Part shown: piece by piece, positions 1 to 64,000 of the stretch | How positions within the stretch are numbered: position 1 is the stretch's first letter | Layout: each line of letters starts with the position of its first letter | Assembly: GCA_963832165.1 (NCBI GenBank) | Contig: CAWHTE010000007.1 | Coordinates: 288,001-352,000 of the forward strand | Length of the DNA: 64,000 nt | Direction of reading: 5' to 3' | DNA from: an uncultured delta proteobacterium | GTDB lineage: Bacteria > Myxococcota_A > UBA9160 > SMWR01 | Made by a program: the position numbers and the translations under genes | The notes under the pieces: generated by a model | Told to the model about the DNA's origin: nothing | Database searches by the model: none | The model's input: only the letters and a program-made list of their open reading frames with translations

Positions 1-829
1 CGACGCCACGTTCGTCTATCTCTCCGACATCGACCTGCAGTGTCACATGCTGTGGCGGCACGGCGACCCGAAGCAACCGGATGCACCGCCACATCCCGCG
101 CGCGATCCCGCGGTCGCAGCGCGCCACGCGCACGACATCGAGCGCTTCTACCGCGACGTCGATCGCGAGCTCGGCGAGATCCGCAAGCGGCTGCCGCCCG
201 AGACCTGGCTCGTGGTGATGAGCGATCACGGCTTCCAGCCCTACACGCGCAAGCTGCACCTGAACGCGTGGCTGCGCGACAACGGCTACCTCGCGCTGCG
301 CGACGGCAAGCACACCGGTCAGATCGTCGCGGGGGACGTCGACTGGGCGCATACGCGCGCCTACGGGCTCGGATTCAACGGGCTCTACCTGAACCTGGCC
401 GGGCGCGAAGGGCAGGGGATCGTGGCGCCGGCCGACGCGCCTGCGCTCGCGCGCGAGCTCGCCGAGTTGCTCACGGCGCTGCGCGACCCGAAGGGCGGGC
501 AGCGCGTGGTGGTGCGCGTGGATCGCTCCGAGGACGTCTACAGCGCCGAGCGCCGAGCGGAGGGCCCGGACCTGATCGTGGGCTACGACCGCGGCTACGG
601 CGCCTCGGACGAGTCGACGCTCGGCGAGATCACCGAGGCGGTGTTCGAGGACAACACCTCGCGCTGGTCCGGAAACCACCTCATGGCGCCCGAAGTGGTG
701 CCGGGGATCCTGCTCACGAACCGCAAGCTGCGCGGCAGCGGCTACGACCTCACCGACCTCACCGTGGCGCTGCTCGCCCACTATGGGATCGGCCCGGCGC
801 CGGGTATGGTCGGCGAGCCGATCCACTAG
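1..829 (+). CDS. Alkaline phosphatase superfamily / type I phosphodiesterase-nucleotide pyrophosphatase, 5'-truncated
   Basis: Frame is open from position 2 (DATFVYLSDIDLQCHMLWRH). Contains metal motif VVMSDHGF, the typical 'AYGLGFNGLYLNLAGREGQGIV' segment and a C-terminal 'SGNH...PGILL' segment. Confidence 0.85.
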   Translation, partial: DATFVYLSDIDLQCHMLWRHGDPKQPDAPPHPARDPAVAARHAHDIERFYRDVDRELGEIRKRLPPETWLVVMSDHGFQPYTRKLHLNAWLRDNGYLALRDGKHTGQIVAGDVDWAHTRAYGLGFNGLYLNLAGREGQGIVAPADAPALARELAELLTALRDPKGGQRVVVRVDRSEDVYSAERRAEGPDLIVGYDRGYGASDESTLGEITEAVFEDNTSRWSGNHLMAPEVVPGILLTNRKLRGSGYDLTDLTVALLAHYGIGPAPGMVGEPIH

Positions 830-842
830 AGGAGTGATCCCG

Positions 843-1043
843 ATGCTCGGAGGCAAGACCGTCAAGGTCAAGATCGATCGCGATCTCTACGACCGCGTGC
901 GCAAGATCGCCGACGTCGCGGGCTATGCGACCACCGAGGAGTTCGTCACTCACGTGCTCGAGAAGGAGATGCTGCACTTCGAGGACGCGGGATCGGATGA
1001 GGACATCCGGAACCGCCTCAAGGGGCTCGGTTACATCTCCTGA
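843..1043 (+). CDS. Small ribbon-helix-helix-like protein with C-terminal RLKGLGY motif (66 aa)
   Basis: GAGGAG RBS at 829-834. KVKIDRDLYDRVRKIA..GY.TTEEFVTHVL fits a beta-helix-helix CopG/RHH pattern; ends EDIRNRLKGLGYIS. Confidence 0.75.
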   Translation: MLGGKTVKVKIDRDLYDRVRKIADVAGYATTEEFVTHVLEKEMLHFEDAGSDEDIRNRLKGLGYIS

Positions 1044-1063
1044 TCGCCGGCTCGTTTCCCTCC

Positions 1064-2809
1064 TCAAGCCGCCAACAGGACGCCCGTGCCATCGCGTTCG
1101 GCGAGCGTCCAACGGCGCGGCATCAGCTCGATCGTCTGGGGCCGGAGCCCGGCCGCGATCACGCCCGTGCGCGGCAGGCGCGCGAGCAGCGTGTCGTACA
1201 CCTGGCGCTCGGTGGTCTCGTCGAGACCGGAAGTGGCCTCGTCGAGCAGCAGCCAATCCGGCTCGTGGAGCAGCGCGCGAGAGATCGCGAGCAGCTGTTG
1301 CTCGTGCGCCGAGAGCTGCTGGTCCCAGGGCTCCGTCGCGTCGAGCCGATCGCCGAGATGTCCGAGTCCGACCGAGGTCAGGGCCTCCCGGATCCGCGCG
1401 TCGTCGAAGCTGTGCTCCGCTTCGGGATAGGAGACCACCGCGCGCAGCGTTCCGAGCGGCAGATATGCGCGCTGCGGCACGAATAGCATCCGATCGCGAG
1501 CGGGCCGCTCGATCCGGCCCGCGCCGAACGGCCAGAGGCCGGCGAGCCCGCGGAACAGCGTCGTCTTGCCGCGGCCCGGCGGTCCCAGGACGGCGACCCG
1601 TTCGCCCGCTCCAGCGGTGACGCTCGCGCGATCGACCAGGACGCGCCCTGCCGGAGACTCGAGCCGGAGATCGACGATGCGGATCGCCTCGGACTCGCCC
1701 GTCGCCACCTGGATCTGTGCTCGCGCGAGGTCCGCGGCCGTGGCGTCCATCACGTCGGTGAACGCGGCGAGCCGCTCGATGTTGGCGCGCCAGCGCGCGA
1801 TCTCGCGATAGGCATTCACAAACCACGAGAGCGCACCCGACACCTGGTCGTAGGCCACGCGCGTCTGCACGATCAGGCCCAGCGTGATCAGACCTTCGAA
1901 ATAGGACGGCGCGGCCAGGAGGATCGGGACGAGGCTGCTCAGGCGACCCAGCGTTCCGGTCAGGATGCTGAGCTGGAGCTCCGCGCGAACCAGCTGGAGG
2001 AAGACGCCGACCACGCCGTGGAAGCGCTGGAGCGCCCCGAGACGCTCGACGGCCTCGCCGCGCGAGAGCGCCACCTCCTCTACGTGGTCGCGGAAACGGA
2101 CCAGGCCGTAGCGGAAGTCCGCCTCGTAGCGGAAGCGGTCGTAGTTGATCGGGACGAGGCGGCGACCGAGCAGGTGCGTGAGCCACATCGACAGGATCGA
2201 GAACGCGATCGCCACCCAGAGCAGGAGGCCCGGCACCTGCCGCTGCGCACCGTCTCCGGTGGGGATTAACCATCCGCTCGACAGCGTCCAGAGCAGATCG
2301 CCGAACGTGACCAGCGTCGCGACCGCGGCGAGCAGCGAGAGCGAGAGACCGAGCGCGCTCGCGACGAAGTCGCGGATGTCTTCGGCAATACGCTGATCGG
2401 GGTTGTCGATCGCGTCGCCGTGCAGCTGGGTCTGTCCGTAGGCGTGCCCTCCCATCCAGCGCTCGACGTAGTCGCCCGTGAGGCCGCGGCGCCAGCGGAT
2501 CTCGAGCAGCTGCCGCAGATAGACGCGCAGCGAGGAGACGACCACGAAGAACAGCGAGAGACCGACGAACCACCCGACCAGGAGCAGGAACGCGTTCAGG
2601 TCGCGTCCCTCGAGCGCCTCGACGGTGCTCCGCTGTGTGTCGGAGACGTACAGACTGGTCTGGACCGCGCCGAACTCCAGCGCCACCGCGCCGACGAGCA
2701 GCAGCAGGCCCCATTTCGCATCGGGCGAGGTCCAGTAGATGCGGACGATCCGCCACAGAGCGCGTGCGAGGTTCCGACCGCGCAGAGTCGGCTTGCGAGC
2801 GGTGGCCAT
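1064..2809 (-). CDS. Fused ABC transporter permease/ATPase, YddA/BacA(Rv1819c)-like
   Basis: AAGGAG RBS before MATARK. Contains IDNPDQRIAEDI and EADFRYGLVRFRD (SbmA/BacA-type TMD), Walker A GPPGRGKTT and Walker B LLLDEAT. Confidence 0.85.
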   Translation of the reverse strand: MATARKPTLRGRNLARALWRIVRIYWTSPDAKWGLLLLVGAVALEFGAVQTSLYVSDTQRSTVEALEGRDLNAFLLLVGWFVGLSLFFVVVSSLRVYLRQLLEIRWRRGLTGDYVERWMGGHAYGQTQLHGDAIDNPDQRIAEDIRDFVASALGLSLSLLAAVATLVTFGDLLWTLSSGWLIPTGDGAQRQVPGLLLWVAIAFSILSMWLTHLLGRRLVPINYDRFRYEADFRYGLVRFRDHVEEVALSRGEAVERLGALQRFHGVVGVFLQLVRAELQLSILTGTLGRLSSLVPILLAAPSYFEGLITLGLIVQTRVAYDQVSGALSWFVNAYREIARWRANIERLAAFTDVMDATAADLARAQIQVATGESEAIRIVDLRLESPAGRVLVDRASVTAGAGERVAVLGPPGRGKTTLFRGLAGLWPFGAGRIERPARDRMLFVPQRAYLPLGTLRAVVSYPEAEHSFDDARIREALTSVGLGHLGDRLDATEPWDQQLSAHEQQLLAISRALLHEPDWLLLDEATSGLDETTERQVYDTLLARLPRTGVIAAGLRPQTIELMPRRWTLAERDGTGVLLAA

Positions 2810-2872
2810 GCGGTGCTCCTTCGGGCTCGCAGCATCGCGCCCGGGGTGGAGGCGTGCCAGACTCACCCGGCG

Positions 2873-5800
2873 ATGAGCCCCTCCCCCACCGGCGCGATTC
2901 GTCTCGCGAGCTCGTCGGGGGTCACTGCGCAGCTGAACGCCAACGCATCGGTCCGGCGCATCGATCGCCAGGACGTGATCCTGAACGCGTTCCTGGGCAA
3001 CGAGCTCGAAGGGGGGCCTGCGAACCTCGTGCTGCGCCGCCGCGCAGATCGCATCACGTGGACTCCGCTGCTCGGCCCGCACAGCCCGGGCGCGGTCCAC
3101 ATCGACGAGAGCGGTCTCGACGTCCGCGGCGAGTGGGAAGGGATACGCTTCAACGTGTCACTCCGCCTGGCCGAGTCCGCACCAGCGTGGTTCTGGCACG
3201 TCCAGCTCGAGAACAGCACGCGCACTCCGCAGACCGTCGACCTGCTCCACGTCCAGGACGTGGCGCTCGCCGACTACGGCACCGTGCGCCTGAACGAGTA
3301 CTACGCGAGCCAGTACGTCGACTACACGCCGCTCGCGCACGCGTCGCGCGGCGTCGTGCTGGCGATCCGGCAGAATCTGTCGATCGGAGGCCGCCATCCG
3401 TGGGCCGTCATCGGCTCGCTCGGCCGCGCGACCCACTTCGCGAGCGACGCGCTCTCGTACTACGGCGTCGCCGCGCGCACGACCGGCACACCGTTCGCAC
3501 CGTCGGCGGACCACCTGTCGAGCGAGCGGTGCCAGCACGAGCACTCGCTGGCCGCGCTCCAGGACGAGCCCGTGTCGCTCGAGCCGGGCGCGCACGCCGC
3601 GCGCGGGTTCTTCGGCTGGATCGAGATCGATCACCCGGCGGCCAGCTCCGAGAGCGATCTCGCCACCGTGGAGCGCGCGCTGGCGCTGCCGGAGGCCAAG
3701 CCGCCTCCGTCGAGTGCAGCGCGCGACGCGAGCGCCCCCGCAGCGACGATGTTCTCGGCGAGGCCGCTGTTCGACGCGCGCGAGCTCGATCCCGCGCAGA
3801 TCGCGACCCTGTTCGGCGCGGACACGCGCGCGGTCGAGGAGGATGGCGGACGCGCGCTCTCGTTCTTCCACGGCGCAAACTCCCACGTCGTGCTCCCTGC
3901 GAAGGAGCGCGCGACGCTGCGCAGCCACGGCCAGATCCTGCGCACGGGTGAAGCGCTGGTCCCCGAGGAGGAATCGCTCACCTCGACGGTCTTCATGGGC
4001 GGCGTCTTCCATTCGATGGTCACGCAGGGCCACGTGAGCATCAACCGGCTGCTCTCGACCACGCACGGCTACCTCGGCCTGTTCCGCTCGCACGGCCAGC
4101 GCATCTTCGTGGAGCTCGAGGACGGTTATCACCTGCTCGACGCGCCGTCCGCGTTCGAGATGACGCCGAGCAGCGCGCGCTGGATCTACCGGGATGCGCG
4201 CGGCGGCGTGCTCCAGGTGCGAAGCTGGGCCGCGGTCGACCGCCACGAGCTCTGGGTCGAGATCGACGTGCTCGAGGGGCCGGCGCGCCGGATCCTGATC
4301 TCGAATCACCTGGCCGTGAACGGCGACGACGGCTCCGAAGCGGTTCCCGCGCGCGTGGCACGCGACGCACAGGGCGTCGCCGTGGGCGTGCTCCCCGACA
4401 CCGATCTCGGCCGGCGCTTTCCGGACGGCGGCTTCCGTTTCGATCCGGCGGCGGGCACGAGCTTCGAGCAGGTCGGCGGCGACGAGCTCCTGTTCCAGGA
4501 CGGCGCGTCGCGCGGACTGCCCTATCTCGTGTTCGTCGCGGCGCCGACGCGCTCGCTCGCGCTGCGCATCACGGGTCAGCTGCTCGGCTCGCCGCGAACG
4601 GCCGCGAGCGAAGCGCGCGCGCGCGACGACGCCGAGGCCGCGAACCGTTACTGGTCGCACATGACGGGCCCGCTCGATCTGCACCGGGAGCACGGCGAGC
4701 CCGCACAGACCGCGCTCGCGCCGTTCGCGGAGATCCTTCCGTGGTACGCACACGATGCGCTGATCCACTACCTCGCGCCGCGCGGGCTCGATCAGTACTC
4801 GGGCGGCGGCTGGGGCACGCGCGACGTGTGTCAGGGACCCGTGGAGCTCCTGCTCGCGATCGGCCGCACCGAACCCGTGCGCGATCTCCTGCTGCGCGTG
4901 TTCCGCAACCAGAATCCCGACGGCGACTGGCCGCAGTGGTTCATGTTCTTCGAACGGGAGCGCTCGATCCGACCCGGCGACTCGCACGGCGACATCGTGT
5001 TCTGGCCGCTTCTCGCGCTGGCCCAGTACCTGCTCGCCTCCGACGACGCGGGCGTGCTCGACGAGACGGTCCCGTTCTTCCATCCGGAGGGCGATGCGCG
5101 CGCCGAGCACGCGACGCTGCTCGCGCATGCGGAGCGCGCGCTCGGCCTGATCGCGCGCCGCGTGATTCCGGGCACGCGACTCGCCGCCTACGGTCACGGC
5201 GACTGGAACGACTCGTTCCAGCCCGCCGACCCCGCGCTCGCCGAGCGGCTGTGCAGCGCGTGGACCGTCACGCTGCACCACCAGACGCTCTGCACGCTCG
5301 CGGAGGCGCTCCGCCGCGCAGGTCGCGGTGGACTCGCCGACACGCTCGAGCGCGAGCTCCCGCTGATCCGCGACGACTTCCAGCGCGTGCTCATCGCGGA
5401 CGGAGTCTTGACTGGCCTCGCGCACTTCCCCGCTACCGGCGACGTGGAGCACTGGCTGCACCCGCGCGATCGTACGACCGGGATCTCCTACAGCGTGCTC
5501 GCGATGATCCACGCGATCCTCGCCGACCTGTTCACGCCCGAGCAGGCTCGGCACCACGTCGAGGTGATCCGCCGCCATCTGCTCGCGGCCGACGGCGCGC
5601 GCCTGTTCGACCGGCCGCTTCCGTATCGCGGAGGGATCCAGCGCCAGTTCCAGCGCGCGGAGACGGGCACGTTCTTCGGCCGCGAGATCGGCCTCATGTA
5701 TACGCACGCCCACCTCCGCTATGCGGAGGCGATGGCGCATCTCGGGGAGACCGACGCGTTCTTCCGGGCGCTGCGCCAGGCGAATCCAGTGGGTCTGCGC

Positions 5801-6277
5801 GCGGTGGTGCCGAATGCGCGGCTGCGCCAGATCAACTGCTACACCTCGAGCTCCGACGCGGCCTTCCCGGATCGCTATCAGGCCGCCGACCGCTACGGCG
5901 AAGTGAAGACGGGCGCGGTGCCCGTGGAGGGCGGTTGGCGCGTGTACTCGAGCGGAGCCGGAATCGCGGTACGGCTCGTGCGCGAGTGCCTGCTCGGACT
6001 GCGCCTGCGAAATGCGGAGCTCGGCATCGACCCCGTGCTGCCGCGCGAGCTCGACGGGCTGCGCGCGACCGCTCAGATCGCCGGTCGGCCCGTCGAGCTG
6101 CACTACCGGATCGGCGCACGCGGATTCGCGCCGCGCGCTCTGCGCCTGAACGGAGCCGAGCTCGCGTTCGAGCGCACGGACAATCCGTACCGCGAAGGCG
6201 GCGCCCGCGTCTCGATGGCGCTGCTGCGCGAGCGCCTGCGCGCGGACGTGAATACGCTGATCATCGAGCTCGGCTGA
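2873..6277 (+). CDS. GH94 glycoside phosphorylase, 1,2-beta-oligoglucan phosphorylase-like
   Basis: About 1134 aa. Motifs HYLAPRGLDQYSGGGWGTRDVCQGP, DSHGDIVFWPL, YGHGDWND, FGREIGLMYTHAHLRY and GGWRVYSSG resemble the Listeria-type SOGP subfamily as I recall it. Confidence 0.8.
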   Translation: MSPSPTGAIRLASSSGVTAQLNANASVRRIDRQDVILNAFLGNELEGGPANLVLRRRADRITWTPLLGPHSPGAVHIDESGLDVRGEWEGIRFNVSLRLAESAPAWFWHVQLENSTRTPQTVDLLHVQDVALADYGTVRLNEYYASQYVDYTPLAHASRGVVLAIRQNLSIGGRHPWAVIGSLGRATHFASDALSYYGVAARTTGTPFAPSADHLSSERCQHEHSLAALQDEPVSLEPGAHAARGFFGWIEIDHPAASSESDLATVERALALPEAKPPPSSAARDASAPAATMFSARPLFDARELDPAQIATLFGADTRAVEEDGGRALSFFHGANSHVVLPAKERATLRSHGQILRTGEALVPEEESLTSTVFMGGVFHSMVTQGHVSINRLLSTTHGYLGLFRSHGQRIFVELEDGYHLLDAPSAFEMTPSSARWIYRDARGGVLQVRSWAAVDRHELWVEIDVLEGPARRILISNHLAVNGDDGSEAVPARVARDAQGVAVGVLPDTDLGRRFPDGGFRFDPAAGTSFEQVGGDELLFQDGASRGLPYLVFVAAPTRSLALRITGQLLGSPRTAASEARARDDAEAANRYWSHMTGPLDLHREHGEPAQTALAPFAEILPWYAHDALIHYLAPRGLDQYSGGGWGTRDVCQGPVELLLAIGRTEPVRDLLLRVFRNQNPDGDWPQWFMFFERERSIRPGDSHGDIVFWPLLALAQYLLASDDAGVLDETVPFFHPEGDARAEHATLLAHAERALGLIARRVIPGTRLAAYGHGDWNDSFQPADPALAERLCSAWTVTLHHQTLCTLAEALRRAGRGGLADTLERELPLIRDDFQRVLIADGVLTGLAHFPATGDVEHWLHPRDRTTGISYSVLAMIHAILADLFTPEQARHHVEVIRRHLLAADGARLFDRPLPYRGGIQRQFQRAETGTFFGREIGLMYTHAHLRYAEAMAHLGETDAFFRALRQANPVGLRAVVPNARLRQINCYTSSSDAAFPDRYQAADRYGEVKTGAVPVEGGWRVYSSGAGIAVRLVRECLLGLRLRNAELGIDPVLPRELDGLRATAQIAGRPVELHYRIGARGFAPRALRLNGAELAFERTDNPYREGGARVSMALLRERLRADVNTLIIELG

Positions 6278-6284
6278 GGGAGAG

Positions 6285-9200
6285 ATGCAGAGCGAGCTGC
6301 TCGACGAGTTCCGCGGCGATTCGGATTGGAGCCCGATCGCATCGGGTCTCGCGGAGCTTCGCATCACGCAGGAGCCGAGCCCGCACGGTCGCGCGATGCG
6401 GCTCGACTTCGACTTCAAGGGCAGCGGCGGATTCGTCGTCGCGCGCCGCCTGCTCTCGCGCTCGATGCCCGAGAGCTGGGCGCTCGCGATGCGCATCCGC
6501 GGCGCGGCACCCGCGAACAAGCTCGAGCTCAAGCTCGTCGACCCGAGCAACCGCAACGTATGGTGGTGGCACCGGGACGCGTTCGAGCTTCCCGCCGACT
6601 GGCAGCCGCTTCGCATCCGCAGCAGCGAGGTGACGTTCGCGTGGGGCCCCGCCGGCGGTGGACCGCTGCGCGAGCTCGCTGCGATCGAGCTCGCGATCGC
6701 CGCGGGGCCGGGCGGGCAGGGCACCGTCTGGATCGAGGACCTGCGCTTCGAAGACCTCACGCTGCTTGAGCCGCCGCGCACGAGCGCGTCGAGCACCGCG
6801 GCGGGACATCCCGCCGAGCGCGCGATCGACGGCGATGCTGCGACCTGCTGGCGCAGCGAGCCCGGCGCGGCGCCCCAGTGGCTCGCGCTCGATTTCGGCA
6901 CCGAGCACGAGTATGGCGGCCTGTCGATCGACTGGGCGCCCGGCGGTGAGCCGCGCTCGTTCGGGGTGCAGGCCTCCGACGACGGCGAGAAGTGGAACAC
7001 GCTCTGGTCGGCGCGTCAGGCGGAGGGCTCGCGCCATTACGTCTACGTGGCGGGCGGCGGGCACTCGAGACACCTGCGGCTCTTCCTGCAAGAGGCCGCG
7101 AGTCCGACCGGATTCGCGATCGCGTCGCTGCGCGTCGAGCCCTTCGAGTTCTCGCGATCGCTCCACGACTTCTTCCACGCAGTCGCCGAGCGCGAGCGGC
7201 GCGGACTGCATCCGCGCTGGCTGCACCACTCGCAGACCTACTGGACACCCGTCGGTGTCGATGGCGGAACGACCGCGGCGATCATGAACGAGGAAGGAGT
7301 GGTCGAGCCGGACCGCGCGAGCTTCTCGCTCGAGCCGTTCTTGTTCGCCGACGGCGAGCTCGTCACGTGGGCGGACGCCGACGTCTCGCAGTCGCTCGCG
7401 GCGTCCTTCCTTCCGATTCCCTCGTCGGAGTGGCGCTGGCGCGATCTGGTTCTCTCCACGACCGCGTTCGCGAGCGCCGAGGGAGCGCCCGCGTGCGCGC
7501 GCGTGCGCTACCGCGTCGAGAATACGGGCCGCAGCGCGAAGCGCGTGCGTCTGTTCGCGGCGCTGCGCCCGTTCCAGGTGACGCCGCCGTGGCAGTCGTT
7601 CCAGGGCATGGGCGGCACGAGTGCGATCTCCGATCTCGCGTGGGAGGCGGGCGCCGTCGCCGTGAACGGCCGCAAGGTCGTGGTCCCGCTGGATCCGCCG
7701 AGTGGCTTCGGCGCCTCCGCATTCGAGCAGGGAGGCGTCATGCGACATCTCGTGCGCGGTGAGCTTCCGCCGCGCTCGCATGTGCGCGACGACTTCGCGC
7801 ACGCATCGGGTGCGCTGTGCTGGGACCTCGAGCTCGAGCCGGGCAAGACGCGCGACGTGGAGGTCGCGGTGCCGTTCGGCGAACAGGCACCCGGCTCCTG
7901 CGACGCCGAGGGGCTGTGCCGAGCCGCGCGCGCGGCCTCGCTCGAAGTCGTCACGCGCTCCTGGCAGGACCGCCTCGGTTCCGTCGCGATCCGGGTCGGC
8001 GCCGCATCGGACTGCGTGGATGCGCTGCGCACCGCGGCCGCGCACATCCTCGTCAACCGCGATCGAGCGGCGCTCCAGCCGGGCCCGAGGCGCTACACGC
8101 GCTCGTGGATTCGCGACGGCGCGACGATGTCGGCCGCGTTGCTGCGGATCGGGTGCTATGCGGAGGTGCGCGACTTCGCGCGCTGGTACGCGCAGTATCA
8201 GGCCGCCGACGGCAACGTGCCGTGCGCCGTGGATCACAACGGCGCCGATTGGCTGCCCGAGCACGACAGCCACGGTCAGCTCGCGTTCACGGTGGCCGAG
8301 TACTGGCGCATGACGGGCGACCTCGACTTCGCGGCCGAGCTGTGGCCCTCCGTGCTGGCCGCGACGCGCTATCTGGAGCAGCTGCGCTCCCAGCGCCTGG
8401 GCCCGGAGTTCCGCGTGCCCGAGAAGCGCGCGTGCCACGGCCTGTTGCCGGAGTCGGCGAGTCACGAGGGCTACCTGGCCCATCCCGTACACGCCTACTG
8501 GGACGATTTCTGGGCGGTGCGCGGCCTCGGCGATGCGGCCGACCTCGCGCGAGCGCTCGGCGAGCAGGTCGAAGCGAAGCGGCTGCGCGAGCTCTCCGAT
8601 GCGCTCGGCGAGAGCCTGTATGCCTCGATCGAGGCGACGATCGCGGAGCGCAAGATCCCGTATGTCCCGGGCTCGGTCGAGTGGGCCGACTTCGATCCCG
8701 CCGCGACCGCCACCGCGCTCGTGACCACGGATGCCGCGCGTCGCCTGCCGGCGGCGGCGCTCCGCTACAGCTACGACGAGTACCTCGCGGGCTTCCGGCG
8801 CCGCAAGAACAACGAGATCGATTGGAACAACTACACCGCCTACGAGATCCGCATCGTCGGCGCGCTCGTGCGCCTGGGCCGGCGCGAGGAAGCGCACGAG
8901 CTGCTCGACTTCTTCCTCTCCGATCGCCGCCCGCGTGTATGGAACCAATGGCCCGAGATCTCCTGGCGCGATCCGCGCAGCCCGGGACATCTCGGCGACG
9001 TTCCGCACTCGTGGATCGGCGCCGAGTACGTGCTCGCCGTGCTGTGGATGCTCGCGTACGAATCGCCCGGCGACGCATCACTCGTACTCGCAGCGGGCGT
9101 GTCCGAGGCGTGGCTCGACGGCGACGGCGTCGAGCTCGCGGAGCTGCCCACGTGGTGGGGTCGGCTCGGCTACCGGCTGTGGCGGGACGCCCCGAACGCG

Positions 9201-9368
9201 CTGCGCCTCGAGCTCGCGCCGGGACTGCGCGAGCCGCCCGGGGGCATCGTGGTGCGACCGCCGCTCGCGCGTCCGCTCACGGGCGCGGAAGGCGAGGGCG
9301 TCGTGAGCTTCGACGAGCACAGCGCGACGATGCGCAGCAGCGCGCGCAGCGTGCGCCTGACGTTCTGA
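6285..9368 (+). CDS. Discoidin (F5/8C, CBM32-like) domain protein with C-terminal (alpha/alpha)6 glycoside-hydrolase-like domain
   Basis: N-terminal CBM-like beta-sandwich; F5/8C motif 'AIDGDAATCWRS..PQWLALDFG'; C-terminal QPGPRRYTRSWIRDG, EHDSHGQ, HAYWDDFW and WNQWPE motifs. No signal peptide. Confidence 0.7.
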   Translation: MQSELLDEFRGDSDWSPIASGLAELRITQEPSPHGRAMRLDFDFKGSGGFVVARRLLSRSMPESWALAMRIRGAAPANKLELKLVDPSNRNVWWWHRDAFELPADWQPLRIRSSEVTFAWGPAGGGPLRELAAIELAIAAGPGGQGTVWIEDLRFEDLTLLEPPRTSASSTAAGHPAERAIDGDAATCWRSEPGAAPQWLALDFGTEHEYGGLSIDWAPGGEPRSFGVQASDDGEKWNTLWSARQAEGSRHYVYVAGGGHSRHLRLFLQEAASPTGFAIASLRVEPFEFSRSLHDFFHAVAERERRGLHPRWLHHSQTYWTPVGVDGGTTAAIMNEEGVVEPDRASFSLEPFLFADGELVTWADADVSQSLAASFLPIPSSEWRWRDLVLSTTAFASAEGAPACARVRYRVENTGRSAKRVRLFAALRPFQVTPPWQSFQGMGGTSAISDLAWEAGAVAVNGRKVVVPLDPPSGFGASAFEQGGVMRHLVRGELPPRSHVRDDFAHASGALCWDLELEPGKTRDVEVAVPFGEQAPGSCDAEGLCRAARAASLEVVTRSWQDRLGSVAIRVGAASDCVDALRTAAAHILVNRDRAALQPGPRRYTRSWIRDGATMSAALLRIGCYAEVRDFARWYAQYQAADGNVPCAVDHNGADWLPEHDSHGQLAFTVAEYWRMTGDLDFAAELWPSVLAATRYLEQLRSQRLGPEFRVPEKRACHGLLPESASHEGYLAHPVHAYWDDFWAVRGLGDAADLARALGEQVEAKRLRELSDALGESLYASIEATIAERKIPYVPGSVEWADFDPAATATALVTTDAARRLPAAALRYSYDEYLAGFRRRKNNEIDWNNYTAYEIRIVGALVRLGRREEAHELLDFFLSDRRPRVWNQWPEISWRDPRSPGHLGDVPHSWIGAEYVLAVLWMLAYESPGDASLVLAAGVSEAWLDGDGVELAELPTWWGRLGYRLWRDAPNALRLELAPGLREPPGGIVVRPPLARPLTGAEGEGVVSFDEHSATMRSSARSVRLTF

Positions 9369-9431
9369 AACCCCGCGAAGAACGACGAATCGCGGACCCA
9401 GGAGTTAGCCTGAGGGAAGGAGGCAAGATCC

Positions 9432-11870
9432 ATGGACCCTGCGACGGCGAAGCGCCACGAGAAGCATCCGGCCGCACTCTCGGAGATCGAGCTCGACAAG
9501 ATCGATGCGCTCTGGCGCGCCTCCAACTACCTCTCGCTCGGGCAGATCTACCTGCTCGACAACCCACTGCTGCGCAAGCCGCTCGCGCGCGAGCACATCA
9601 AGCCGCGGTTGCTCGGCCACTGGGGCACGTCGCCCGGCCTGAACTTCCTCTACGCGCACCTGAACCGCGTGATCAACCAGTACGACCTCGACATGATCTA
9701 CGTGATCGGGCCCGGACACGGCGGGCCTTCGCTGGTCGCGCACGCCTATCTCGAGGGAACCTACAGCGAGGTCTACCCGAACATCGAGCAGGACGAAGAC
9801 GGGATGAAGAAGCTGTTCAAGCAGTTCAGCTTCCCGGGCGGCATCCCGAGCCACGTGGCGCCGGAAACTCCCGGCTCGATCCACGAGGGCGGAGAGCTCG
9901 GCTACGCGCTCTCGCATGCCTACGGTGCGGCGTTCGACAACCCGGACCTGATCGTCGCGTGCGTCGTCGGCGACGGCGAGGCCGAGACGGGACCGCTCGC
10001 GACGGGCTGGCACGGCAACAAGTTCCTGAACCCCGCGCGCGACGGCTGCGTGCTGCCGATCCTGCACCTGAACGGATACAAGATTGCCAACCCGTGCTTC
10101 CTCGCGCGCATTCCGAAAGACGAGCTCACGCGGTTCTTCGAGGGCCACGGCTACCGCCCCCATTTCGTGGAGGGCCACGAGCCCGAGCGGATGCACGAGG
10201 AGATGGCGGCGACACTCGACCGCGTCGTCGGCGAGATCCGCGAGATCCAGGCGGACGCGCGCAAGGGCGGCGACCTGAAGCGCCCGACGTGGCCGATGAT
10301 CGTGCTGCGCTCGCCGAAGGGTTGGACTTGTCCGCGCGAGATCGACGGCAAGCTCTGCGAGGGATACTGGCGCAGCCACCAGGTCCCGATGGGAGAGATG
10401 GATTCGCCCGAGCACGTCGGCGTGCTCGAGCAGTGGCTGCGGAGCTATCGGCCCGAAGAGCTGTTCGACGAAAAGGGCAGGCTCGTGCCCGACCTCGCCG
10501 CGCTGGCGCCGAAGGGCGAGCGCCGCATGAGTGCGAACCCGCACGCGAACGGCGGCCTGCTGCTCAAGGACCTGCGACTCCCGGACTTCCGCGACTACAA
10601 GGTGGACGTGAGCGAGCCCGGCTCGGCGACGGCCGAATCGACGCGCGTTCAGGGCAAGTTTCTGCGCGACGTGATGCGGCTGAACCTCGACCGCGAGAAC
10701 TTCCGTCTGTTCAGCCCCGACGAGAACAACTCCAACCGCTGGCAGGACGTGCTCGAGGTGACGAATCGCTGCTGGATGGCCGAGATCCTGCCCGAGGACG
10801 ATCACCTCTCGCCGGACGGCCGCGTGATGGAGGTGCTGTCCGAGCACCAGTGCCAGGGATGGCTCGAGGGCTACCTGCTCACGGGTCGGCACGGCTTCTT
10901 CAGCTGCTACGAGGCCTTCATCCACATCATCGACTCGATGTTCAATCAGCACGCGAAGTGGCTCAAGGTCTGCAACGAGATCCCGTGGCGGCGGCCGATC
11001 GCCTCGCTGAACTACCTCTTGTCCTCTCACGTCTGGCGTCAGGACCACAACGGATTCAGCCACCAGGACCCGGGCTTCCTCGATCATGTCGTGAACAAGA
11101 AGGCCGAGGTGATCCGGATCTACCTGCCCCCCGACGCCAACACGCTCCTGCACGTCACCGATCAGTGTCTGCGCAGCCGCAACTGCGTGAACGTCGTGGT
11201 GGCCGGGAAGCAGCCGGCGCCGCAGTGGCTCTCGATGGACCAGGCGGTCAAGCACTGCATCGCGGGGATCGGAATCTGGGACTGGGCCAGCAACGACCAG
11301 GGCAGCGAGCCCGACGTCGTGATGGCCTGCTGCGGCGACGTGCCCACGCTCGAGACGCTCGCGGCGGTGCAGCTGCTGCGCCGCCACCTGCCCGAGCTCA
11401 AGATCCGCGTGATCAACGTCGTGGACCTGATGCGGCTGCAGCCGCCCGAGGAGCACCCGCAGGGTCTTTCCGATCGGGAGTTCGACGTCCTGTTCACGAC
11501 GGACAAGCCAGTCATCTTCGCGTTCCACGGCTATCCGTGGCTGATCCACCGCCTCACCTACCGCCGCACGAACCACGCCAACCTGCACGTGCGCGGATTC
11601 AAGGAGGAGGGCACCACGACCACGCCGTTCGACATGGTGGTGCTGAACGACCTCGACCGGTTCCACCTCGTCGAGGACGTGATCGACCGCGTGCCGACGC
11701 TCGGCGCGCGCGCCGCCTACTTCAAGCAGGCGATCCGCGACAAGCTGATCGAGCACAAGCAGTACATCGAAGAATACGGCGAGGACATGCCCGAGATCAC
11801 CGAGTGGCGCTGGGGCGACACCTCGCAGGTCCAGGCTCGGGGCAGCTCGACCGAAGCCGACAACGTCTAG
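9432..11870 (+). CDS. xfp: Xylulose-5-P/fructose-6-P phosphoketolase
   Basis: [23 protein letters not shown] motif [44 protein letters not shown]. Confidence 0.97.
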
Positions 11871-11879
11871 GTCGAGGGG

Positions 11880-13526
11880 ATGGCGCTCTCACCGCTCGCG
11901 GGAAAGCCCGCCCCGAAGGACATGCTCGTCGACGTGTCCCGGCTCGAACGCGAATACTACTCGCGCGTTCCGGACCCCGAAGACTCCGCGCAGGCCGTCA
12001 GCTTCGGCACGAGCGGCCATCGCGGCTCGTCGCTGCGCGGATCGTTCACGGAAGCGCACATCCTCGCGATCACGCAGGCGATCTGCGACTACCGGCACAC
12101 GCAGGGCATCGATGGCCCGCTCTACCTGGGCAAGGACACGCACGCGCTGTCGGGTCCCGCCGAGCGCACCGCACTCGAAGTGCTCGCGGCGAATGGCGTG
12201 GAAACGGTCATCCAGCGCGATGATGGCTTCACGCCGACGCCGGTCATCTCGCGCGCGATCCTCGCCTACAACCGCGCGCGCGCGGATCACCTCGCGGACG
12301 GGATCGTCGTGACGCCGTCGCACAATCCTCCCGAGGACGGCGGCTTCAAGTACAACCCGCCGCACGGGGGGCCGGCCGACACCGACGCGACGCGCTGGGT
12401 GCAGGGGCGCGCGAATGATTTCCTGCGCGCCGCCAATGCCGGCGTGAAGCGCCTTCCGAGCGAAGACGCGCTGCGCGCGCCGACCACGCATCGCGAGGAC
12501 CTCGTTCTGCCGTACGTGAACGACCTGCGGAACGCGGTCGACATGGATGCGATCCGCTCGGCGGGGCTCGCGCTCGCGGTCGACCCGCTCGGCGGCGCGG
12601 CCGTCCACTACTGGGAGCCGATCAACACCGTGTACGGGCTCGACATCGAGGTCGTGAACGCGAAGGTCGACCCGACCTTCTCGTTCATGACGGTCGACCA
12701 CGACGGTGCGATCCGGATGGATTGTTCGAGTCCCTACGCGATGGCCCGGCTCGTCGGACTCAAGGATCGCTACCGCGTGGCCTTCGCGAACGATCCCGAT
12801 TCGGACCGGCACGGCATCGTCACGCCGTCCGCGGGGCTCCTGAACCCGAATCACTACCTCGCCGTCGCGATCCACTTCCTCGTGTCGCACCGCCCGCAGT
12901 GGCCGGCACAGGCGGTGATCGGCAAGACGCTCGTTTCGAGCAGCATGATCGATCGGGTCGCGAGCGACCTCGGGCGGCGCGTGCTCGAAGTCCCGGTGGG
13001 CTTCAAGTGGTTCGTGTCGGGCCTGTTCGACGGCTCGTGCTGCTTCGGCGGCGAGGAGAGCGCGGGCGCGAGCTTCCTGCGCCGCGACGGGACCGTCTGG
13101 ACCACCGACAAGGACGGTCTGATCCTGAACCTGCTCGCGGCGGAGATCACGGCGCGCACGGGCCGCGACCCGGGTGAGCACTACCAGGAGCTCGCGGCGA
13201 GATTCGGCGCGCCCCACTACACGCGCATCGACGCGCCCGCGACGCCCGACGAGAAGGCGAGGCTCGGGGCGCTGGCTCCCGACGACGTCGCAGCGTCCAC
13301 GCTCGCAGGCGAACCCATCACGGCCAAGCTCACGGCCGCGCCCGGCAATGGCGCGCCGATCGGCGGGCTCAAGGTGACGGCCCAGAACGGCTGGTTCGCA
13401 GCGCGCCCGTCCGGCACCGAGAACATCTACAAGATCTACGCCGAGAGCTTCCGCGACTCCGCCCACCTCGACGCGATCGTGAGCGAAGCGCGCGAGATCG
13501 TGAACGCGGCGCTCGCCCGGAAGTAG
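11880..13526 (+). CDS. pgm: Phosphoglucomutase (alpha-D-glucose-1,6-bisphosphate dependent)
   Basis: FGTSGHRG, phosphoserine motif TPSHNP, metal loop DPDSDR, GEESAG, RPSGTE. Confidence 0.97.
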
Positions 13527-13539
13527 TATTCTGCCCGGC

Positions 13540-14388
13540 GTGTCGGAACCGGCTTTCGTCGAAACCGTCTTCCACCCGACGGATTTTTCCGAGGCGAGCC
13601 ACGTCGCGTTCGCCCACGCGCTCGCCGTGGCGCTGCTGCGCCAGACCCGGCTGACGATCCTCCACTCGGGCCGGGATTTCCTCGCCGAGGACGAGTGGTC
13701 GAAGTTCCCGGCCGTCCGGAAAACCCTCGAATCCTGGGGGTGCCTGGAGCCGGGAAGCCCGCGCTCGGCGATCCGCGATCAGCTCGACGTCACGGTCCGG
13801 AAGGTCAACCTGCGGAGCCGCAGCCCCGCGACCGCGATCATCGACTTCCTCACCGAGCACGACACCGACCTGATCGTGCTCGCCACGGAGGGCCGCGAGG
13901 GTGTTCCGGGGTGGCTGCGGTCTTCCGTCGCCGAACGAGTCGCGCGCGAGACGCGCACGATGACGCTGTTCGTGCCGGCGCAGGGACACGGCTTCGTAGA
14001 CCCGAAGACCGGAGCGATCCATCTGTCGCGGGTGCTGTTGCCGGTGACGGGCGCGCCGTCGGCTCAACCCGCGCTCGACTACGCCGCGCGCGCGGCCCGG
14101 ATCGCCGGCGAGCCGGTCGAGTTCGTGCTGCTGCACGTCGGCGACGGGCCGATGCCCGGGCTGGCCAGACCCGAGGATCCCGCGTTCCGGTTCCGCGAAG
14201 AGCGGCGCAGCGGCGACGTGAGTGACGAGATCGTGCGCGCCGCGCAGGAGCTGGGCGCCGATCTGATCGCGATGACCACCGACGGGCGCGACGGATTCCT
14301 GGGCGCGCTCGGCCGCGGCAGCCACACCGAGCGGGTCGTGCGCAGCGCACCGTGTCCCGTGCTCGCCGTGCCGGTCGGGAGGGCCTAG
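13540..14388 (+). CDS. Universal stress protein with tandem USP domains
   Basis: [25 protein letters not shown] and a second [28 protein letters not shown] start. Confidence 0.9.
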
Positions 14389-14402
14389 CGCCCGCGCCTC
14401 GG

Positions 14403-15221
14403 ATGCAGACCTTCAACCGGATCGCGAACACCGTCTTCGACCCGCTGCTCGCACCGTTCGGGCACGAGCACGCGGCATTCGACCTGTTCGTGTGGCCGAC
14501 GCTCATGGGCGTGCTCGCGATCGCGGTCTACAAGGTCGTCTCGAACCAGAAGGCGCTCGCGCGCGTCAAGAGCCAGATCAGCATGCGGCTGCTCGAGATC
14601 CGGCTGTTCAGCCATGACATCCTGCAGGTGCTGCGGTCGACCGGGATGATCGTGCTCAAGAACTTCGTCTACCTCGGCAACCACATGCTGCCGATGGTGA
14701 TCATGCTCGGGCCGTTCGTGGTAATCCTCGCGCAACTGGTCGCGAACTACGCCTACGCGCCGTCTCCGCGCGGATCGGTGGAGCTCCTGCACGTGCAGCT
14801 CGATCCGGACGCCGGTGTATCGGCGCGCGACGCGACGCTCGCGTTGCCCGACGGCGTCGCGCTCGACGCGCCGCCCGTCGCCACGGCCGACTACCAGGTG
14901 TTCTGGCGGCTGCGCGCCGACGAGCCGGGCGACCACGTGCTGCGCGTCGCGATCGGCGGCACCGTGTACGAGAAGGGCTGGGCGGTTGGCGGTGATGCGC
15001 GCAAGGTGCCGCTGCGGCGGCTGCGCGGTCTCGAGGCGATCCTCTACCCCGGCGAGCCCGCGCTGCCCTCGGACGGCCCCGTGCTCGCGATCGAGCTCGG
15101 CATACATCCTCGCACGCTCGGTCCGCTTCCGGCCGGGGAGCTCGGCATCGTGCTCTGGACGCTCGTGCTCTCGCTCGCCGCCGGATTCGCCGTGAAGGGC
15201 GTGTTCGGCGTGACGCTCTAG
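14403..15221 (+). CDS. Membrane protein, DUF106/EMC3-TMCO1 (Oxa1 superfamily)-like
   Basis: Layout is TM1, cytoplasmic helical segment ([17 protein letters not shown]), TM2 ([18 protein letters not shown]), soluble beta-rich domain, then C-terminal TM ending [12 protein letters not shown]. Confidence 0.6.
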
Positions 15222-15224
15222 ACC

Positions 15225-15860
15225 GTGCTCCACGCGCTGTGGCGCCGCCTCACGCGCAGATCGCGCGGCGAGCCGATCGTCGTGGTGAGCGGCCTGCCGC
15301 GCTCGGGCACCTCGATGATGATGCTCATGCTCGACGCGGGCGGCGTCGAGATTCTCGCCGACGAAGTGCGCGCAGCCGACGTCGACAACCCGAAGGGCTA
15401 TTTCGAGCTCGAGCGGATCAAGCACCTCGAGACGGAGACGGACAAGTCGTACCTGCGCGCGGCGCGCGGCAAGGCCGTGAAGGTGATCTCGTTCCTGATC
15501 AAGGACCTGCCGGACGAGAACGACTACCGCGTGCTGTTCATGCGCCGCGATCTCGACGAGGTGCTCACGAGCCAGCAGAAGATGCTCGACCGGCTCGCGA
15601 CCGCGAACCCGAACGCCGGCGATGCGCCCTCGGTCAAGGAGGCGTTCCGCAACGACATCGCGCGCGTGCGCGTGCTGGGCCGGACGCGTGCGAACTTCGC
15701 GCTCTGCGAGATCCACTACAAGGACGCGATCGCGGATCCGGCCGCCGTGTGCCGGACCGTGAATGCGTTCCTGGGCGGGCACCTCGACGAGGCCGCGATG
15801 CACGCCGCGATCGACGCATCGCTGTACCGGAACCGCGGTCGCAAGGAGGCCGACTCGTAG
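15225..15860 (+). CDS. Sulfotransferase family protein
   Basis: PAPS 5'-PSB loop [18 protein letters not shown] and 3'-PB-like [11 protein letters not shown]. Confidence 0.88.
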
Positions 15861-15870
15861 AGTCGGCCGA

Positions 15871-15899
15871 CGCGCAGCGAGCCGTAGGCGAGCGAAGGC
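15871..15899 (+). repeat. Dispersed REP-like repeat, copy A (partial)
   Basis: CGCGCAGCGAGCCGTAGGCGAGCGAAGGC matches the copies at 23781, 44640, 45471 and 59721. Confidence 0.7.
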
Positions 15900-15926
15900 G
15901 GGCCCCTGCAAGGGTGGGACCCCAAG

Positions 15927-15955
15927 TTGACGCCCCGCAGGCGGCCCCGTACGCT
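15927..15955 (+). promoter_or_regulatory. Sigma70-type promoter of metB
   Basis: TTGACG(15927-32)-17 nt-TACGCT(15950-55). Confidence 0.75.
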
Positions 15956-15977
15956 GGTGAGGTCCGGCTCGAAAAAC

Positions 15978-16045
15978 CGGGTGATTTCCGGTGCTTGCAG
16001 ACCCGCGACCCGGCCCTGGGGCCCGCACCCGCGCTGCTAAGCACC
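15978..16045 (+). ncRNA. SAM-II-class riboswitch candidate (long L3 loop)
   Basis: P1 CGGGT/ACCCG; conserved (T)GATTT; TTGC pairs with GCTAA (bulged U); GGTGC pairs with GCACC. Lies in the 5' UTR of a methionine biosynthesis gene. Confidence 0.75.
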
Positions 16046-16064
16046 ATAAGAAAGCGGGAACAGC

Positions 16065-17252
16065 ATGAGCAAGCGCCCCGATCCTCCGGGCGACTCGACG
16101 CGCGCCGTGCACGGCGGCGAGCGGGCCCACCAGGCCACCGATGCGGTGACCACGCCCATCTATCAGACGTCCACGTTCTGGTTTCCCGACTCGAAGACGC
16201 TCGCGGCGTACCAAGAAGGACGCGCGGTGCGCGACGAGTATGGCCGCTACGGAAACCCGACCTGGCGCGCGGTCGAGCGCAAGCTCTGCGAGCTCGAGGG
16301 CGCCGAAGCCGCGGTGCTGTCCGCGTCCGGCATGTGCGCGGCCACCACGCTCTTCCTCGCGCTGCTGCCGCGCGGCGGCCACCTGATCGTGACGAGCGAC
16401 TGCTACCGGCGCACGCGCCAGTTCATCGAGCAGTACCTCACCAAGCTCGACGTCGAGACGACCGTGATCGAGCCCAGCGACACCAAGCAGCTCGCCGACG
16501 CGATCCGGCCTACGACGCGCCTGTTCTTCACCGAGTCGCCCACCAACCCGTACCTGCGCGTGATCGACGTGGCGGAGGCCGCGCGCATAGCGCACGCACG
16601 CGGCGTCGAGGTGGTGATCGATTCCACGTTCGCCACACCCGTGAACCACCGCGCGCTCGCCGACGGCGCCGACTACGTGATCCACAGCGCGACGAAGTAT
16701 CTCGGCGGCCACAACGACCTGCTCGGCGGCGTCGTGCTCGGCAGCGCGGCGCAGGTCGCGCCCGTGCGCGACGCGATCGGCGTGCTCGGCGGCGTGATCG
16801 ACGCCCATGCGGCCTACCTGCTCCTGCGCGGGATCAAGACGCTCGCGGTGCGCATGGAGCGGCACAACGCGAACGGCTTGCGCGTGGCGACCTGGCTCGA
16901 GGCGCACCCACGCGTGCGCCAGGTCTGGTATCCGGGGCTTCCGAGCCATCCCGATCACGGCATTGCCGCACGCACGATGCGCGGCTTCGGCGGCGTGGTC
17001 ACGTTCGAGCTCGACACCTCGATCGAGGGCGCGTTCCGCTTCACGGACGCGTGCAAGATCCCGTACATCGCGCCGAGCCTCGGCGGCGTCGAGAGCCTGA
17101 TCGAGGTGCCCGCGCTGATGTCGTTCTGGGACCGCACGCCCGAGGAGCGCGCGGCGCTCGGAATCCGCGATTCGCTCGTGCGGCTGTCGCTGGGCATCGA
17201 GGACGCGGACGACCTGATCGCCGACCTCACCCAGGCGCTCGAGCAGATCTGA
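16065..17252 (+). CDS. metB: Cystathionine gamma-synthase / trans-sulfuration PLP enzyme
   Basis: [38 protein letters not shown] lysine [18 protein letters not shown]. Confidence 0.88.
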
Positions 17253-17265
17253 GGAGCACGTCTCC

Positions 17266-18099
17266 ATGGCACTGCGCATCGCGCTGCTCGTGATCGCCGC
17301 CGCGCTCGCGCCGAGCTTCGCCCACGCGGAGACGAAGGCGCACGCCAAGTGGGCGAAGGCGATCTACCGCGCATCCGGGATCGATCCCGTCCTGCAGTCC
17401 GCGAGTGCCCAGGTCGTCCAGGGGATGGGGCCCCAGGTCACCCAGATGCCGCCCTTCGTGCGCAAGGCGATCGAGCGGGCCGCTCTGACCGAATACGACG
17501 GCAAGATCCTGAAGCGGGACGTGCTCGCGCGGATCGAGACGAAGATCGAGCCCGCGCGTGCCGAGCCGGTCATGGGCTGGCTCGAATCCAAGCGCGGCCG
17601 CGCCTTCACGAAGGCCGAGGAGGCGATGGCCGATCCCGAGCTGATGGCGCGCGTCCAGACCTGGTCCGAGTTGCCCGAGAACGCGAATCCCCCGGCCTCG
17701 CGGCTCGCGCTCGTGCGACGCATCGACACGGCGAGCGGCGCGACCGACTTCGCGGTGGATCTCTCGCTCGCGACCGCGCTGGCCGTGGCCGTCGCGGCCG
17801 ACGCGACGAGCGGCTCTCCGAAGCAGCTCGAGTCGCTGCGCCAGATGCTCGATGCAGAGCGCCCCCGCATGCGCTCGCAGATGCAGGGCATCACGCGCGT
17901 GACCTACCTCTATGTCTACCGCGGCTTCAGCGACGCGGAGCTCGAGCCCTACGTCGCGTTCCTCGAGTCGGAGAACGGGAAGTGGTACTCGCAGATCACC
18001 TCGCAGGCGGTGCTCGGCGCGTTCACGGCCTCGGCGTCGCGGATGGGTAGTGCGCTCAAGAAAGAGCTCGGCGCGCTGAGCACGTCCGAGGCGCTCTGA
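17266..18099 (+). CDS. Secreted helical protein (DUF2059-like)
   Basis: Signal peptide (AFA-like SFAHA); '[24 protein letters not shown]' motif; GAGGAG RBS. Confidence 0.6.
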
Positions 18100-18100
18100 A

Positions 18101-18685
18101 CTAGCGCAGGAAGTAGTAGGCAGCCGCTGCGAGCACCGCGGCGAACGCGATCCAGTTCGCGCCGAACGGCAGCGGGCCCTGCGGCTCCTGGATGTCGGGC
18201 GGCTCGGACAGCCGGAACTGGTCACCCGCGTCGAGGCTGAGCGGCCGATTCGCCGAAGAGCTGGGGCGCATCCGCGGGGTGCGCCGCAGAGGCGTGACGG
18301 CGCGCAGCGACTCGATCGGCCGCGGCGCGGGCGGCACGACGACGCCGAATTCGGCGCGCTGCACGCGCTCCGGGAGCTCTGTCGGCGCCTCGAGCGACTG
18401 CGCACCCAGCGTCGCGCGCGCCTGTTGCAGCGCCACGCGCAGGTCCGCCGTCTTGGGCTGACCCGGCCGGCCCATCCCGAGCACCTCGAGCTTCGCGATC
18501 GCCTTGGGATCGGCGCCTGCGCGGCGCAGCGCCGCCGCGGCGGACTCTGCGAACACCTGCTGGAGCCGCGTCGGATCCCTGAGCCGCTGGGTCACCTGCC
18601 CGACGCGGCGCGCGATCTTCACCACGATCACGATCGGGATCGCGACGAACGCGAGCGTCATCAGCGTCACGATGATCTCGAGCAC
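18101..18685 (-). CDS. Hypothetical membrane protein
   Basis: N-terminal TM (LEIIVTLMTLAFVAIPIVIVV) and C-terminal TM. GTG start is inferred. Confidence 0.6.
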   Translation of the reverse strand: MLEIIVTLMTLAFVAIPIVIVVKIARRVGQVTQRLRDPTRLQQVFAESAAAALRRAGADPKAIAKLEVLGMGRPGQPKTADLRVALQQARATLGAQSLEAPTELPERVQRAEFGVVVPPAPRPIESLRAVTPLRRTPRMRPSSSANRPLSLDAGDQFRLSEPPDIQEPQGPLPFGANWIAFAAVLAAAAYYFLR

Positions 18686-18916
18686 GACCCCTGATCGGTA
18701 GCGCCGCCCCGCGGCTGGAGCCAGTCGACTGCGGCGGCGCGCGTACGGCGCGCGGGTCGATGGTGTGAAGTGCGTCATACGCGTTGTCGAGCGCAATCGG
18801 AAATCCTCGGAGCGCCTCGTCACAGGCGGTGATCGAAAGGCAAAGCCCTTCCGGTACTTCGAGTGACCAATGATTGCTTCCCCCCAGGCCAATCCTTCTG
18901 GAGGTACGATGCGGCG

Positions 18917-20872
18917 ATGTCTTCCCGACCTATTCCTCGTCATGGCGCCATCGTGAGGTGGGCCGCCGTGATCGGCATGGGTCTCGGAGTAGGCGCCGCG
19001 GCGTGCCTAGCGCGAGCCGCGGGCTGGCTCGAGTGGGCAGATCTGCGCCTGTACGACGCTGCGGTTGCCGCGCGCGCGGGCGCGGCCCCTGCGGGAGTTC
19101 CGATCACGCTCGTGCGCATCCGGGAGGAAGAGATTGAACGCCACGGGCATCCGCTACCCGATGCGATCCTCGCGCGCGCGATCGAGCAGATCGCGAGTGC
19201 GCAGCCGAGCGCGATCGGCGTCGATCTCTACCGCGATGTCGCGGTGGGTGACGCGCGCGGGCGCGCCGAGCTCGCGGCGCTCGTGAAGCGCACGCCCGGG
19301 CTCGTGTTCGTCGAGAAGCTGCCGGAGCCCGGAGTGCCGGGAGTCGCGGCGCCGGAGTTCGCGAGCGCTGACTCGCTGGGCTTCAACGACGTCGTGGTCG
19401 ACCCCGACGGTGTGCTGCGGCGCGGCGTGCTGATGCTCTGGGACGCCGAAGGCAACCCGAGTCTCGGCCTCGCGCTCCAGCTCGCGCTGCATCATCTGTC
19501 TTCGCGCGGAATCTCGCTGGGCCCGGCTCCCGATCAGCCTGAGCATCTGAAGCTTGGGGCGACGGCCTTCCCGCCGCTCGAGTCGGACGACGGCGGCTAC
19601 GTCGGCCTCGATGCCGGGGGATACCAGGTGCTGCTCGACCTGCGCGCGGGGCGCGACGGGTTCGCCGAGTACGCGTTCGACGACGCGCTCGCGGCGCGGA
19701 TCCCCTCGGAGGCTCTGCGCGATCGCATCGTGATCCTCGGCACGACTGCCGAGAGCGTGAAGGATGAGTTCCAGACCGCGCTGCGCGGCGGCGCCATTCC
19801 CGGCATCGCCGTCCACGCCCATCTGGCCGACCAGCTCGTGCGCTGGGCGCTGGGCACGTCCTCGCCGCTGCGTTTCTGGAGCGGCGGCCAGGAGATCGCG
19901 TGGACACTGGCGTGGAGCGTGGGGATCGCGAGCATCGCCGCTGCGGTGAGCGGCCCCGCGACGCTGGCCGCGGGCGCGCTCGGCGCGATCGCGCTGTTGC
20001 TAGGTGCGAGCTGGCTCTTGTTCGGCGCGGGATTCTGGGTGCCCGCCGCGGGACCGCTCGCGGCTTCGCTCGCATCGGGCGGAATCGTGCTCGCCGACGT
20101 CGCGCGGCGTGCGCGCGCGGAGCGCGCTGCCGTGATGGACCTGTTCGGCCGCTATGTCTCGGGCCCGGTCGCGAACGAGCTCTGGCAGCGGCGCCGCGAG
20201 TTCATGGACGGCAACCGCCCGCGCTCGCAGCGCCTCGTGATCACCGCGCTGCTCACCGACCTCAAGGGCTACACGGGCGCGGCGGAGAAGATGGACCCGG
20301 TCGAGCTCATGCAGTGGATCAACGAGTACATGGACGTGATGACCCAGGTGATCGAGGCGCACGGCGGATTCGTCGACGACTACTCCGGTGACGGCATCAA
20401 AGCCAACTTCGGCGTGCCGATCCGACACCAGGAGGCGTCGCAGGTGGCCGACGACGCGCGCACTGCGGTGAGCTGCGCACTCGCGATGGGGCGCGCGCTC
20501 GAGCGGCTCGACGACGAGTGGGAGAGCCGCGGGCTGCCGACCGCGCGCATGCGGATCGGCCTGTTCACGGGCGAAGCCGTCATCGGGAGCCTCGGCAGCG
20601 CCGCGCGAATGAAGTACACGACGGTCGGCGACACCGTGAACACGGCCGCGCGCCTCGAGAGCTTCCAGAAAGAGGAGTTCGAGGCCGAGGCCGCGACCGG
20701 CCGGGGCTCGCGGTTCCGGATCCTGATCGGCGGCTCCACCCACCGCCTCCTCGGCGACGCATTCGAGACCGAATCGCTCGGAGAGCACGTGCTGCGCGGA
20801 CGCGGCGAACCGGTCGCGATCTACCGCGTGCGCGCCGAGCGCGGATCGACTGATAGGAGGGACTCTCGATGA
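18917..20872 (+). CDS. CHASE2-domain class III nucleotide cyclase
   Basis: CHASE2 motifs IGVDLYRD and DPDGVLRR; three TMs; catalytic TDLKGYT, GDGI, RIGLFTG, GDTVNTAARLE. Confidence 0.92.
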   Translation: MSSRPIPRHGAIVRWAAVIGMGLGVGAAACLARAAGWLEWADLRLYDAAVAARAGAAPAGVPITLVRIREEEIERHGHPLPDAILARAIEQIASAQPSAIGVDLYRDVAVGDARGRAELAALVKRTPGLVFVEKLPEPGVPGVAAPEFASADSLGFNDVVVDPDGVLRRGVLMLWDAEGNPSLGLALQLALHHLSSRGISLGPAPDQPEHLKLGATAFPPLESDDGGYVGLDAGGYQVLLDLRAGRDGFAEYAFDDALAARIPSEALRDRIVILGTTAESVKDEFQTALRGGAIPGIAVHAHLADQLVRWALGTSSPLRFWSGGQEIAWTLAWSVGIASIAAAVSGPATLAAGALGAIALLLGASWLLFGAGFWVPAAGPLAASLASGGIVLADVARRARAERAAVMDLFGRYVSGPVANELWQRRREFMDGNRPRSQRLVITALLTDLKGYTGAAEKMDPVELMQWINEYMDVMTQVIEAHGGFVDDYSGDGIKANFGVPIRHQEASQVADDARTAVSCALAMGRALERLDDEWESRGLPTARMRIGLFTGEAVIGSLGSAARMKYTTVGDTVNTAARLESFQKEEFEAEAATGRGSRFRILIGGSTHRLLGDAFETESLGEHVLRGRGEPVAIYRVRAERGSTDRRDSR

Positions 20873-21661
20873 GGTCCACGAAATCCACACTCGCGCTGGT
20901 ACTTGCTCGCCGTGATGATGGGCGCCGGGCCGGCTTCCCCAGAGGATAAGGAGCCGATTCGTCCCGCGAAGTCGGACAGCGGCGCTTCCGCGAAGGACAA
21001 GGCCCCCGCGAAGGCGAAGCCCGCCGCGGGCAAGGGCTCGTCGCTCACCGTCTACGTGCCGCCGCCGCGCGGCGCGGTCGGCGCGCGCACGGGGGGCGGC
21101 ACGCGCGGCGCTGCGAACGCGCCGCGGCTTGCAGTGCTCGCGCCCGACCATGTCGGCCTCACGACGCGCGCGCAGCCCACGCTCGCGTGGTACCTGTCCG
21201 CCGCCACCAGCCAGCCGATCGAGCTCACGGTGATCGCCGACGACGCCGTCGAGCCGCTCGTCGTGAAGCAGCTGACGGGCCCGATGCAGCCCGGCGTCCA
21301 CCTGGTCGATCTCGCGCAGGAAGGGGTTCAGCTGAAGGAGGGCACTACTTATGACTGGTACGTGGCGCTCGTGCTCGACCCGAAGGCGCGCGACGCCGAC
21401 GTGATTGCGGGCGGTGCGATCGAGCGCCGCGCGCCCCCGACCGGGCTCAGCGCCGAGCTCGCCAAGGGCGAGCCCTCGTATCGCGTGCTCGCACGCAACG
21501 GCATCTGGTACGACGCGATCGCCGATCTGTCGGCCGCGATCGCGGCTGCACCCGACGGCGCACCGGCGCTGCGCGCCGAGCGCTCTGCGCTGCTCGAACA
21601 GGTAGGCGTCGGCGCCGTGGCGCTCTACGAGCGCGAAGGGGGATCAGGCCAAAGGCCGTAA
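20869..21661 (+). CDS. DUF928 family secreted protein with an apparent +1 frameshift near 20902
   Basis: GGGTRG, LAPDHVGLT..QPTLAWY, NGIWYDA and ALLEQVG motifs. AGGAGG+ATG at 20869 is one base out of frame with the body (20903-21661). Confidence 0.75.
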
Positions 21662-21678
21662 TCCGCCGTCGAGCACCG

Positions 21679-22221
21679 CTACAGCAGATCCCCCTGCCGC
21701 GGCAGCGCGTGCTCGAGCGCGAGCAGCCGCTTCTTGAGCGGGAGCCCGCCGCCGTATCCGCCGAGCTTGCCGTCGGCGTTCACGACGCGGTGGCACGGCA
21801 CGATGATCGCGATCGGGTTCGCGCCGTTCGCGGCGCCGACCGCGCGCGGCGCATTCGGGCGGCCGACGCGCCGCGCCTGCTCCGCGTACGAGATCGTCTC
21901 GCCGTACGGGATCGCACACAGCGCGCGCCACACCGCGAGCTGGAACTCGGTGCCGCGCAGATCGAGCGGGAGGTCGAAGTCACGGCGCTTGCCCGCGAGA
22001 TACTCGAGCAGCTGCTTCGCGGCGCGCTGGTTCGGCGCGAAGCCCTGCTCGACGCGCGCGCCGCGCGCCCAGCGGCGCAGCCAGCCCGCGAGACCGCTGC
22101 CGTTCGAGCGCGGCAGCTCGAGGAACGCGAGCCCTGCATCCGTCGACGCGAGCCGCAGCTCGCCGATCGGAGTGTCCACGCGCGCGACGTGGACGGTCTC
22201 GACGCTCTGGACGCTCGCCAT
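21679..22221 (-). CDS. ogt: Methylated-DNA--protein-cysteine methyltransferase
   Basis: GTEFQ..VW..L..IPYGET.SY, RAVG.ANG.NP and active-site PCHRV. Confidence 0.95.
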   Translation of the reverse strand: MASVQSVETVHVARVDTPIGELRLASTDAGLAFLELPRSNGSGLAGWLRRWARGARVEQGFAPNQRAAKQLLEYLAGKRRDFDLPLDLRGTEFQLAVWRALCAIPYGETISYAEQARRVGRPNAPRAVGAANGANPIAIIVPCHRVVNADGKLGGYGGGLPLKKRLLALEHALPRQGDLL

Positions 22222-22232
22222 GCCTCACCATA

Positions 22233-23729
<1,497 letters not shown>

Positions 23730-23780
23730 GGGCGGACACTAGCCCCACCCAACCGACCTTCGCTCGGCTGCGCGCTCCTG

Positions 23781-23820
23781 ATGGCCTCCGCTCGCCTGCG
23801 GCTCGCTGCGCGAAACTTGC
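23781..23820 (-). repeat. Dispersed REP-like repeat, copy B
   Basis: Reverse complement is GCAAGTTTCGCGCAGCGAGCCGCAGGCGAGCGGAGGCCAT. Confidence 0.8.
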
Positions 23821-23901
23821 GCTGCGCGGCCGCTTCGCGGCCTTGCAGAGGCGTGCCCCGGCGTGCGCGTAGCTACCGCACGCCGGGGCTTCGGCCTCTA
23901 G

Positions 23902-24255
23902 CTAGCGGCGAGCCCGCCGCGCGGTGCGGCGCTTCGCACGCGCGCGCCGCGGTGCGCGCTTCATCGCGCTCCGTCTGCCGCGCCGAGCCGCGGTGCGTCC
24001 GCGCGCCGCAGTCTTGCGCCGGCGCGCGCCGGTCCGCTTCATCTTCACCTTCGAAACGTTCCCCTTCTTGTCGATGAAGTAGAGGAAGCCCTCTTCGCGG
24101 CGGATGCCGCACTTCGCGACCTTTTGGGGCTTGCCCTTCGGCACTTTTCCGCCGCCGCGGGCCATGCGGGCGCGACTCACGTCACCTCGCTTGTCGACGT
24201 AATAGAGCCAGCCCTTCTCACGCTTGATCCCGGTCTTCTCGACTACCGTGGCCAT
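23902..24255 (-). CDS. Small basic protein: two ~31-aa repeats plus Arg/Ala-rich tail (117 aa)
   Basis: AAAAGGAG RBS. Repeats are KTGIKREKGWLYYVDKRGDVSRARMAR and KCGIRREEGFLYFIDKKGNVSKVKMKR. Confidence 0.8.
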   Translation of the reverse strand: MATVVEKTGIKREKGWLYYVDKRGDVSRARMARGGGKVPKGKPQKVAKCGIRREEGFLYFIDKKGNVSKVKMKRTGARRRKTAARGRTAARRGRRSAMKRAPRRARAKRRTARRARR

Positions 24256-24281
24256 CGGCCATCTCCTTTTCGGGTTTTGTC

Positions 24282-24509
24282 CCGTCGGAGGGGGGATGGG
24301 CAGACGGAACTTTGGAGGATCTCGGAGGCGTGCGTCCGGGCACGGGCCCGACGGAGACCGAGGGGGGGAGTCCCCCGCACCGTCGGGACTGTTGCGCTCC
24401 ACCGACGGGCTGTCAACGGCTTTCCAGGTATTTACCGTCGGAGTTGCGAAACAGCCCAAACGCCGTTCTCAGGGGTCTCCGTCGGAGGCTCCGTCGAGGC
24501 CCCCGTCGA
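24282..24509. repeat. Array of CCGWCGG palindromes in the gshB-small basic protein intergenic region
   Basis: Perfect copies at 24282, 24348, 24380, 24402, 24435 and 24479; CCGTCGA at 24491 and 24503 (12-bp period). TTGACA on the minus strand at 24411-24416. Confidence 0.6.
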
Positions 24510-24517
24510 GCCTGCCG

Positions 24518-25495
24518 CTACGAAAGCGCCGCTTTGTGGGCCGCGACGCGGGCCTCGAGCGCGTCGAGGATCTCCCCCTCGAGCGAGCGGCCCTCGAGCG
24601 CGTTGATCTCCTGGACGCCCGTCGGGCTGGTCACGTTGACCTCGGTGAGCAGGCCCCCGATCACGTCGATGCCGACGAAGAACAGGCCGTCGCGCGCGAG
24701 CCACGGAGCGATCCGGTCGACGATCCGGCGATCCGCCTCGTCGAGCTGCGTCTTCGCGGGCTTGCCGCCCACGTGCAGGTTCGCGCGCGTCTCGCCGGCC
24801 GCGGGCACGCGCAGCACCGCGCCGATCGGCGCGCCGTCGACGAGCAGGATGCGCTTGTCGCCCGCGCGTACCGCGGGCACGTAGGCCTGGGCCATCGTGC
24901 GCACCGTGCCGAACCGCGTCGCCTGCTCGAGGATCGAGAACAGGTTGCGGTCGTCGTTGCGCACGTGGAACACGCCCTCGCCGCCGCGGCCGTCGAGCGG
25001 CTTCACGATCATCTCGCCGCCGAGCTTCGCGAGGAAGTCGATCAGCTCGCGGCTCGAGCTCGTCACGCGCGTGTCCGGCATCAGGTCGGCGAAGTGGAGC
25101 GCGTAGAGCTTCTCGTTCGCGGCGAGGATCCCGGCCGGGCGGTTCAGCACCAGCGCCCGACGGCACAGCGAGAGGATCTGCGTCGAGATCACGTATGCGG
25201 AGTCCACCGGGGGATCCTTGCGCTGCAGCACGACGTCGACGTCATCGTCGAGTGAAATCGAGAGCGCGTCCGCGAGATCCGCGTGGCGTCCCTGCTCGCG
25301 CCGCAATGTGACGGGGCGCACACGCGCGAGCACGCGCCCCGCGTCGACCGAGAGGTCGCCCGGGTCCACGTAGAGCACGCGATGCCCGCGCCGCTGCGCT
25401 TCCAGCATCAGCACAAATGTCGTGTCGGCGCGGATGTCGATCGAAGCGATCGGATCCATCACGAACGCGATCGACAGGTGCGGCGTCGCACTCAC
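24518..25495 (-). CDS. gshB: Glutathione synthetase
   Basis: FVMDPI..I...DTT, RKDPPVD, ANEKL, KPLDG.GGEG, GDKRILL, RANLHVGG, EVNVTSPTG. Confidence 0.97.
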   Translation of the reverse strand: MSATPHLSIAFVMDPIASIDIRADTTFVLMLEAQRRGHRVLYVDPGDLSVDAGRVLARVRPVTLRREQGRHADLADALSISLDDDVDVVLQRKDPPVDSAYVISTQILSLCRRALVLNRPAGILAANEKLYALHFADLMPDTRVTSSSRELIDFLAKLGGEMIVKPLDGRGGEGVFHVRNDDRNLFSILEQATRFGTVRTMAQAYVPAVRAGDKRILLVDGAPIGAVLRVPAAGETRANLHVGGKPAKTQLDEADRRIVDRIAPWLARDGLFFVGIDVIGGLLTEVNVTSPTGVQEINALEGRSLEGEILDALEARVAAHKAALS

Positions 25496-25575
25496 TTGGG
25501 TAAACCCCTTGTTCGGCCGAAGCGGTAGCGCACGAAGAGCCGGCTTGGCTACGGTAGGTTTCCTTCGGAGAGTCG

Positions 25576-28248
25576 ATGACTTCCCAGTCGTCCGGGCGCT
25601 CGCCGTGGACGCGTGTTCTGCTCGTGGTGGTCGGCCTCCTCGTCGGCGTGGGCCTCGGCGGCGGCGCGGCGTTCTACTGGCTGTTCCTGCGCGACCTCCC
25701 CGACCCTCACAGCGTCGCGGACTATCGCCCGCGCCTCGTCTCCACGGTCGTCGATCGCACCGGAGTCCCGATCGGCGAGTACTTCGAGGAGCGGCGGCGG
25801 CTCGTGCCGCTCGACGAGGTTCCGCGGCAGGTGATCGAGGCGTTCGTGTCCGCGGAGGACGCGCACTTCTTCGAGCACGAGGGGATCGACTTCACGGGCA
25901 TCGCGCGCGCGGTGTGGAAGAACCTGCTCGCGGGCGGGAAGGTCGAGGGCGCGAGCACGATCACGCAGCAGATGGTGAAGGGCCTCCTCCTCACACCCGA
26001 GCGCACCTACACGCGCAAGATCCGCGAGATGATCCTCGCGCGGCGCATCGAGCAGCGCTTCACCAAGCAGGAGATCCTGTTCCTCTATCTCAACCAGATC
26101 TACTTCGGACACGGCGCCTACGGGATCGGCGAGGCCGCGCGCAGCTACTTCGGCAAGTCGGTCGGTGAGCTCACGGTCTCGGAGGCCGCGCAGCTCGCGG
26201 GGCTGCCCAAGGCGCCCTCGAAGTACTCGCCGTTCTCGCATCCCGAGCGCGCGGAGCGACGGCGCCGCTACGTGCTGCGCCGCATGCTCGAGACGGGCGC
26301 GATCGACGAGTCGGCCCACGCGCGCGCGATCGCCGCAAAGCCGCAGTTCGTCGACGGATCGCTCGGCGACGAGTTCGAGGACGCCGCCTACTTCACCGAA
26401 GAGGTGCGGCGTCTGATGTTCCAGCTGCTCGGCGGCGAGCTCGTGCTCTCGGGGGGGCTGCGGATCGAGACGACGCTCGACGCGAAGCTGCAGCACGCCG
26501 CGGTGACCGCGGTCCACGATGGGCTCGAGGCGCTCGATCAGCGCAACGGCTACCGCGGTCCGCTGCGGCGCGTCGCCAAGGGCGCGCTCGAAGACGAGCT
26601 CGCGAAGGTCGCGCAGGAGAACGGCTTCGCTGCACCGGCTCCGGCCGATGCGAAGGGCGAGCCGCTCGAGCCGGCCGCGCCCGCCGCGGTCGCGGCCGCG
26701 GCGGCGGGCGAGCTCGTGGGCGAGAAATTCACGGGCGTCGTGACGCAGGTCGACGCGGGGCGGGCGCGCGTGGCGCTCGCTCCCGAGCTGCGCGGGGAGG
26801 TCGCATTCGCGGACTCGGAGTGGGCGAAGGCGCTCGCGGTCGGCGACGTCGCGCGCTTCGAGGTGCTCGCGGCCGCACCCGTGCCCGACAAGGAGAAGCC
26901 CGCGAAGGACGGGGGCGACGGCGGCGAGCGCCCGCTGCGCCTCGCGCTGTTCCAGGAGCCGCAGGTCGAGGGTGCGCTGCTCTCGATCGACGTGGGCAGC
27001 GGCGACATCGTCGCGCTCGTGGGCGGCTACGACTTCGCGCGCAGCCAGTTCGATCGCGCCACGCAGTCGCGGCGCCAGCCCGGCTCGGCGTTCAAGCCGC
27101 TCGTGTACGGCGCGGCGCTCTCGATGGCCGACGATGCCGGGCACCCGCGCTACACGCCGGCCTCGATCGTGCACGACCGCCCGAACGTCTTCACGGATCA
27201 GAGCTCCGGCTTCGTCTGGAAGCCCCAGAACTATGAGCGCGAGTTCTACGGCCCGATCACGCTGCGCAAGGCGCTCTCGAAGTCGGTGAACAACGCCACG
27301 ATCCAGCTCTGCAACGAGATCGGCATCGGCGCCGTGATCCGCTATGCGAGGCGGCTCGGCATCCGCTCACCGCTCGAGCCCTCGCTCGCGACCGCGCTCG
27401 GCACCAACGGCGTGTCGCTGCTCGAGCTCACGCGCGCGTATGCGGTGTTCCCGAACGGCGGCCGGAAGGTCGTGCCGCGCTTCGTGGCGCGCGTGCTCGA
27501 CCGCGATGGCAACGTGCTGCTCGAGAACGTGCCGTTCGGCGATCCGCTCGAAGACGCCCCGGTAGCCGGTGTCGCCAACGCGAAGGCGCTGCAGCCGGCT
27601 CCCACCGCGCTCACCGACGAGGCCGTCGACGCCGCGGTGGAGGCGATCGAGCGCGGCGAGCAGCCCGACGCTGCGGCGGCGGTCGTCGCGGGCGCAGCCG
27701 GCGAAGCACCCGCCGACCCGAATCAGGTCCTTCCGCCCGAGCAGGCGTATCTGGTCACGGACATGATGCGCGCGGTGGTGCTCGAGGGCACCGGACAGCG
27801 CGCGCGCAGCCTCGGTCGTCCCGTCGCCGGCAAGACCGGCACCACGAACGATCAGGCTGATGCGTGGTTCGTGGGCTTCTCGCCCGAGGTCGCGACGGGC
27901 GTCTGGGTGGGCTTCGACGAGACCCGATTCCTCGGCCACGGCGAGACCGGCGCTCACGCGGCGCTCCCGATCTGGGTCGACTACATGCGCGCGGCGCTCG
28001 ACGGACGCCCGATGCGCGACTTCGCAGTACCCGCGAACGACAAGATCGTCTGGGCGCGGATCGACCGCGAGACGGGCCTGCTCGCGTCGACCGAGAGCAG
28101 CTCGACGATCTTCCAGTCGTTCGTCGCGGGCAGCGAGCCGACCGAGACCGCCGCATCCGCGCAGGAGACCGACCGCGCTGCGCAGGACCTGCGCGAAGAG
28201 AGCTTCCCCGACGCCGACGCCGCGGCGCGCGCGCTCGATCCGTTCTAG
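25576..28248 (+). CDS. mrcA: Penicillin-binding protein 1A
   Basis: Transglycosylase EDAHFFEHEG, GASTITQQ, RKIRE; transpeptidase SAFK, SVN and KTG motifs. Confidence 0.93.
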   Translation: MTSQSSGRSPWTRVLLVVVGLLVGVGLGGGAAFYWLFLRDLPDPHSVADYRPRLVSTVVDRTGVPIGEYFEERRRLVPLDEVPRQVIEAFVSAEDAHFFEHEGIDFTGIARAVWKNLLAGGKVEGASTITQQMVKGLLLTPERTYTRKIREMILARRIEQRFTKQEILFLYLNQIYFGHGAYGIGEAARSYFGKSVGELTVSEAAQLAGLPKAPSKYSPFSHPERAERRRRYVLRRMLETGAIDESAHARAIAAKPQFVDGSLGDEFEDAAYFTEEVRRLMFQLLGGELVLSGGLRIETTLDAKLQHAAVTAVHDGLEALDQRNGYRGPLRRVAKGALEDELAKVAQENGFAAPAPADAKGEPLEPAAPAAVAAAAAGELVGEKFTGVVTQVDAGRARVALAPELRGEVAFADSEWAKALAVGDVARFEVLAAAPVPDKEKPAKDGGDGGERPLRLALFQEPQVEGALLSIDVGSGDIVALVGGYDFARSQFDRATQSRRQPGSAFKPLVYGAALSMADDAGHPRYTPASIVHDRPNVFTDQSSGFVWKPQNYEREFYGPITLRKALSKSVNNATIQLCNEIGIGAVIRYARRLGIRSPLEPSLATALGTNGVSLLELTRAYAVFPNGGRKVVPRFVARVLDRDGNVLLENVPFGDPLEDAPVAGVANAKALQPAPTALTDEAVDAAVEAIERGEQPDAAAAVVAGAAGEAPADPNQVLPPEQAYLVTDMMRAVVLEGTGQRARSLGRPVAGKTGTTNDQADAWFVGFSPEVATGVWVGFDETRFLGHGETGAHAALPIWVDYMRAALDGRPMRDFAVPANDKIVWARIDRETGLLASTESSSTIFQSFVAGSEPTETAASAQETDRAAQDLREESFPDADAAARALDPF

Positions 28249-28322
28249 AGCACATCGCATCGCACCCACGTGCGCCGACGGTGTACCATCCCGGTCGGCC
28301 GCGGGCGTGACGAGAGGGTCCG

Positions 28323-29480
28323 ATGCGCATCGCCATCCTGTCGAGAGGCCCTCGTCTCCACAGCACGCGGCGCCTCAAGGAAGCGGCGATCGCGCGCGGT
28401 CACGAGGCGCGCGTGCTCAACACGCTGTCGTTCTCGATCGAGATCGAGCAGGGCAGTCCGCGGCTGTTCTACAAGGGCCGCGCGCTCACCCACTACGACG
28501 CGGTCATCCCGCGCATCGGTGCCTCGGTGACGTTCTTCGGCACCGCGGTCGTGCGCCAGTTCGAGCAGATGGGCGTGTTCTGCGTGAATCCGTCGCACGC
28601 GATCAGTGTCTCGCGCGACAAGCTGCGCGCGCTCCAGGTGCTCTCGCGGCACCGCGTCGGCCTGCCCAAGACGCTCTTCGTGCGGCACGAGCGCGAGATC
28701 ATCCCGGGCATCGAGCGCATGGGCGGGCCGCCCGTGGTGGTGAAGCTGCTCGAGGGCGCGCAGGGGATCGGCGTGATCCTGGCCGAGTCGACGCAAGCGG
28801 CCGAGGCGATCGTCGCGACGCTCTCGGGCCCCGCGAGGATGAGCGTGTTGATCCAGCAGTTCGTGAAGGAGAGCCGCGGCCGCGACGTGCGCGCGTTCGT
28901 GGTCGGCAACCGCGTGGTCGCGGCGATGCGCCGGGTCGCCGCGGACGGCGAGTTCCGCAGCAACGTGCACCGCGGCGGGCGCTGCGAGGAGATCCGGCTC
29001 GAGCCGGAGTACGAGCGCGTGGCCGTGCACGCGGCCCAGGTGATGGGGCTGCGCGTCGCGGGCGTCGATCTGCTCGAGGGCCGCGACGGGCCCGTGCTCC
29101 TGGAGGTGAACTCGTCGCCGGGGCTCGAGGCGATCGAGGCCGCTACCAAGGTCGACGTCGCGGGTGAGATCGTGAAGCTGATCGAGGAGGAGGTGCTGTT
29201 CCCGGAGATCGACATCCGGCAGCGGCTCACGCTCCAGAGCGGCTACGGCGTGATCGAGGTGCCCGTCGACGATCGCTCCGAACTCTGCGGCAAGACGATC
29301 GAGGAGGCCGCGCTGCGCGAGCGCGACGTGATCGTGCTGACGATCCAGCGAGGCAGCGTCACGATCCCGAATCCGAAGCCCTCTCGCGAGATCCTCACGG
29401 GCGACGTGTTGCTGTGCTTCGGCAAGACGCTCACGCTGAAGGGCCTGGCACCGAGCCGGCGCCGCGCCGCGACCGACTAA
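28323..29480 (+). CDS. rimK: RimK-family alpha-L-glutamate ligase with C-terminal RCK_C (TrkA-C) domain
   Basis: IPRIGAS.T, RDKLR, FRSNVHRGG and EVNSSPG; C-terminal GKTIEE..LRERDV.VL.I.RG..IPNP....GDVLL. Confidence 0.88.
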   Translation: MRIAILSRGPRLHSTRRLKEAAIARGHEARVLNTLSFSIEIEQGSPRLFYKGRALTHYDAVIPRIGASVTFFGTAVVRQFEQMGVFCVNPSHAISVSRDKLRALQVLSRHRVGLPKTLFVRHEREIIPGIERMGGPPVVVKLLEGAQGIGVILAESTQAAEAIVATLSGPARMSVLIQQFVKESRGRDVRAFVVGNRVVAAMRRVAADGEFRSNVHRGGRCEEIRLEPEYERVAVHAAQVMGLRVAGVDLLEGRDGPVLLEVNSSPGLEAIEAATKVDVAGEIVKLIEEEVLFPEIDIRQRLTLQSGYGVIEVPVDDRSELCGKTIEEAALRERDVIVLTIQRGSVTIPNPKPSREILTGDVLLCFGKTLTLKGLAPSRRRAATD

Positions 29481-29499
29481 CGCGAAGCGCGACCCGCGC

Positions 29500-30129
29500 T
29501 CAAGCGTCGAGCCAGCCCGCGACCGCGCGCGAGATGTCGCCGATCCCGCACTGGAAGAAGTGATCGGCGTCGGGCACGACCGCGAGGCTGCGCCGCTCCC
29601 CCTCGAACAGCCGGTCGAGCTCGGCCGGCGGTGCGAAGGTGTCGCGATCCCCGGCGACGGCGAGTATGCGGCCGCGGAAGCGATCCAATACGCCGCCGTC
29701 GAGCAGCGCGGGCGGCGGCGCGACCAGGATCAGCCGCCGCACGCGCGGATGCACGATCGCGACGCGCACGGCCGCCGCGGCCCCGAACGAATAGCCCGCC
29801 GCGACGATCGGCCCCGGCACGGTTTCCTCGAGAAAGTCGAGAGCGGCCGCATAGTCGGCGTCGGCCAGCGCGAGATCGCCGGTCGGTGCGCCGCCGCTCG
29901 CGCCCACGCCGCGCCAGTTGAAGCGCACCGTGGCGTGGCCCACCTGCTGACATGCGAAGCTCAGCTCCGAGACGACGGGCGAGTCCATGCTCCCTCCGTA
30001 GAGCGGGTGGGGCGCCGCCACCACCGCGCCGCCGGAATCCGGCCCGTCGCCCGCGTTGAAGATCCCCTCGAGCGCCCAGTCTTCGCCCGGCATCGCGATC
30101 GCGATCATCTTCTCGGTTCGAATCGTCAT
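29500..30129 (-). CDS. Alpha/beta hydrolase
   Basis: PHPLYGGSM, RFNWRGVGAS, nucleophile GYSFG, G.RD and ADHFF. Confidence 0.9.
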   Translation of the reverse strand: MTIRTEKMIAIAMPGEDWALEGIFNAGDGPDSGGAVVAAPHPLYGGSMDSPVVSELSFACQQVGHATVRFNWRGVGASGGAPTGDLALADADYAAALDFLEETVPGPIVAAGYSFGAAAAVRVAIVHPRVRRLILVAPPPALLDGGVLDRFRGRILAVAGDRDTFAPPAELDRLFEGERRSLAVVPDADHFFQCGIGDISRAVAGWLDA

Positions 30130-30168
30130 GCGAGGCCCCCGCGCGGCACCGACGTTACCTTGCCACGC

Positions 30169-30696
30169 ATGTCGAAGCCGATCGCGACCGTAAAGACGGG
30201 CTTCCGCGTCGTGGTGTCGCACGAGCGCGTGACGCTGCCGAACGGCCGCGAGCTCCTGCTCGACATCGTGCACCACCCGGGTGCCGCGGCGGTGGTTCCG
30301 TTCACGGGCGAGCGCGAAGTGGCGCTGATCCGCCAGTACCGCCACGCGGCCGGCGGCACGATCCTCGAGGTGCCCGCCGGCAAGCTCGACGCGGGCGAGG
30401 CGCCCGAGCGCTGCGCGGCGCGCGAGCTCGAAGAGGAGGCCGGCTATCGGGCGGGCCGGATCGCCGCGCTCGGCTCGATCTGGACCACGCCCGGCTTCAC
30501 GGACGAGGTGATCCACTTGTTCGCGGCGTTCGACCTCGAGCCCGTGCCGATGCAGCACGACGACGACGAGGTGATCGAAGTGATCCGCGTGCCGCTCGCG
30601 CACGCGCTCGACCTGGTGTGGCGCGGCGAGCTGCGCGACGCGAAGAGCGCGCTCGCGCTGATCCACGCTGCGCGCCACGTGGGCGTCTTGCAGTGA
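30169..30696 (+). CDS. NUDIX hydrolase (ADP-ribose pyrophosphatase-like)
   Basis: HPGAAAV, RQYR and Nudix box G-KLDAG-E-APERCAA-RELEEEAG. Confidence 0.92.
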   Translation: MSKPIATVKTGFRVVVSHERVTLPNGRELLLDIVHHPGAAAVVPFTGEREVALIRQYRHAAGGTILEVPAGKLDAGEAPERCAARELEEEAGYRAGRIAALGSIWTTPGFTDEVIHLFAAFDLEPVPMQHDDDEVIEVIRVPLAHALDLVWRGELRDAKSALALIHAARHVGVLQ

Positions 30697-31622
30697 AGTG
30701 GGGTGTGGCCCTGGGCTGGCACAGCCTCGCCTGGGAAGAGCTTGTGGCGCTGGTCTCGCGCGCCGAGGCGCTCGGATACGACACGGCGTACATCGACGGC
30801 GACGTCAGCCAGCTCGCGGTGCGGCGCGAGACCGACGTGCTCGACGGCTGGAGTGCGACGATCGCGCTGCTCGTGCGCACGCAGCGAATCCGGATCGCCT
30901 CGATCCGCCTCGTGCAGCACTGGAACGCCGCGCACCTCGCGCAGGTCGCGTCCACCGCGGAGCGGATCGCGCCGGGCCGCTTCCACTTCTTCGCATCGAT
31001 CGGCGACCGCCCCGAGGATCGCGCGTGGGGGCTGCCGCTCCTGCCCGCGCGCGAGCGCGTCGAGTGGCTCGACGAGACGCTCGACGCGGTGCGCGCGCTC
31101 TGGCGCGGCGAGACCGTGACGCGCTCGGGCCGCCACGTCTCGCTCGAGGGGGCGCGCGTGCGCCCGGTGCCGCCGGGCGGCCGGATCCCGATCGAGGTGG
31201 CCGCGAAGGGCAAGCGCCTGCTCGCCGTGGTCGCGCGTCACGCGGACATCTGGAACGTGAACTGGCCTGCGATCCCGGCGCGCGTCGATGCGTCGGCCGC
31301 GGAGCTCGAGCGGGAGTGCCGCGCGCTGGGGCGCCCGCCCGAGGCGATCCGCCGCCGGCTCTGGATCTTCACGCGCCCCCAGAGCCTGTCCGCGGTCGAG
31401 GCGCTCGCGGAATTCCGGCGCTGGAACCCGTGGTTCCGCACGCTGTCCGATGAGGAGGTCGCGCCCGCGCTCGCGGTCGGTACCCCGGCCGAGTGCCGCG
31501 ACCGGATCGCCTCGCTGGCCGCCCGACTGCACCTGGAGATGCCGGTACTCGACCTGTCGGGGCTGGACGCGGCGCGGGCTCGGGAAGCACTCGAGGCCCT
31601 TCCCGCGGGAAGTCTTCGTTGA
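30693..31622 (+). CDS. LLM-class flavin-dependent oxidoreductase
   Basis: AEALGYD...D, PGRF, LDETLDAVRALWRGE.V...G and VARHAD.WN. GTG start overlaps the upstream stop. Confidence 0.82.
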   Translation: MKWGVALGWHSLAWEELVALVSRAEALGYDTAYIDGDVSQLAVRRETDVLDGWSATIALLVRTQRIRIASIRLVQHWNAAHLAQVASTAERIAPGRFHFFASIGDRPEDRAWGLPLLPARERVEWLDETLDAVRALWRGETVTRSGRHVSLEGARVRPVPPGGRIPIEVAAKGKRLLAVVARHADIWNVNWPAIPARVDASAAELERECRALGRPPEAIRRRLWIFTRPQSLSAVEALAEFRRWNPWFRTLSDEEVAPALAVGTPAECRDRIASLAARLHLEMPVLDLSGLDAARAREALEALPAGSLR

Positions 31623-31648
31623 CGCGCGCCTTCACCGTGCCGTAATCT
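31619..31648 (+). promoter_or_regulatory. Possible sigma70 promoter of the rhomboid operon
   Basis: TTGACG-18 nt-TAATCT. Confidence 0.45.
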
Positions 31649-31763
31649 GATTTGGATTCGCGGGATACGCGCGCCCTTCCCGCCAATCGATGGATTCGAC
31701 ACGTTCTGCTGCCACGTCCGCGCGCCGGACGCAGCGCGAATCCGTAGCGGGGGACTGAAGCGA

Positions 31764-32541
31764 GTGTACGGTGGACGCGGGTATCGGCCGTCAGGCGGCA
31801 CAGGGACAGGCATGGGATTCGGGCCGCCATTCACGCCGCCGATCGTCAAGCAACTGTTGATCACGATCGCGTGCGTCTTCCTCGCGCAGAATCTCGCGCC
31901 CGGGGTCGGCTCGCTGCTCGCCGTGCGACCCGAGGATGTCTGGCAACGCGGCTACTTCTGGGAGCCGTTCACCTACATGTGGCTGCACAGCGGGCTCGGC
32001 CACATCGTGATGAACTGCTTCGTGCTCTGGATGTTCGGTGCGCCGCTCGCGATGGCCTGGGGGGCGAAGCGATTCCTGCGCTTCTACCTGATCTGCGGCG
32101 TCGGCGCGGGCGTGTTCATCGCGACCGTCCCGTACCTGCTCTACGCGCTCGGCGCGCCGCGCTGTGACGCTCTCGATTCCCACGCTCGGCGCCTCCGGTG
32201 CGATCTACGGCGTGATCCTCGCGTACTCGCTCACCTGGCCCGAGCGCACGATCATGCTGATCTTCCCTCCGGTCGCGTTCCGCGCGATCTGGCTGATTCC
32301 CGCGCTGTTCTTCATGTCGCTCTTGTTCGACCCGGGCAACGTGAGCCACGTCGGACATCTGTCCGGCGCCGCGGTGGGCTGGTTCTTCCTGCGCAGCACC
32401 GGCGACGCGGGCGCGCAGCAGTTCTCGCTCGCGATGATCAAGCACCGCTGGCGCCGCTGGCGCATGCGCCAAAAGCTCCGGGCCGTGCAGTACGAAGAAT
32501 GGGAGTCGAAACGGCGCGAGCGGGACCGCCGCTTCCACTGA
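31764..32541 (+). pseudogene. Rhomboid intramembrane serine protease with +1 frameshift near 32160 (pseudogene or sequencing error)
   Basis: N-half (FTYMWLH, HIVMN) is in the frame of 31764; C-half with catalytic GASG and HVGHLSG is in the frame of 32164. Confidence 0.8.
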
Positions 32542-32553
32542 GATGCCATCAAG

Positions 32554-33438
32554 ATGAGCTGGGGACGCGACCGAGATCACGACGAAGAGCCGGCGCAGGG
32601 CCTGAAGGCGCTGTTGCGGAGTCTTCTGCCCGGGATTCCCTGGGCGGAGCGCGCCGAGACCAAAGAGACGAAGGTGTTTCCGGCGCCGAAGAGCCACGTG
32701 TTCAAGGTCCACAACTCGAACGGCGTCACGCGGATCACGGGCGAGGACCGCGACGACATCGAGGTCACCGCGCACAAGACCGCGCGCGCAGAATCGCGCG
32801 AGGCCGCCGAGGCACTGCTCGGGGAGATCCGGCTCGCCGTCTACGACATGAACGACAAGCTCGGCCTCGAGGTCGAGGTGCCGCGCAAGTGGAACCGCCG
32901 CGGCAGCGCGAACCTGTGCATCAAGCTGCCGCGCGCGATGGAGGTGTGGGTCGCCGCCGCAAACGGGCGCATCGACGTCGAGGGGATCCGCGGGCTCGTG
33001 CGCGCCAAGTCGACGAACGGGTCGGCGAAGGTCAGCGACGTGATCGGCGACATCGAGATCAACACCACCAACGCCAAGGTCTCGTGCTCGTGTACGTGCG
33101 GCAAGCTGATCGCGCGCTCGAGCAACGGCAAGATCGAGATCGAGCAGCATCGCGGCTCGGTGGACGCTTCGACGAGCAACGGGCTGATCCGCGCCTCGCT
33201 CGACGACCTCGGCGCCGAGGGCGTTCAGCTCGCCACGAGCAACGGCCGGATCGTGCTCGACCTGCCCGAGCACGTCGATGCGGACGTCGACATCCGCGTC
33301 GACAACGGCGTGATCCGCAACGACCGCGAGCTGTGTCCGAAGGGCCGCGAGACCAACGGCCGCGTCGCAGGTCGGCTCGGCCTCGGCGGCAAGCTGATCA
33401 AGCTGCGGACTTCGAACGGGTCAGTGTCGCTGCACTGA
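32554..33438 (+). CDS. DUF4097 beta-strand-repeat (putative adhesin) protein
   Basis: Repeated S/T-S-N-G-x-I units (SNGVT, ANGRI, TNGSA, SNGKI, SNGLI, SNGRI). Confidence 0.85.
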   Translation: MSWGRDRDHDEEPAQGLKALLRSLLPGIPWAERAETKETKVFPAPKSHVFKVHNSNGVTRITGEDRDDIEVTAHKTARAESREAAEALLGEIRLAVYDMNDKLGLEVEVPRKWNRRGSANLCIKLPRAMEVWVAAANGRIDVEGIRGLVRAKSTNGSAKVSDVIGDIEINTTNAKVSCSCTCGKLIARSSNGKIEIEQHRGSVDASTSNGLIRASLDDLGAEGVQLATSNGRIVLDLPEHVDADVDIRVDNGVIRNDRELCPKGRETNGRVAGRLGLGGKLIKLRTSNGSVSLH

Positions 33439-33448
33439 CCCTGCGAAG

Positions 33449-34489
33449 TCAGGGCTGACCGAGCGGGCGGCGGATCTTCTCGCCCTCGCGCTCGAACACG
33501 ACGCCCGACGGCTCGATCGCCGAGACGATCAATCCGTCGATCACGTCGCCCTCGACGACGCGCTGCGCGTCGGTCTCGCCGGGAACGCGCAGCCACGCAC
33601 TGCGGCGATCCGCGAGCGGATGCCACTGCGTCTTCTCGACCGAGACCGCGATCGTCGGGACCGCGGGCGGCGCGGGTACAGGTGCGCGCGCCTCTTTCGC
33701 GGGCGCACGCCGCGCGACGGGCTTGGACGGCGCGGACTTCGCAGCCGCGACCTTCGGCGCGGGTGCCGGCGCGGGTGCGGGCTCCGCGGCGGGCGCTTGC
33801 GCGACGGGCGGAGGAGCCGGCGGAGCGACCGGAGCCGGCACGGGCTCGGGAGCCGTCGGCGCTGCGGCGCTCGCGATCGGCGCGGGTGCGGGCGCGGCCG
33901 AAGCCACTTCCACGGGTGCGGACTGCGCCTCCTGCACGGGCACGGGATCCGGCGAGATCGGCGGTGCGGGCGGCACGGGCGCGGGAGGCAGTCCGCGACG
34001 CGCTCGCTCGGCCGCGTTGTATTCCGCGAGCGCCGCCTGACGCGCGCGCTCCGCGGCGGCCGAGTTCGTCACGGGCCGCACCGAGCCCGGAGCGGGATCC
34101 CCCGAATCCGGCTCCATCGGCTCGCTGTCGGACATGCGCGGAAGCGCGTCGGGACGGTCGACGAGCTCCACGTCGGACGCGAACGCCTGATCGGGCAGCC
34201 CGGGGACTCGCGCGGGCTCGGGCGGCGCGACCGCGGTCGGCGGAGCCACCGCGGGAGCTGCCGAGGCGACCACGGGCGCCGGGGTCTGATTTCCGAACAG
34301 CCACCAGATCACGCCGCCGCCCGCGCCGACGCCGAGCACCAGCGACAACGCGGCGGCGAGCCAGCCGGTGCGGCGCGAGCGCAGCGCGCCACGCGGGGCG
34401 CTCGCGATCTGCTCGCGCAGCGGACGAGGCTCCTCGCTGGCGGCCTTCTCCTCTTCCAGCCGGCGCAGCGCCTTGAGGATCGTGCTCAA
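33449..34489 (-). CDS. GspB/ExeB-like protein
   Basis: MSTILKALRRLEEE N-terminus, TM, Pro/Ala-rich linker and C-terminal V.EGD.IDGL.V..IEP.GVVF. Directly downstream of ExeA. Confidence 0.75.
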   Translation of the reverse strand: MSTILKALRRLEEEKAASEEPRPLREQIASAPRGALRSRRTGWLAAALSLVLGVGAGGGVIWWLFGNQTPAPVVASAAPAVAPPTAVAPPEPARVPGLPDQAFASDVELVDRPDALPRMSDSEPMEPDSGDPAPGSVRPVTNSAAAERARQAALAEYNAAERARRGLPPAPVPPAPPISPDPVPVQEAQSAPVEVASAAPAPAPIASAAAPTAPEPVPAPVAPPAPPPVAQAPAAEPAPAPAPAPKVAAAKSAPSKPVARRAPAKEARAPVPAPPAVPTIAVSVEKTQWHPLADRRSAWLRVPGETDAQRVVEGDVIDGLIVSAIEPSGVVFEREGEKIRRPLGQP

Positions 34490-35352
34490 TCGGACCTCTT
34501 CCTGGCCAGCATCCGCCAGCGCGGCTTCACTCTCCCGCGCCGCCGGCTCCGGGCGCGCAGGATCTCTCGGGCGGCGCGGCCCACGTGCGCGCGCTCGACC
34601 CGCAAAGAGCCGTCAGCATAGCCCGCGAGCAGAGCGCGGTCCGCGAGCAGGTTGACCAGGCGCGGCACGCCGCGCGAGCGGCGGCGCAGCTCGCGCAGCG
34701 CCGCGGGCGTGAACAGATCGGTTTCGCTGCCCGCGGCGATCCGCAGGCGATGGAGCACGTAGTCGCACGCTTCGGGGTCCGTGAGCGGGTCGAGCCGCCA
34801 GCGCACGCCGATGCGCTGGCGCAGCTGGCGCAGCTCCGGCGAGTCGAGCAGCGCGTCGAGCTCCGGCTGCCCGAACAGCACGATCTGGAGCAGCTTCTCC
34901 GTGGTGGTCTCGAGGTTCGAGAGCATGCGCAGCTCTTCGAGCGTATCGACGGGCAGGTTCTGCGCCTCGTCGACGAGCAGCAGCACGCGCCGGTGATTGC
35001 GGCTCGCATCGAGCAGGAAGCGGTTGAGCTGGTCGAGCAGCTCTGCGCGCGTGCCTTCGCACGGCAGGGCGAGCTCGCGCGAGACCGCCTGCAAGAGCTC
35101 GAGCCCCGTGAGCCGCGGGTTGAACAGGTACGCCACCTCGGAGTCCGCGCCGAGCCGCTCGAGCAACGTGCGGCACAGCGTGGTCTTGCCCGTGCCGACC
35201 TCGCCCGTGACCGCGATGAAGCCCTCGCCCTGCTCGATTCCGTAGAGCAGGTGGGCGAGCGCCTCGCGATGCGAGCTGGAGAGGTAGAGGAAGCGCGGGT
35301 CGGGCGTCAGAGAGAACGGCTTCTCTCGCAGCCCGTAGTGCCGGATGTACAT
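34486..35352 (-). CDS. ExeA/GspA-family AAA ATPase
   Basis: YGLREKPFSLTPDPRFLY, GEVGTGKTT, VDEAQNL, LFGQPEL, GVPRLVN. Confidence 0.92.
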   Translation of the reverse strand: MYIRHYGLREKPFSLTPDPRFLYLSSSHREALAHLLYGIEQGEGFIAVTGEVGTGKTTLCRTLLERLGADSEVAYLFNPRLTGLELLQAVSRELALPCEGTRAELLDQLNRFLLDASRNHRRVLLLVDEAQNLPVDTLEELRMLSNLETTTEKLLQIVLFGQPELDALLDSPELRQLRQRIGVRWRLDPLTDPEACDYVLHRLRIAAGSETDLFTPAALRELRRRSRGVPRLVNLLADRALLAGYADGSLRVERAHVGRAAREILRARSRRRGRVKPRWRMLARKRSD

Positions 35353-35430
35353 TAGGCGCCCTCGCCCCTCGCGGGTGCGTGCGCGCACCCAGCTTCCTTT
35401 TCGGCATACGCCCGATACAAAAGAGCGCGC

Positions 35431-36276
35431 ATGACGACCGAGGCCCGCACCCGAGCCCGCAGCGCCCCGGCCGGCGCGGACGTGGGCGCCACGCTCGTGA
35501 AGCTCGCCGTGCGCGGAGCGGGCGGGGAGACCACCACCGAGACCCTGCCCGCCGATGCGCTCGATGCGGTCGCACAGCGGCTGGACGAGCTGGCGCCGAG
35601 CGGGCTCGGCCTCACGGGAGGCGGCGCGCCGCGACTCGCCGCGCGCCTCGCGCGGCCGGCCGTGATGGTGGACGAGTTCGAGGCCTGGGCCGAGGGCGCC
35701 CGCCAGCTGCTCGCGCGCGAGGCGCCGGAGCGCTTCCTCGTGGTGTCGGTCGGCACGGGGACGTCGGCGCTCCTGGTCGAGCCCGGCCGCGTCACGCGCG
35801 CGGGCGGAACCGCGCTGGGCGGCGGCACGATCGTGGGTCTGGCCAGTGCGCTATGCCGCGAGCGCGACTTCGACGCGATCGCGGCACTCGCGCAGCGCGG
35901 CGATCGCCGCCGCGTCGATCTCCTGATCCGCGACATCTACCCGACCGGCGACTTCCTGCTGCCGGGCGACATCAATGCGGCCTCGTTCGCAAAGCTCGCG
36001 CGCCCGGACAGTGAGCCCGCCGCCGCGGCCGATCTCGCGCACGGGATCATGGGTCTGGTCGGCGAGAACGTCGGGCTGATCTGCGCGGGGCTCGCCGCGC
36101 GCCACTCCGTCGAGCTGATCGCGTTCGGCGGCTCCACGCTGCGCGCGAATCCGACGCTCACCGCGATCCTGGGCGCGGTGAGCGCAATGCTCGGGCGCTC
36201 GCCCCGATTCCTCGCTGAAGGGCAGTACGCGGGCGCGGTTGGCGCGCTCGCGATCGCCGAGGCCGCTACGGGGTGA
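35431..36276 (+). CDS. coaW: Type II pantothenate kinase (CoaW/fumble-like)
   Basis: DVGATLVK, LTGGGA, EFEAW.EG, SVGTGTS, GGTALGGGT, GDRRRVDL.I.DIY and ASFAK. Confidence 0.85.
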   Translation: MTTEARTRARSAPAGADVGATLVKLAVRGAGGETTTETLPADALDAVAQRLDELAPSGLGLTGGGAPRLAARLARPAVMVDEFEAWAEGARQLLAREAPERFLVVSVGTGTSALLVEPGRVTRAGGTALGGGTIVGLASALCRERDFDAIAALAQRGDRRRVDLLIRDIYPTGDFLLPGDINAASFAKLARPDSEPAAAADLAHGIMGLVGENVGLICAGLAARHSVELIAFGGSTLRANPTLTAILGAVSAMLGRSPRFLAEGQYAGAVGALAIAEAATG

Positions 36277-38104
36277 CGCGGGTCTTGGCCTGCGTGTCGC
36301 CGTCGCGCAGCGCGGGCTCGGACGCTTTGTCTTCCTCGCCGCGGTTCATCGTGCGCAGTGCGCGCTGGGTGCGCGCGATCGCCGCGCGCTGAACGCGCAG
36401 CTCCTCGCTCTGCGCGGCAACCTGGCGCTCGAGCTTCTCGCGCGCCTCGTTCGACTCGTCGAGTCGCGCCTCGAGCGTCGCGATCTTGCGCTCGAGTTCC
36501 TGGAACATGCGGGTGAAGTCGGGCGAGGGTGCCGGTGACGGTGCCGCTGAGCCTCCCATGCGGGCGGCGGGCGGAGTCATGCGCCGGGGCATTTCCATTT
36601 CCTGTTCCATCGGAGCGTCTCCCTCTGTCGCATCGGAGTCACCGGGTGAATCGCCGGCGTCATCGAAGAGCGAATTTTCGGCTGCTGCGGGCTGCGCTGC
36701 GGGGCGCAGCGGCGCGGCGGGCCACAGTGGCCCGGCCGGCTTCTCGAACAACCCTCCGAACGGGCTGTTCGAAGTGATCGGCGTGTCGGCGACGTCGTCC
36801 ATCGCGAATCCGCCGGAGGGGATCCGCCCGGACGCTTCGGAGAACTCGTCGTCGGAGCTCTCCTCTACTTCGTCTGCGATGGCAGTGACGTCGAGGTCGT
36901 TCGGAAGCGCGCGGCGGCGGCGCAGCACCAGCACGATCGTGCCCAGACCCAGCAGCGCCGCGGCGGCCGCGCCCATCCAGATCGGATCGCTCGTGAGTCG
37001 CTCGCTCCAGCCCATCTCGGGCTCGGACGGCGCAGCCGGTGTCACCTGCGGCGCAGGCACCGGCTTGGGTACCGGAGCCGGCAGCGCCGCTGTGGGCGGC
37101 ATGGGCTTCGGCTCGGCCGGCGGGAGCTTCGCGACACCCTCCGGTGTCGGAGGAACGGCCGGCGGCGGCGTGATCGCGCTCGGTGTGGGTACGGGCGCCT
37201 GCGCCGACTGAGGCGGCGTGATCGCGGGCCCCTCGAGCTTCGCCCCGGGCGCGGTCGGGCTCGGCGGAGCCGGCGGTAGCGCCGGGGTCGGCGCCGGAGT
37301 CGCAGCGGCCTTCGGCGCTTCGGCCGTCTTCAGTGCTTCGGGAGCCGGTGCGGGCTTCGGGGCCTGCGCGGTCTTCGGAACCTCGGGAACAGGTGCGGGC
37401 TTCGGGGCCTGCGCGGTCTTCGGAGCCTCGGGAACGGGTGCGGGCTTCGGAGCCTCGGGAACGGGTGCGGGCTTCGGAGCCTGCGCCGTCTTCGGCGCTT
37501 CGGGAGCCGGCGAGGCCTTGGGCGCGGGGGCCGGGGCGGGCGGGGTGGGCTTCGCCGAAGACCCCGCGTGCCGGATCTCCGCGATCTTGCTCTGGGGCTT
37601 CGTCTCGGCCGGCTTGGCCTCCGGAGCCTTGGTCGCAGCGGGCTTGCTCTGCGCGGCCTTGGTCTCTGTCGGCTTGCTCTGTGCGGGCTTGCCCGCGGCC
37701 GCGAGCGCCGTCTCGGGCTTCATCACATCGAGCACGATCCGAGGCGGATCGGACATCATCATCTCGCGCACTCGCAGGCCCGACTGGCGCAGCGCGATGT
37801 GCGCGCGCGCCTTGGTGCCGGCGTCGACCTTCACGCCGCGGACGTCGCCAGACGAACGCAGCTCGCGCGCCGACGACGACGCCTCGATCGTGATCCGCAG
37901 CTCGGGCGCCGCGTCAGTGCCGACGCGCTCCACGCGGTAGCCAGCGCGGCCGTCGAGCTCGAACACGATGCGCGTGTACTTCGGATGCGCGCCCACGCGC
38001 ACCGCGGTGATCTGCGCCGCCAGGGCCGGAACCGCCGTGCACAGCGCTGCCACCGCGGCGAGCGCGGGAAGCATGCGCGGGCGGCGATGGTGCGGCAGGT
38101 GCAT
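36266..38104 (-). CDS. AMIN-domain envelope protein with Pro-rich linker, single TM and cytoplasmic acidic/coiled-coil tail
   Basis: Signal peptide; ITAVRVGAH..YTRIVFELD...PPRIVLDV; TM followed by RRRR; C-terminal heptads. Start could be 38104 or 38074. Confidence 0.7.
   Translation of the reverse strand: MHLPHHRRPRMLPALAAVAALCTAVPALAAQITAVRVGAHPKYTRIVFELDGRAGYRVERVGTDAAPELRITIEASSSARELRSSGDVRGVKVDAGTKARAHIALRQSGLRVREMMMSDPPRIVLDVMKPETALAAAGKPAQSKPTETKAAQSKPAATKAPEAKPAETKPQSKIAEIRHAGSSAKPTPPAPAPAPKASPAPEAPKTAQAPKPAPVPEAPKPAPVPEAPKTAQAPKPAPVPEVPKTAQAPKPAPAPEALKTAEAPKAAATPAPTPALPPAPPSPTAPGAKLEGPAITPPQSAQAPVPTPSAITPPPAVPPTPEGVAKLPPAEPKPMPPTAALPAPVPKPVPAPQVTPAAPSEPEMGWSERLTSDPIWMGAAAAALLGLGTIVLVLRRRRALPNDLDVTAIADEVEESSDDEFSEASGRIPSGGFAMDDVADTPITSNSPFGGLFEKPAGPLWPAAPLRPAAQPAAAENSLFDDAGDSPGDSDATEGDAPMEQEMEMPRRMTPPAARMGGSAAPSPAPSPDFTRMFQELERKIATLEARLDESNEAREKLERQVAAQSEELRVQRAAIARTQRALRTMNRGEEDKASEPALRDGDTQAKTRVTP
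37347..37508 (-). repeat. Intragenic tandem repeat (45-bp and 27-bp units) encoding APKTAQAPKPAPVPE
   Basis: Units start at 37347, 37392, 37437 (27 bp) and 37464. Confidence 0.85.
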
Positions 38105-38151
38105 CGGGCAGGCGTACTCCGAGCCTGGATAGGCCCCTTCTGATGCGCAGC

Positions 38152-38179
38152 GTATCGGCAACGCGCCGGCAGCGCTTGA
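38152..38179 (-). promoter_or_regulatory. Sigma28 (FliA/WhiG)-type promoter candidate
   Basis: Minus strand reads TCAAG-15 nt-GCCGATAC, upstream of the AMIN gene. Confidence 0.5.
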
Positions 38180-38229
38180 CCGCAATCAGGAGGTGCGGCG
38201 CGGGTTCCGGAAGGGGTGCGGCTTAATGC

Positions 38230-39033
38230 CTACGCCTGCTTCCCGGGCCCTCGCGGAGGCTCCGCGAGCAGCGCCGACACCTGCGCGATCGCGCGCGCGA
38301 TACGAGGACCGTACCAGGAGATCAGCGTGCCATCGAGGCAGTGGATGCGGCCCGCGGCCGCGGCGGGAATCGCGAGCGCGGAGAGCTCCGCGACGTCGCG
38401 CGCGCCGAACGCGTAGGGCTCGTCCGGCAACAGGATCACCTCGGGCTGCGCCACAGCGATCTCTGCCTCGTCCACGATCGGGTAGCGGCGCTCGCTGTGA
38501 TCGCGAAACACATTCAGGCCGCCGCATAACGCGATCAGATCGTCCGCGTAGGTGTCGGCGCCGACCGCCATCCACGGCCGCTTCCAGATCGCGCAGAACA
38601 CGCGCGGGCGGCGCGCGGGCGCGCTGCTCTGCGCGCGCTCTAGCGCGATCTCGAGCGAGCGAAGCAGCGGCTGTGCGCGCTCGGGCGGTGCACCGAGCTC
38701 CGCGAGCTCGCGCACGAGCGCGACGCCGTCCGCGACGGTGCGCGGGTAGGTCACCCACACAGGGACGCCCGCGTCGCGCAAGCGCTCGACGTCGCGCTCG
38801 CGGTTCTCCTCCTGGTTCGCGATCACGAGGTCGGGGCGCAGCTCGAGGATGCGCGCGATCGACGGATTCTTCGTGCCGCCGACCTTGGGCAGCTCCGCGA
38901 CGGCGTCGGCCGGATGGATACACCAATCCGTGACACCCACGACGCGCGGCCCGAGTCCGAGCTCGAACAACGCCTCGGTGAGGCTCGGCACCAGCGAGAC
39001 GATCCGACGCGCTGCGGCTTGATCCGCGCTCAC
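38230..39033 (-). CDS. Helical-backbone metal/cobalamin-binding protein (BtuF-like)
   Basis: RIVSLVPSLTE, VGVTDWC.HP, VGGTKNP, NQEEN, LPDEPYAF and SWYGPR. Confidence 0.85.
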   Translation of the reverse strand: MSADQAAARRIVSLVPSLTEALFELGLGPRVVGVTDWCIHPADAVAELPKVGGTKNPSIARILELRPDLVIANQEENRERDVERLRDAGVPVWVTYPRTVADGVALVRELAELGAPPERAQPLLRSLEIALERAQSSAPARRPRVFCAIWKRPWMAVGADTYADDLIALCGGLNVFRDHSERRYPIVDEAEIAVAQPEVILLPDEPYAFGARDVAELSALAIPAAAAGRIHCLDGTLISWYGPRIARAIAQVSALLAEPPRGPGKQA

Positions 39034-40205
39034 GGCGCGGCGGCGCGCTCCCGAGCGAAGCGCACCTCGAGCACGCCGTCGCACCAGCGCGTGTCCGCGA
39101 TCGGCAGGCCACCGATCGAGCTCGGCAGCGCGAAGCGGCGCTCGAAGTCTCGCACGGAGACGAACAGGTCGTGGCCGTGGATCCAGACGTCCACCTCGTC
39201 GGCGCGCGCGCTCGGCAGGTCGATCTCGAGCAGCGCCGCGCCGTCGCGTTTGGTGAGGCGCACCGGTCGCCGGCGCACGAACAGCTCCGCGGGGTCGCGC
39301 TCGCCGTAGACCATGCGCCCGAGCGCGCGCAGCGCATCCACTCCGCGCACCTCGCTGGGCAGGAGCGGCGCGAACAGCTGCGGCACCGGGAACGACTTCT
39401 CGATGTCCGCGAGCTCGCTCCGCTCGCGCTCGGCCCAGCGCGCGAAGTAGCCGTTCGCAGCCGTCTCGGGCAGAAGCCGGTTCACGAGCACGGCGTCGGT
39501 CGCCACGCCGTAGAGGCAGAGATAGGCGAACGATCGGCGCGTCTCGTCCACCACGACGCGCGCGGGGTTCACGACCAGCCGTGCGCTCGTGCGATCCTCG
39601 TCGAGCAGGATCTGGCGCACGCTCTCGACCTCGGCGTACAGGCGCTCGAACGCATCGAACACCGACTCGGGTGCCACGAACCGGCCCGCGCCCAGACGCT
39701 CGGCCACGGGCCGCAGCATGCGCGCGGTGCGGCGCTCCCACTGCCAGAGGTTCTCCATGAGATGGCGCAGCACGTCGGGCAGACGCAGCATGCGCAGCGT
39801 GGATCCGGTCGGCGCGCAGTCGACCACGCACACGTCGTGCTTTCCGGCGACCTCCACCTCGTGCACCGCGCGCAGCGCCACGAGCTCTTCGAGACCCGGA
39901 AACACCAGCAGCTCCTCGGCCGCGAGGCTGTCGGATTCGAATAGCGCCGTCTGGAGCCACGCCTGGATTTCCGACCACGAACGGTCGAGCTCGGCGAGCG
40001 CCGACACCTCCTGCGCGCAGACGCGCTCCGAGATCGGCACGAGGCGCGGCCCGACCTCGCGCCCGAGCGCGTCGCCGAGACTGTGCGCCGCGTCGGTCGA
40101 GATCACCGCGCAGCGGTGACCGTGCTCCGCCGCAGCGAGCGCGGTGGCGAGCGCCATGCTCGTCTTGCCGACGCCGCCCTTGCCCGTGAGCAGCAGCACG
40201 CGCAT
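39030..40205 (-). CDS. ArsA/Get3-family ATPase with C-terminal HSP20-like domain (copy 2)
   Basis: GKGGVGKTS, STDAAHSL, DCAPTG; C-terminal alpha-crystallin-like beta domain ending GVLEVRF. Confidence 0.9.
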   Translation of the reverse strand: MRVLLLTGKGGVGKTSMALATALAAAEHGHRCAVISTDAAHSLGDALGREVGPRLVPISERVCAQEVSALAELDRSWSEIQAWLQTALFESDSLAAEELLVFPGLEELVALRAVHEVEVAGKHDVCVVDCAPTGSTLRMLRLPDVLRHLMENLWQWERRTARMLRPVAERLGAGRFVAPESVFDAFERLYAEVESVRQILLDEDRTSARLVVNPARVVVDETRRSFAYLCLYGVATDAVLVNRLLPETAANGYFARWAERERSELADIEKSFPVPQLFAPLLPSEVRGVDALRALGRMVYGERDPAELFVRRRPVRLTKRDGAALLEIDLPSARADEVDVWIHGHDLFVSVRDFERRFALPSSIGGLPIADTRWCDGVLEVRFARERAAAP

Positions 40206-41386
40206 CAGACGGCCTCGGCCGCGCGCTCGAAGCGGACGTGCAGCGTGCCGCCGTCGACGCGCGCCGCGCGCAGCTGGAGCGGCGCGAAGCGGCGCGGCAG
40301 CGTGAGCTTGCGGCGGCGCGCGGGCGTCGAGATCACGAGGTCGCCGTCGATCACGGCCACGTCGAGTTGCGCCGGGTCGACCCCGGGCATCGGCACGCGC
40401 ACCCAGTAGGCGCCGCGCTCGCGCGCGAAGCGGATCGGCTGTGCGCGCGACAGCACCGCATCGGGCGGCGTGTCGCCGAACAGCGCGCGACCGTGCGCGG
40501 CGAGCCGTTCGAGGCCCACCACCTCGTCGTCCTGGAGCGGCGCCCGGAACACGGGCAGCGGGCTGAACAGGCTCTCGACCTCGGCGAGCCGCTCGGCCTG
40601 CACGCGCCCCCAGTCGGCGAAGAAGGGCTCGCGCAGCGCTTCGTCCGGGAGCATGCGGTTCACGACCACGGCGTCGCACGCCACCTCGAACAGCGCGAGC
40701 TCGGTGTGCGCGCGGCGCGCCTCGTCGATCACCATGCGCTCGGACGTCACCACGAGACGCACGGTGGTCTCCGGCGCGGAGAGCCGCGCGCGCAGCGCCG
40801 CGAGGTTCCGGTAGACCAGCTCCTCCGCCTCGCCGAACACCGCGGGCTCGGGCAGCGGCGCCGCCATCAGGCGCTTGGCAATCGGCAGCGCGATCCCCGA
40901 GAACGTGCCCGCGAGCTGGAGCGCGAGCCGCACCATGCCGCTCGCCACTTCGGGCAGCGTCACGAGGCGCAGCGCCGCATCCGTGGGCGCGCAGTCGAGC
41001 ACGAGCAGGTCGAAGGCCCCGCTCTCGGCGAGCTGCTCGACTGCGAGCAGCGTCGTGAGCTCCTCCGCGCCCGGCAGCATCGCGAGCTCTTCCGCGACGG
41101 CCGCCTCGATTCCCTGATGGCGGAACGTGCGCTCGAGAAAATGCTGGATGCGGCCCCAGTGGCGCGCGCTCTCGACGCGCGGGTCGATCTCGAGCCCGTA
41201 CAGCCCCGGCGCGAGCCGACGCGGCTCGGGGCCGAGCCGCACACCCACCACGTCGCCGAGGCTGTGCGCGACGTCGGCCGATGCGACCAGCGTGCGCAAG
41301 CCGCTCTCGGCCGCGACCACTGCGGCCGCGGCGGCCGTGGTCGTCTTGCCGACGCCCCCCTTGCCCGTGTAGAGGACGAGCCGCAC
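40205..41386 (-). CDS. ArsA/Get3-family ATPase with C-terminal HSP20-like domain (copy 1)
   Basis: GKGGVGKTT, SADVAHSL, DCAPTD; C-terminal GTLHVRF. Confidence 0.9.
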   Translation of the reverse strand: MRLVLYTGKGGVGKTTTAAAAAVVAAESGLRTLVASADVAHSLGDVVGVRLGPEPRRLAPGLYGLEIDPRVESARHWGRIQHFLERTFRHQGIEAAVAEELAMLPGAEELTTLLAVEQLAESGAFDLLVLDCAPTDAALRLVTLPEVASGMVRLALQLAGTFSGIALPIAKRLMAAPLPEPAVFGEAEELVYRNLAALRARLSAPETTVRLVVTSERMVIDEARRAHTELALFEVACDAVVVNRMLPDEALREPFFADWGRVQAERLAEVESLFSPLPVFRAPLQDDEVVGLERLAAHGRALFGDTPPDAVLSRAQPIRFARERGAYWVRVPMPGVDPAQLDVAVIDGDLVISTPARRRKLTLPRRFAPLQLRAARVDGGTLHVRFERAAEAV

Positions 41387-41398
41387 CGCCCGACGGTA

Positions 41399-41662
41399 TC
41401 ACGCCGCGCTCGCGACCTCCGGCTGCACCGCCGGCGACGACACGCGCACCGCGACACGCGCAAGCGCGGGAACCTCGCGCAGCGGCTGCGTCCAGCGGTG
41501 CTGGCAGCGCGGACATTCCGCGAGCAGGAGCCAGCTGCTGGTCTCCGCTCGCCCCTGGCTCGCTGCGCGCGGCTTGCCGCCGTACTCGACGGCGTCGGTG
41601 CGCACCTCGAGCGACCCGCACACCGCACACGCGGCTCCCGGAATCGCAAGCCTGTTCTGCAT
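41399..41662 (-). CDS. Small Zn-ribbon protein
   Basis: CAVC...CPRC(QHRW) motifs; GGAGG RBS 8 nt upstream. Confidence 0.65.
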   Translation of the reverse strand: MQNRLAIPGAACAVCGSLEVRTDAVEYGGKPRAASQGRAETSSWLLLAECPRCQHRWTQPLREVPALARVAVRVSSPAVQPEVASAA

Positions 41663-41711
41663 ACGAAGCGCCTCCCTGTTCGATCTCGTCGCAAGGAGGT
41701 TTCCGCGAGGG

Positions 41712-41730
41712 TGTGACAGGTCCGGTCACA
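41712..41730. promoter_or_regulatory. Inverted repeat, candidate operator
   Basis: TGTGAC-N7-GTCACA upstream of the Zn-ribbon/ArsA genes. Confidence 0.4.
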
Positions 41731-41742
41731 GCTCGAAACGGG

Positions 41743-42846
41743 CTAATCGAGGCGCTTGCGAAACCGCGCGATCGACGCGCCCAGCGCAACGGCCAGGAAC
41801 GCGATCAGCGGCCAGATCTCCGTGTGTACCTCGGAGAGCGTCGCCCCGCGCAGAAGGATCCCGCGCGTGATCCGCACGAAGTGCGTGAGAGGAAACACCT
41901 CGGCGATCACCTGCGCAGCGCGCGGCATGCCGTCGAACGGGAACATGAAGCCCGAGAGCAGGATCTGCGGCAGGAACGTGAAGAACGTGATCTGGAACGC
42001 CTGCACCTGGGTGGCCGCGAGCGTGGAGATGAACAGGCCGAGCGCGAGCGAGGTGGTCACGAACGCGAGGCTCGCCACGTAGATGTCGACGAGCGAGCCG
42101 CGGATCGGCACGTCGAAGAACCAGTACCCGACCAGCAGGATCAGCGTCACCTGAACCATGCCGATCGCCATGTAGGGCAGGATCTTGCCGACCATGAGCT
42201 CGGGCGTGCGCACGGGCGTGTTGATCAGGAGCTCGAGGTTGCCGCGCTCGCGCTCGCGCACGATCGCCACCGCGGTGAAGAGCACCATCGTCATGGTGAG
42301 GATCACGCCCAGCAGACCCGGGACGATCTGCACCTGCGAGCGGCGCTCCGGGTTGTAGTAGGCGCGCACCTCGAAGGTCTCGGTTGCGTGCCGCGCGGGC
42401 GCCGCGCGCGCGCTCACGGGCAGTGCGGCGATTCCGCGCGCCGCGCCGAGCACGATCGGGTCGCTGCCGTCCACGAGCAGCTGCGCGGGCGCGCGATCGC
42501 CGCGCTCGACGCGCCGCTCGAAGTCGGGCGGCACGAGCAGCCCCACGGAGATCTCGCCCGCGCGCAACAGAGCCTCGAGCTCGGCGGCGCTGCGCGCGCG
42601 CTCGACCACCTCCACGACCTGCGTGGCCTGGGCGTCCTGCACGAGCAGGCGCGCGCGCTGCGTGCCCGCGAGATCGGCCACACCCGCGCGCAGGTGCCGC
42701 ACGTCCTGGTTGATCGCGTAGCCGAACAGCAGGAGCTGCAGCACGGGAAGCCCCACGATCATGCCGAACGTGAGGCGGTCGCGGCGCAGCTGCAGCACCT
42801 CCTTGCGCGCGATCGCCGCGATGCGTCCGAGCGCCTCGCCCCTCAC
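41743..42846 (-). CDS. ABC-2 type exporter permease (YbhR/S-like)
   Basis: KEVLQLRRD, LFGYAI, YNP, RERERGNLELL and LSGFMFP. Confidence 0.92.
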   Translation of the reverse strand: MRGEALGRIAAIARKEVLQLRRDRLTFGMIVGLPVLQLLLFGYAINQDVRHLRAGVADLAGTQRARLLVQDAQATQVVEVVERARSAAELEALLRAGEISVGLLVPPDFERRVERGDRAPAQLLVDGSDPIVLGAARGIAALPVSARAAPARHATETFEVRAYYNPERRSQVQIVPGLLGVILTMTMVLFTAVAIVRERERGNLELLINTPVRTPELMVGKILPYMAIGMVQVTLILLVGYWFFDVPIRGSLVDIYVASLAFVTTSLALGLFISTLAATQVQAFQITFFTFLPQILLSGFMFPFDGMPRAAQVIAEVFPLTHFVRITRGILLRGATLSEVHTEIWPLIAFLAVALGASIARFRKRLD

Positions 42847-43772
42847 CGCGCGCCTCCGCGTCCGGTGGCGGCCACGAACACATCCTCGAGGCTCGCCTCC
42901 GCGACCTGCACGCGCGCCTCGACACCGGCGTGCGACAGCGCCGCGCGCACGGCGTCGCCGGGATCCTGCACCTCCGGATCGATCAGCGCGTGCAGGCGCG
43001 TGCCGAGCTGCGCGACGCTCCAGAGCCCGCGCACGTCCGCGAGCGCCGCACGAGCACCGCGCATCTCTTCGGTCTCGATCTCGAGCACGACCGCCCCGAT
43101 CTGCGCCTCGAGCTCGCGCGGGGCGCCCTGTGCCACGAGCTTCCCATCGTCGAGGATCGCGAGCGCGTGGCAGCGCTCCGCCTCGTCCATGTAGTGGGTG
43201 GAGACGAGGATCGTGGTGCCGCGGTCGACGAGCGCGAACAGCGACTCCCAGAAGTCGCGCCGATTCTGCGGATCGACGGCGCTGGTCGGCTCGTCGAGGA
43301 ACAGGAGCTCGGGCTCGTGGATCAGCGATGCCGCGAGCGCGAGACGCTGCCGCTGGCCGCCCGAGAGCGTGCCCGCGCGCTGATCGGGCCGGTCGAGGTG
43401 GAAGTCCGCGAGCAGCGCGTCGACGCGTTGGCGCCGGCGCGCGGCGGGCAGCGAGTAGATCTCGCCCATGAACTCGAGGTTCTCGCGAATCGTGAGCTCC
43501 TCGTAGAGCGAGAAGCGCTGGGTCATGTACCCGATCTTGCGGCGCAGCTTCTGGGCATCGCGCGGGATCTGGAAGTCGAGCACGCGCGCCTCGCCCGCGG
43601 ACGGGCGCAAGAGGCCGCATAGCATCCGGATCGTGGTGGTCTTGCCGGAGCCGTTGGGCCCGAGGAAGCCGTAGATCTGCGCGCGCGGGATCGCGAGATC
43701 GACGTGATCGACGGCGACGAGGTTGCCGAAGCGCCTCGTGAGGCCGCGCGTCTCGATCGCAAGCTCACTCAC
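42843..43772 (-). CDS. ABC exporter ATP-binding protein
   Basis: GPNGSGKTT, LSGGQRQR, LDEPT and STH. Confidence 0.93.
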   Translation of the reverse strand: MSELAIETRGLTRRFGNLVAVDHVDLAIPRAQIYGFLGPNGSGKTTTIRMLCGLLRPSAGEARVLDFQIPRDAQKLRRKIGYMTQRFSLYEELTIRENLEFMGEIYSLPAARRRQRVDALLADFHLDRPDQRAGTLSGGQRQRLALAASLIHEPELLFLDEPTSAVDPQNRRDFWESLFALVDRGTTILVSTHYMDEAERCHALAILDDGKLVAQGAPRELEAQIGAVVLEIETEEMRGARAALADVRGLWSVAQLGTRLHALIDPEVQDPGDAVRAALSHAGVEARVQVAEASLEDVFVAATGRGGAR

Positions 43773-44692
43773 TTGCTGGCCGGGTCTGATGACTTCGCGA
43801 GACTTGCCACTGGCACGAGCTCGACCTCGAGCGGAAGCCCCGTCGGGAGCTTGTGTGCGGCCTCGCCTTCGAGGTCGATCTTCGCGACGAAGCTGAGCCT
43901 GCCGCGGTCGCGCTCGGTCAACGCGTAGTAGGGCGTGAACGCGGCCTCGTGCGTGACCGTGCGAACGTGCCCCGCGAACTCGCCTTCGACGCCGTCGATG
44001 TGCACCGCGGCACGCGCACCCGGCACGACCTGCGCGCGCACCTGCTCGGGCACGTAGACGCGCGCGTAGGGCGCGCCGTCGGCGAGCAGGATCGCCACCA
44101 CGGCGCCCGCGGCCGGGCGCTCGCCGAGCTCGTAGGGCAGTGCATCGACCTGGGCATCGCGCGGCGCTCGCACGACGAGCCGCCCCGCGTGCACACGCGC
44201 CTCCACGAGCATGGCCTCGGCCTGCGAGAGCTCGGCGCGCGCGGCGTCGCGCTCCGCGCGTGCACCGTCGCGCTGCGCGTGGGCGCGGTCGAGTGCCTCC
44301 GGCGATGCGACACCGGTCGCCCGCAGCTTCACGATCCGCGCGAGCTCGCGCTCGGCGGTCTGGAGCGCGCTCTGGGCCCCCGGGATGCGCGCGGCCGCGG
44401 CGTCGCGCCGGTGCTGCGCCTGCGCGACCAGCGCCGTGAGCCGCTCGGCGTCGAGACGCAGCACGACGTCGCCGGCCTTCACGAACGCGCCTTCGGGCAC
44501 CGCGCGCTCGACGATCGGCTCCGACGCCTCCGCGATCAGCTCGATCCGATCGCGCTCGAGCGTGCCGACGAAGCGAGGCTCGGCGTCTTCGGAGCACGCC
44601 GCCGCGGCGAGCCCCGTCGCGAGCGCTACGGCGAATCTCATGGCCTTCGCTCGCCTTCGGCTGGCTGCGCGAAACTTGCGGCGGCGCATCAT
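43769..44692 (-). CDS. HlyD/YbhG-family periplasmic adaptor lipoprotein
   Basis: Lipobox AAAC; V.EG..V.AGD, helical hairpin, VYVPE and FTPYYALTERDR. Alternative start at 44641. Confidence 0.88.
   Translation of the reverse strand: MMRRRKFRAASRRRAKAMRFAVALATGLAAAACSEDAEPRFVGTLERDRIELIAEASEPIVERAVPEGAFVKAGDVVLRLDAERLTALVAQAQHRRDAAAARIPGAQSALQTAERELARIVKLRATGVASPEALDRAHAQRDGARAERDAARAELSQAEAMLVEARVHAGRLVVRAPRDAQVDALPYELGERPAAGAVVAILLADGAPYARVYVPEQVRAQVVPGARAAVHIDGVEGEFAGHVRTVTHEAAFTPYYALTERDRGRLSFVAKIDLEGEAAHKLPTGLPLEVELVPVASLAKSSDPASK
44640..44679 (-). repeat. Dispersed REP-like repeat, copy C
   Basis: Reverse complement is GCAAGTTTCGCGCAGCCAGCCGAAGGCGAGCGAAGGCCAT. Confidence 0.8.
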
Positions 44693-45357
44693 GCTTCGGC
44701 CTCCACGGGCGCGAGTCCGCGCGCGAGAACAGCGCGCACGTGCGCGATCAGTCGATCGCGGAAGTCGTCGTCGAGCTCGTATCCGAGCGCACGGCCGGCC
44801 ACGGGGTGCATGAGATACGGGACCATTCCCATCCCGAAGATCGAGAGCATGACCAGCAGCGGATCGAGGTCGTCGCGGATCCGCCCCTCCGCCATCTCGC
44901 GGCGCAGCATCTGGGGGACGAGCACGCCGGGACCCTTCGCGATCCGCTCGGCGAGGAAATCGCGCAGCGGCGATTCGCGCGCGAGCACCTCGCGCGCGAG
45001 CAGCGGCGGCAGCCACGGCGTGTCGGCGAGCGTGCTGATCTGGAGATCGACCAGGCGCGCGATCGGATCGCCGTTGGTCGCGGAGCGGTCGAGCAGCGCG
45101 CGCATGCGCTCGACGAGGCGCTGATAGGTGGCGTCGATCATCGCCTCGTAGAGACCGCGCTTGCCGCCGAAGTAGTAGGCGATCATGCCCGGCGTCACGC
45201 CCGCTGCGCTCGCGATCTGCCGTACGCCGACCGCCTGGAAGCCGCGTTCGTGGGCGAGGGCGATCGCGGCCTCGACCAGCCGCTGGCGAACCTGCGGTGA
45301 GCCTTCCGCCTGGCGGGGACGCCCGGGTCGCGGCTTCGGTTTCGCTTTCGACCCCAT
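44689..45357 (-). CDS. TetR/AcrR family regulator
   Basis: GRP...RQRLVEAA..L..ERGF..V.VRQIA..AGV.PGMIAYYFGGK.GLY. Confidence 0.93.
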   Translation of the reverse strand: MGSKAKPKPRPGRPRQAEGSPQVRQRLVEAAIALAHERGFQAVGVRQIASAAGVTPGMIAYYFGGKRGLYEAMIDATYQRLVERMRALLDRSATNGDPIARLVDLQISTLADTPWLPPLLAREVLARESPLRDFLAERIAKGPGVLVPQMLRREMAEGRIRDDLDPLLVMLSIFGMGMVPYLMHPVAGRALGYELDDDFRDRLIAHVRAVLARGLAPVEAEA

Positions 45358-45365
45358 GCGGCCCT

Positions 45366-45394
45366 AAATTAATCGAACGTTCGATTAATTTCAA
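45366..45394 (-). promoter_or_regulatory. TetR operator (perfect 26-bp palindrome) overlapping the promoter
   Basis: AAATTAATCGAAC|GTTCGATTAATTT at 45366-45391. Minus strand reads TTGAAA-17-TAATTT, ending 8 nt before the tetR ATG. Confidence 0.85.
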
Positions 45395-45450
45395 CGGGAG
45401 GGGCCGGAGCCGGGTCGCGCGTATCATCCGGCGCTGCGCCCTACCCGGCC

Positions 45451-45510
45451 GCAAGTTTCGCGCAGCGAGCGCAAGTTTCGCGCAGCGAGCCGAAGGCGAG
45501 CGAAGACCAT
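45451..45510 (+). repeat. Dispersed REP-like repeat, copy D, with tandem duplication of its first 20 bp
   Basis: GCAAGTTTCGCGCAGCGAGC twice, then CGAAGGCGAGCGAAGACCAT. Confidence 0.85.
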
Positions 45511-45525
45511 CAAGCGGGAGGTCCC

Positions 45526-46545
45526 ATGCGGATCGGCATCATTCTCACGGCGGGCTCGGCGCGCGCCGACGTCGACCTCGCGATCCGGGCCGAAGCGGCC
45601 GGCTTCGATGGCGTGTTCACGATCGAGTTCTTCAATCGGAACGGTTATGTGCCGCTCGGCGCGATCGCGCAGGCCACGCAGCGCGTGCGTATCGGCACCG
45701 CCATTGCGAACGCGTTCACAAGAAGCCCGCTCGTGCACGCGGCGGCCGCGATGGACCTCGACGAGCTCTCGGAGGGCAGGCTCGTGCTCGGCCTCGGCAG
45801 CGCCACGCGCCGCATGAACGAGGACTGGTACGGCGTGCCGTTCTCGGCGCCGGCCCCGCGCATGCGCGAGCTCGCCCTGCTGCTGCGCGCCGCGTTCAAG
45901 GCGCAGAAGGGCGGAGGCTTCCGCTGGGAAGGCGAGCACTGGAAGCTCTCGGTTCCGATCTATGCGCGACCGGGCGCGCCGCGCGTCGACATCCCGATCT
46001 GGATCGCCGCGGTCAACCGCGGAATGATCGCGGCCGCAGGCGCCGTGGCCGACGGGCTGGTCGGCCACCCGATCGCGACGCGCCGCTGGCACCGCGAGGT
46101 GACGCTGCCCGGGCTGCGCGCGGGCGAGCGCGCGGCGGGCCGCCGCGAGGGGGCCTGCGCGCTGGCGCCCTACGTGGTCACCTCGATCCAGGACGATCGC
46201 GAGCTCGCGATCGCGGATGCGAAGAACCAGATCGGCTTCTACTTCACCACGGGCATCTACCACTCGGTGCTCGATCTGCACGGCATGCGCGAAGTCGGCG
46301 ACGCGTGCCGCGCCGCGCTGCGCACGTTCGACACCAAGGCGATGGCGGCCGCGGTGCCCGATGCGCTCGTCGAGGAGATCGCGATCGCGTGCACGCCCGA
46401 CGAGGCGCGCGATCGCCTCGCGCTCTGGAAGGACCTCACCGACCAGCCGCTGCTCTACGCGCCGACCGTCGGCGTGCCGCGCGGTCGGCTCCAGGACAAC
46501 CTCGACGCGACGCTCGAGATCTTCGGGAGCGGGAGCCGTCCGTGA
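45526..46545 (+). CDS. LLM-class flavin-dependent oxidoreductase
   Basis: AEAAGFD, IGTAIA..F.RSP, LS.GRL.LGLG and AGAVADG. GGGAGG RBS. Confidence 0.9.
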   Translation: MRIGIILTAGSARADVDLAIRAEAAGFDGVFTIEFFNRNGYVPLGAIAQATQRVRIGTAIANAFTRSPLVHAAAAMDLDELSEGRLVLGLGSATRRMNEDWYGVPFSAPAPRMRELALLLRAAFKAQKGGGFRWEGEHWKLSVPIYARPGAPRVDIPIWIAAVNRGMIAAAGAVADGLVGHPIATRRWHREVTLPGLRAGERAAGRREGACALAPYVVTSIQDDRELAIADAKNQIGFYFTTGIYHSVLDLHGMREVGDACRAALRTFDTKAMAAAVPDALVEEIAIACTPDEARDRLALWKDLTDQPLLYAPTVGVPRGRLQDNLDATLEIFGSGSRP

Positions 46546-47240
46546 ACGAGTCACCCGATTTGCTGAAGCCGGCCTGGGACACGACCAAGGAAGAGCCGGG
46601 CAAGTGGGCCCAGAAGCGCCGGCTCGCCAACGCCATGCGGGTCGTGATCGAGCGGCTCACGTCGAGCGACGCGCCCGAAGACGAGCTGCGCCGCGCGGCG
46701 GATGCGCTCGAGCGCTATGCCGATGCGCTCGCGGCCCACCCGCGCCTGCGCTTCGTGCACGGCTTCGCCGAGTCGGCCAACGCGGGCGACGTGGCCGCAT
46801 TCTTCGACCGCAGCCCGATGATCGGCCTCGCCAACCCGCTCGCACCGCCGATCACGATCGCGAAGACGGGTGAGCGCACGGCGGAGGCGCGCGCGGTGTT
46901 CAGCTCGGCGTACGAGGGCCCGCCCGGCAACGTGCACGGCGGCTTCGTCGCGGCGGCGTTCGACGAGGTGCTCGGCTTCGTGCAGTCGCTCTCGGGCCGG
47001 CCCGGCATGACCGGCACGCTCGTCGTGCGCTACCGCAAGCCCACGCCGCTGCACACGGAGCTGCGCTTCACCGCGGAGTACGTGCGCAGCGAGGGACGCA
47101 AGCTCTACACCGAGGCGCGTTTGCACGCGGGCGACGTGCTGTGCGCCGAGGCGGAGGGGATCTTCGTCTCGATCGAGCGCGCGCGCTTCGCCGAGCTCGA
47201 GGCGCTGCGCGCCCAACGCGAGGCGGATCGCGCGCGGTGA
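46542..47240 (+). CDS. PaaI-family thioesterase
   Basis: G.ANPLAPP and YEGPPGNVHGG..AAAFDE.LG motifs. Confidence 0.88.
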   Translation: MNESPDLLKPAWDTTKEEPGKWAQKRRLANAMRVVIERLTSSDAPEDELRRAADALERYADALAAHPRLRFVHGFAESANAGDVAAFFDRSPMIGLANPLAPPITIAKTGERTAEARAVFSSAYEGPPGNVHGGFVAAAFDEVLGFVQSLSGRPGMTGTLVVRYRKPTPLHTELRFTAEYVRSEGRKLYTEARLHAGDVLCAEAEGIFVSIERARFAELEALRAQREADRAR

Positions 47241-47935
47241 CGTTCGCGCGGCGCGGTCGTCCGCGCGGCTTCGGCCGGCGGCTCGCGGGATTCACGCTGA
47301 AGCTCGCCGCGCTCGTGCTGTTCGCGAGCGCTGTGCTCGTGTTGCCGTGGCGCTGGGTGCCGCCGCCCACGAGCGCGTTCATGCTGCGCGAGCAGCTGAA
47401 CGGACACGTGACGCGCCACCGTTGGATCCCCTATCCGGCGATCTCGAAGAACCTCGTGCTTTGCGTGATCGCGGCCGAGGACCAGAAGTTCGCCCAGCAC
47501 CAGGGCTTCGACGTCGAGGCGATCGTGAAGGCGACCCGAGAGCGGCGTCGCAAGCCGCGCGGCGCCAGCACGATCTCGCAGCAGCTCGCGAAGAATCTCT
47601 TCCTGTGGCCGGGACGCAGCTTGGTACGCAAGGGCCTCGAGGCGTACTTCACGGTCTGGCTCGAGCAGACCTGGCCCAAGCGGCGGATCCTCGAGGTGTA
47701 TCTGAACGTCGCGGAGTTCGGCCCCGGCGTGTTCGGCGCCGCGGCCGCCAGCGAGCTGATGTTCGGCAAGCCCGCGAGCGACCTCACGCTCTCGGAGGCC
47801 GCGCGGCTCGCGGCGGTGCTGCCGAGCCCGAAGCGGATGTCCGCCGTGCATCCCTCGGCGTACGTCTACGAGCGCGCGGGTCAGATCGAGAGCGTCGCGC
47901 GCGCGCTCGGCGTCCACTTCGTCGCGGGGCTGTGA
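47237..47935 (+). CDS. mtgA: Monofunctional peptidoglycan transglycosylase
   Basis: AEDQKF..H.GFD, RGASTISQQLAKNLFLW, RKGLEA and KRRILEVYLN. Confidence 0.95.
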   Translation: MTFARRGRPRGFGRRLAGFTLKLAALVLFASAVLVLPWRWVPPPTSAFMLREQLNGHVTRHRWIPYPAISKNLVLCVIAAEDQKFAQHQGFDVEAIVKATRERRRKPRGASTISQQLAKNLFLWPGRSLVRKGLEAYFTVWLEQTWPKRRILEVYLNVAEFGPGVFGAAAASELMFGKPASDLTLSEAARLAAVLPSPKRMSAVHPSAYVYERAGQIESVARALGVHFVAGL

Positions 47936-47942
47936 GGAGTTC

Positions 47943-49040
47943 ATGACGACACGCAATCGCTCGCGCATGGCGGTGATGCTCGCGGTCGCAGCGCTCTCGT
48001 CGCACGCGGTGCTCGTGCGCGCCGACGCCGCGCCCGACCTGACCTCCGCGGTGAAGGATTGGCTCGCCGAGCTCGGCGACGACCTGCGCGAAACCGCGCT
48101 CTACCCCTTCGAAGACGAGGAGCGCTTCGACCTGCGACTTGCGCCGGTCGGCCTCGAGGGGGTGCGCCGCGACGCGATGAGCGACGCGCAATGGCAGGCA
48201 TGGGTCGGCGCACTCGCCACGACGCTCTCGATGCGCGGCCTCGAGAAGGTGCAGGCGATCATGGGCAACGAGCGCGAGATCGCGCTGCGCGATCGCGAGA
48301 CCTGGCTCGGGTCGCTGTTCGGCGGCTTCGTGCACGGCGAGCAGCGCTATTTCGCCTCGATCTACGGGATGCCGGGCGAGGCCACGCCCTGGGGCCTGCG
48401 CTTCGACGGCCATCACGTCTCGCTGAACTGGACCGTGCCGCGCGCGACCGCCGTGTCGGTGACGCCGCTGTTCCTGGGCGGGGAGCCGCGCGAAGTGCCC
48501 ACGGGCCACGAGCGCGCCGGGCTGCGCGTGCTCGCCGACGAGGAGGACCGCGGACTCGAGCTGTGGACCGCGCTGCGGCCCGAGCAGCGCACCCGAGCGC
48601 AGCTCGAGTTCGAATCCGCGTCGGGGATCGCCGCGATGAACCGCCCGATGTTCCTGGGCGAGGGGCCGCAGATCGCGCGCGCACCGGCGAGCGGGATCGC
48701 ACACGCCGAGCTCGACCCCGCGCAGCAGGCGCTGCTCGACGCGCTGATCGACACCTACTACGCGAATTTCAGCGACGCGATCGCGGCCGAGCGCCGCGCG
48801 GCGATCGACGCGGGCGGGCGCGACGCGATCCACTTCGCGTGGGCCGGCAGCCTCTCGCCCGGCGAGCCGGGCTACTACCGCGTGCAGGGCCCGACCTTCC
48901 TGATCGAGTTCGACAACACGGACGAGGCCGCCGACCACGTGCACGCGATCCTGCGCGAGTACGACGGCGACTTCGGACGCGATCTGCTCGCGGAGCACTA
49001 CGCGCACGACCATGCGCGCGGGTTCGCGGCGCGCCACTAG
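47943..49040 (+). CDS. DUF3500 family secreted protein
   Basis: Signal peptide; WGLRFDGHHVSLN, TPLFLG, FAWAG...YYRVQGPTFLIEFDN and HVH...DFG.DLL.EHY. Confidence 0.85.
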   Translation: MTTRNRSRMAVMLAVAALSSHAVLVRADAAPDLTSAVKDWLAELGDDLRETALYPFEDEERFDLRLAPVGLEGVRRDAMSDAQWQAWVGALATTLSMRGLEKVQAIMGNEREIALRDRETWLGSLFGGFVHGEQRYFASIYGMPGEATPWGLRFDGHHVSLNWTVPRATAVSVTPLFLGGEPREVPTGHERAGLRVLADEEDRGLELWTALRPEQRTRAQLEFESASGIAAMNRPMFLGEGPQIARAPASGIAHAELDPAQQALLDALIDTYYANFSDAIAAERRAAIDAGGRDAIHFAWAGSLSPGEPGYYRVQGPTFLIEFDNTDEAADHVHAILREYDGDFGRDLLAEHYAHDHARGFAARH

Positions 49041-49155
49041 CTCTCCACGGGCGCTCCCGCCTGCACCTCGGTGGCGAACGCCTCGAAGATCACGCTGCAG
49101 TTCCAGCGCCGGCGCGTGTAGCATGCACGCTTCGCTGTGGAGCGAAGGAGAACCC

Positions 49156-50262
49156 ATGCGCGCGGCACTCCTCGAGGAGCAGAACAAACCGCTCTCGCTG
49201 ATCGACGATCTCTCGGTGGCGGAGCCCGGACCGGGCCAGGTGCGTGTCGCGGTGCGGCACTGCGGAATCTGCCACTCGGACCTAGGCATCATCGACGCCG
49301 AGCTCGGTCCGGCGCAGCAGCTCCCCGTGGTGCTCGGACACGAGGCGGCCGGCGAGATCGAGAGCGTCGGGCCAGGCGTCACGAGCCTGGCGTGCGGTGA
49401 CAAAGTCGTGCTCACGCCGTGCCCGCCCTGCGGCGCCTGCTACTGGTGCGTGCGCAACGAGCACGCGCTGTGCGTGAACTCGGACAGCATCCTGACGAGC
49501 GCGTTCGCCGACGGCAGCACCGGTCTCTCGCGGCGCGGCGAGAAGGTCTACCGCGGCGTGGGCGTGGGCGGCTTCGCCGAGCAGGTGATCACCCAGGCCA
49601 CGGGCGCTGTGAAGATCCCGAGCGACGTGCCGACCGAGATCGCGTGTGTGATCGGCTGCGCCGTGCAGACCGGCGTGGGCGCGGCACTCAATACCGCGCG
49701 CGTCGAGGCGGGTGCCACCGTGCTCGTGATGGGCGCGGGAGGGATCGGTCTCTCGATCGTGCAGGGGGCGCGGCTCGCGGGCGCTGCCGTCGTGATCGTC
49801 TCGGACCCGGTGACGGCGCGGCGCGAGGTCGCAGGTCGACTCGGTGCGACGCACCTGATCGATCCGAACCAGGTCGACGTCGTGTCGCGCTGCCGCGAGC
49901 TCACGAATGGGATCGGTGTCGACTACGCGTTCGACGCCGTCGGCGTCGCCGCGCTGCTCCAGGCCGGCATCGCCGCCGCACGCAAGGGCGGCACGATCGT
50001 CGTCGTCGGCGCGGTGCCGATCACGCAGCCCGTGACGATCTCCCCGGTCGCGCTGTTCGGCATCCAGGAGAAGAAGCTCATCGGCTGCATCCTCGGCAGC
50101 TGCAACTCGCAGCGCGACATCCCGCGCTTCCTGGCGCTCTGGCGCGCCGGCAAGCTCGACCTCGAGGCGCTGGTCACCGCGCGCTACCCGCTCGCGCGCA
50201 TCAACGAAGCGCTCGACGAGCTGCGCGCCAAGCGCGGCGTGCGACACATCATCGAGTTCTGA
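49156..50262 (+). CDS. Zn-dependent alcohol dehydrogenase
   Basis: GICHSD, GHEAAG, CGACYWC structural Zn, GCAVQTG and GAGGIG. AAGGAG RBS. Confidence 0.93.
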   Translation: MRAALLEEQNKPLSLIDDLSVAEPGPGQVRVAVRHCGICHSDLGIIDAELGPAQQLPVVLGHEAAGEIESVGPGVTSLACGDKVVLTPCPPCGACYWCVRNEHALCVNSDSILTSAFADGSTGLSRRGEKVYRGVGVGGFAEQVITQATGAVKIPSDVPTEIACVIGCAVQTGVGAALNTARVEAGATVLVMGAGGIGLSIVQGARLAGAAVVIVSDPVTARREVAGRLGATHLIDPNQVDVVSRCRELTNGIGVDYAFDAVGVAALLQAGIAAARKGGTIVVVGAVPITQPVTISPVALFGIQEKKLIGCILGSCNSQRDIPRFLALWRAGKLDLEALVTARYPLARINEALDELRAKRGVRHIIEF

Positions 50263-51864
50263 TCAAACGGGCGCGTGGCGCGCGACGTCGTAGCGCCGGA
50301 AGGCGTTTGCGACCGCGAACGTGCCGCCCGCGCACGCGGAGAGCAGGCAGAACAGCGGTACCCCGACCGCCGCGACGCGCGAGCCCGTGACCTCGAGCGC
50401 GGCCCCGCCGACCGCGAGCGTGGCGCCCAGGATCATCGTGAGCACCGCGAACTTGAACAGTGCGGTCGCGAACGTGCGACCCACGAATGCGACGTCGCCG
50501 GGATCCTCGGGCACGGTGCGGTACGGCATCCACAGGAACAAGAGGTTGTCGATGCACAGCGCCACCCAGCTCACCACGGGCATCAGGCCTAGCACGAGCA
50601 GCGTGATCCCGGGCGTGATCGCCGACGTCGTCACGGCGAGCGTGAGCACACCGATCACCTGCACGGTGGTGGCGAAGAGAGCCGCTGGGAGGATCTGTCC
50701 CGTCGCGAGCGCGAGCGGCGAGATCGGCCAGCTCTTGAGCTGGCCCATGCGGTCGAGGTCGCGGCGGAAGTCGCACGCGAGGTTGTCACCCATCAAGAGC
50801 GGCAGGAACGTCACGAGGAAGATCCCGGTGCGGCCCATGCGCACGATCAGCAGCGGATCGCCGCCGCGCAGATAGGGAATGAAGATCGCGGCGGCGCTCA
50901 CGAGGCCCACGATCGAGAGCAGCAGCAACACGCCGCGCGGGTTGCGCACGAGCTCCTGGATCTGCCGCCACGCAACGGGCCCCGCACCCGCGAGGTACGG
51001 GAACATCGGCACGCGCCGCGCCGTCGACTCGGACGCGCCGAACGCGCCGCCGCCCCCGCGCATGCGCTGGAAGCGCAGCGCGCGTCGCTCGCTGTGCTGG
51101 ATCGCGGCCTCGCGGTAGGGCACCTCGAGGCGACAGATGTGCACGATCATCACCGCGAGCACGCCGAGCGACAGGCCCGTGGTGAGCATCCAGTCGAGCG
51201 CGGTCGGCGCCGCGGCCGTGGCGAGGAAGGGCCGCGCGGGGGCACCGATCACGCGCAGCGAAATCGACGTGCGGAAGAAGTCGGGCAGCGAGAGGTCGCG
51301 GCGCGCGCTGAACTCGTACGCCACTGCGGAGAGCGGCACGACCGCGAAAGCCACCGCGATCAGCCGGCGCCGCGCGGGCGCCACGTGCAGCGCGAGCCAC
51401 GCGCGCACCACGGCCAGCCATTGCCCCGAGATCTGCAGCAGCAGGAACACGAGCGTGTAGCCCGTGAACGCCTGCCACCAGCCCGCGCCACGCCATGTCG
51501 GGAGCAGCGACAGGAAGAGACCGGACAAGAACGCGGTGCGCGCGCGCAGCGCCACGTTGTAGAGCACGAGCGCGGTGCGCGAGAGCGGTGCCGTGAGCAG
51601 CCAATCGACGTCGGAGGGACGGAAATAGAGCCCGAGCGGCGAGAATGCGCCGAGCATCACGAGCCCCATCACGCTCGGCGCGCCATAGGTGTTCACGTTG
51701 CGCGCGAAGCCCGGCGAGCTCTGCGTCGTGAATCCGACCGCGGCGCAGAACAGCGCGAGGCCCGAGAGCGCGAGCGCGCCGCGCGGCTGGCGCAGGCGCG
51801 CGAGCAGACTCCGGGCGACGTTGCGCGAGTCGCTCCACCAGAGCCATACGAGCGGGTGACTCAT
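50263..51864 (-). CDS. Putative ABC exporter membrane subunit
   Basis: Multi-TM; F.PSDVDWL.TAP and DFRRDLDRM..LK.WP motifs. Start overlaps the ATPase stop. Confidence 0.78.
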   Translation of the reverse strand: MSHPLVWLWWSDSRNVARSLLARLRQPRGALALSGLALFCAAVGFTTQSSPGFARNVNTYGAPSVMGLVMLGAFSPLGLYFRPSDVDWLLTAPLSRTALVLYNVALRARTAFLSGLFLSLLPTWRGAGWWQAFTGYTLVFLLLQISGQWLAVVRAWLALHVAPARRRLIAVAFAVVPLSAVAYEFSARRDLSLPDFFRTSISLRVIGAPARPFLATAAAPTALDWMLTTGLSLGVLAVMIVHICRLEVPYREAAIQHSERRALRFQRMRGGGGAFGASESTARRVPMFPYLAGAGPVAWRQIQELVRNPRGVLLLLSIVGLVSAAAIFIPYLRGGDPLLIVRMGRTGIFLVTFLPLLMGDNLACDFRRDLDRMGQLKSWPISPLALATGQILPAALFATTVQVIGVLTLAVTTSAITPGITLLVLGLMPVVSWVALCIDNLLFLWMPYRTVPEDPGDVAFVGRTFATALFKFAVLTMILGATLAVGGAALEVTGSRVAAVGVPLFCLLSACAGGTFAVANAFRRYDVARHAPV

Positions 51865-52610
51865 CGCCGCCCTGCCGCAGCCTCGGCCTCCGCTTCGGTG
51901 GCGCCGAAGAAGATCTCCTCGAGGCTCGCGTCGTGGTGCATCGCGGGCAGCTCCGCCGCGATCTCCGCCTTCGAGCCGTGGAACAGCTTCGTGCCCTCGC
52001 GCAGGATCAGGAAGCGCGTGCAGTGCGGCTCGATCTGCCCGAGCAGGTGGCTGCTCATCACCACGGCGCGCCCCGATCCCGCGTGCCGGCGCAGCGTCGC
52101 GAACAGCGTGCGGATCCCGCGCGGGTCGAGGCCGACCAGCGGCTCGTCGAGCATGAGCAGGCTCGGCGCGTGGATCAGCGCCGACGCAACCGCGACCTTC
52201 TGGCGCATTCCGCGCGAGAGCGCCTCGGCGAGCGTGTCGCGGCGCGGGGCCAGCTCGAGCTCTTCGAGCAGCTCGCGCGCGAGCGGCTCCCAGCCCGATA
52301 CGTCGTAGAGCCGCGCCGCGAGCTCGAGGTGCTCCCACACCGAGAGCCGCGCGAACAGATGCGGCTCGTCGGGCACGAGCGCGAGCCGCCGCTTGGCCGC
52401 GAGCGGATCTGCCGCGAGCTCGACGCCGTCGACGGTGACCCCGCCCTCGTCGGGCGAGAGGATTCCGGCGACGCAGCGCAGCGTGGTGGTCTTGCCCGCG
52501 CCGTTCGGGCCGACCAGGCCCAGGATCTCACCCGCGCGGACCTGGAAGGCAAGCCCGTTGACCGCGACGCGATCGCCGAAGCGCTTGGTGAGCTCTCGCA
52601 CCTCGAGCAT
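51861..52610 (-). CDS. ABC transporter ATP-binding protein
   Basis: GPNGAGKTT, LSRGMRQK, LDEP and SSH. Confidence 0.93.
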   Translation of the reverse strand: MLEVRELTKRFGDRVAVNGLAFQVRAGEILGLVGPNGAGKTTTLRCVAGILSPDEGGVTVDGVELAADPLAAKRRLALVPDEPHLFARLSVWEHLELAARLYDVSGWEPLARELLEELELAPRRDTLAEALSRGMRQKVAVASALIHAPSLLMLDEPLVGLDPRGIRTLFATLRRHAGSGRAVVMSSHLLGQIEPHCTRFLILREGTKLFHGSKAEIAAELPAMHHDASLEEIFFGATEAEAEAAAGRR

Positions 52611-52654
52611 GGCTGCTCACCATAGCCGAGCCAGACGATGGTTCGGCCGTCGAG

Positions 52655-53419
52655 CTACGCAGCGACCTGCGCGGCCGCGGCGCGGCTGCGCGAGCGCGAC
52701 GCGTCGTGCAGCGGCCGGCTCTGCTCGTAATAGGTGGGGCGCTCGAGGCGGAGCCGCGCGCGCACCTCGTCGATCGGCAGTGCCAGCAGCGCCTGCCAGT
52801 CCTGCGCGATCATCCACTCTGCGCGGCGCCCGATCCGGAAGCCCTGCAGCACCGCGCGCACCGACGGCGCGCCCGGGTATTCGAACGGCACCTGGAAGAG
52901 GCCGAGCAGCGCGATGAACGCAACGCCCGGGGTGCGGATCTGGCTGTACAGCACGCCGAGCAGGCACAGCTCGCCGAGCGGATCGCGGCCATAGCCGGTC
53001 AGGACGTGCCAGAGGTCGTGGCTGTCGCGCGCCAGGTCTCCGAACGTGCGCGCGTCCGGGTCCGCGTTCCGCTGCTGGTATCCCTCGTCGGACGCCTCGG
53101 CGAGCCCGTCGGCGGTCAGACCCTCGCGCTCCATGAAGGCGAGGTAGACGCGGCCCAGCGAGCCTTCGGGCAGCGCGCGCAGGTGTTCGCGGTTCGCGAG
53201 CACGTCGAGCAGGCTGCGCCGCTCGGCCAGGATCTCGCGGCCGATTTCGGACTGGCGCATGCGCTCGACGTTGCGGATCTCCGAGTTGCCGCGCAGCGCG
53301 TCGACGATCCGGAACACCTGGGTGGTGTCGTCGTTGTCGAGCGCGAGCCGCCACAGCGCGCGGAACGCGGCGCCGAGGCGGATCGGGTTCTTCTGCTGCT
53401 GCGGATGAGAAGTGGTCAT
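52655..53419 (-). CDS. Coq4-family protein
   Basis: LPEGSLG and metal motif HDLWH-x11-E (HDLWHVLTGYGRDPLGE). AGGAG RBS. Confidence 0.88.
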   Translation of the reverse strand: MTTSHPQQQKNPIRLGAAFRALWRLALDNDDTTQVFRIVDALRGNSEIRNVERMRQSEIGREILAERRSLLDVLANREHLRALPEGSLGRVYLAFMEREGLTADGLAEASDEGYQQRNADPDARTFGDLARDSHDLWHVLTGYGRDPLGELCLLGVLYSQIRTPGVAFIALLGLFQVPFEYPGAPSVRAVLQGFRIGRRAEWMIAQDWQALLALPIDEVRARLRLERPTYYEQSRPLHDASRSRSRAAAAQVAA

Positions 53420-53481
53420 CTTCGTTTCTCCTGTCGAATCCCTACCGACGCCCTGCCATGGGAATTCAGTGGTTTCGAGCG

Positions 53482-53507
53482 TGTAACTTACAAGAGCGTA
53501 ACTTACA
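53482..53507. promoter_or_regulatory. Tandem palindromic operator between divergent coq4 and tetR
   Basis: GTAACTTACA at 53483-92 and 53498-507; TGTAA-C-TTACA is itself palindromic. Confidence 0.7.
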
Positions 53508-53530
53508 GAGCTGAAATATCCTCGTCAACG

Positions 53531-54163
53531 GTGCCCGCTCAAAAAAATCCCCGCCTGCCGCGCGCGGAGCGCCGCCAGCAGCTCCTGGAGGTTTCCCGCG
53601 GGGTCTTTGCGGAGCGCGGCTTCGATGCCGCCACGCTCGAGGAGATCGCGGAGCGCGCCGGGGTGTCGCGGCCGATCGTGTACGGCCACTTCGGCGACAA
53701 GCAGCGACTGTTCGAGGAGGTCGTGACCGCCGAGATCGACCGCGTGCAGCTGGCGGTCGGCAGCGCGATCGCGGCGCCGGGCCAACCGCGTGCGGTGCTC
53801 GAGCGCGGACTGCGCGCGTTCTTCGCCTACGTGCGCGAGCACCCGGAGGGCCATGCCGTGCTCACGCGCGATGCGCCGGTTCACGTCTCCGATGTCGGTC
53901 TCGGCGTGATGCTCGACGACCTCGCCGCGCGGATCAGCGACGCGATCGCGCGCGCGATCCGCACGCTCGGCCTCGACCCCGCGCCCGCGCCGATCTACGC
54001 GAACGCGCTGATCGGGCTCGGCGCGCACGTGGGCCGCTGGTGGCGCGACCACCCCGAGGTGTCGCTCGACACGATCACGACCCACACCACGACGCTGCTC
54101 TGGAGCGGCTTCGGCGGGATGATCAACGACCCGGACGTCCGGGCGCTCTTGCTGCCCAACTAG
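53531..54163 (+). CDS. TetR/AcrR family regulator
   Basis: RLPRAERRQQLL...VFAERGF...LEEIA.RAGVSRPIVY.HFGDK. Confidence 0.92.
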   Translation: MPAQKNPRLPRAERRQQLLEVSRGVFAERGFDAATLEEIAERAGVSRPIVYGHFGDKQRLFEEVVTAEIDRVQLAVGSAIAAPGQPRAVLERGLRAFFAYVREHPEGHAVLTRDAPVHVSDVGLGVMLDDLAARISDAIARAIRTLGLDPAPAPIYANALIGLGAHVGRWWRDHPEVSLDTITTHTTTLLWSGFGGMINDPDVRALLLPN

Positions 54164-54171
54164 AGACCGAG

Positions 54172-56463
54172 CTAGGCGGTCGGCCGCTCCGAAGCGATCC
54201 GCACGCCGTTGCCGAGCAGCAGCGCCGGCAGCAGCGTGAGGTCGGCGAGCAGCGCCACGCCGACGGTCGCCGCGGTGAGCAGACCGAAATTGCGCGTCAC
54301 CGCGAAATCGGAGAGCCCGAGCACGCCGAAGCCGATCGCGATCGTGAGCGTCGTGAGCAACATCGGTGCCAGCACGCGCCGGAACGTGTCCACGAGCGCT
54401 CGCTTCGGATCCACGCGGTGCTCGGGGTGCTCGGTGAATCCCGAGAGCAGATGGATCGTGTCGTCCACTGCGATGCCGAGCGCGAGGCAGCCCACCACCA
54501 CGGTCGCCGCGTCGAGCGGGATTCCCGCGAGGCCCATGAAGCCGAACGTGAGCACGAGCGGAACCGCGTCGGGCACCATCGCGAGTGCCGCGACGCGCAG
54601 CGAGCGGAAGATCACGAGCGCGAGCGCTCCGGCCACGAGCAGCGACGCGGCGAGCCCGCGGATCTGGCCCAGCGCGATCTCGTCCTCCGCGCGCGCGAAC
54701 TCGAACATGATCCCCGTCGTGCGCGCGCTCGTGCCGGGCGGTCCGTGCTCGCGCCACCAGCCCTCGGCGCTGCGCGCGACGTCGAGCAGATTGTCGGAGC
54801 TGTTGTCGTCGACGCGCAGCAGCACGTTCGCGCTCGCGTGGTCTTCGCGCAGCACGTCGGAGATCCGGTCGACCGACGCGAGCAGGAGCAGGTATTGCTC
54901 GATCAGTGCGGTGTCCTGCGGAACGCCCGCATCCGGAACACCCGCGAACGCGGCGTGGATCTGGCGCAGCGGATCCGCGATCGAGATCACCTTGCCCACG
55001 TCGCTGCGCCCCGCGAGCGCACCCGCGAGCCCGTCGATCGCCTCGATCGCCCGCGGCTCCGCGAGCGAGGCGCCGTCCTCCGAAGTGATGACGACGTTCA
55101 TCGGGCTGATTCCGGAGAGCCGCTCCCGGATCGCCTCGTACGAGTCGCGCACCTCGCTGCCGCGCGGGAACCAGCGCGTCGCGTCGGTCTCGACCGAGAT
55201 GCGCGGAAGTCCGAGCCCGAGCACGGCGATGCCGACCCCCCAGGTCGCGAGTACCGCGCGGCGGCGCCGCGCCACGAACCCGACGAGCGCGAGCGCCCAG
55301 CGCTCGCCGATCGCCCGGTGCAGCCGCGGCTCGGGTGCATCGAGCGGCAACAGAGAGAGCGCCGCGGGCACTACGGTGAGCGCGGCGGCTGCGACGGCGA
55401 ACGTTCCGACCGCGCCGAACACGCCGAGATCGCGGATCGCCTCGATCCGGACCAGCGCGACGCCGAGGAAGCCGATCGCCGTGGTGAGCCCCGACAGCGC
55501 GACGGGCCGAGCCACCTCGCGCATGTGTTCCGCGAGCTCCGCGCGCGATCGGCAGCCGCCCGTCGCCGCGAGCACGTGGATCGTGTACGCGCTGCCGAGC
55601 GCGAGCAGGAGCGGTGGCAGGATGATGGTCGAGAACGTGAGCGGCGTGTGCGTCGCGCCCATCGCGCCTAGCATCAAGAGCGTGCCGAGCCCGCTCGCCG
55701 CGAGCGACACCGCGACCGAGCGGCGCGAGCGGAACGCGGCGTAGAGCAGCGCTCCCACCGCCGCGATCGTGAGCGGCACGAAGAACAGGATCTCGCTCTC
55801 GCTCTGCCGGTTCGACTCGGTGCGGAAGATCGGCACGCCCGAGACCCATGCGGGCCCACCCGCGATCGCGGCGCGCACGCGGTCGATGATCGCCTCGATC
55901 TCGTGACCGAGGTCGCCTTCGAGCAGGAGGTTGATCGCCATCACGCGCCCGTCGGTCGAGACGAGGCTGCGCGGGGCCAGACGATCGCGCGCGAGCAGCT
56001 CGGGCACGATCGCGAGCGCGAGATCGTCGGGCTGCGCCGCCTCGGGCACGGACGGGTCGAGGTGCAGATCGCCGTCCGCATCGGTGCGGATCACGGGAAC
56101 CGTGGCGAGGCTGTCGACGCGGCGCACACCGTGCACGCGCGCGAGCTCTGCCGACAGCGCGGCGACACGCGCGAGCAGCGCGGGATCCCACGGCCGCTCG
56201 CTCTCGAGCGCGACCACGAGGATCTCGTCGCCGCCGTACATCGCGATGCTGTCGCGGTAGAAGCTCCAGGCCGGACCTTCCTGCGCGAGGATGCTCTCCG
56301 TGGTGGGATCGAACTCGAGCTGCGCGATGCCCGCGCTCGCGAGCGCGCACAAGAAGAGCCAGGCGCCGAGGACGGTGCGCGCGCGTTCGGTGCTCTGCCG
56401 GACCAACCACCCGAGCACAGGACTCGCGCGGCGGCCGCTGCGCGGTGCGGACGGAATACTCAC
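54172..56463 (-). CDS. MMPL/RND family transporter
   Basis: Two TM+periplasmic repeats; SGLTTAIGF and GIAVDDTIH motifs. Confidence 0.88.
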   Translation of the reverse strand: MSIPSAPRSGRRASPVLGWLVRQSTERARTVLGAWLFLCALASAGIAQLEFDPTTESILAQEGPAWSFYRDSIAMYGGDEILVVALESERPWDPALLARVAALSAELARVHGVRRVDSLATVPVIRTDADGDLHLDPSVPEAAQPDDLALAIVPELLARDRLAPRSLVSTDGRVMAINLLLEGDLGHEIEAIIDRVRAAIAGGPAWVSGVPIFRTESNRQSESEILFFVPLTIAAVGALLYAAFRSRRSVAVSLAASGLGTLLMLGAMGATHTPLTFSTIILPPLLLALGSAYTIHVLAATGGCRSRAELAEHMREVARPVALSGLTTAIGFLGVALVRIEAIRDLGVFGAVGTFAVAAAALTVVPAALSLLPLDAPEPRLHRAIGERWALALVGFVARRRRAVLATWGVGIAVLGLGLPRISVETDATRWFPRGSEVRDSYEAIRERLSGISPMNVVITSEDGASLAEPRAIEAIDGLAGALAGRSDVGKVISIADPLRQIHAAFAGVPDAGVPQDTALIEQYLLLLASVDRISDVLREDHASANVLLRVDDNSSDNLLDVARSAEGWWREHGPPGTSARTTGIMFEFARAEDEIALGQIRGLAASLLVAGALALVIFRSLRVAALAMVPDAVPLVLTFGFMGLAGIPLDAATVVVGCLALGIAVDDTIHLLSGFTEHPEHRVDPKRALVDTFRRVLAPMLLTTLTIAIGFGVLGLSDFAVTRNFGLLTAATVGVALLADLTLLPALLLGNGVRIASERPTA

Positions 56464-56488
56464 CCCGCGCGGATGCTAGCTGCTGGGA

Positions 56489-57976
56489 TCAGCCTCGCAG
56501 CTCGCGCTTGAGGATCTTGCCAGTGGGGCCCTTCGGCAGGCTCTCCGCGAAGACCACGATGCGCGGGTATTTGTAGGCGGCGAGCCGCTCCCGGCAGTAG
56601 GTGATCACCTCCTCGGCGCCGAGCTTCGGGTCGCGCGAGACGATCACGGCCTTCACCTCTTCACCGTGGCTCTCGTGCGGCACTCCGATCACCGCGGCTT
56701 CGACGATCGCGGGGTGCGCGTAGAGCACCTCCTCGATCTCGCGCGGGTACACGTTGAAGCCGCCGCGGATGATCATGTCCTTCACGCGGTCGACGATCCG
56801 ATAGGAGCCGTTCGCGTCGCGGATCCCGACGTCGCCCGAGTGGAACCAGCCGCCGCGCAGCGCCTCGCGCGTAGCGTCGGCGCGGCCCAGGTAGCCCTTC
56901 ATGATGTTGTGGCCGCGAATGCAGATCTCGCCGCGCTCGCCGTCGGGCAACGGCTGATCCTTCTCGTCGAGGATCGCCATCTCGACGCCCCACACCGGAT
57001 ATCCGATCGAGCCGGCCGCGCGCGGGCGGCCCGGCGCGTTGAAGCACGCGACGGGCGAAGTCTCCGAGAGCCCGTAGCCCTCGTAGATCTCGACGCCGAA
57101 CTTCGCCTCGAACGCATTCATCACCTCGACCGGCATCGCCGCGCCGCCCGAGACGCACAGGCGAAGCGCGGAGAGATCGCGCGCGGGGCCCTCGTGGTTG
57201 AGCAGCGCGAAGTACATCGTCGGAACACCCGCGAACAGCGTGACGCGGTCGCGCTCCATGATCGCGAACGCATCGTCGGCCGTGAAACGCGGGAGCAGGC
57301 TGAAGCTGCCGCCCGCAGCGATCGTCGCGTTCTGGATGCAGGTCTGCCCGAACGAGTGGAACAGCGGCAGCGTCGCGAGCGCGACGTCGTCGTGACTGGC
57401 CGGCAGGAGCTTCGGCAGCACCACCGCGCAGTTGATGTAGAGGTTCGAGTGGGTGAGCTCGGCACCCTTGGGCTTGCCCGTGGTGCCCGAGGTGTAGAGG
57501 ATCACCGCGGTGTCGGTGGGGAGCGTCGGGTGGAGTGCGTCGAGCGGTGGCGCCGACGCGAGCGACGCGACGGTGTCGGCACCGTCGCCGGCCGCCCACA
57601 CCACGGGGACTCCCGCGGCCGCCGCCCCCGCCTTCGCGGGCGCCTCGAACAGCGGATGCGCGAACAACAGCCGCGCGCGCGAATCCTCGAGGTGGTACTG
57701 CACCTCGGGCGCCGTGAGCAGCACGTTGAGCGGAACCACCGTGCAGCCCGCGTAGAGGATCCCGTAGTAGACCTGCGTGAACTCGGGCAGGTTCGGGATC
57801 AGGATCGCGACCGAGGAGCCGGGCTCGATGCCGCGCGCGCGCAGGCTCGTGGCGATGCCGCGCGCGGCGCGGTCGAGCTCGGCGTAGGTGAGCGCGTGCT
57901 CGCCGAGGCGCACCGCGACCCGGTCGGGTGAGAGCGCCGTGGTCGCCTGGAGGATCGAGCCGAGGTTCAGGTGCAT
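56489..57976 (-). CDS. Long-chain fatty acid--CoA ligase
   Basis: YTSGTTGKPKG, EGYGLSE, SGD.G, DR.KD.IIRGG and LPK..TGKI. Confidence 0.93.
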   Translation of the reverse strand: MHLNLGSILQATTALSPDRVAVRLGEHALTYAELDRAARGIATSLRARGIEPGSSVAILIPNLPEFTQVYYGILYAGCTVVPLNVLLTAPEVQYHLEDSRARLLFAHPLFEAPAKAGAAAAGVPVVWAAGDGADTVASLASAPPLDALHPTLPTDTAVILYTSGTTGKPKGAELTHSNLYINCAVVLPKLLPASHDDVALATLPLFHSFGQTCIQNATIAAGGSFSLLPRFTADDAFAIMERDRVTLFAGVPTMYFALLNHEGPARDLSALRLCVSGGAAMPVEVMNAFEAKFGVEIYEGYGLSETSPVACFNAPGRPRAAGSIGYPVWGVEMAILDEKDQPLPDGERGEICIRGHNIMKGYLGRADATREALRGGWFHSGDVGIRDANGSYRIVDRVKDMIIRGGFNVYPREIEEVLYAHPAIVEAAVIGVPHESHGEEVKAVIVSRDPKLGAEEVITYCRERLAAYKYPRIVVFAESLPKGPTGKILKRELRG

Positions 57977-57986
57977 GGTCCCTCCG

Positions 57987-58457
57987 TCATTGCTGCGCGC
58001 GCAGCAGCATCCCCACCCAGACGCCGATCGCCGTGACGAACGCGAGCACGCCGGTCCAGCCCGCGATCCGACCCGCTCGCCGATGCTGCTCGCGTCCGGG
58101 CAGGGCGCCTGGGCCGGGCGGGATCGACCAGGTCGGGCGCAACCGGTCCTGGAAGCGCAGTGCGCGGTAGAGCGCATAGCCGCCCGCGACGAGCATCCCC
58201 GCGATGCACATCTCGTGGGTGTAGAGGATCGCGAAATCGAGCCCGGTCCAGGCGCTGCGGTCCTCCCGGCCGAGCCAGGCGACTTTCGCGAGATAGGACA
58301 CGAGGAAGAGCGCGACGAGCGCGCTCGACACGAGCATCATGCGGCGGTGCGTGCGCACGTCGCCGCGCCGGACTGCGCGGATGCCGCGCGTGCCGCACGC
58401 GACGATCACGCCCAGATTGGCGAGTGCGGCGCTCCAGTAGAGGAGATTGGGCGTCAC
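57987..58457 (-). CDS. DUF420-like membrane protein
   Basis: Four TMs with HRRMM, FLVSY, YTHE and HRRAG His motifs. Confidence 0.75.
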   Translation of the reverse strand: MTPNLLYWSAALANLGVIVACGTRGIRAVRRGDVRTHRRMMLVSSALVALFLVSYLAKVAWLGREDRSAWTGLDFAILYTHEMCIAGMLVAGGYALYRALRFQDRLRPTWSIPPGPGALPGREQHRRAGRIAGWTGVLAFVTAIGVWVGMLLRAQQ

Positions 58458-59632
58458 TGCGATCGCAAGCCCAGTGCGTGCTCCGCGATCAGCTTGCGGT
58501 GCAGCTCGCTCGTGCCCTCGCCGAACTCGAGCGCCTTCGCCTCGAGCAGCAGGCGCCCCACCTCGTACTCGGCCGTGACGCCGTATCCGCCGTGGATCTG
58601 GATCGCGTCGAGCGCGTTGTAGGTGGCCGCCTCGCTCGCCATGAGCTTCGCGAGCGACGCCTCCATGCTCGCACGCTCGATCCCGGCGTCCTTCATGCGG
58701 CCGAGCCGGTAGACCACGCCGCGCGCGCCCTCCGTGCGGCAGATCATGTCGGCGATCTTCTGCTGGATCATCTGGAACTCGCCGATCTTCTGCCCGAACG
58801 CCTCCCGCTCGCGCGCGTAGGCGACCGCGAGCTCGACGCAGCGCTGTGCCTGTCCGATGCAGCGCGCCGCCACCGAATAACGGCCCATGTCGAGCGCCGA
58901 GCCGAGCACGGGGAAGCCGCCGCCCGGCTCGCCGAGCAGATTCTCGTCGGGCACGAACACGTCCTTGAAGTGCACCTCGGCCACGTTGTCGCGCTTGAGC
59001 GTGCGCATCGGGAACGCGCCGATCGTGATCCCCTCGGAGACGCGCGGATCGACGAGCAGCGCCGTCACGCCCTTGTGTTTCTTCGCGAGGTCGACCGACG
59101 CCACGAGGAAGAACAGGCCCGCGTGCGCGGCGTGCGAGATGAACACCTTGGTGCCGTTGATGCGCCAGCCGCCCGGCACGCGCGTGGCAGTGGTCTTCAG
59201 GTTGCCGAGGTCGGTGCCGCCGCCGGGCTCGGTCAGACACGCAGAGCAGATGCACTCGCCCGCCGCGATCGCGGGCAGCCATTTCTCCTTCTGCGCCTCG
59301 GTGCCCCAGCGCAGGATCGAGCTCGCGAGGAGCGAGTTGGAGACCGACACCACCGATGCCACCACCCAGTCGGCGCGCGCGAGCTCCTCGCAGATGATTC
59401 CGTAGGTCACCACGTCGCTCTTCGAGCCGCCGTAGCGCTCCGGGATCATCGGGCCGAGCAGGCCCAGCGCGGGCAGCTTGGCGATCTGCTCGAGCGGGTA
59501 GCGCTCCTCGCGCTCGTACCGCTCGACGTGGGGCAGGAGCTCCTTTTCGGCGAATTCGCGGACGGTCGCGCGCACGAGCCGCTGCTCTTCGGTGAGATCG
59601 AAATCGGCGATCCGCTCGAGGGGATCCGACAC
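58454..59632 (-). CDS. Acyl-CoA dehydrogenase
   Basis: LTEP.GGTD, INGTK.FIS, R.AFGQ.I..FQ, QIHGGYG and EGTSE. Confidence 0.95.
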   Translation of the reverse strand: MSDPLERIADFDLTEEQRLVRATVREFAEKELLPHVERYEREERYPLEQIAKLPALGLLGPMIPERYGGSKSDVVTYGIICEELARADWVVASVVSVSNSLLASSILRWGTEAQKEKWLPAIAAGECICSACLTEPGGGTDLGNLKTTATRVPGGWRINGTKVFISHAAHAGLFFLVASVDLAKKHKGVTALLVDPRVSEGITIGAFPMRTLKRDNVAEVHFKDVFVPDENLLGEPGGGFPVLGSALDMGRYSVAARCIGQAQRCVELAVAYAREREAFGQKIGEFQMIQQKIADMICRTEGARGVVYRLGRMKDAGIERASMEASLAKLMASEAATYNALDAIQIHGGYGVTAEYEVGRLLLEAKALEFGEGTSELHRKLIAEHALGLRSQ

Positions 59633-59720
59633 GGCGGCCTCCAGGCGCCCGCCAGCATACGCGGTGCGCTTTGCGGGCCCAAGAGGCCTCACCTACCTTG
59701 CCGGGCCGCAAGCCGTCAGG

Positions 59721-59749
59721 CGCGCAGCGAGGCGAAGCCGAGCGGAGCC
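59721..59749 (+). repeat. Dispersed REP-like repeat, copy E (divergent)
   Basis: CGCGCAGCGA-GGCGAAGCC-GAGCGGAGCC, with a compensatory change in the hairpin stem. Confidence 0.6.
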
Positions 59750-59768
59750 CAAAAGGGGAGATCGACCC

Positions 59769-59897
59769 GTGAAGAAGGCGAAGCCGCTGCCGCACCGCAA
59801 CCGCAAGAAGAGCGCGCGCCATCGCGCCAAGCTCAAGGCGAAGTTCCGCCGCAAGCGGCTCTCGCGCAGCAAGGGCGAGCGGAGCACCTACCGCTAG
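59769..59897 (+). CDS. Small Lys/Arg-rich protein (42 aa)
   Basis: AAAAGGGGAG RBS and GTG start; MKKAKPLPHRNRKKSARHRAKLKAKFRRKRLSRSKGERSTYR. Codons mostly end in G/C. Confidence 0.65.
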   Translation: MKKAKPLPHRNRKKSARHRAKLKAKFRRKRLSRSKGERSTYR

Positions 59898-59953
59898 GAG
59901 ACGTCCGTGCCACCGCGAGTGGCGACGGCGTCCGCCTACCCTACGGTCCTCCC

Positions 59954-61120
59954 ATGAGCCCCGCCCCTTCGCAGCCGTTCCGCTTCGCGCTCGAAGGCAC
60001 GAGCGGCGACGCGCGCGCGGGCGCGTTCTCGACGCCGCACGGGCCGTTCTCGACGCCCGCATTCATGCCCGTCGGAACGCACGGCGCGGTGAAGGCGATG
60101 ACGCCCGATCAGGTCATCGCAACCGGCAGCGAGATCGTGCTCGCGAACACCTATCACCTCGCGCTGCGGCCCGGCGAGGAGCTCGTGGCGAAGCTCGGCG
60201 GACTGCACGCGTTCATGCGCTGGGATGGGCCGATCCTCACCGACAGCGGCGGCTTCCAGGTCTTCTCGCTGCCCAAAGCGGACATCAGCGACCGCGGCGT
60301 GCGCTTCCAGAGCGAGGTCGACGGCACACCGGTGGAGATCACGCCCGAGCGCTCGATCCAGATCCAGCACGCGCTCGGCTCCGACATCGCGATGGCGTTC
60401 GACGAGTGCACGCCGTACCCCGCCGACGAGAAGGACGCGCGCACGGGCGTGCGGCGCACGCTCGCGTGGCTCGAGCGCTGCGCGAAGGAGCACGCGGGCC
60501 GCCGCGATCAGGCGCTGTTCGGGATCGTACAGGGCAGCACCTATCAACATCTGCGCACGAGCTGTGCGCAGGCGGTCGTGGCGATGGACCTGCCCGGCGT
60601 CGCGATCGGCGGCGTGTCGGTGGGCGAGGGCCACGATCTGCTCGTGCAGGTGACGGGCTGGACGACGCCGCTCCTGCCCGAGGACAAGCCCCGCTATTTG
60701 ATGGGCGTGGGCCTGCCCGAGGACGTGCTCGCGGCGATCGGGCTCGGCATCGACATGTTCGACTGCGTGATCCCCACCCGCTATGCGCGCAGCGCCACGC
60801 TGTTCACGCGGCGCGGTCGCGTGCGCCTGACCAACCGCCGCTATCGCCGCGACGGCTACCCGATCGACCCGAGCTGCGACTGCGCGACCTGCGCCGCCGG
60901 CTTCACGCGCGCCTACCTGCACCACCTGTTCGCCGCGAACGAAATCCTCTCGGCGATCCTCGCCTCGGTACACAACGTGCGCTTCTACCAGCGCCTGGTC
61001 GCCGACGCGCGCACCGCGATCCTCGAGGGAGGCTTCGCAGAGTTCCGCGAGGCGTTCCTGGCCGACTACCGGTCGGGCGGACCCTCCAGCGAAGGCAGCG
61101 GCCCGGCAGCTCACCGGTAG
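59954..61120 (+). CDS. tgt: tRNA-guanine transglycosylase
   Basis: FMPVGT, LANTYHL, LTDSGGFQVFSL, FDEC, YLMGVG, DMFDCV.PTR and Zn motif CDCATC...H. Confidence 0.97.
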   Translation: MSPAPSQPFRFALEGTSGDARAGAFSTPHGPFSTPAFMPVGTHGAVKAMTPDQVIATGSEIVLANTYHLALRPGEELVAKLGGLHAFMRWDGPILTDSGGFQVFSLPKADISDRGVRFQSEVDGTPVEITPERSIQIQHALGSDIAMAFDECTPYPADEKDARTGVRRTLAWLERCAKEHAGRRDQALFGIVQGSTYQHLRTSCAQAVVAMDLPGVAIGGVSVGEGHDLLVQVTGWTTPLLPEDKPRYLMGVGLPEDVLAAIGLGIDMFDCVIPTRYARSATLFTRRGRVRLTNRRYRRDGYPIDPSCDCATCAAGFTRAYLHHLFAANEILSAILASVHNVRFYQRLVADARTAILEGGFAEFREAFLADYRSGGPSSEGSGPAAHR

Positions 61121-61132
61121 CTCGCGCGCAAT

Positions 61133-61148
61133 TGTGACTTCGATCACA
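61133..61148. promoter_or_regulatory. CRP-family binding site
   Basis: Exact TGTGA-N6-TCACA (TGTGACTTCGATCACA) in the intergenic region. Confidence 0.65.
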
Positions 61149-61214
61149 CGGGGCGTCCTCGGAGTGGTCGATTTCCCTAGCACTTCGGAGGGGCCCGAGG
61201 TTGGGAGCAGCCCC

Positions 61215-61580
61215 ATGACCACACGCATCGCCCGATTGCTCGCGATTCTGGTCTTGCTCACCACCGCAAGCGCGTTGCCGGCCTCCGCGAACGGGCTCGA
61301 CACGATGCTGTGGCGGCCCCCGGTGAGCGGCGCGCGAGCGTTCACGGGCGACTGGGCCGGATTGCGGCTCTGGGCCGAGGGCGCGGGGTTCTCAGTGGGC
61401 CGGCGCTCGGCGGGGTTCGGGCTGCAGGGTGGTGCCTCGCTCCCGCTCGCCGAGCGCATCGGCCTCACGGCGGGCTACCGCCTGATGGGCTTCTCGCTGG
61501 GCGACCGGCTCGACGCGCAGCTCGACGACGTCGACTCGCGCGCATTCGCGCCGATTCTCGGGATCGACATCGAGTTCTGA
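61215..61580 (+). CDS. Small secreted protein with outer-membrane beta-strand features
   Basis: Signal peptide (..PASA), amphipathic strands (LTAGYRL) and C-terminal LGIDIEF. GGGAG RBS. Confidence 0.6.
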   Translation: MTTRIARLLAILVLLTTASALPASANGLDTMLWRPPVSGARAFTGDWAGLRLWAEGAGFSVGRRSAGFGLQGGASLPLAERIGLTAGYRLMGFSLGDRLDAQLDDVDSRAFAPILGIDIEF

Positions 61581-61617
61581 GCAGGCCGGGTGATCACGCG
61601 CGGCTATCTTCGCGCGC

Positions 61618-62103
61618 GTGTCGAACCAGCTGCTCTCGCCCGAAGAAGTGCTCGCGCGCTACACCGCCGGACCGAAGAGCGGCGTGTTCACGGACGGATC
61701 GTGCGAGGGCAACCCGGGCCCGGGCGGCTGGGGCGTGGTGTGGGTAGAGGACGACCAGGTCCGCGCCGAGAAATCGGGCGTGGATCCCTCCACCACCAAC
61801 AACCGCATGGAGCTCGCGGCGCTGATCGCGGCCTATGAGCTCCTGCCCGCCGACGCCGAGGTCACCGTCTACTCCGACAGTCAGCTGTGCGTGAAGACCG
61901 TGAACGAGTGGGCCGCGGGCTGGGAAGCGCGCGGCTGGCGTCGCAAGACCGGCCCGATCGCGAACCTCGAACTGGTCAAACGCCTCTACGCGCTCGCCAA
62001 CGCGCATCCGAAGGTCACGCTGCGCTGGATCCGGGCGCACGACGGCTCGAAGTGGAACGAGTACGCCGATGCGCTCTCGAACGCGTTCATGCGCGGCGCA
62101 TAG
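61618..62103 (+). CDS. rnhA: Ribonuclease HI
   Basis: TDGSC.GNPGPGGWG, TTNNRMEL, SDSQ, W..H.G and NE.AD. Confidence 0.95.
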   Translation: MSNQLLSPEEVLARYTAGPKSGVFTDGSCEGNPGPGGWGVVWVEDDQVRAEKSGVDPSTTNNRMELAALIAAYELLPADAEVTVYSDSQLCVKTVNEWAAGWEARGWRRKTGPIANLELVKRLYALANAHPKVTLRWIRAHDGSKWNEYADALSNAFMRGA

Positions 62104-62162
62104 GCCGCCGAGGGGCACGATGACACGCCCCTTCTTGCTCGTTAGGCGACGGAAGGAGTGTC

Positions 62163-62609
62163 ATGAGTGACGGTGAGAACCCCTTCTGGGCCGCCGTGCG
62201 CGGCGAGGTTCCTGGCCCGCCCGCCGCGAAGCTGCTCGGGTTCAAGGTGCTCGAAGCGGTGCCGGGCAGCGGGCGCATCCGGGTCCAGTTCGAGGCCACC
62301 GACGAGTTCACGAACCCGATCGGCAACGTGCAGGGCGGCATCCTCGCCGCGATGCTCGACGACACGATGGGGCCGGCGCTCGCCACGACGTTCGGCGCGC
62401 ACGAGTTCGCACCGACGCTCGAGCTCAAGGTGAGCTTCGTCCGCCCGGGCAAGCCCGGGCCGATCTTCGGCACGGGCTGGGTCGTTCACCGCGGAGGCTC
62501 GGTGGCCTTCCTCCAAGGCGAGCTCCACGACGCGGCCGGCGAACTCCTCGCGACGGGCTCGGCGACGGCCCGTCTCGTCCGCGTGGAGCCGGGCGGCTTC
62601 AAGATCTGA
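62163..62609 (+). CDS. PaaI-family thioesterase
   Basis: NPIGNVQGG..AAMLDD and TLELKVSFVRP. AAGGAG RBS. Confidence 0.9.
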   Translation: MSDGENPFWAAVRGEVPGPPAAKLLGFKVLEAVPGSGRIRVQFEATDEFTNPIGNVQGGILAAMLDDTMGPALATTFGAHEFAPTLELKVSFVRPGKPGPIFGTGWVVHRGGSVAFLQGELHDAAGELLATGSATARLVRVEPGGFKI

Positions 62610-62625
62610 GAGGGCAGCACGCCGA

Positions 62626-63303
62626 ATGGCACTCGTTGCGCACGACGCGGACCTCTGGAGCACCGAGTACGAGATGGGCTGGCCGGCCGGGCTGGTTCCG
62701 ATTCCGGTGCGCATGACGGTGATCCGACTCGGCGACGGACAGCTCATCCTGCACTCGCCGGCGCCGATCACGCGCGAGCTTCGCGACGAGCTCGCTGCGC
62801 TGGGCCGGGTCGGCTTCATCGTCGTCCCCGAAGCCCACGGCATGTTCGCGGGTGCCGCGGCGCAGAGCTTCCCGGACGCGCAGCTCCTCGCGGCGCCTTC
62901 CGCTCCGCTGCGGCGCAAGTCGCTCTCGTTCCACGCTTCGCTTGCGCACGAACCGCCCGCGGCGTGGGGCGGCAGCGTCGACTGCCATCTCGTGCGCGGG
63001 TTCCGGCTCCACGAAGTGGTGCTGTTCCATCGCGCGTCGCGGACGCTCGTGATTACCGACCTGTGCTTCAACATCCACCGCTCACCCACCCGGCTCGGCC
63101 GCGCGATCTTCCGCGCGAACGGCATGTGGCGGCGATTCGGGCCGAGCCGGCTGATCCGCTACCTGACCATCTCCCATCGCGCGGCGTTCCGGGGCTCGCT
63201 CGAGCACATCCTGCGCTGGGATTTCGAACGCATCGTCCCGGGGCACGGCGACGTCGTCGAGAGGGGCGGGCCCTCCGCACTGCGTGCGGCGTGGCTCGGC
63301 TGA
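62626..63303 (+). CDS. DUF4336 family (metallo-beta-lactamase-like) protein
   Basis: RMTVIRL.DG.L.LHSP, EVV.FHR.SRTL.ITDL and WDFERI.P.HG. Confidence 0.85.
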   Translation: MALVAHDADLWSTEYEMGWPAGLVPIPVRMTVIRLGDGQLILHSPAPITRELRDELAALGRVGFIVVPEAHGMFAGAAAQSFPDAQLLAAPSAPLRRKSLSFHASLAHEPPAAWGGSVDCHLVRGFRLHEVVLFHRASRTLVITDLCFNIHRSPTRLGRAIFRANGMWRRFGPSRLIRYLTISHRAAFRGSLEHILRWDFERIVPGHGDVVERGGPSALRAAWLG

Positions 63304-63330
63304 CGACCGCGCGGCTATCGTCCCCTCGCA

Positions 63331-63834
63331 ATGGGAGGGGACTTGCTCGAGGCACCGAAAGAGCTCCGCGAATTCCTCGCTGCGTTTCCCGAGGATGTCT
63401 CGAAGCTCTTCCTCGCGACTCGACGCTTCGTTCTCGAGGCATCCCCGGGCGCGAGCGAGCTGATCTACGACGCCTACAACGCGGTCTCGGCGGCCTACAC
63501 GTACTCGGGTCAGCTCAAGGAGGCCTTCTGTCACGTCGCGGCCTACTCGAGCTACGTGAATCTCGGCTTCAATCGCGGGGCCGAGCTGTCCGATCCGAAG
63601 CGCATCCTCGCGGGCTCGGGCGCGCGCATCCGCCACGTCCGCATCGAAGCTCCCGCGGATCTGCGCGCGCCGGCGCTCGCGGCGCTGCTGCGCGCAGCCG
63701 TGGCGCAGGGCCGCGCCCTCGCTTCCGAGGCCGGCACACGCAAAGCTTCCTCCACGATCCGCCCCACCACGGGGGGCAAACGCCGGCCCCAGCGCACCTC
63801 GTCACGCAACCAGCGGAGGAGCTCCAATCGATGA
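63331..63834 (+). CDS. DUF1801 (YdhG-like) protein
   Basis: ELIYDAYNA, VNLGFNRGA.L.DP..L.G.G.RIRH. Confidence 0.82.
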   Translation: MGGDLLEAPKELREFLAAFPEDVSKLFLATRRFVLEASPGASELIYDAYNAVSAAYTYSGQLKEAFCHVAAYSSYVNLGFNRGAELSDPKRILAGSGARIRHVRIEAPADLRAPALAALLRAAVAQGRALASEAGTRKASSTIRPTTGGKRRPQRTSSRNQRRSSNR

Positions 63835-64000
63835 AGGCCCTGAAGATCGTCCTGATCGCCGTTCTGGTCTACGTGGGAATCGTCGCCGCGTTCGAGACGA
63901 TGATCGGAACGCTGCAGCCCACGCCGGCCGAGTCGACGCTCGTGATCACGACCTCCGATCCCGACGGGACCGCACACGACCGGGTCGTTTCCCGTCTGGA
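63831..64000 (+). CDS. Membrane-anchored protein, possibly pyridoxamine-oxidase/nitroreductase-like, 3'-truncated
   Basis: ATGA overlap with the previous gene; MKALKIVLIAVLVYVGIVAAFE..TLVITT.D.DG..HDRV. Runs off the window. Confidence 0.6.
   Translation, partial: MKALKIVLIAVLVYVGIVAAFETMIGTLQPTPAESTLVITTSDPDGTAHDRVVSRL

Follow-up and report, generated by a model that had tools for sequence, protein, structure and literature searches.

The present analysis concerns the leader of a plant-type cystathionine gamma-synthase (CGS) gene in a 64,000-nt window from an uncultured delta proteobacterium, the window being the whole stretch of DNA that was analyzed. The element in this leader is a conserved pseudoknot of the SAM-II/V fold, more than chance would give. 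Judged from sequence it would be a variant of that known kind, and its invariant ligand-contact change, additional 5' helix and position away from the SD appear to be new in a SAM-II/V-fold candidate. The reading that we favor, with a probability of roughly two in three, is a SAM-sensing OFF switch that would lower translation of CGS sterically and without pairing to the SD. About 180 natural sequences are in hand for what amounts to an order-wide riboswitch candidate family undetected by Rfam 15.

The core, all on the forward strand, is built from P1, in which CGGGU (15978..15982) pairs with ACCCG (16001..16005), the L1 triplex strand GAUUU-CC (15983..15989, holding SAM-II G8, A9 and U10-U12), the P2 5' strand GGUGC-UUGCA-G (15990..16000, with C15994 at SAM-II position 19, then U20, U21, G22 and C23) and the P2 3' strand C-UGC-U-AA-G-CACC (16034..16045, with U16038 as the adenine-binding U44 and G16041 at the A47 position). 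On re-reading, the coordinates of every element listed in the first-pass annotation were correct and its SAM-II-type H-pseudoknot is borne out by covariation; P2, which it had placed at 15990-98/16036-45 with one bulged U, is indeed there, but extends two pairs further (A15999-U16035 and G16000-C16034) to make 11 bp around the bulged U16038, and this long helix is also present in the unconstrained fold. Across 60 sequences 94.9% of 900 P1 and P2 cells were paired, a value that none of 500 shuffles reached, compared with 24–49% in slid registers, and two-sided changes occurred at 6 of 15 pairs, a count that 3 of 500 shuffles reached. P1 had two-sided changes at four of its five pairs with 85.3% of cells paired, and P2 was paired in 99.7% of cells over 10 pairs, so that the proposed check for covariation upstream of met genes in relatives came out positive for P1 and the 11-bp P2 together. 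In the distal five P2 pairs there were 64 G-U cells against 5 A-C cells, a bias that fits an RNA read from the mRNA (+) strand. Predicted folding energies were −14.9 kcal/mol for P2 alone and −14.3 kcal/mol for P0 and P1, and the single-strand fold of the stretch was not unusual against shuffles (z −1.06 to +1.12), so the case for the element rests on conservation.

Upstream lies a sigma70-type promoter (+ strand; −35 TTGACG at 15927-32, −10 TACGCT at 15950-55, 17-nt spacer between the boxes), as had been annotated at 15927-55. A consensus promoter scan of the locus returned 0 promoters although the −35 and −10 boxes are present, and a TTGAC-N16-18-TAnnnT promoter was found in 162 of 182 leaders, against a shuffle mean of 0.8 and maximum of 4 (200 shuffles). 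Where present, it is mostly positioned 26–30 nt 5' of GAUUU. Transcription would start near 15962, and the promoter position puts this putative start at the conserved 5' segment A. When a loose SAM-II-like pattern was combined with a P1 requirement, the only site in the whole 5.5-Mb genome was this locus. Directly 5' of the promoter is an intergenic REP-like repeat (window 15872-15899) with 138 copies at ≤3 mismatches in the window's genome and a similar copy 5' of metK; its high depth in public reads comes from many contigs. Further upstream a 211-aa ORF (15225-15860, +) without an NCBIfam match carries the motif GLPRSGTS, which we take to resemble the PAPS-binding loop of sulfotransferases. 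Public reads (contigs only) reached shares no higher than 0.10; for the most part they were DNA-like and derived from relatives.

No SAM family was found at E≤10 when 901 and 106 bases of the locus were scanned with Rfam 15. RF00521 was over its cut-off in 0 of 41 genomes, RF01726 was at E≤1 in 0 of 40, and RF01826 was found in 0 of 41, the last a weak negative because its control genomes were silent too. The SAM_alpha, SAM-II_long_loops and SAM_V models, which the first-pass annotation had named as a check, therefore do not detect the element. Sub-threshold RF00521 matches in relatives (L021-L023) lacked the core, lay at other loci and were rejected. A blastn search with the leader and gene start matched in 30 of 41 genomes, and the motif was present in 18 of the 20 loci fetched, consistent with conservation of the pseudoknot in orthologous leaders. 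Pattern scans of genome and metagenome contigs gave at least 120 matches each. A covariance model built from 60 sequences matched, at E≤0.05, in 99 of 118 other same-order genomes, a few of them weakly and nearly always once per genome; the sister order gave matches in 3 of 32 genomes, all at E>0.01 and none at the CGS gene, and a phylum sample outside the order gave 1 in 127, a match to the 5' half only (G181). The motif was present in 243 of 248 pooled loci holding a CGS start, with 183 unique sequences, which is no estimate of prevalence because the pool was mostly gathered through the motif and contains repeats. When the region upstream of CGS was inspected independently in 20 same-order genomes, of which 17 had been selected as misses of the covariance model, 5 had the motif (2 of these being new) and 15 did not.

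Named records bearing the motif mostly had Myxococcota, Myxococcales or Deltaproteobacteria MAG titles, one being "isolate UBA9160", and the Myxococcota labels of this lineage support the origin that had been thought probable. Several records titled Spirochaetales, Opitutales or Desulfobacterales carried the same leader and a 65–75% identical CGS, from which we infer that these titles are mislabels; the order itself we take to be UBA9160. Among pattern matches outside the lineage, 15 were inspected by eye; most were within or overlapping long ORFs, none preceded a recognizable met gene, and they were discarded. One genome (G062) has a second strong copy (L297, G062:C105:12822-12927), located at the end of a contig where no gene can be seen after it, and bin contamination may be its source. 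In genus g39 of the same order all nine loci (L343-L351) were without the motif. Within about 45 nt of the CGS start they share a conserved box instead, AACTTGCGGAACT and then GGGA-ATT-like bases, which might be an operator or an alternative-sigma promoter. In another genome (G115, L356) the aptamer core is gone but the promoter persists, together with what is left of segment A and of the P1 5' strand, an apparent loss of the aptamer in progress. No report of a SAM-II riboswitch in Myxococcota, or of any riboswitch in UBA9160, was found in the literature searched, which lay outside subscription journals and large supplementary motif sets, and no title or abstract opening among those listed described this variant.

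The pocket is where the element both resembles SAM-II most and departs from it. Thirteen pocket bases of SAM-II are described as completely conserved (PMC3764141), and 12 of these are invariant here in all 183 unique copies. GAUUUC is invariant in 183/183, at positions fixed or favored by the search patterns, and the bases of the triples and of the adenine and sulfonium sites (U10-U12, U20-C23 and G42-A46) are likewise kept in 183/183; these bases were partly built into the search patterns, and they are the same in the blastn and covariance-model sets. The thirteenth base, position 47 (16041), is G in 183/183 unique copies, including all 125 gathered without fixing it, and in 97 of 97 CGS-linked metagenome matches, among the matches listed, for which the base was left free. 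The base opposite it is C in 171 copies, U in 10 and G in 2, and the swapped pair was never seen; G47 is thus kept more strictly than its pairing, which suggests a new selected contact. The first-pass annotation recognized the core, which stands, and overlooked this invariant change at a ligand contact. A47 of SAM-II is reported to contact the aminoacyl end of SAM (PMC3764141), and A50 of SAM-V is described as having the same position and role, with replacement by inosine, which carries a G-like Watson-Crick face, severely lowering SAM binding (PMC6061858). SAM-II is also reported to depend on the amino group of SAM as well as on its carboxyl group (PMC1273637). One metagenome match (L175/L195, 401-453, +) has a SAM-II-like core with the canonical A47 but lacks a CGS within 400 nt; the match, which overlaps open frames, may be fortuitous.

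The gene downstream (16065..17252, +, 395 aa) was identified as plant-type CGS by its best PDB match to CGS 1i41/1qgn (445 aa, 448.7 bits against 308.5 for the next), a chain that we take to be the tobacco enzyme and so of plant origin. JGI names of close homologues were mostly "cystathionine gamma-synthase", with one "plant cystathionine gamma-synthase", and among the 25 NCBIfam families shown no equivalog cut-off was reached. The earlier designation metB was accordingly right as to the methionine context, but the enzyme is not a typical enterobacterial MetB. All 183 unique copies are upstream of a CGS ortholog, which directly follows every well-supported copy with enough downstream DNA. The window genome, which is 89% complete, contains metK and metH and a MetX-like match below cut-off; searches of the same genome gave no MetA-family match, only a weak thrB-family match, no SAM-I riboswitch and no AdoMet decarboxylase of family PF02675. 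The MetX-like match (G000:C11:902496-903534, −) is in two adjacent pieces, model 3-283 and 286-350, seemingly out of frame, for which a frameshift or an assembly error is a possible cause.

The best indirect support for SAM as the ligand comes from the sister order. SAM-I was over cut-off in only 3 of 151 genomes of the class, each time directly upstream of a CGS homologue (L381 226-346, +, and L382 379-502, −, at 69–80 bits; L385 at 50.9 bits). These three homologues, all from the sister order, are 51–53% identical, and the best PDB match of the one tested was also plant-type CGS. Placement of SAM-I before homologous genes favors SAM, which we regard as the probable ligand with some confidence. 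In seventeen other sister-order genomes (L363-L379, family f13) the closer CGS ortholog has, by eye, a TTGAC-17-TAnnnT promoter that stops some 13 nt short of the ATG; the mRNA would then be nearly leaderless, with no room for a riboswitch; one further sister-order region was uninformative.

Around the core, members differ considerably. Segment A (15964..15971, +, consensus GGGUUCG) forms the 5' strand of an additional helix, P0, by pairing with segment B (16006..16013, +), and an A-rich bulge AAAAAC (15972..15977, +) lies between P0 and P1; P0 and the loss of an A-rich L3 both escaped the first-pass description of the element's extent. Segment A is present in 141 of 183 members, and 121 of those 141 form five or more of the six core A:B pairs. 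On a CDS tree of 174 members, P0 had 7 two-sided and 40 one-sided conservative changes against 63 breaks, and all 18 G>A changes in segment B kept the A:B pair and broke the rival B:C and B:D pairs. In the 40 of 183 members without segment A, segment B mostly goes instead into a P3 hairpin stem like that of SAM-V; P3 is clear in these members, whereas segment B of full-length members has A as its better partner. L298 and L299, the shortest members, possess P0 with just 3–4 nt ahead of P2. At least three A within a 7-nt window were found in the 5' bulge in 135 of 183, and at the end of L3 the last 6 nt contain at most one A in 157 of 183, the A-rich run of SAM-II having been lost; the bulge may take over the A-minor contacts that L3 makes in SAM-II. 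In the window L3 is 30 nt (16006-35) with a GGCC hairpin at 16012-23, as had been annotated, but this is not the main novelty it was taken for, since L3 varies among relatives from about 12 to more than 150 nt and hairpin inserts are also found in SAM-II long-loops rows and in SAM-V. The variable L3/P3 region (16014..16033, +) has conserved GGG(A/G)(U/C)CC and CACCCG segments, scored in 144 and 155 of 183. For the four peripheral segments A–D there are two mutually exclusive pairing schemes of similar energy; complementarity is conserved for A:D, B:C, C:D, A:C and B:D, with 0, 1, 1, 1 and 4 two-sided changes, respectively, on an approximate anchoring of the segments.

Between the end of P2 and the ATG at 16065 is a 19-nt spacer (16046..16064, +) containing the SD-like GCGGGA (16054-59), and the earlier observation that the pseudoknot stops 19 nt before the ATG, short of the ribosome-binding site, holds. 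The P2-to-ATG distance is 15–22 nt in 103 of 168 members (17–19 nt in 78) and 50–188 nt in 42. In the short class the SD-like run starts 6–10 nt after P2 in 86 of 95, typically at about 7–8 nt, and leaders are purine-rich at −9 to −7. An intrinsic terminator was rejected because U-runs occur in only 9 of 168 leaders and the sole terminator-like match is on the minus strand inside the CDS. The CCCGC:GCGGG pairing that had been suggested as an expression platform is possible in the window genome and is a feature of its genus, but over 43 lineage representatives it showed no covariation and SD-L3 duplexes were no better with their own partner than when swapped (−8.52 and −8.66 kcal/mol); anti-SD pairing by L3, P1, segment A or the core was rejected by the same own-versus-swapped test (43 representatives, all p>0.1). 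Constrained folding gave SD accessibilities of 0.52 free and 0.55 bound, no consistent change, which counts against the favored reading. A hidden upstream start in long-leader members was also rejected, there being no common in-frame start near P2. The 42 long leaders are mildly C-rich (C 0.35 and G 0.30, C>G in 34 of 42; CDS 0.32/0.31). Regulation has been reported for a preQ1 pseudoknot placed as much as 10 nt 5' of the SD (PMC10018353), and S. meliloti SAM-II switches are described as affecting RNA stability and acting at a distance (PMC9373788).

Steric blocking at the 5' edge of the ribosome-binding region is proposed as the simplest remaining mechanism, supported by the tight P2-SD spacing, the rarity of U-runs and the lack of conserved SD pairing, and for the short-leader majority we rate it at slightly better than even odds. 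Under it, transcription would start near 15962 and P0 and P1 would fold first, with the GC-rich 11-bp P2 largely pre-forming. SAM would then intercalate at the bulged U16038 and GAUUU would dock into the P2 major groove, with the sulfonium held by U15986/U15996. How G47 would stand in for A47 we can only infer: the amino-acid end of SAM might be recognized at the major-groove edge of the C15994-G16041 pair, or through Mg2+ or water. With its end about 8 nt 5' of the SD, the locked triplex would be hard for the 30S subunit to unfold, and synthesis of CGS, the enzyme committing carbon to methionine, would fall. The inosine effect at A50 of SAM-V and the dependence of SAM-II on amino and carboxyl groups alike speak against SAM in this role. 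Simple steric blocking does not account for the 42 of 168 long leaders (50–188 nt), for which a different mechanism would have to be invoked, for example standby sites, RNA stability or Rho.

The pocket change could instead reflect a changed or relaxed specificity, for decarboxylated SAM, another adenosyl-sulfonium compound, or SAM and its analogues alike. The one invariant base to have changed is the very one that contacts the aminoacyl end, conservation of G47 is stricter than that of its pair, which is never swapped, and spermidine-sensing SAM-I variants offer a precedent (PMC10853860); we nevertheless consider this unlikely, since the association is with CGS only and no polyamine genes, PF02675 was not found in the 89%-complete genome, and SAM-I precedes homologous genes in the sister order. 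The wider proposal that the element is an undescribed SAM-II-derived class, with a pocket end rebuilt by A47 to G, a new or broadened ligand, and natural steric control upstream of an unpaired SD, is rather doubtful.

Alternatively, the SAM-bound RNA might act on transcription or mRNA fate (Rho termination, 5' stability) by switching between A:B with C:D and A:D with B:C, which could make sense of long, mildly C-rich leaders in 42 of 168 members and of two exclusive peripheral pairings at similar energy, and which has a parallel in the effect of S. meliloti SAM-II on RNA stability and its action at a distance (PMC9373788). This appears quite unlikely, given that selection for translational control would yield the modal ATG spacing of 17–19 nt, the excess of C is small, no two-sided change was seen for A:D, and members without segment A or C keep the core. 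Finally, the element might not sense a metabolite, being a protein-binding or stabilizing 5' RNA or a DNA operator that is SAM-II-like by descent or chance. No Rfam SAM model scores it and P2, stable alone at −14.9 kcal/mol, may not need a ligand; an unpaired GAUUU and a bulged U invariant exactly at ligand positions make this reading highly improbable. A DNA operator or sigma54 site (compared by eye with what we assume to be the sigma54 consensus spacing) was rejected because of the G-U bias of 64 to 5 over A-C and an arm spacing that varies from 17 to 160 nt.

The family offers a direct test of whether a SAM-II/V pocket works without A47/A50, which structural and atomic-mutagenesis work called essential, and either outcome would be informative, yielding a second way to read the amino-acid end of SAM or a new ligand. 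The conserved 7–8-nt offset from the SD is a natural candidate for steric blocking, so far shown with engineered spacers, and homologous enzymes within one class are found under three regulatory states: this RNA, SAM-I and a near-leaderless mRNA.

Comparison with SAM-II (RF00521, SAM_alpha; metX structure 2QWY) rests on the RF00521 consensus line and PMC3764141. Shared with it are the H-type pseudoknot, the GAUUU/UUGC/GCUAA core, the bulged U44, a promoter close upstream of P1 and a methionine-synthesis gene downstream. In contrast to SAM-II, A47 is here a G able to pair with position 19, P2 is a continuous 10–11-bp Watson-Crick helix, L3 is not A-rich, there is an extra 5' P0 helix, there is no terminator and the SD is outside P2. 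Because position 47, the A-rich L3 and the model threshold all failed, we do not file the element as a SAM-II member despite its fold. The SAM-II long loops (RF01726) share the core, a longer L1 or L3 with optional hairpin inserts and, in some rows, C at position 19. Of its 162 alignment rows 103 were covered; with the 23 that had no core left out, a count by eye over the other 80 gave A47 in 79, U in one and G in none, and the A-run before UGCUAAA is kept there (PMC2864571). SAM-V (RF01826; 6FZ0) has a P3 stem-loop inside L3, as do our members without segment A, and translational control, as is proposed here; it differs in having A50, an A-minor linker and an SD buried in P2a (PMC6061858), where the present element has G at the A50 position, a long P2a and an SD about 7–8 nt downstream. 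The proposed mechanism is closest to that of the type I preQ1-I pseudoknot, in which steric blocking by a compact pseudoknot at most 10 nt from the SD has been reported (PMC10018353); there the ligand and fold are different and the spacing was engineered, whereas here it is natural and conserved.
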